From Amoebidium appalachense (Eukaryota; Protista; Ichthyosporea), in contig CAVNZM010000004.1 of the NCBI GenBank assembly GCA_963693365.1, positions 6,264,564 through 6,328,563 of the forward strand: 64,000 nucleotides of DNA. The letters run 5' to 3'. Shown here in pieces: positions 1 through 64,000 of this stretch. The notes below the pieces were generated by a model, which had not been told where the DNA came from, did not search any database, and was given only the letters and a program-made list of their open reading frames with translations. The translations under genes and the position numbers were made by a program. Every line of letters begins with the position of its first letter. Within the stretch, counting starts at the first letter, position 1.

Positions 1-570
1 GCTGGTTGGTTGGTGGTTGGTCTTTGGGGAAAGGGAAGGGAAAAGGAGGAGGGAGGGGGGGGGGGGGGGGGGAGGAAGGAATCCCACATACTCCATCTTT
101 TTCACAACAAGGCAAACTCCTTAATCCCAAGCCTTATTTATAATGTCTGAAGGATGGTAAGCCGGTGATGCCTGCACCAAACGTGGGGAAGGGGGTGTGG
201 GGTAGGGTTGTGCACGTGTTAGTGTTTCAGGTTCTCCACGCCTGTGGGCATGAGCACGTGCGTTTGGATGTGTATGCATGCGCTTCAGAGGTATGTTTTC
301 GTTTGTTTTTTCCCTTTCTTTGTTTCTTTTTGGGAGTGGCAGTGGGGAATGGGGAGGGAAGAAAGCCTAAGAGAGAGGAGAGCGAGCGAACGCTTAAGGG
401 ATGTGAGGGGGGATGGGAGAGGGGGAGGAGGGGGGGAGGGGGTAGATTATGGTGGAGGTGAAGGAATCAGGATTGTTGGGACGCCACAATATCCTCCTGC
501 AAGAACGAGCACCCAGGAAAGTTGGGCACAACCTCCATCACAAACACCGTGACGAAGCATGCAAACAGCC

Positions 571-654
571 CTTACCTGGAGGCACTACTTACCTGGAGGC
601 ACTAGGTCCACAAGACCCGGTGGTCCTGTTCTTGAAAGCAGAGACTGAGGCCAT
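571..654 (-). CDS. Possible first coding exon of a minus-strand gene running off the left edge (MASVSAFKNRTTGSCGPSAS-)
   Basis: ATG at 654-652 with an open frame to a CAG|GTAAGT donor at ~592; CCAAT-rich promoter-like DNA at ~880-950. Downstream exons could not be joined convincingly. Confidence 0.25.
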
Positions 655-1244
655 GGGCGAGAGGCGAGCACAACAAAGATGGAGAAAAAAAATAAAAAAA
701 TAAATAAAAACCACAGTACGTTCGGCGTTTGCATTTCGCGCCCATTTCGTGCCGGTTACGCTATTTTTAAAAACTTGGCGAGTGATATTTTCGCCTTTTT
801 TGTGTTACACTAACCCCAAAAAGGAAGTCCAACCCGCAGCCACTATCCGCCTCCGCGCGCCACCGGAGTCGGAAGGACGGACAATGATTGGTTGGAACCA
901 AATTTAAACCAATCAAATCGAATAGCCGCTGAATCAGACCAACTCCATATTAAAACGTTACTCTTAAGATACATTGGGTTTTCACTTCTTATCTTTCAGA
1001 TTGCATCATTATTGGCAAACTTGGACACAAGATAACGCTATATTCATTGGGGTTTACGCTGTTTACTCGAGGCAAAGAGAACCAGTCTCAGGTATGGGGG
1101 GGGGGGTTTTTGCTCGGAATATCCCCTCAGCGGTATATCATGATCACGTACATAGATGTCGGGTGGTGACTATATATCAGGGTTTACTTTCTCTACGAGA
1201 CACCATAAAGACTACAAGGAGAAATCAATTAGTTGGGGTTCCCC

Positions 1245-1284
<40 letters not shown>

Positions 1285-1316
1285 GGGCTCCCCTCGGGAC
1301 ACTCGGTATCAGCTGG

Positions 1317-1369
<53 letters not shown>

Positions 1370-1390
1370 GTGTGTGTGTGTGCGCGTGCG

Positions 1391-2040
1391 CTATAATTTT
1401 GTAGTGATGTGTTTCTCAAGCCAATCAATACATCTAATAAACAGGTCGTAGTTACGCGTGTTTAGTATAAAATCAAGGATGTTGTAATTTACAGGTAGGC
1501 TATCTTTCTGGGTGTCTGTTGTGAATGTGACGTGTGTGTGTTGCGGTATTATGTGGTCTATCAAACTACATTTGGCGATACATGACCGGTTAAACTGGTG
1601 TGTGTGTGTGTTGTTTGGGCATGCAAATGATGCCACCTTATACTTATTAGATCTCCACTGTATAGCACGTGTACAGTAAAAGCGTGGTAATTGATCAATA
1701 ATACCATCAGCTAGAGAGAGACCAGTTCTACAGGAAAGTAATATGTATTTAGGTGTTATACACTTGCGAGTGCCATATTTGGCAATATGGTTGAGGCGGT
1801 CAGTATATATAAAACGAGACATAAGGCTTAGTTTTTCAAGGTGTATGCTTTCATCGGGTCTAGTGTCGTGTGGTATCTTTTTCCATTTGTTATATTGCGT
1901 GATTATCTTGTGATTGTGTACATGTTTAATAAGTAAGTGGCAGTCCAAAGTCACACACACACTATTGCGGGGTTTATTTGTATTTGTGCCCAGGGGAGAA
2001 GGGGGAGAGAGAGGGGAGGAAAGAGGGGAGAGGTGAGGAG
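1391..2040 (-). pseudogene. C-terminal part of LINE ORF2 in a shifted frame, with a Cys/His cluster
   Basis: The frame of the 189-aa ORF stays open back into the low-complexity tract at ~2000-2040 where the RT frame degenerates; contains FACPNNTHTHQFNRSCIAKC; ends just before the 3' UTR and poly(A). Confidence 0.6.
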
Positions 2041-3590
2041 GGGACAGGTCGGATAGAGAAGAGAGGGTGGGAGGGCAAATACTTCTTTAAGCGGCTTATG
2101 TGCTTATTGAATTTCAGCGCGAGATAGGATACTCTAGCAGCTATTGGGACCAGACCATATATCGAGAGCGTTACAGGCCCAGGTTTACAACAGTTGTTAG
2201 ATAGAAAGGAGGCAACTTCTGCTTCAAGGAAATTTGCCAAGGGTTTAAGCGCTCTAGTTCTCTCTTTCTTGATCCAAGCGGCGAGAAGGGGTAAACCATA
2301 TTCACATGCCGGGAAGACAAAAGTGCGAATAAATGTAAGTCTAATAGAAGGATGGAGGGGTGTGTCTTTAAAAATATTAGCCGAGAAGAAAGCTAACCGC
2401 TTACGAGCCAACTCTACCCTCTTTTCGACCATATGGGGAAACATAACACCAACAGAATCAACCGGAACACCAAGATATTTGTATTCTGGAACTATAGGTA
2501 CAGGTTTAGATGATAATGTAAATGTGTGTAAATTGTTAGCTATATCAGGTACAAGAACACCACATTTGTCTATGTTAAGGATCATAAGGTTTGCCTTGCA
2601 CCACTCTGACACTACATCGAACAATCTTTGCAGGCGTCTAGGGGTACGGGCAAGGAGGGACAGATCATCAGCATAGAGAAGTGCAGGCGGAAAGTTATTA
2701 ATAGGGTCATCGTTTTCGGCGTAAATCTTGACAGCCAAATCATCTATAAATAGGTTAAACAAAAAGGGGCTAAGCAATGAACCCTGCAAGAGACCTCTAG
2801 TACGAGCAAAACCATATGAAAGATGCCCATTAACCACAGCTCTACCATAGGTTTGAGACAAGAGTGCTTCTAACAGAACACCAATGCAGTGTGGTACACC
2901 CCGTGCAGCAAGCTTTTCCCATAGGAGACCAGGGGAGACAGAATCGTAAGCAGTTTTCCAATCAATAAAGCCAACATATTGTGCACCAACTTGCATAGAA
3001 TCGTGCAGTGCCATTATTTGAACATAACATGAATTGTTTTTACGAAAAGCGGATTGGCATGGGTGTATGTGAAGAATAGATTGAAACCTAGGGTGATGTG
3101 CAAATAACCTAAGTAAGCAAGCTTCAAAGAATCTACGAACAACCTGGGTTAGTGTAATGGGGCGAAAGGATGATATGGGGCCCTCAGAGTCCTTCTTAAC
3201 TATGGGGATCACTAAGGTATCTAACCAAGATGACGGGACATGTCCACATTTAACACACCAAGAAAAGAGAGAGCTTAACATGATAGTAAGATCAGGTTTA
3301 ATAGCACGATCACTTTCCTTTTGTGGGTAGGAGGGAACAAGGATTTTAAGAAACCCAGCAGGGAGTCCATCAGGTCCACAAGACTTACTAGAGCTATAAC
3401 TAGATATCACAGACCATATGGCATCGGGACTGAAAAAGGGGAGGATCGATTCTATGGGGATAGATGGGTCTACAGGCCACACAATAGGTTTCTGAGCGGG
3501 GGTCCTATCTTTAAACAGTTCCGAGAAATACTTATCAGAGTCTATGAGGGGGTCTCCAGTGGTATCACCAATAATACGAGCAGGTGGGTG
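1974..3590 (-). pseudogene. LINE ORF2 reverse transcriptase domain (truncated, frameshifted near 2000-2040)
   Basis: 502-aa ORF with canonical non-LTR RT motifs, including YADD; no ATG start; open upstream to 3590 (..DSDKYFSELF..). Confidence 0.85.
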
Positions 3591-4078
3591 TCATTGTGTA
3601 CACCCAAAAGTTGAAGTGTGGTAACCTTTTATTGGCCTTCTATTGACAAAAGGTACGAGGTTGAACCTGTGCTGTTCGGAACGGAAGCGCTACGTAGCAC
3701 AGGTTTTTGCAAATCAGCGCGATTCATATACGTGATAAAAATGAACTGCGTGTTTATCATCCAAGCAATAGTTTTTATTTCAATATATTTAAAATGTGTA
3801 GTTACGTCTGGTTGGAGAAAGTAACCTTTTAGTTTTTGTTCTGATTCGTAGTTTGCCTTTCAAGTGGCTCAGCTCTCGGACCAGCCGACTGGCTGGCTGA
3901 TCATGACTGGTCGGGTCAACTTGAAAGTTGAGGCCGGGCCCAGCCGTGGCCAGCTGACGTGGCCGCTACATTAGCTGCATCAACAGCCTCAGCTGCAGCA
4001 GGTGTGCATGCATGAAACATATGTCAGTCTGTATGGAGCGGAAGGATCGTAGACCGAAATCCCAAGAAAACTTCCAAC

Positions 4079-5506
4079 ATGGGCCTTATAGCGCATGGAC
4101 GTTGGCTTCAGGCACTGTGCCTCTGCCTTTTTTTTCCTGTAATTCTTGCAAGCAGCACACCCATTTCCGACACAGCCATCTCCATCAACAAGGCTCATGT
4201 TGCAGCACGCAGGGCACAGAAGGGCCCAGCCTGCCCAGCTGACTCTGAGGTTGCACGTGTAGAGTCCACGGGCCCCCGCGACCTTACGTGTGCCACGCGT
4301 GTGAGCATAAATCACGAGGGGGTAGTGGTGAATGGCCATGGGAACCAGATGTGCCGCTGTATGGCCACCTACAAGTGTGAGGGCTGCCCTGCCTGCACAC
4401 TCAACGGAAGAGATATTTTCTCACCAGGACCAGGAGTTGCCTCGTGCAAAAAGGTGAGTGGTGAGAGCAGCATTCATGAGTATGCAGTATCTGCTAAGAG
4501 CAAGTATATATCCACATGCTCATTTCTGTGCATGGAACGAACACACCCACCTACCCACCCAGTGACTTTGGCGACCGCTCTTTTTTGGCAACTCCGAGGC
4601 TCCTCGAGAAAAAGCTCCGGAAGTTCTGCAAAGACACCATGGACTTAGAGTGAAGCGACGAGTGCCTCCCCCCCTCCCCCCTCCCCCCCCCCCCCCCCCC
4701 CAACTCCCCCACTTCGCTACCATCAAAAAGCACCACACACCACCAGTACCGGAACCAGCGCCAGCACTCAGCACCACCCCACCACTTTCCGTTTACCCCG
4801 GACCCACCCCCAATGGCACAAACACACACCCCCTCGAACCCCGGGGCCCTGTCCTAGGAAGCCGCTCATCTCAGTTGTTTGTTTGTTTGCACAAGTTTTT
4901 TGACTCAAGCAGCCTTCGAAGCTTCTAATCTCTGTCCAAACCCCCCCCCCCTCCCCCCCCCCCTCCCCCTTCACAAACACACACATTTTGCAGGACACAC
5001 CTGACCCTAGCCCAGCCCCGACTCCTGACCCCCACTCCGGCCGGGGAAGCAACACTGCGGGTGTGATAGCTGGCAGTTTGGGCTCCGTTGCTCTGCTTGG
5101 CATGGCTGGAGGTGGCTATGCATTTTATCGCCGCCACAAAGCTGCAAGAACTTCCGCAAACGGAGAAAACGATCCTCTTTTCCTTCGGAACGCTTTGGGT
5201 AGTTCGCATGATACTTGGGCGCACCATGGATCCTCTGCTGTCAACAACTTGAAACCGAGCAACTCTAGTAATGGCACAAGAGACACACACTTTTCCGGAC
5301 CTTTTGGTGTGGAAAGGGGAACGCTTGGCCAACCGCGAGCTGATTCAATTATACACACCGGGAGGCTTTATCCCAGTTTTTCTGATGCTGCGACCAACAG
5401 CACGATAGACTATGACGCTATGTCTGATATTCCTAGCAGCGCTGGTGTGAGCACTACTACGTATGAGACAGCGGTTACGTCACAGCCTGCGAATGTGACA
5501 CGTTGA
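4079..5506 (+). CDS. Predicted single-pass type I membrane protein (~295 aa); exons 4079-4453 and 4994-5506
   Basis: Signal peptide (MGLIAHGRWLQALCLCLFFPVILAS), Cys-rich ectodomain, AAG|GTGAGT donor and TTTTGCAG| acceptor both in phase 0, Pro-rich stalk, TM helix (AGVIAGSLGSVALLGMAGGGYAFY) followed by RRHK, Ser/Thr-rich tail, TGA stop. Confidence 0.75.
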
Positions 5507-6297
5507 GGTTTGTGGTTGTTTCGGAAATGCATGGAGAGGAGTCGATCAGGCTCTTGACAGGTTCGTTCGTGTCCTGTTGTAGGGATCAGATAAAAACTGA
5601 GACTCCAATCTGCATGTTGTATCTTCTTTATGTTTTAATTGAGCAAGGAAAGGTATTGAGATGACTGGGTGAAGGCTGGGGGTGGGGGGGGGGGGGGGGG
5701 GGGGGGGGAGACGGGGCAGGCTGTATTTACACTTCAAGATAACCCAACTCACAACCAGCACATAGTGAGTGTGGGCGGTTTATTTTGGAACATACCGGGG
5801 ACAAGTACATAAGGCTCGAAGATGACGCCTAAAGCAGCCCTATACATGTCAGAGATTCCTGACCCTGTGGCTATTTGCCAAGTGCCCCCCCCCCCCCCCC
5901 CCCCCCCCCCCAAAAAAAAGATCGTTGATACCCGTCTGTAAAATCAGACACATTAGTGTGCATGCAGCACACACACACACACACGCACACGCACACGCAC
6001 GCACACACACAAACACCTACTCTCTCTCTCCCTCCCTCCCTCCCTTTCTCTCTCCCATCCCCTTACCTCTGCCAGTCTCTGCTCCTCCCGTCTTTCCTCC
6101 TCTCTGCGGAGCGCTGATCCACTACATATTACAACCACCCACCCGAACATGTTCTGGCGCAGTGCACTTTTTGTGCTAAGATTTATTGTCTCTGCAGTTC
6201 ATCACAAGAAAGCGTAGAAGGGGCCTGATCATGCAACCACAACACGTCGTGTTTTAATTTCGTGTGTTCTTTCCGTGTTCACTTCGACGCCAGTTAT

Positions 6298-6368
6298 GGC
6301 CTCGCATCAAACCACACCACCAGCCTAACGCTCTTTTTGTTGTGGTCGTCATAAGAAAAAACACAGGC
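6298..6368 (-). promoter_or_regulatory. SECIS element (type II) in the 3' UTR of the minus-strand DUF3253-like gene
   Basis: Minus strand: GCCTGTG..CTT-ATGAC-GACCACAACA-AAAAG-AGC-GTTAG-GCT-GG-TGGTGTGGTT-TGAT-GCGAGGC. AUGA/GA core at 6352-6349 and 6308-6307; helix II GACCACA:TGTGGTT; unpaired A-run; apical mini-stem; AATAAA further downstream at 6187-6182. Confidence 0.75.
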
Positions 6369-6539
6369 AGAGCGACTCGAAATTAATATGGGAGCAGCAG
6401 ATGTAACATGTACTCAATCAATCGAAAAAGAAAGAAGCAGGGGGTAGACAGGCACTCTAAAGGGAGACTGTTATAAACCAATATACCAGCAGCAAAAAAT
6501 AGCTTTCAGGGGTTACAACACTCGGACAGAAGACTTCGC

Positions 6540-7001
6540 CTAGCCATCTGTCTTCCTTCTCTTCTTGTAAGTGGAAGCTGCACTGCTGCTTTCTCGACCC
6601 TTATTCACACTACGCCATTTAGCCTTTTGGAGTGTTTCCTTGTTGAATAGTCCTTCAGCCCTTTCATCTCTCAAGCTATCATCCAATGTTTTTTTCGTAC
6701 TTGCCACCCGAATGGGACCCCGGACACCACGGGTTACACGGACACCCTTCTGTGTAACTACCACCTCGTTCTTCTCTTCAAGTTCCCATACAATCTCACG
6801 TGTATGCTCCATATACCCACGCCACCACTCTCCAGAAACAGCATTCTTATCTACATCTTTCACTTTTCCAGATGTGATGTTTTTCTGGACGGTGCGTGGT
6901 ATCAAGCTTGGTCATACAGTAGATGGATGGACCCTCTGGGTTGTCTCGAGCAGCTGTTGGCGTAGAAGTTGATCTACCAGAGAAGGAGAGAGATCAGACA
7001 T
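6540..7001 (-). CDS. DUF3253-family (winged-helix-like) protein, putative selenoprotein, 153 aa, Sec at codon 30
   Basis: ATG at 7001; MSDLSPSLVDQLLRQQLLETTQRVHPSTV-U(TGA 6914-6912)-PSLIPR...WWRGYMEHTREIVWELEEKNEVVVTQKGVRVTRGVRGPIRV matches the DUF3253 pattern (TICPS...WR..M...R.....L...G.I.I.QKG......RGPIR); basic C-terminal tail KKRRK; SECIS-like hairpin downstream. Confidence 0.85.
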
Positions 7002-7411
7002 CTTGTTATGCAAATCACTATACACAATTTACGTAGAAGAGCCTAACATGCTCCATACAGTTTTAGACTGTAGTCTTCAAATCAGCAACAACACATTTCG
7101 TCTTCCCAATCGTTCCTTCCGAAAGTGTGCATGTGCTTTTCATCCTGAAACAGTCATGACCTTGTTTTGCGGCGAAACGCCAAATCCAAAGCAAACGATG
7201 ATTGTTTACGCACGATTTTTCAGGCTGTGATTGCACAGGAACGTATCATAAGCCTTTATATGGCTAATATCAGCAAGAGGCGTCGCTGCTTTTCGGCGAC
7301 GGAAGCTCTCGGAACCGGAGATACCATTGCAGCAGATAGCGCAGTTTCAAAGTTGGTGCAGCGAACTTGAAAAGACAGCAGCAAGAACAATCATAGTACT
7401 CACATCTTACC
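7002..7411. promoter_or_regulatory. Short intergenic region, probable bidirectional promoter and 5' UTRs
   Basis: 410 bp between two divergent ATGs; free of the microsatellites seen elsewhere in the window. Confidence 0.55.
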
Positions 7412-7933
7412 ATGGCTGGTCTGGAAAATGGAAAACTTGACGAGCTCCTGCGCGAGCAGGTGCTTGAGTCCACCGCCAGAGTTTTTCCCTCCTCCCTTTG
7501 ATACAACACCGTTACGGCCCACCTGAAGAAAAAGATAGCTTCTGGCATGGTCAAGGGGGTCGAGCCGTCCGTTGTTACCGGGGGGTGGAAAGGTGCCATT
7601 GGGCGGACTAAAGAAGCAATTTGGCAGCTTGTGGAGGAGGGAAAAGTGATTGCTCTTCAAAACGGGAAAAGCGTGAAGAGAGGTACTCCCGGGCGCATCA
7701 TGGTGAAGGGCACTGGTGGGGCGACGGCTAACGGGGAGGAAGCTAAAGGGAAAGCTAGCAGCAAAAAGGTTAACACCGACAAGGCTGATGATGGAGCCAA
7801 AGGAAAAGCCTCCAGCAAGAAATCTGAGAGCGAAGAGACTAATAAGGAGACAAGTAAGGGTAGCAAGAGAAAGGCTGCCTCTGTAGAGAAAGAAGCTGCC
7901 GCTACGAGGAGTAAGCGAACAAGGAGGCAGTAG
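7412..7933 (+). CDS. Divergent DUF3253-like paralogue, putative selenoprotein, 173 aa, Sec at codon 30
   Basis: ATG at 7412; MAGLENGKLDELLREQVLESTARVFPSSL-U(TGA 7499-7501)-YNTVTAHLKKKIASGMVKG...WKGAIGRTKEAIWQLVEEGKVIALQNGKSVKRGTPGRIMV aligns almost ungapped with the minus-strand gene; Lys/Ala/Ser-rich tail; SECIS downstream. Confidence 0.85.
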
Positions 7934-7969
7934 GGGGTATGTGGGTAGCAGGGGTTGGCAGAAAGAAGA

Positions 7970-8050
7970 GGGCTGGTCGAAGAATCGAATGAGAACTGCA
8001 ACTCAAACCTGTGCTATAGGGGGTGGCGGTTTGATGCTGAGGGCTAGTCC
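7970..8050 (+). promoter_or_regulatory. SECIS element (type II) in the 3' UTR of the plus-strand DUF3253-like gene
   Basis: GGGCTGGTC..GA-ATGAG-AACTGCAACTC-AAA-CCTGT-GCT-ATAGG-GGGTGGCGGTT-TGAT-GCTGA-GGGCTAGTCC. AUGA at 7989-7992; 11-bp helix II with one mismatch; AAA at 8005-8007; 5-bp apical stem; GA at 8033-8034; 9-bp helix I; AATAAA at 8122-8127. Confidence 0.85.
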
Positions 8051-8286
8051 TTGGGATGCTGAGGCTATGCAACTGTTCTTTTTATAGACACCAACTCTGC
8101 ACGTACTCTCTGTATGCTCTCAATAAACATGTGTGATGGTGTCAGCTTTCAATGAGACAAAGACAATTTTTTTGGTCAGCCGGTGCCTCTCTGGGTATAT
8201 GCGCTCCTTGCGTGCGTGGGATGGGTTGCTTTTTCGCGCGCTTGATAGAGGGCGAATAGAGAGAGAGCGAGAGAGAGAGAGAGAGA

Positions 8287-8319
<33 letters not shown>

Positions 8320-9579
8320 CGTGTGTGTTGTGTGTGTGCGCAGAGAGAGAGAGAGACAGAGCGAGAGAGGGGGGAAGGGGAGGGAAGGGAGAGAGAGAGC
8401 GAGCGAGGGGGGAAAGGGGCAGAGGGAGGGGAAGAGAGAGTGCACGGCTGTATAGTCCTGTTTTCTAACGGCAGACCGGAAAGACGGGTGTTATGTGGGT
8501 GAGTGTGCGTGCGTGCGTGTGTTTGTGTTTGTGTTTGTGTTTGTGAGTGTGTGTGTGTGTGTGTGTGTGTGGGACTGTGGGTGCCGGTCGGTGTGCATGC
8601 GCTCGTGCATGTGTGTGTGTGTGCATGCACGCGTGTGTTTTTGTGTATTTTTTGATAGTTAGACGTGCGTAGTCGGCTCTTTTGTCTCTCCTTGTGTGTG
8701 TTTGTGTGTGCACACGTGACAGTGTGTGGGTGTGTGATTTTGTTTATGTGTGCATTAAGGGGGGAAAGGGGGGGGGGAGGGTGGGGGGGGTGGGGGGGGG
8801 GGGGGTTCACAAGTGGCTGTGGCAATTACGTGGTTGTGGTGCAGTACTTGGTCATTCCTATGCACAATCCCTCCTTCCACTCCCCCTTACAGGCCTGCTT
8901 TTGCGGAATACCCTCTCCCTCTCCCTCCCCCTCCCGCCCCCTTCCCCCCGGTGGGCGGCGGCCGACGGGCCCGGGCGAAGTCATTTTTCAGTGGCATTCG
9001 CGTACGGCTTTTGATTGGTCGATGCCGTAAATGGCGCGTCGGTTGCACAAATCCTCATCAGACGCAGATTATAAAGTCAACACTGGGCTAACAGTATCAC
9101 TGTAAAGGCTCTGAGAACATGGGCACTTGTGTACCTGGGGTTGTATTGCTTGCAGCTGGTGTTCTCTAAGAGCAAAGAAGCAAAGAGAGCCTCTTACTTC
9201 ATCTGTAGAAATTAAAAGTTTCCTGCCAACTAGCCTGTGATATTTTGGTTTGCGCAGCCGCACACTTGTCACTGCTAGCCTAGCTCGGAAACGAACACAA
9301 ACAACACGTCCACATTTAGAGGCCAGTGGGTGGGACATGCACAAGTTTCATGAGAGTGCTCCGCCCTGCAAGCACACGTGCATCTTGGTGCACAAGGATG
9401 TTCAGTTTGCTCTGTTCCTGCGCTGTATAAGTGGTTGAAAGCAACGCTTACATGGGTGAACTTGTTGACATGAATCTTGAGCGAGCTTGTTCACGTGAAA
9501 TTCTAGGTCTTTGCAGTAGGCTGTCCTGAAATTGTTTTAAGCCTGCATCAAGCCAAATGCCAACCACTTTTACCTAAAC

Positions 9580-24633
<15,054 letters not shown>

Positions 24634-24763
24634 CAGGCCAGGGTTTATGACCATATATGGTTATTTGGCATGATGCCTCCACCCAGTGCACCTGAGTTTG
24701 TGCAAGTACCGTTGAAGTGCAAGCGCACAAACGAGCAACCACACATTCACTCGCTCGCATCTG

Positions 24764-24830
<67 letters not shown>

Positions 24831-25265
24831 ACACTACTCTTGCAGGCACCCACACATTTGCATGTGTTGTTTGACTCTGTCGTCGGCATGAAAGTTCTGT
24901 TCCACGTTTCCGCATGAATTGTGTTTGTTCCAAAAACGTACCATCCATCCGTCAGTTTCTGTGAAAATTTGGCCGTGATATCGCTGTATCTGGCCCCAAT
25001 TCCCTTTTTTGGATATATTTTGGATGTACGAATAGATAAGTAGCATGTAAGAACACGTGTGCACTTTTTTCCCCCCTTCCTCCCCTCCCCCTTTCTCTTT
25101 CACTCTCCTCCTCCCCCCCCCCCCCCCTCTTTTCCCTCTTCCCAGCTCCCCTTCCTCTCTCTCTTGTCTCTTCATTCTCTCTCTCTCTCTCGCACACACA
25201 CACTCTCTCTCTCCGCCCCTCCCCCTCTCCGCCCCCCCCCCTCTCTGCTCACACACACACACACA

Positions 25266-25308
<43 letters not shown>

Positions 25309-25309
25309 C

Positions 25310-25344
<35 letters not shown>

Positions 25345-25916
25345 TTGCTCTCTCTCTCATGATCCCCCTCCCCCTCGCACACACACACGCACACACACTG
25401 TGACACACAATGCTCTGTCTCTCTCTTTCTCTCTCTCTGCCTTTCTCCCTCCCCTCTCTCTACCCCTCCCTCTCGATTTCACAGCCTCCGATTCCTCTCC
25501 TTACTCCTTGTCTCCCCCCCCCCCCCCCCCCCCCCCCCAGCCCTCCCAACACGGCAAAAAAATAAAAGAAACTTCCCCTGCGCCAATCCCTGATATGCTA
25601 CCCACTTGCCTCGAAGTTCACACGGATGTGGCCAAAAGCTGTACAATGTAGAACTCTTATCAGTGCGCATGTTCGGGAGTTTGTTCTGCACCCATAATAA
25701 TGATATCATGATGTCAGTATAATATCAATACACAACAAAGCAAGCTGTACCCTTTACAGCTCTCCTCGTGTGTGACCAGTCATTCATCAATCACGAACCA
25801 ACAATAATCATTAGGCCGCAATCTAGCCCAGGCACACCCGCTCTTCCAGATAATACACACGTTGATGATTATTATTCAGCAGTATAATGACTTTTTTTTT
25901 GTTTTGGTGGGTGGGT

Positions 25917-25955
<39 letters not shown>

Positions 25956-26273
25956 TTGGTGTAGATATTTTACTTGCACATTGCGCATGGGTGTTTGCAT
26001 ATGTGCCCACAGACCTGACCAGCATGCATGGATGCGGTCAATCGCAATGCGGACCACAGCCGCATTGACTGACCTTGAACTTAGTCACTAGTGAATAGAT
26101 ATTGAAGCCTACATATGTAGCTACTGCATATAACAATGATTCATTAATGCATTACTCCCTTCAGCTTTGTATTGGGCCGCTGAAGCTGAGTTTTTTTGTT
26201 TTCTTTCTTTCTTTCTTTCTTTCTTTTCAAGTTTTTTTTTTTTTTTTCTTTTCTTTTTGTCTCTCCCCCCCCC

Positions 26274-26314
<41 letters not shown>

Positions 26315-26404
26315 AAAAAAAAAAATCCCCATGCATGGCCACCGCGCGCATGGGTGGGGTGGGGGGCGGGCCATGGGGGTGAAGTGGGGGAAGAGGGGGG
26401 GGGG

Positions 26405-26450
<46 letters not shown>

Positions 26451-27073
26451 CGATAGAATGTGCTGATGGGCAGGAGCTCGGGAATGCAAGGAGGTAACAT
26501 GAGTGAAGGGGGTGCTGTCTGAGTCTGCTATACTCAGTGAATCATATACGTGTACGCATACATGTTCGCATTTATAATTTATAATCTGATTTGATCATTA
26601 TGATCTAATTTATCTGATTTAATATCAGATTTATGTTGATGGCTCAGGGTACATGTGGGCACAACGTCCAAGCAGTGCATGCAATGATTCTCGGCTGCCA
26701 ATGTCCGCTGCCAGACGAAACCACGTTTGAAGACGTCAAATTTGCACAAGGCCATCATGAGGCTTTTATTGTAGTTCAGAGGCACACGACACACCGGGTT
26801 TATGGACTGCGGACTTTATTGATTGACCGGAAAGGCTGCCAGGTAACAATACATGAAGTTCAGCACCAGTTACGTTTTGCTCGGTCGTGGACTTGCCCCG
26901 GAATCCGATAGTACACTGTGATGCGATATTTGTGCCGTCACCGTGCGTACAATCTGATACCGGCTGAACTATGCATGTGGTTCTTTCTATTTTTGCACCT
27001 AGAAACACACTTGGTAGTAAAAGCTCAACTTGAAGTACATAGTATCACATAGATAGTACTAGAGAGAGAGAGA

Positions 27074-27104
<31 letters not shown>

Positions 27105-27137
27105 CCTCGGAGAGAGAGGGGGAGAGAGAGTGTGTGA

Positions 27138-27239
<102 letters not shown>

Positions 27240-27532
27240 GGGGGGGGGGGGGGGAAGAGAGAGATACACACACACAGAGAGAGAGAGGGGGGGGGGAGAG
27301 AGAGAGATAGAGAGATGTACATATGGCACCATATTCACACACCACGCACACGCGAAAGCATGCCCAGACACACACACAAACGCATTGGTGCACACGCGCA
27401 TATACATCGACTAAATTCATACACATATCATGGCATAATATATTTACAGACGCATACGTGCACACATGACGGACACACACAGATACACGTACCCACAGAC
27501 TCGTGCACACACACGCGGGCAAACAACCCCCC

Positions 27533-27563
<31 letters not shown>

Positions 27564-28301
27564 ACAATGTGCACACGCCGCCGTGGTATGATATGTATGC
27601 AATTTGAAAGCCACATGTGCCCCCAGCTGTCAGAACCACCATTGATTGGACCTTGTTTGTGTACCGAGATCAATGTTTAAAGTCTTGTTTGAGATGGCTG
27701 CCCTTTACCTAGCATAGTCGACTTCCGAAAGTTTCATAAGAAGAGAAGCCCCCCCCCCCCCCCCCCCCCCCCCCCCGGGGGGACACAACCCACCCCAAGT
27801 AAAATTTTATGATCATTGAGGCTATGGTCTCTGAAAAATTTGAGCCCCTATTTTCAAAGTACCCATGATCTTAATTTCAGTCACCCCCTGTAAATGAGCC
27901 TTCTGATCTCATCTGCCTAGATTTGTAAATTGAAACCCCACGGAGTCTTTCGTCTGCTTTCTGGTAGCAAATATTTCTGTATGCATTTTACCGTCGCAAG
28001 GTTTCGCAGAATAAGTATGAGGATTTCCCAGGCAGAAGGGAGCCATGGAACAAAGATGCGAAGTCTTATTCCAGTCCAAAGGATTGGCACGGTATCAATA
28101 TGTGTGGGCACGGCACCGCAAGAACACCCGTTGGCGGTGAATTATCCTCCCCACACCGTTTACCTGTATGGTAGGCTGTAGTGGTGTTATGGATAGAGGT
28201 GGTGGCCACCAGTGGCGCCTCCATGATCAGGAAATGTTTTTTTTTTTTTTTTCCAAGCCCCCTTTTTTTTTGTGGGTGGGTGGGGTTTTTTTTTTTTTTT
28301 T

Positions 28302-28346
<45 letters not shown>

Positions 28347-28491
28347 ATCGATGGTATACTTTGCATACCATACGTAGGCTACATTATGATCCCTGTGTGA
28401 AAGAAAACAACTTCATGCTAATATTAGTATGTATACGTCATGATGTTTTATTTTAGTTTTTTATTTGATTATTTACCATTTTTATGGGACA

Positions 28492-28527
<36 letters not shown>

Positions 28528-29163
28528 TATATATCCAAGTAATATATTGTTTGCTGATCATAAAGATGCAAACATTGTCGTAAAAATAATGATTATCGTG
28601 AATACAGTTGTGAATGGCAACGATGTCATAATGGCTCGGCAGTTTCGAACTGCCCTTTTTTTTTTATTAACATTCTATACAGCTTGCTAATACTATGCGA
28701 GTAGTAAAGTTTCTATTGCAACTCACTTACTCAATACTTCACAAGTTGTTATTCCAACTCAATACTTCACATATATTTCAGGTGACTGTTGGTTATGTAT
28801 TTATATACATATACACAAATTGAACACATCACGGTCTTGCATTGCAGCATTCATCACATCAATTATTCACATGTACATCCTGTTGAACTATGCAAAGACG
28901 GTGGTCTGCCGGTTGGTGGTCGGTGGTCTGGTCTGACGTTAAAACTTCACATTTTTAAACTAGCACACACAGTAATTACAGCCTGTATAAATACATAAAT
29001 TGTGGTAGATGGTTATGCATGCTGTTCACCTGATCATGATCATGGAAGGTTACCTGCTACATACAAAAGATATTACAATACTGATACTGCGCCCAAATCA
29101 TTCATATAATGCAATCTTCAAAATTCTCAAACCAGACCACTATCAATGCTACAATTTAGAAGG

Positions 29164-29524
29164 CTACGCGGGGTTAATGATCTCGCAGAATACCGGCAGC
29201 TCCCCGCTGCATGTGTTTGGGTTCATGTTGTTCCACCGGATGCACGTCTTCCCGGTCTCATAGGCCAGCCAAGTATAATCGTTGCAGCGATTTGCAATCA
29301 TCCTGTCTGACCTTGCCTCCTGGAACACTGTGGTGGTGTGGGGATGGAGGTTTGTCAGTCACTCAGGGTAGCTGTGATATTATTTCAAGAGATATAGAGG
29401 AAGGGGAGGCTTGGAATATCACCCGGAAGGTTGTAATGTGAGTGGGTATAGACAGACCACGGTTCCTTTTTCAACCAGTGGCAGAGAGGGAAAGTGATGG
29501 TGGTCGTGGTGTGTGTGAGTGTTT

Positions 29525-29566
<42 letters not shown>

Positions 29567-30119
29567 CGGTGAGAAGGTGTACACCTGTGGTGGGAAGCGG
29601 GGAGGGGGTCACCGTGGGGAGGGGGGGGGGGGGGGGGGAAGGGGGGGGGGGGGGGGGGAGGGGGGGAGGGGGGAGGGGAGGGAGGGGGATCGACAAGATA
29701 GAAACCAGGGGTCGAGAAGCTGGGTCGAGAAGGTGTGTGTAAGAAGAAAAGAAGGGACATCATATTGTACGAGCAGCCTAAATTGCCAAGGTGTGGGCTG
29801 GGTTGGGTTGGGTTGGATTGAGGTTTTGTTTTCTATTTTTCTTTTTTCTTTTTTTTTTCGTCAGGGGCCGGGGGGAGGGGGGAGGGGGGAAGGGGGGGGG
29901 GGGGGGGGGGGGGGGGGGGAGTATTACGTTTCACAGAGCCGCCAGGTGGTGAGATTTCAGCGAGGGTGACCTGAGCAAGTTGGCCCCCATAGACCTGGCA
30001 GGCGGCATTTGCTTGGGACCGGGGCACAGATTTGGACGTGACGAAGTAGAGGATCGATGGGTTGCCTGTGTACAGCCAACTGGTGCATACTGTGTGTGGA
30101 GGGGGGAGGGGAGGGGGGG

Positions 30120-30154
<35 letters not shown>

Positions 30155-30263
30155 CAGGGGGTAGGGCGGAGGAGGAGTAGAGTGTTAGCAGAAGCGGTGT
30201 GGTGCCAGAATCAGAAACATTTAAGGGGTAGGAGGGGATGGGGTGACGTTTTTTTTTTTTTTT

Positions 30264-30302
<39 letters not shown>

Positions 30303-30868
30303 AAGGGGGGAGGGGGGAGGGTGGGGGGTGGGGGGGGGGGTGGGGGGGGAGGGACTTGGGCTTCTGGTTTTTCATGTGGATAAGGGAGATAGTGTTGGGA
30401 ACTTGAAGTGGTGTTGCTTGGAAGAGAAAAAAGGGCCGGAGGGGCGAATTTCGGGAAGTGGGGTGAGGAGTCGGGGGAGGGGAGCAAGGGCCGAGGTAAA
30501 AAGGGGCAGAATAGGGCACGCCAGGCAGAGGGGTTTGTGGGGATGGGGTTCAGAATCATACCACAAGTGCAATCGGTGGTTTGCTGCAGTTGCTCTGTGC
30601 CGGTGCATGGGGTGGGGCTGGATGTACGGGTGCGGGTACGCTGGCCGCAGGACCCACTGGTGGTGACGGGGCAGGCAGACCACGTGCTCCAGGCAGAGTA
30701 GGTGCATGCTGCGTGGTGATTGGTTGTTAGATGGGCTGGAATGTGGTATGGAATGTGAGGATGGGAGGGAGTGAGGCCGAGGGAATTGAAATGGATAGGT
30801 GGAGGTGGAGGGGGAAAGGCGAGGGGAGAGAGGAAAGGAGACCGTAGGTGGGTGGGTGGGTGGGTGGG

Positions 30869-30909
<41 letters not shown>

Positions 30910-31457
30910 GGGTGGTACCATGTGGGAGCCAGTCAGTCAAGACTAGTTGTGGGTTCGACATTTTTTTCTTTTCTTTATTTTTTTTTTGTTGGGGGGAGGG
31001 GGGGTGGGAAGGGGGTGGGGGATGGGGGGCATGGGGGGGGGTTGGGGGGGCACTTACGGCATGGCTGTGTGTTGCAGGGTATGGACTGGGTGGGGTTGCC
31101 CGTGCACGATTGGCCGCCGTTCTGTGCAGGGGTTTGGGTGCGGGACTGCGTGAGGGTGCCGCTCCCACATGTTGTGCTGCAGCTGCCGACATTGGCCCAG
31201 GCAGACCACGTGCAGTCCACAGCTGATATAGAAGTGGGGGTCAACACGGGTACAAGGGGGAAAGGTGTTGTATATAGTATACCAACTACCTCCATATGTA
31301 TCCAGGACGATTCAATGATTCTTGGTTTTTGATTGAAGTAAAAGCATGAGGCGCTGGGTCACTGATGCCGATGAAGGAATCTAGGTGGAAGAGGGCTGAG
31401 AGGTGGTGATAGTGTGTGAAGGAAGCCCCCGGGGGCGGAGGGTGGGGTGAGTGGAGT

Positions 31458-31490
<33 letters not shown>

Positions 31491-31943
31491 TTGGGATGAA
31501 GGGGGAGGGGGGGAGGGGGGGGGGAACTTACGGCATGGCTGTGTGTTGCAGGGTAAGGATTGGGTGGGGCTGCCGCTGCACGATTGGCCGCCGTTCTGTG
31601 CGGGTGTTTGGGTGCGGGTCTGCGTGATGGAGCCGACCCCACATGTTTTGCTGCAGCTGCCGACATTGGCCCAGGCAGACCACGTGCAGTCCACCGCTAT
31701 AGAGGGGGAGTGGGTGTGGGTGTGGGTGTGGGCGGGGCTATTTGATTGTGGCTCATATTTTGATCCAATCTCCATACAACCGCAAAATGAGTCTGCTAGA
31801 CATGTCTGTCTGTGGGAAAGAGGGAGGGGGAGGGGTGGAGGAGGGTTGAGGGACGGCGATGACATTTTTTCTTGTATGGTAGGCAAAATGTGACGGGAGC
31901 GGTCAAAGTGTTTTTTGGGGGGTGTGGTAAAAGTGTTTTTTTT

Positions 31944-32012
<69 letters not shown>

Positions 32013-32800
32013 GGGCACGGGACACATACGGCATCCCTGTGTGTTGCAGGGGATGGGCCGTGTTGCATCTCCACTGCACGATTGGCCGCCGTTCTGTGCG
32101 GGGGTTTGGGTGCGTGTCTGCGTGAGGGAGCCGGTCCCACATGTTTTGCTGCAGCTGCCGACATTGGCCCAATCCGACCACGTGCAATCCACGGCTAGGG
32201 GGAGCAACTGTGTTAGTACATAACTCAACCGCCACAACCAGGCCACTTCTTTTCTATCCATATTGGGGTGCTTAGGAATGCAAACACTCCTTGGCAATCT
32301 ACAAAAAGGTTAAAATTCACCACATGTGCTTAGACGTTACAGACGCTGATTGTTCCTAAGTACTTACGGCAGGGCGTGCCTTGGCACTGGCGGGTGTCTG
32401 GGGATGTTGGGCACGGGTCGCCTCCGTTCTGGGCCGGGGTGGTGACTGTGAAGGTGCGGCTCTGCCTGGCAGTGGCGCCACAGGCCGCAGGGCAGGCAGA
32501 CCAATCCCCCCACGTGCCCTGGCAGCTGATCGGGTCTGCTGCAATTCGTGTGAGTCAGATGTCAGGGGTGTTTGATGGTTACCGTAGGGGGGAGGGGGGG
32601 GGGGGGGGAGGCCCTGGGGGAGGGGGGAGGGGGTAGGGAGGGGTATAGGTAAAAAGGGGACCTGTCACAGGAACCAAACTTTCAGCGAGCAGGTTCCAGC
32701 AGTCAAAGGGGAATGGCGGAGAAGGGGACCCGGTATCATTGGTGGAGGCAGTCTGACTGAAGGAGGGATAGAAAGTTTTGGAAGGAGTTGTGTGTGGGGG

Positions 32801-32835
<35 letters not shown>

Positions 32836-34662
32836 GGGAGGGTATAAAATACTTACGGCATGCCTGTGTGTTGCAGGGTAGAGACTGGGTGTCGTCACCA
32901 GTGCACGTTTGGCCGCCGTTCTGTGCGGGGGTTTGGGTGCGGGTCTGTGTGAGGGAACCGGTCCCACATGTTTTGCTGCAGCTGCCGACATTGTCCCAAT
33001 CAGACCACGTGCAATCCACCGCTGGGGGAGGGGTAAAGATGTTTTGTTAAAGAACTTCATATAAAATGGATGCAACATCTTATCCCAGTGATTAGCAGAG
33101 ACATGCACACACATGTGAATGGTTTGACGGCTATTTCAGACGCAATCCGGGACCGTATCCATTGTACTCAGGCTCGTGCACGTGGAGGCCAATGACAAAC
33201 TTTGATAAGCCCCAATAGATCAAACCACTGTAGCACTGCAGAACCATTTGCAAAAAGGATCATTTTGTTGGACCAGGCCTGATTCCGATTGGATATCTAA
33301 ATCAACCGGAAAGCTATGAAATCCAGCTGCAGGCAGGGAGGGGTGGAGGGGGGGGGTGGCTTACGGCATCCTTGTGTGTTGCAGGGCACGGACTGTGTGT
33401 CGTCACCAGTGCACGGTTGGCCGCCGTTCTGTGCAGGGGTTTGGGTGCGGGTCTGCGTGAGGGAGCCGGTCCCACATGTTTTGCTGCAGCTGCCGACATT
33501 GTCCCAGGCAGACCACGTGCAGTCCACCGCTGGGAGGGGCAGCATGTCAGACAAGGTGAACATCATCTCGCCGTGGGACCACCACATGCACTTGCATGCA
33601 GCAGCTAGCAACATATCTACCAATTCAACATTTCAATCCTTTTTTGCTGTGTGTGTATACCGTATGATGCAACCACACGCTGTCAGGATCATGCACATTT
33701 GTGTGCCTCCAACAACAAACCATTGCCACTCTCAAGTACTTACGGCAGGGAGGGCCCTGGCACTGGCGGGTGTCTGGGGATGTAGGGCACGGGTCTCCCC
33801 CGGCCTGGGCTGGAATGCTGACGGTGAAAGTGCGGCTCTGGCTGGCAGTGGCCCCACAGGCCGCAGGGCAGGCAGACCAATCCCCCCATGCGCCCTGGCA
33901 GCTGATTGGGTCCGCTGCAGTTTTGTGGGTGGAGAAGAGGGAAGTAGGGAGCATATGCATGCACATTTCAGTATATTTATGGCAAAGGACTTTAGTCTCA
34001 TATGCACTGTGACCAAGATTGAAAACCCAAAAACAGATTTCACTAGGATACGGCGGAGTTAAGATGTGCCATGCCAACTTCGGGATAGGCAGGGGTGGTA
34101 ATTACTAGTTGGACAGTAGCCAGGAGGGGAGGGAGGTGCTGACACTTACCACATCCCTGTGTGTTGCAAGGCAGGGACTGTGTGTCATCACCAGTGCACG
34201 GTTGGCCACCGTTCTGTGCGGGTGTTTGGGTGCGGGTCTGCGTAAGGGAGCCGGTCCCACATGTTTTGCTGCAGCTGCCGACGTTGTCCCAGGCAGACCA
34301 CGTGCATTCAATGGCTGGGAGAATGCATATTTGTTATGGGCCGCCTGGCATGCCTTCTCATTATACTATACTTGTCTAGTGTCAGCACCTCATACGTACC
34401 CCGGGGTGTTTAAAGAACCGTAAAAAAAGCAAGGGCCATAAATGGCTTATGGTTGTACTCCTTATTGTGCCCTGGGCATATAATGGTGGGGGAAACGGTT
34501 CGGTAAGTGTTGAAAGGTGGTTTTGTTGACGGTGAAGGGGTGTTTCGTGGTATATATACTCAGTAGTCTCTCTCTCTCTCGGAGTGTGTGTATTTGTGTC
34601 TGTGTGTGTGTGTGTGTATGTATGTGTGTGTGTGTGTGTGTATGTATGTGTGTGTGTGTGTA

Positions 34663-34745
<83 letters not shown>

Positions 34746-37700
34746 TTAAAGGAAGTGTGAAAGGAGGAAGGGCGAGGGAGGGGCACTTACGGCATGCCTG
34801 TGTGTTGCAGGGTAAGGACTGTGTGTTGTCACCAGTGCACGATTGACCGCCGTTCTGTGCGGGGGTTTGGGTGCGGGTCTGTGTGAGGGAGCCGGTCCCA
34901 CATGTTTTGCTGCAGCTGCCGACATTGGTCCAGGCAGACCACGTGCAATCCACCGCTGAGGGGGAGAAGCATGTTATAAAAAGCCAAGTTGAACACCTGT
35001 ACAATGCAATGCACTCAATATCCCGGAGGCATTAATAAGGGTTCTAAGGATTAGGACTGGTGCTTCCAACTTTGAAACATGGAACTTGTGGAAACCACAA
35101 CTTGTTTTCGCTGCTAAGCAACTGAGGAAACAACAAGACATCCTCCTTCTTTGCTGAACCGTATTGCTCACACAAGATTATCATCTAACCACAAACCGAG
35201 CTGTTGCATGGCATGTACATGCGCACACATTTGGGACTTACGGCATGGCGGGCCCTGGCACTGGCGGGTGTCTGGGGATGTGGGGCACGGTTCACCGCCA
35301 GCCAGGGCCGGGGTGGTGACGGTGAAGGTGCGGCTCTGGCTGGCAGTGGCGCCACAGGCTGCAGGGCACACGGACCAATCTCCCCACGTGCCCTGACAAC
35401 CGATCGGGTCCGCTATATTGGGGGGGAAAGGGGGGGGGGGGGGGGGGGGGGGGGGACGGGGAGGAGGGGGGAAGGGGGATAGGAGGTATGGGGGAGGTAT
35501 GTAAGTATATCGTAAAATAAGAAAATGTTGCCTTGGCATTCCATCAGTGGTCTGGGTGACGTGTGCACGTATTTATGTGTACATGAGGAGTGGGATGCAG
35601 GGACAGGCCCTGGGGCACTTGCGGGGAGTAGGGAGGAGGAGAAAGGAGAGGAGATGAATGGGCGCTACAGGGGGTGGATGTTGGCTGGGGGATGGGGGGG
35701 GGAGGGGGGGGGGGGAGGGGGGGGGAAGAGGGCACTTACGGCATCCCTGTGTGTTGCAGGGGATAGGACGTGTCGCGTCACCAGAGCAAGGCCGACCGCC
35801 ATTCTGTGCGGGTGTTTTGGTGCGGGTCTGCGTGATGGAGCCGGTCCCACATGTTTTGCTGCAGCTGCCGACATTGGCCCAGGCAGACCACGTGCAGTCC
35901 ACAGCTGTTGAAAGGGAGTGGGTGTGAGCGTGTGGGTGTGAGTGTGTGTGTGTGGGTGAATGAGTGAACGTGTGTGTGTGTGTGTGTGTGTCTGTATGTA
36001 TGTCTGTGTGCATGTGTGTGTGTGTGTGTGTGTGCAGTGCCACACGTGAAAGCATCTTTGTGTGTGTGTTTTTTCCTTCTCTATTCTTTCCTTTCCTGCT
36101 TCTTCTTCTTCTTCTTTTTTTTTTTTGGGTGGGGTAGGGGGGATGGTGGGGAGTGAGGGGAGGAGAGGGAGAAGGGGACGGGAGTCACTGTGGCTCTAAC
36201 TTCGGAACCCTGATACATATATTACTGTAGTGCTTAGCCACACACTGTGATGTCCTGTTTGTAAGTGAGTGTAGTCATGCTTGGTGGAGGCAGAAGGGTT
36301 ACTTACGGCATGCTGGGGTGTTGCAAGGAACAGTGCGGGAGTCCTCGCCCACGCAGGCAGTGCCGCCGTTCCTTGGTGTGCCGCTCCTTGTGCGTGTCTG
36401 GCTGATCACACCGCCCCCACACGTCTTGCTGCACGTACCAACAGATGCCCATGCCGACCACTGGCAGCTTACCACTGGGGCAAGAGCTGGGTGCAGGGAG
36501 GGAATTTTACGGTCAGATCAAGATCCTGAGGCGGCGGGATTCGTTTTTCTTCTTTTCCCATTTTTCTCTCTTTCCAGGAGGTGGTCGGTCATAGCGTGCT
36601 ATGTACTGCCATACACATTATTCAAGTTGTTAGTTTTCACGCTTTCTTCACTGTTCGTGCACATCATATTGATTCGTTGTTTTTGTTCCGAGAGCTGAGG
36701 CGCATATTATGTAAGAACGGACTAGAAGGCTGCGAGACTCCACACGCAGGCCCCCCTACCAACTTCCCGTACCCACCACCATCGTTCCCACCAGGACCCG
36801 GGAACCCACATCCATCTAACAGTATCAACCGCCACCTTCCATCATAGCACCCGACCAACTGCAAGCTCTACGCGTCGAATATTCAAATTCAGGGGAATGG
36901 AGGGCATGGAGGGTTGCTTACGGCATGCGGGCAGGCCACAATTAGCAACCTCCCTGCCGCTACCCACACACGGGGCACCGCCGTTGGTGGCTGGATTTTG
37001 GGTGCGGGTGCGTGTCTTGACGCCGGCAGCACCGCACGTGGCCGAACAGGGACCCCAGGCAGACCATGCGTTCCATGTGCATGCCTTGGCTGTGGGTGGG
37101 CAGGTGAGACCATGCAGCATGCAACCATTATTGAGTGGCTCCAGTTTCAACTACCGTGAGTACCGTATCCGCATCATATTTTCGATGGGTGCAGTGCACC
37201 ATTTTATAGGGGTTTTCTCAGGGTCTTCTTACTTGCTGCCTTTTCTTCCGTTTCCTTTTTCGGTGCGTGTTTTTGTGTGGTCGCACGGCGTGTGTGTGTC
37301 ACGTGTGTGTGTGTGTGCGCGCGCGCGTGTGTGTGTTGGGGGGGGGGGGGGGGGGGGGGGGGGATTAAAACTGTGTACAAAATGAGATAATTAGTTTTTT
37401 ATTTTATTTATTTATTTTTTTATTTAGAATTCGGGACTGGAAAGGATTGCGGGCCATGATACCGTAGGTGTGATCACGTGCACGTGTCATTGAGACAGGG
37501 GGGAGGGGGGAGGGTGGGGGGGGGGGGGGGGGGAATGCATACGACAGGCCTGGATAGTGCATGGTTTTGCCTGCTTGTCCGATGCAGTGCATTTTGCCCC
37601 GTAGCTTCTTGCGTAGGAGGATCGTGTGCGCACAGCAATACCAGCACCACAGGTAGTGGAGCATGCACCCCAGGCTGACCAGTCACGCCAGGCACACGGA

Positions 37701-38814
37701 TTGGTGTCTGTAGCGAAACTTAAGTTAGACTGAGATTTACAAATGCATTTGAAGACCATGCGGCCTTTTCCTTATCAATTTCTGAATTTAGGAATTTGTT
37801 TTAGTACTTGCGAATAAGTCACGCGGTGGTAATTAGATCTCAAACTGGTGTGTTCAACTGTAGTGTCAACCTGGCTGTGTATAACAACACATTCGACCAT
37901 ACATGGTGTCAGAATCTCCCCTAGGCTATCGTTTGATGTACAAATCTTGGAGTTTGCTGTGGGCAAGATTATGCTTTGCGTATTTATTTCAGTCATTGTC
38001 ATGCAGGAGTCAAACCTTCTTCAGTTCATGCGAATCATGGAACAGGGGGTCTGAGATAAAAAGTTCCAGAGCCTACTACTAGCTATATCGGATACGACAT
38101 GGGGGTAAGAGAACGAAGGGGGCGGGGAGGGGGGGACGGGGGGGACGGGGGGAAGGAGGGGGGGAGGGGGGTGGGGGGGGGGGAGGGGGGGCGGGGGGGG
38201 GGGGGGGGGGGAGGGCGGAGGGGCAGGGTATGCACTTACTGCACGCAGGCATCTGGCACGGTTTATTTTGGCGCTCAGAACCAGTGCACACAGCGTTGGC
38301 GTAGGTGGGTACTTGCACACGCATGCGGGTGGACTGGCCCTGCCCACAGCTGACAGAGCAGCCGCCCCAGGCAGACCAACTCCCCCACGCACATTCTGGA
38401 TAAGGATTAGCATCCATTGAGAGAGGTGAATGCAGCTGCTGCAGTATTCATAAAGAGTGTCGCGTGAATCCTAGTATAACATAGTGTTGGCAATGGACAT
38501 CCCCGACTTGTTAAATGTGAAACCGAAACAATAATTCAACAGCAGCTGCGCTGGTTAGTACCGATTTCACTATTACTCTGACGGCCCCGGAAGCCTTAAC
38601 TTCTGGGAAAGATTATATATGTACTGAAAGAGAAAGAGAAATTAAGAAACTTGCAGATAAGGGAAATAAAATGCTTACTTTGTGTGTCTTGTGGCTGGGT
38701 GGTGGCTCCGTAACTCCTGGACTCAGGTCGGAATGAAGGTCCCGCCAGGACTACGCTTGGGACCAGTTGCCCGAAGATGCCCACCAAGACGGCCACACGC
38801 GTACGGCAACCCAT
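29164..38814 (-). CDS. Secreted protein: signal peptide, 16 TSP1 repeats and a C-terminal C-type-lectin-like domain (TSP gene 1)
   Basis: Exon 1 at 38814-38679 (MGCRTRVAVLVGIFGQLVPSVVLA). TSP1 exons (WSxW..C..TCG..TRT..GG..C) with lower boundaries near 38240, 37542, 36921, 36307, 35740, 35242, 34791, 34151, 33744, 33365, 32857, 32368, 32030, 31532, 31058 and 30562, all phase 1-1. Then 30089-29928 (YFVTSKSVPRSQANAACQVYGGQLAQV) and 29327-29164 (W..C.RW..C..LPVFCE, TAG). Confidence 0.85.
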
Positions 38815-39786
38815 GATGCTCTCTGGGCTTTGTCGCCTAAGATTGTCGCGGAGAAGTATACCCTGTATCACGGCTGCAAGAGATTGCTGCATGGGCTACC
38901 ATCTGAAGTGTGAGGTGTACGGTATTACCTTTTTGTATTCTCCCAGATGTTCCCACAAGCTGCACGCGCAGGTTGCGTGTGTCGGGGGGAGGGGGGCGTG
39001 ATTGCCCGGACCGTGCGATAGGCCATCTGTCAGTGATGATGAATGCAGGTAGCCAATTCTGCATGTACATGTACCCATGGCTACGAGGCCGAGGCATATC
39101 ATAAGGCCCTTTACTGTATAGAAACATAGCATGGCTGAATTAATATCTACAATGTGCTTCTTTATAGCAGCAGGCCGTCTTAACAGGGCCGTGTGTGGTC
39201 ACCTGCACGCACGTGCTGCGCTTCTAAAAATTTAGATCTCACAACACGCAGCTAAGTGCTCCTATGCGTGCCCTGCAAGTCTAAATGTACCTAGGCATCG
39301 TGAGATAAAAATATGGCCACAAATTGCTGATAATGTTTGAATATGTTCATAGGGGCGCCAATTGCAAAATGCTATCAATGGATGGATGGAGATACACACC
39401 TGCAAGTGTTTGCGTTCAGTAACTTCAGTTCAACCCGAGCCAACATGATATCATGGTAATCCCAACTTCCCAAGCATAGTCAAATTCTATGAGAGTCGCA
39501 GGCTCGCAGGATCATTGGTCAATAACTTGTGTACCAATCAAACAAAGGGAAGCTTACCATATAGGGTTTTAGGCTATATTAAACTGTCCAATCATAGGCG
39601 TAGCCTCTATGCCATAAGCCTGGCCCATTCTTAGATAAGGGTCAGAATGGTTCTGGTAAATGTCCAATACACAGTCATTAGTCCTTGGTCTTTCCAGTAT
39701 TATGCATTATGAATATATAAGTAAAGTATTTAGGCCTACCATGTAATGGCCTGCTTTAGATGCGCAAGCTGCCAGGGGCATAGCGG

Positions 39787-40013
39787 CAGGCTGTGAAATT
39801 AGGGGGTTTAGGGCCAGAAAATTGTCCCTGAAAGTCCGAAAATTGTCCCTAACTTTTCGAGGTTAGGTCCATCAATTTCTAAAAATTTGGCCCTAGCAGG
39901 GCCAAATATATTCGAAATTGGCACCTAAAAACGGTTGTTGGCTCTATTAGGGCTATCCAGGCTGTTGGAAGGCTGCCAAAACGGTACTAGCCTAAAACAA
40001 ATTTCACACCCTG
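39787..40013. mobile_element. hAT-type MITE (227 bp)
   Basis: 14-bp TIRs CAGGCTGTGAAATT / AATTTCACACCCTG with one mismatch; 8-bp TSD CATAGCGG at 39779-39786 and 40014-40021; no ORF. Confidence 0.85.
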
Positions 40014-40347
40014 CATAGCGGCTGTAGCGTGCGCCTTATCATTCATCTGGCTAGTTGATTGGATGGTCGCCTATGATCTGTGTACACTAATTAGATCTAT
40101 GATCTATCTCTCCGGAGATCCTGGTCACGGCCCTCTTTTTTTCAGAGGGCCGTGTCCTGGTCCTCATCCGAGTGCCAAGATCCGTCCATGATATTTAGCA
40201 AATGAAACACCGGAAGAACTTCCAGCTCAGCAGTCAGGCGGCGCCAGAGTCTGACTGAGCAAGAGGGGTGGGTGGGTGGGTGGTGGTGGTGGTGGTGGTG
40301 GTGGTGGTGGTGGTGGTGGTAATGGTGGTGGTGGTGGTGGTGGTGGT

Positions 40348-40387
<40 letters not shown>

Positions 40388-41446
40388 CGGGTTAAAGAAA
40401 GGGATGGCTGACGGGGTGGGGCCTGGAGGGTGAAGGGGGGGTACTTATATATCGATCTCTGATATACTTACAATAGATCTAGTACAGTAGCTCATGGCCC
40501 GACCGCGTGGGTGTCCTTCATCATCCAGCTGCCACAAGTTTTAAGAAGTCTCGGCCCCGTGCCCACGCATTTATATGCAGGCTGCAGCCGCAGACTATAT
40601 GTATAGTCGGCCGGATATCGATTAATCAGGGGATAGTATCCCATAATACATGACACAAGAGCCGTATGTATGGCTACCTGCTGGGCACACGTGCTAGCTT
40701 TGCGCATGCATGATTGCCACGTGTTTTAACTAGCGCGTGCGCGCATGGTGACAGCGTGTTGTTTCTGAAGTTTGGGGCATGATCATAGCTATAGCCATAT
40801 ATAGGTGGCTATCTATCTTTTGCGCTCGGAGTCCGGATACAAAACTATCTATCTGTTGCTCGAGCATTTGGGCCGCTACCCAACGTCCGTGCTTTAGAAT
40901 ACATTGCAATGATAATACATGGTGTACATACTCCTCCTGCAATTGCTAGCTATTATTAGCCTATTCAGCCTAGTAGGGGGATACATATCGACGCCTCTCC
41001 TTCATTATGTGCATGTGGCTCTGGGTGGCACTGTGGTGTTTGTTATTGCATGTCCCTCGAAATCAAGGTATTACGATGTTACCACACTACACTGGATTGC
41101 AAACATAACTGGCATATATGTGAAGGAAGGGCCCTCATGTAAGCAGTTGTACAGCTCCGGACGTCCCCGCGTAAATCTGTAGATCTGTCTGCGGGTATAC
41201 AATTCGATCACCATTATTACTGTACGTAATGATGGTCCAGCAGTTTTCATCACTATATTGCGGTGTGTGTGCGCGCGCGCGCGTGTGTGTGTGTGTGTGT
41301 GGATGTGGACGTGTGTGCGTGTGTGTGTGTGTGCATGCATGTGTGTGTTTGTCAAGGTGTGTTGTGTATGAATGCGTGCAGTGCACGTGTGTGTGTGTGT
41401 GTGTACGCGTGTGTGTGTGACTGTGATAGTGACACTGTGCGTCTGT

Positions 41447-42211
41447 TGTTGGACATTGTGTTCATAGAAGCTAGTTCTAGTGCACGTTGTTCCTTCTGTA
41501 AGTCAGAAATGATTGCATCTTGTGAGGCCAACCTCTGCTCCAGTAGTTGGACTAGTTGCTGCAACTGTAAGTTGTCAGACATAGTGTCGTGTATGATGGG
41601 TAACTAGTCTATGTGTTTTGTGCACTGGAAACGACAGTAGAAAAGTGTAAATCAAACGTTCTGCTTCCCATGTTTGTGACATGGGAGGCACTGCTTTATA
41701 TAGTCGTTGGCCACCTCATGGTGGCCTCGTGTGCACCCTGGTGGTGGGCCATGTACAGCATGGCCGAAAAGAGAGCACAATGAAAACAAGTCGTTAAAGA
41801 TATAAAAGTTAACTGTGCACGTTGAGTGGCTAGTTAACTTGCACTAAAGCACACAAATAAACGTGTTTAACACACCAATTGCAGTTAAACGTAAATCTTG
41901 CTTCACACAACTAAAAATATTCTGAGAATATCCGGGAATAAAGCACACTACCACTCTAAGAATAGAATCCTGTGGCAAATATAGACATGACATCATCTGA
42001 ACCGGGAATATTAATTAATGAGCACAATTAGCACGTTGCTAGTGAAGCTCGTCATTGGTACAGTTTTGGCTCAAACATATAACTACCATATATGAATATG
42101 ACCGTAAACAAAAGCTCTATGCACTCGAGTGAGTGTTGAAACAGTTATTCAATTGCTCAGAAACTTTCTCTAACAGACATTGCTAGCCGGGAGTACCAGT
42201 GTACTCCAACA
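41447..42211 (-). repeat. LTR-A, 3' copy (765 bp)
   Basis: TGTTGGA...TCCAACA termini; direct repeat of 45185-45949; preceded on the minus strand by a PPT at 42212-42224. Confidence 0.92.
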
Positions 42212-42397
42212 CCCCTACTCAATTGGATAATTGTGGTATGAATTAATGCAACTGAGCTCGAGTGCTTCAGGTGCACAAAATACAGACAATAAAGATTCCC
42301 CTACTCAATTTTAGTATGGTACACGTAGTTGCACAGTCGGATGCAACTCTCTCCCCCCCCCTGAAGTATGAGGGCGCAGTTGGTTGATGACGGGTGC

Positions 42398-44447
42398 TCA
42401 GCACATGTTGAGCATCCCCACGGCCTTGGTGAAGAAAGAGGCAGACAGGGCCTTGGTGAACATGTCGGCCTTGTTGTCAGCAGAAGCCACCGGGACCACA
42501 GTGATGTTGCCCAGCAGGTGATGTTCCTTGACGGAGCAGTAGCGGACGTCGATGTGCTTGGTCTTGGGCTTAACCCCCAGGGTGTCCAGCAGGGCCCGGG
42601 CAGACTCATTGTCCCCATGGATGGGCACCGGGGCCGTGCCCATGTACTCGCCCCCCGTCGGACTGAAACACCTGCATGGGAACACCGTGTTGGGTAACCG
42701 CCGCCTTGTGGTACGTCACATATGCAGCCAGTGTGTCCGACTTCTTGACGAGGGGCACGGCCGTGGTGTGGCCGGTGAATTCGTCGTGGAACGTCGCCAA
42801 GTACTGAGCACCACCGATCGCGGGAGGGAAGGGGCCGCTGATGTCGCTGTGAACCTTGGCTAGGACCCGGGGAGCTTGGCTAGTTGATTCGGAGAAGGCA
42901 ACACGGTGGGCTTTGCCGAGGGCACAGGGCTCACACACACCCGGAGACTTGGCACCGCCACCCACCAACAGGCCTGCAGACTTGATGACCGAGCGTACAG
43001 CGTCAATGCCAGCATGGCCCAGACGGTAGTGCCACGTGTTGAGGTCGGCAGTAACCTTGAGGATACGCGGAGCAGTGGTGGTTTGGGCGTCCGGGGTTGT
43101 GTCCGCGCGCAGAAGAGACACCGCCATGTGGTACAGCTTGGTGCCGACAGCCGAGCCGGTGGCCAGAATTTGATCGCCGTAGCACAACTTAACGCCGCCG
43201 CGGGTGTCAAAGCGGGGTAAAACACCGTTGGTAGTTGCCGTGAACACACTGATGAGAGTGTCGGGGATGGAGGGCACGTAGAGTACATCCGTCAGCTGAT
43301 GCACCGCAGTAACGCCGTCGATGGTGCTGGAAAAGAACACGTCGCCCACCCCAAGCACTGCACATGCACCCTTGTCGGCTACTTGGACCGTGGAGTAAGG
43401 CGCCGCACGCATGTTGATGAACACATCGGGCCGGGGGCACACATGGTCAGTGGCTCCAGAGTCGAGGAGCACCTTGTTGGTGCCACAGTCGTTGCTAGAC
43501 ATGAGGAAAGCCCGGGGAGCGTCAGCCCCCCCCTTGCACTGTGCCGTAGTGTGGGTAGTAGAGGCAGGGTGGTTGATGCAGGACCCAGGCAGGAGGGGAC
43601 CACCCTTAGGTTTGCGGCCGTTGGCACGGTTGCCCCCCTTGCACATGGCGGTAGTGTGACTGGTAGACAGTGGGTGGTTGACGCAGGAACCCTTGGGGTA
43701 GGTGCTGGCACGGTTGTTGCCAGAGTTGCTGTGTTGGCCGTTGCCGTTGGGGCACTGAGACTTGATGTGGCCTGGTTTGCCGCAGCCGTGGCAGATGACA
43801 GGTTGAGGAGCCCGTGTGGTGAAGGCGGCCGGCCCGGAGCTGGTAGTCACACGTGCACGTGGGTGGCTGGTCTCATATGCCCGTAGCTGTTGGAGGAGGC
43901 CCATCACGGTAGGCTTGGGTGTCATCTTGTAGGCAATTACAGGCATTTCGTAGTAAGGCACCTTGCCGAGGTCGTTGGTGAGCTTGGTCAGCACTTGAGC
44001 ATCACCAATTTGTGTGCCGTAATCGGCCAGGCGCCGCACGTAGCCGCGGAGTTTCATGGCGTATTTCGTCGCGGTGTCCGTAGGTTCAGGCGTAGAATTC
44101 ATGTACAGCCCGATAAGGTCGTACTGATTGGCCTCAGATTGCTCCAGGTAGTGGGCAGATAGGGCCGACCATATCTCCGCAGGTGTGGTGGTGCGTGTTA
44201 ACCCTAGGATACAACGCACGTCAATCGAGAGTGCTTGCCACAGGTAGGAACGGGCAGTGTCGACCTGTTCACGGGTAGCCGGGTGCTCCGTACTGGGCGC
44301 GATGGTGTGGAGAAGACCAGCACCAGAAAGCTGGACATACATGGTTTCGGCCCATGTGTGGTAGTCCGTGCCTGAATCATTATCAATGCCAGTGAAGAGA
44401 GGGATGTCGACCTTGAACTTGATGGAATCATTACGTGAGGGGCCCAT
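42398..44447 (-). pseudogene. Copia gag-pol with a large internal deletion (RT absent)
   Basis: Gag with CCHC knuckle CHGCGKPGHIKSQC; protease LLDSGATDH; integrase Zn finger WHYRLGH..CEPCALGK and core VHSDISGPF..FQSDGG; jumps at ~42630-42655 to the RNase H C-terminus (GDNESA..KTKHIDVRY..ADMFTKAL); indel in a G-run at ~42651-42657. Confidence 0.9.
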
Positions 44448-44452
44448 AACCC

Positions 44453-44882
44453 TGTTGGAAGTAGAGTCCGCTGTGACTAGGGTCGTCGTGGCGCGCTTGG
44501 GCGCTGACCCGTTTTTTACTGCTTTCAGTGTGTTAACTCCATGACTGAACTCCATGACTGAACTCCATGACTGAACTCCATGACTGAACTCCATGACTGA
44601 ACTCCATGACTGCACCTGGCAGAGACGTGGCTTATATACCCGTGGGGCAGCAGTCTGGAATGTAATCCGGATGCCAGGTGCTAATCGGATTGGTTACTTT
44701 CATTTAGAGATCTCTGGGACCAGTGAACCAATCGTTTGCAGTCAAAACACAATTGGCAACATTCCTCAACTATGCAGATGTGCATGTGGTGATCGAGTGT
44801 CAGCGTGTGTCTGTGTACACGGAACCAATTGTAAAGCTAACATACACATATTGTGGAGTGAGCGTAAGTCTGCACTCCAACA
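44453..44882 (-). repeat. LTR-B, internal copy (430 bp), containing about 6 copies of a 13-bp unit CAGTCATGGAGTT
   Basis: TGTTGGA..TCCAACA termini; inverted near-identical match to 47700-48103 and 48324-48727; PPT before it and PBS after it on the minus strand. Confidence 0.9.
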
Positions 44883-45184
44883 CCCCTACCCAATTGGAGA
44901 AGTGTACACACCACTAGAGAAGAGAGAGTGAGTGTGGCTGCTTGCAGGGTAGACCGGGGTGTGCATTCCACTGTGGTGCGTGCCCCGCCAATGAAGTGGA
45001 ATACTTGACGTTGATGTCGCAGGCTGCTGCGGATGGAGTTTGTGGAAGCGAAAGTCTCTACTTCACGGAAATACGCTCGCGGGTGTAGGGTACAGCCTAG
45101 AAGTCGGGTTCTGGCTCCTCCGTTCAAGGCGTCGTAGGGGACGTGAAGTTAGAGGCCGCGGTGTCGTGTCTGGGCCCATAACCC

Positions 45185-45949
45185 TGTTGGACATTGTGTT
45201 CATAGAAGCTAGTTCTAGTGCACGTTGTTCCTTCTGTAAGTCAGAAATGATTGCATCTTGTGAGGCCAACCTCTGCTCCAGTAGTTGGACTAGTTGCTGC
45301 AACTGTAAGTTGTCAGACATAGTGTCGTGTATGATGGGTAACTAGTCTATGTGTTTTGTGCACTGGAAACGACAGTAGAAAAGTGTAAATCAAACGTTCT
45401 GCTTCCCATGTTTGTGACATGGGAGGCACTGCTTTATATAGTCGTTGGCCACCTCATGGTGGCCTCGTGTGCACCCTGGTGGTGGGCCATGTACAGCATG
45501 GCCGAAAAGAGAGCACAATGAAAACAAGTCGTTAAAGATATAAAAGTTAACTGTGCACGTTGAGTGGCTAGTTAACTTGCACTAAAGCACACAAATAAAC
45601 GTGTTTAACACACCAATTGCAGTTAAACGTAAATCTTGCTTCACACAACTAAAAATATTCTGAGAATATCCGGGAATAAAGCACACTACCACTCTAAGAA
45701 TAGAATCCTGTGGCAAATATAGACATGACATCATCTGAACCGGGAATATTAATTAATGAGCACAATTAGCACGTTGCTAGTGAAGCTCGTCATTGGTACA
45801 GTTTTGGCTCAAACATATAACTACCATATATGAATATGACCGTAAACAAAAGCTCTATGCACTCGAGTGAGTGTTGAAACAGTTATTCAATTGCTCAGAA
45901 ACTTTCTCTAACAGACATTGCTAGCCGGGAGTACCAGTGTACTCCAACA
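45185..45949 (-). repeat. LTR-A, 5' copy (765 bp)
   Basis: Direct repeat of 41447-42211; TATA-like TATATAAAG on the minus strand; followed by a PBS at ~45172-45184. Confidence 0.92.
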
Positions 45950-45992
45950 TCTGTCTGTTTGTGTGTCACGGTGTGCGCGAGTGTACTAGGCA

Positions 45993-46035
<43 letters not shown>

Positions 46036-46123
46036 CGTGTGTGTGTGTGTCTCACTCTGTGTATAGGTATGTGTGTTTGTGGATGTGGATGTGGGCTACC
46101 ACCTACTGAGGCGGTGTCTCCTT

Positions 46124-46164
<41 letters not shown>

Positions 46165-46376
46165 TAAAAGGGCCGCCTGAGTAGATGTATAACGTCGCAC
46201 GTGCGGCAACACGTCAGTACGTGTTAGGGATGTGGGTGTGTGTATGTGTTTCTGATTGTGAATGTGTGTCTGCTTGTGTGTGTGTGTGTGTGTGTGCGCG
46301 CGCGCGCGCGTGTGTCCGGTGTGCGTGTGTGTGCACATGTGTGCAGTGCACGTGTGGGTGTGTGGGTTTGTGTGTG

Positions 46377-46466
<90 letters not shown>

Positions 46467-47487
46467 GTGTGTGTGTGTGTGTGTGTGCATTTCATTAATG
46501 CACATGTGTACATGTCTACATGTGTTTGTGTGCATGCATACGTGTGCGGAATATGTGTGACCACTTTCATACCGTAGAAAGTTAGACTGTGTGCACGTGG
46601 GTGGCGGCTTCATTATCGGCATCACATTCAATGATGGCCACCGTCTGTGCGGAATTATTCAATTTTGCGCAACTGCGCACACTACATGGGGATTAAAGAT
46701 TGTAGTATGCTATTGAAATATCTTAGCCAAATTTATCGTCTGTGTCTACGTGTGTGCGTCACGGCGCCGTGTCACGAAGTCACGTGTTGTGTGTGTGACG
46801 CGAGCTGTGTGTATGTGTGTGTGTGTGGGTATTGTGTGCATGTAAATTTCTCGATTGTGATATTCCGATGTGGAAATTGTCGTTTTCCAGTCATCTGCAG
46901 TCATCCGGGAAGTATTAATTTCTGATCAAAGGTTGGAGGGTTATTTGACCCGGCCACATGTTAAAAACGTGCCACCGTTCACGTTTTGAACTCTGGTGGT
47001 GCCCGCCCACGTAGGTTGTGAGTGTCACAGTGTCGAAGCCCACCTGAAGGTGCCACAGTTTCTCTTGCAGTCTCTTCACCTACCCAAAAACATTCCATAC
47101 ATCCAGTAAATCACTGAACTCCCTCCCCCTCCGCCCCCCTTCCTCTCTTCCCCTCTCTCTCCCTCCTCCCCCTCTCCCTCTCCCCCTCCCTCCTCCTTCC
47201 CCCCCCCCCCCCCCCCCTCTCCCCACAGACACACACACATACATCCCGGCCTCACATAGCCAAGTAGCTATAGCCTCGCTGATACAGTGAGGCAAAAGAC
47301 AACATAGAAGAGATACGACTAGCATCCCAGGTGCAGTATGGCTAGGTCTGTAGGTAGAATCAAGGGGGAACATAAAATACCATAACATCTCTTGACGATC
47401 TCCATGACTGCGATCTCCATACACACTGGCTATCCCTGCCCCCCCCCCCCCCCCCCCCCCTTTTTTTGTGTGTGTGTGTGTGTTCAA

Positions 47488-47625
<138 letters not shown>

Positions 47626-47699
47626 GGGGGGGGGGGACACACGGTCCAACACTTTGTGGTGTCGAAATGCTCACCCGCAAAGATTAGGGATGCCCCCCC

Positions 47700-48727
47700 T
47701 GTTGGAGTGCAGACTTACGCTCACTCCACAATATGTGTATGTTATCTTTACAATTGGTTCCGTGTACACAGACACACGCTGACACTCGATCACCACATGC
47801 ACATCTGCATAGTTGAGGAATGTTGCCAATTGTGTTTTGACTGCAAACGATTGGTTCACTGGTCCCAGAGATCTCTAAATGAAAGTAACCAATCCGATTA
47901 GCGCCTGGCATCCGGATTACATTCCAGACTGCTGCCCCACGGGTATATAAGCCACGGCTCTGCCAGGTGCAGAAATGGAGTTCAGTGATGGAGTAAAGAC
48001 ATGGAGTTCAGTCATGGAGTTAACACACTGAAAGCAGTAAAAAACGGGTCAGCGCCCAAGCGCGCCACGACGACCCTAGTCACAGCGGACTCTACTTCCA
48101 ACAGGGTTATGGGCCCAGACACGACACCGCGGCCTCTAACTTCATTAGAGACTTTCGCTTCCACAAACTCCATCCGCAGCAGCCTGCGACATCAACGTCA
48201 AGTATTCCACTTCATTGGCGGGGCACGCACCACAGTGGAATGCACACCCCGGTCTACCCTGCAAGCAGCCACACTCACTCTCTCTTCTCTAGTGGTGTGT
48301 ACACTTCTCCAATTGGGTAGGGGTGTTGGAGTGCAGACTTACGCTCACTCCACAATATGTGTATGTTAGCTTTACAATTGGTTCCGTGTACACAGACACA
48401 CGCTGACACTCGATCACCACATGCACATCTGCATAGTTGAGGAATGTTGCCAATTGTGTTTTGACTGCAAACGATTGGTTCACTGGTCCCAGAGATCTCT
48501 AAATGAAAGTAACCAATCCGATTAGCGCCTGGCATCCGGATTACATTCCAGACTGCTGCCCCACGGGTATATAAACCACGGCTCTGCCAGGTGCAGAAAT
48601 GGAGTTCAGTCATGGAGTTCAGTCATGGAGTTCAGTCATGGAGTTAACACACTGAAAGCAGTAAAAAACGGGTCAGCGCCCAAGCGCGCCACGACGACCC
48701 TAGTCACAGCGGACTCTACTTCCAACA
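47700..48727 (+). mobile_element. TRIM (terminal-repeat retrotransposon in miniature) with LTR-B repeats
   Basis: 404-bp LTRs at 47700-48103 and 48324-48727; 220-bp non-coding interior with PBS GGGTTATGGGCCC and PPT GGGTAGGGG; inserted in a poly-C run (apparent TSD CCCCC). Confidence 0.9.
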
Positions 48728-50346
48728 CCCCCCCCCCCCCCCCCCCCCCCCCCCGTCTTTTCCCCCCTCCCCCCCCCCCCCCCTCCCCCCCTTTCTTCTT
48801 TCTCCCCTTTTGCCTTTTTTTTTCTTTTCTTTTTTTCCCCCCCTCCCCCCCCCCCCCCCCCCCCCCCCGTCAGAATGTGATGCACAGCACACATATGTAT
48901 GCATTCCCTAGCAATAATTATCTCTGTACGGATCGGATAATGCACAGACACATGCACACACAAAACGCAGTGAGTGGGCATTGGAATCTTGAGATCAGAT
49001 AGGCTAAGCGTTTGATTAACGCCATCCCGTAGATCCGCCGCCGTGTGTGATTGATATGTAGAGCACAGGACAACAAGTCTACATATCAGAGTGTCAAACA
49101 TATCTGTTGTATAATACATATATATTTTTGTAGGCACTCGGATATATCATGTTGTTTACACTCTGGGCCTCTTGTAACCAGCTGTACTTACCTCTGTTTA
49201 TCGCATAGGCATCTTAGGAATCCTATAGACAGTGCAGTTGTGTTTGCTATGAGATTGCCATAGATAAACTGTGTGTGATTGGTCGTAGTGATCTAGCCAG
49301 TGGGTATATAAGCTGTCCAAACTATGGCATAATAAACATGAGTCGCCATAAACATTGAACAGATCCCCTCCTTCTTTTATCTTTTTTTTTCCCTTTTCCC
49401 CCCCCTCCCCTCCCCTCCCCCTCCCCTCCCCCTCCCCCCCCCCCCCCTGCCCCCCTCCCCCCCCCCCCCCCCTGCCCCCCTGCCCCCCCCCCCCCCCCCC
49501 CCCCTTTTTTTTTCTTCCCTTTCCTCATTTTTTTGTCATAAGAATGTATGTGCTGAATTTACTAAGCCTTTTATAATGGTGGGACGTGCATGCACATGAT
49601 TCGTTTACTGTACCAACACTCACACATAGCACCAATACAATACGGCAACTTACATGCCCTGGGCCCCCAGCCACTGAACCGCCCTTAAACAAAGTTATGC
49701 CAAAGTTTCGAGCAAGCAGTTTCACAGCTTCAAGGCCATTGCATTCAAATTTATTGGGCAAAGGTTATTGGCATGCCCGAACGACATTACAACTGCTAAT
49801 CAACATCTTTGTGGCATTAGTAACCTGTGATCAACTGGACATGGGTCGGCTAACTCCGTTTTATATTAATTCACTAAGTTACTGTCAAACAACTCACCGC
49901 TAAAACCATTGCCGCTAGCTACTTTCAAATCTATATTTCAACATTTATCTTGCAATTGAACATTGGTAACTGAACTTGTATACATACATGACTTGATTAA
50001 CACTATGTGCTTCCACTAACTTTCGGACGACGGCGGTCCCTGTACGTTCACCAAAGGCTTAAAGTATACATACTATCATCATGAATGTGACATTGTGGCA
50101 GTTGATCAATATGCACACTTGCCTTCACGCGCACCTGACTATCATCAGGTGAGTCACAGCAGGAAGATTACTTGCATCATACAATTTTTTCCCATACTCC
50201 CCCTATTACTATCATCACACATTATCATACCCATCCGAATCTATGAAATCCTCAAACCAGACAGCTAAATTGAATGCTACGTAGGATTGCCAGGGTGATC
50301 TCACAGAGTACCTTCCATGACAACACACCACCACGTTTTTTATGTT

Positions 50347-64000
<13,654 letters not shown>

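What the first reader, a model, noticed from the sequence alone, without database searches (positions are those of the whole stretch)
6298..8050. Head-to-head pair of candidate novel selenoproteins: DUF3253-family genes, each with in-frame TGA at codon 30 and its own SECIS
Seen in sequence: two divergent, intronless paralogues (7001->6540 and 7412->7933) with clearly diverged sequences both have TGA at codon 30 (RVHPSTV-U-PS; RVFPSSL-U-YN). Protein similarity continues on both sides of the TGA (DQLLRQQLLETTQRV vs DELLREQVLESTARV upstream; W....TRE..W.L.E...V...Q.G..V.RG..G.I.V downstream). Each 3' UTR has an AUGA/AA/GA hairpin before AATAAA. Established knowledge: DUF3253 (PF11625) has a conserved Cys in a T-I-C-P-S motif at this position, and a Cys/TGA alignment plus a 3' UTR SECIS is the standard signature of eukaryotic selenoproteins. 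Inference: these encode Sec. I do not recall DUF3253 among described selenoprotein families, and a winged-helix-like fold is unusual among them. Automated annotation would truncate both genes.
Basis: partly seen in the sequence, partly recalled or inferred. Interest (0 to 1): 0.95.

Follow-up and report, generated by a model that had tools for sequence, protein, structure and literature searches.

The report
Twin winged-helix selenoprotein genes
Two back-to-back genes of an unidentified eukaryote each carry a 'stop' codon where their relatives have an invariant cysteine, plus a matching RNA hairpin, so they likely make selenium-containing, predicted DNA-binding proteins of a family missing from the selenoprotein lists checked and possibly linked to DNA-damage repair.

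Summary
Observation confirmed. Two divergent, intronless DUF3253 (PF11625) paralogues have TGA at codon 30, where 130 of 130 aligned homologues have Cys. Each 3' UTR holds a type II SECIS-like hairpin. These are the only two strict-pattern hits in 128 kb, and they align ungapped with 5 of 14 pairs changed on both sides. Transcript-like contigs from two studies keep TGA and hairpin unspliced; one shows non-templated poly(A). TGA is not generally reassigned here (0 of 40 conserved W/C codons). Selenocysteine is very likely (~0.9). The genome's Sec machinery could not be checked, and no selenium was measured. The family is still absent from the lists I could read. The predicted fold is a winged helix, and bacterial homologues sit beside photolyase and other repair genes more often than chance. 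A nuclear DNA-damage role for the selenol is inferred, not shown. Gene 2 lost nine near-invariant residues yet kept TGA and SECIS.

The parts
6540..7001 (-). Gene 1 CDS, 153 aa: DUF3253 winged-helix domain (about residues 6-102) plus basic tail; no Cys codon
6912..6914 (-). Gene 1 in-frame TGA, codon 30, aligned with the family's invariant Cys
6293..6362 (-). SECIS-like element 1 (type II; core AUGA 6352-6349, 3' GA 6308-6307), 560 nt after the TGA
6155..6187 (-). Gene 1 AATAAA (6187-6182) and poly(A) site (about 6155)
7002..7212 (-). Longest observed gene 1 5' leader, with six upstream ATGs, each closed before the main ATG
7213..7367 (.). Gap between the two divergent transcripts; inferred bidirectional promoter
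   Evidence: no cover at 7236-7306 in X10, X11, X6; covered in X14
7368..7411 (+). Gene 2 5' leader, no upstream ATG
7412..7933 (+). Gene 2 CDS, 173 aa: diverged DUF3253 domain plus Lys/Ser/Glu-rich basic tail; no Cys codon
7499..7501 (+). Gene 2 in-frame TGA, codon 30
7988..8039 (+). SECIS-like element 2 (type II; core AUGA 7989-7992), 488 nt after the TGA
8122..8152 (+). Gene 2 AATAAA (8122-8127) and poly(A) site (about 8152)

Best explanation
Two paralogous genes are transcribed back to back as unspliced RNAs that keep an in-frame UGA at codon 30 and a SECIS-like 3' hairpin, which likely recodes the UGA as selenocysteine in a predicted winged-helix protein that would act in the nucleus, probably in the response to DNA damage. 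SHOWN: the UGA, the hairpins, their presence in transcript-like contigs, and the alignment with the family's one invariant Cys. INFERRED from the established eukaryotic pathway (SECIS, SBP2, eEFSec, Sec-tRNA): Sec insertion, about 0.9. PREDICTED: the fold, with residue 30 just before helix 2. INFERRED, weaker: the basic tails are nuclear signals, and the lone selenol is a reactive nucleophile or damage/redox sensor carried to DNA by the winged helix (DNA-damage role about 0.5). Gene 2, which lost the conserved arginines and the C-P-S-E context, would keep the selenol chemistry with a changed partner. The pair arose by a local inverted duplication that copied the SECIS too.
For: Codon 30 is Cys in 130 of 130 aligned homologues and the only Cys in 96 of them. 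Over 99 aligned codons synonymous sites are saturated (pS 0.78) while pN is 0.40, and both TGAs are kept. The two SECIS align ungapped: 25 of 28 cells pair, 5 of 14 pairs changed on both sides, 16 of 500 shuffles as high, slid controls 32-50% paired. The best local alignment of the two 3' UTRs is the SECIS itself (20 of 2000 shuffles as high). Contigs of X10/X11 (one sample, study P4) and X6 (study P3) cover each gene as one piece with 0 differences, 0 gaps and no joints; X6 ends in non-templated A runs. 0 of 40 conserved W/C codons in 10 TSP1 repeats of the window are TGA. 5 of 5 metagenome loci found have TGA at the same codon and a GUGA-type hairpin after the stop, matching the Ostreococcus candidate with a grade A SECIS. 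Models: pLDDT 94.5 and 82.6; best match 2NS0, Z 11.8, rmsd 1.8, 80 aligned. Neighbours: PF03441 in 3 of 50 loci against 0.155 expected, P 5.6e-4; in a second set 7 of 40 loci had a photolyase-family gene adjacent and 3 more had UDG, Fpg/Nei or a LigD domain.
Against: Both SECIS score below Rfam's cut-off, and only two sequences underlie the covariation count. Gene 2 is below the Pfam cut-off and differs at 9 near-invariant positions. Gene 1's leader has six upstream ATGs. In run X14 (organism C) all 4 gene 1 coding differences are non-synonymous, and a 1-base insertion at 7817 would cut off gene 2's tail (one contig, depth 8.85). The 130 homologues were top hits to profiles containing the Cys, so its invariance may be overstated. 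Most bacterial neighbours are unrelated to repair, 6 of the 7 photolyase neighbours in set 2 are DUF2256 fusions (the link may belong to DUF2256), and the photolyase family was chosen after seeing the data. There is no CxxU redox motif.
Confidence: 0.8

Rival explanations
1. Sec is inserted, but the proteins are redox- or metal-sensing regulators or small thiol-type oxidoreductases with no tie to DNA repair.
For: Winged-helix neighbours in the fold searches include Fur, PadR and MarR regulators. Bacterial neighbours also include flavin oxidoreductases, GST, catalase and rhodanese. Most selenoproteins are thought to be redox proteins (PMC13188914 passage).
Against: Repair genes recur next to the family in two sets and several phyla. 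The eukaryotic forms have a single Sec and no partner Cys, apart from the vicinal Cys in the algal form.
Confidence: 0.35
2. Gene 1 is the selenoprotein and gene 2 is a decaying copy, or both are transcribed pseudogenes sharing an old nonsense mutation.
For: Gene 2's loss of family-invariant residues; the tail frameshift and non-synonymous changes in X14; TGC/TGT to TGA is one base.
Against: Both frames stay open for 123 and 143 codons after the TGA although synonymous sites are saturated. Both hairpins are kept by compensatory change. Gene 2 still models as the same fold. The same TGA occurs in an unrelated alga.
Confidence: 0.07
3. UGA is read as Cys, Trp or another residue by a changed code or leaky read-through, or translation starts at a downstream ATG (M64 in gene 1, M46 in gene 2).
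For: Sec machinery not verified, as no genome is held; downstream ATGs exist.
Against: 0 of 40 conserved W/C codons are TGA. The 29 upstream codons are conserved between paralogues and with the family. SECIS-like hairpins would be unnecessary.
Confidence: 0.04

Closest known systems
Unnamed Ostreococcus lucimarinus Seblastian candidate (PMC3753652, supplement S5, index 15, chr12 529744-530025, hScore 7.56, SECIS grade A)
   Same: Same family, TGA at the same Cys, single exon, 3' SECIS, insertion after helix 2, basic C-terminal tail.
   Different: Single gene with a vicinal Cys-Sec pair and a GUGA-type SECIS; no EST class is given in its entry; about 30% identical to gene 1; does not group with the window's genes (p-AU 0.021). 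Here there is a duplicated pair with transcript support.
DUF3253 / PF11625, structure PDB 2NS0 (Rhodococcus RHA04536)
   Same: Same predicted winged-helix fold (Z 11.8; Foldseek E 2e-5; profile E 8.5e-25) and, in gene 1, 13 of the near-invariant residues.
   Different: Bacterial and fungal members have Cys; no TGA at that site in 123 matches from 119 of 1354 bacterial genomes searched. The window's proteins add a 15-20 residue insertion and a basic tail. No function found in print.
[quoted passage not shown]
   Same: A selenoprotein tied to DNA repair (PMC7539508 passages; PMC13188914 Table 1). PF01035 genes lie directly downstream of DUF3253 in L014 and L046.
   Different: Different family; no PF01035 match in the window's proteins. 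No alkyl-transfer activity is shown for DUF3253.
Type II eukaryotic SECIS (Rfam RF00031)
   Same: AUGA/GA core, 11-pair helix II frame, unpaired AAA, apical mini-helix.
   Different: Scores of 27.8 and 19.6 bits are under the 35-bit cut-off; untested in a reporter.
Z-alpha winged-helix domains (ZBP1, ADAR1)
   Same: Next-best fold matches, Z 7.1-8.4.
   Different: Tied with E2F/DP and unrelated regulators, 6-14% identity; this shows a common fold only.

Membership tests
Eukaryotic selenoprotein gene | In-frame UGA aligned with a conserved Cys, with similarity on both sides | tested here: met
   Cys in 130 of 130 homologues
Eukaryotic selenoprotein gene | SECIS in the 3' UTR, same strand, inside the transcript | tested here: met
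   structure and covariation met, Rfam cut-off not reached
Eukaryotic selenoprotein gene | UGA present in the mature RNA | tested here: met
   X10, X11, X6 contigs, 0 differences, no joints. The RNA status of these runs is inferred from poly(A) ends and the uncovered gap, not from their record
Eukaryotic selenoprotein gene | UGA not otherwise reassigned in the organism | tested here: met
   0 of 40 codons, from one repeat family in one window
Eukaryotic selenoprotein gene | Sec machinery (tRNA-Sec, eEFSec, SBP2, SPS2, PSTK, SecS) in the genome | not testable with these tools
   no genome held; no tRNA in the window
Eukaryotic selenoprotein gene | Selenium incorporated at the UGA | not testable with these tools
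   needs 75Se labelling or mass spectrometry
DUF3253 (PF11625) | Score above Pfam cut-off, gene 1 | tested here: met
   51.4 bits against 22.1
DUF3253 (PF11625) | Score above Pfam cut-off, gene 2 | tested here: not met
   16.4 bits. It is filed as a diverged homologue through gene 1, hhalign probability 77, E 1.9e-5 and fold
DUF3253 (PF11625) | Winged-helix fold as in 2NS0 | tested here: met
   predicted only: (gene 1); same secondary-structure order in gene 2 (not fold-searched)
Thioredoxin-type redox selenoproteins | CxxU/UxxC motif or thioredoxin fold | tested here: not met
   no Cys in either protein; fold is winged helix
MDP / O6-alkylguanine alkyltransferase (PF01035) | PF01035 domain | tested here: not met
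   only PF11625 at E up to 1
Z-alpha domains | Z-DNA/Z-RNA recognition residues and binding | tested here: inconclusive
   Z 8.4, tied with unrelated winged helices; residues not mapped

The most novel reading that the evidence does not exclude
DUF3253 is a stand-alone DNA-damage 'suicide' or sensor domain whose single Cys takes an adduct from DNA (working like the Ada N-terminal acceptor, recalled), and eukaryotes upgraded it to selenocysteine at least twice independently. That would make a nuclear winged-helix selenoprotein family, with gene 2 showing the selenol kept after the DNA-facing arginines were replaced.
Probability: 0.2. Interest if true: 0.85.

Novelty: new variant of a known kind. 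Interest (0 to 1): 0.6.

Why it matters
It turns an unnamed, unvalidated 2013 candidate into a family seen in two distant eukaryotic lineages, now with transcript support and a duplicated, covarying SECIS. A winged-helix fold without a redox motif is unlike the families in the lists I read. Sec marks residue 30 as chemically reactive, which is the first functional handle I could find for a family with more than 7,600 database members and no paper in the library searched. Gene callers would truncate both genes. The recoding mechanism itself is ordinary.

Tried and rejected
Single-protein word search with gene 1: no hit. P0013, a dystrophin-like repeat hit, was dropped from the 18 phmmer hits as spurious. 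Viral contigs: one weak unrelated hit (L001) and two blanks. Metagenome scan with gene 1 alone: nothing; so no orthologue close to the window's genes was found, and these scans see only near-exact 8-residue words. NCBIfam: nothing relevant. Bacterial Sec forms: none in 123 matches; one weak match has a TGA elsewhere, and five partial matches showed no TGA at the Cys. Only 13 candidates per genome were scored in the 401-genome searches, and the phyla are known only by their centre genomes. An N-terminal alkyltransferase in the algal loci: none evident in the upstream frames of 4 of 5 loci, judged by eye. Lobanov 2007 'hypothetical proteins 1-3' lie on O. lucimarinus chr 1, 15 and 8, not chr 12, so they are not this gene. 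The algal 'Hypo' family could not be identified because that supplement was too large to read; it may bear on novelty. No conserved operon across phyla. The organism was not identified: a TSP1 exon gave only 24-29% full-length hits. Literature searches without a description of DUF3253 selenoproteins.

Full report
Observation. The two ORFs are present as stated: gene 1 at 7001->6540 (-), 153 codons, and gene 2 at 7412->7933 (+), 173 codons, head to head, each with a single in-frame TGA at codon 30. Read through, they are 36% identical over 139 residues, E 6e-26, and there is no third copy in the window. Gene 1 matches PF11625 across the TGA (E 1.3e-13); gene 2 matches weakly (E 0.011, below cut-off) but aligns to a bacterial-type profile across codon 30 (hhalign probability 77).

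The codon sits on the family's invariant cysteine. A phmmer search gave 18 hits, 17 of them true family members (P0013 dropped), and a profile search gave 7,659 hits among 7,998 scored, of which the best 120 were listed. In the 130 distinct homologues aligned, position 30 is Cys in all 130 and is the only Cys in 96. These are top hits to Cys-containing queries, so the figure is an upper bound. Gene 1 keeps P31, S32, R36, W60, R61, M64, R68, Q84, G86 and G95-P-I-R98. Gene 2 has replaced nine of the near-invariant residues (P31, S32, E33, R36, R61, M64, R68, P96, R98). Between the paralogues synonymous sites are saturated (pS 0.78) and pN is 0.40 over 99 codons, so the frame on both sides of the TGA is under purifying selection.

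SECIS. Rfam SECIS_1 matches each 3' UTR on the coding strand, at 27.8 and 19.6 bits, under the cut-off of 35. My strict pattern found two sites in 128 kb, these two, against 0.16 per shuffle (thresholds set after seeing the hairpins). The best local alignment of the two UTRs (385 and 219 nt) is the hairpin (20 of 2000 shuffles as high). The two hairpins align without gaps. On a 14-pair structure that I named, 25 of 28 cells pair, 5 pairs are changed on both sides, including all 3 of the apical mini-helix, and 16 of 500 shuffles do as well (two sequences only). Folding z-scores alone are modest, -0.85 to -2.68 for the three hairpin-bearing fragments.

Transcripts. No listed run is on record as RNA. 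Of four runs laid, X10 and X11 (one sample, study P4) and X6 (study P3) each gave two contigs, one per gene, spanning about 6155-7212 and 7368-8152 at most, with no differences, gaps or joints and no cover at 7236-7306. X6 ends in A runs plus adapter where the genome has none, 25-30 nt after AATAAA. I read these as polyadenylated, unspliced RNAs containing TGA and SECIS. X14 (organism C) covers the gap like DNA and keeps gene 2's TGA; its gene 1 contig ends a few bases past the TGA. It shows four non-synonymous changes in gene 1, one extra base in SECIS 1's mini-helix, and a 1-base insertion that would end gene 2 in its tail. These count against strong constraint on the tail. Gene 1's leader has six upstream ATGs, so its translation may be low or regulated.

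Alternatives to Sec. In 10 TSP1 repeats of the window, 0 of 40 conserved Trp/Cys codons are TGA. No genome is held, so the Sec machinery is unchecked, and the organism is unidentified. In the gene tree the pair is sister (91/91) and lies on the side of fungal homologues (92/95), which fits an opisthokont protist but does not show it.

Other Sec-type members and prior print. A metagenome scan returned five loci, all with TGA at the same codon, a GUGA-type hairpin 9-12 nt after the stop and a basic tail; Rfam scored the hairpin in 1 of 5. They match an entry in the Seblastian supplement (PMC3753652; I read passages and supplement parts 4-6 of 72, and searched file 2): O. lucimarinus chr12, hScore 7.56, SECIS grade A, fourth in a list of 186, described only by a Mycobacterium hypothetical-protein query. 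'DUF3253' does not occur in that file. It is not one of the three hypothetical proteins of PMC2375036 (passages and supplement search). PF11625 does not occur in the 2026 review of 119 prokaryotic families (PMC13188914, passages). PMC7539508 (section 5 and passages) names no such family, but its 'Hypo' family could not be inspected. PMC6627142 and PMC6188563 (passages) added nothing on the family. 'DUF3253' and 'PF11625' give 0 papers. Earlier notes of this scan report DUF3253-Sec and two-Sec alkyltransferase-DUF3253 fusions in marine protists; I did not verify the fusions. Holding all four Sec rows together is rejected at p-AU 0.021 (46 rows, 100 columns, long branch for gene 2; 42 of 130 homologues used), a hint of independent Cys-to-Sec gains. 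No TGA was found at the site in 123 matches from 119 of 1,354 bacterial genomes.

Structure and function. AlphaFold models (Cys in place of Sec) give a three-helix winged helix, pLDDT 94.5 and 82.6, with residue 30 just before helix 2. The best match is 2NS0 (Z 11.8); Z-alpha, E2F/DP and bacterial regulators follow at Z 8.4 or less. That the start of helix 2 faces the DNA backbone in such folds is recalled, not measured here. Both proteins are basic and end in K/R clusters, as does the algal form. For function I read bacterial neighbourhoods. In 58 loci (80 fetched, 22 dropped as same-genus repeats) photolyase-family genes occur in 4 (L032, L053, L064, L065), UDG directly downstream in 2 related loci, O6-alkyltransferase directly downstream in 2 related loci; a plasmid copy follows a 3-methyladenine glycosylase (2 of 6 plasmid hits viewed). 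For PF03441, 3 of 50 loci compares with 0.155 expected (chosen after the fact). In 40 further loci, partly picked for long open frames, 7 had an adjacent photolyase-family gene and 3 had UDG, Fpg/Nei or a LigD domain; 15 were DUF2256 fusions, including 6 of the 7. So the family leans towards DNA-damage and light-stress contexts, but most neighbours are unrelated and part of the signal may belong to DUF2256.

Verdict. A real pair of probable selenoprotein genes using the ordinary SECIS route (Sec about 0.9). The family is practically undescribed but not unseen, and its role in DNA damage is a lead at about even odds. Interest 0.6; new variant of a known kind.

Noticed in passing
window 1974-3590 (-): 538-codon reverse transcriptase ORF (RVT_1, E 2e-28), GC 0.44, about 2.6 kb from gene 1's 3' end; the first 4 kb are 44-46% GC against mostly 48-61% elsewhere. 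Whether it bears on the genes being intronless is untested.
   Followed up: no
window 42606-44693 (-): Copia-type LTR gag-pol ORF (gag, zinc knuckle, Pol beta-barrel, pre-integrase).
   Followed up: no
window about 31300-63500 (-): Many TSP1/spondin repeat exons, at least 10 repeats by a strict motif, probably one or more very large extracellular proteins.
   Followed up: partly
window 11164-12114 and 22414-24160 (+): PX-domain and ankyrin-repeat exons amid dinucleotide-repeat introns.
   Followed up: no
window 4016-5506 (+): Two frames that look like parts of a secreted, Cys-rich single-pass membrane protein (by eye), convergent on gene 1; no Pfam match.
   Followed up: no
L009, L011, L016, L019, L033: DUF3253 in one open frame with DUF4385 in five Myxococcota-type loci; also with TfoX_C in L015.
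   Followed up: no
L029, L078, L114, L116, L118, L120, L121: DUF599 gene directly upstream of DUF3253 on the same strand, often with DUF218 convergent downstream.
   Followed up: no
L052, L053, L071, L074, L079, L081, L101: Flavin amine-oxidase-like genes recur near DUF3253; these resemble light or singlet-oxygen stress clusters (recalled).
   Followed up: no
L003 versus L006, codons 1-151: Algal variants differ by 11 synonymous and 12 non-synonymous codons, keep the TGA, and have changed bases in the SECIS apical part.
   Followed up: partly
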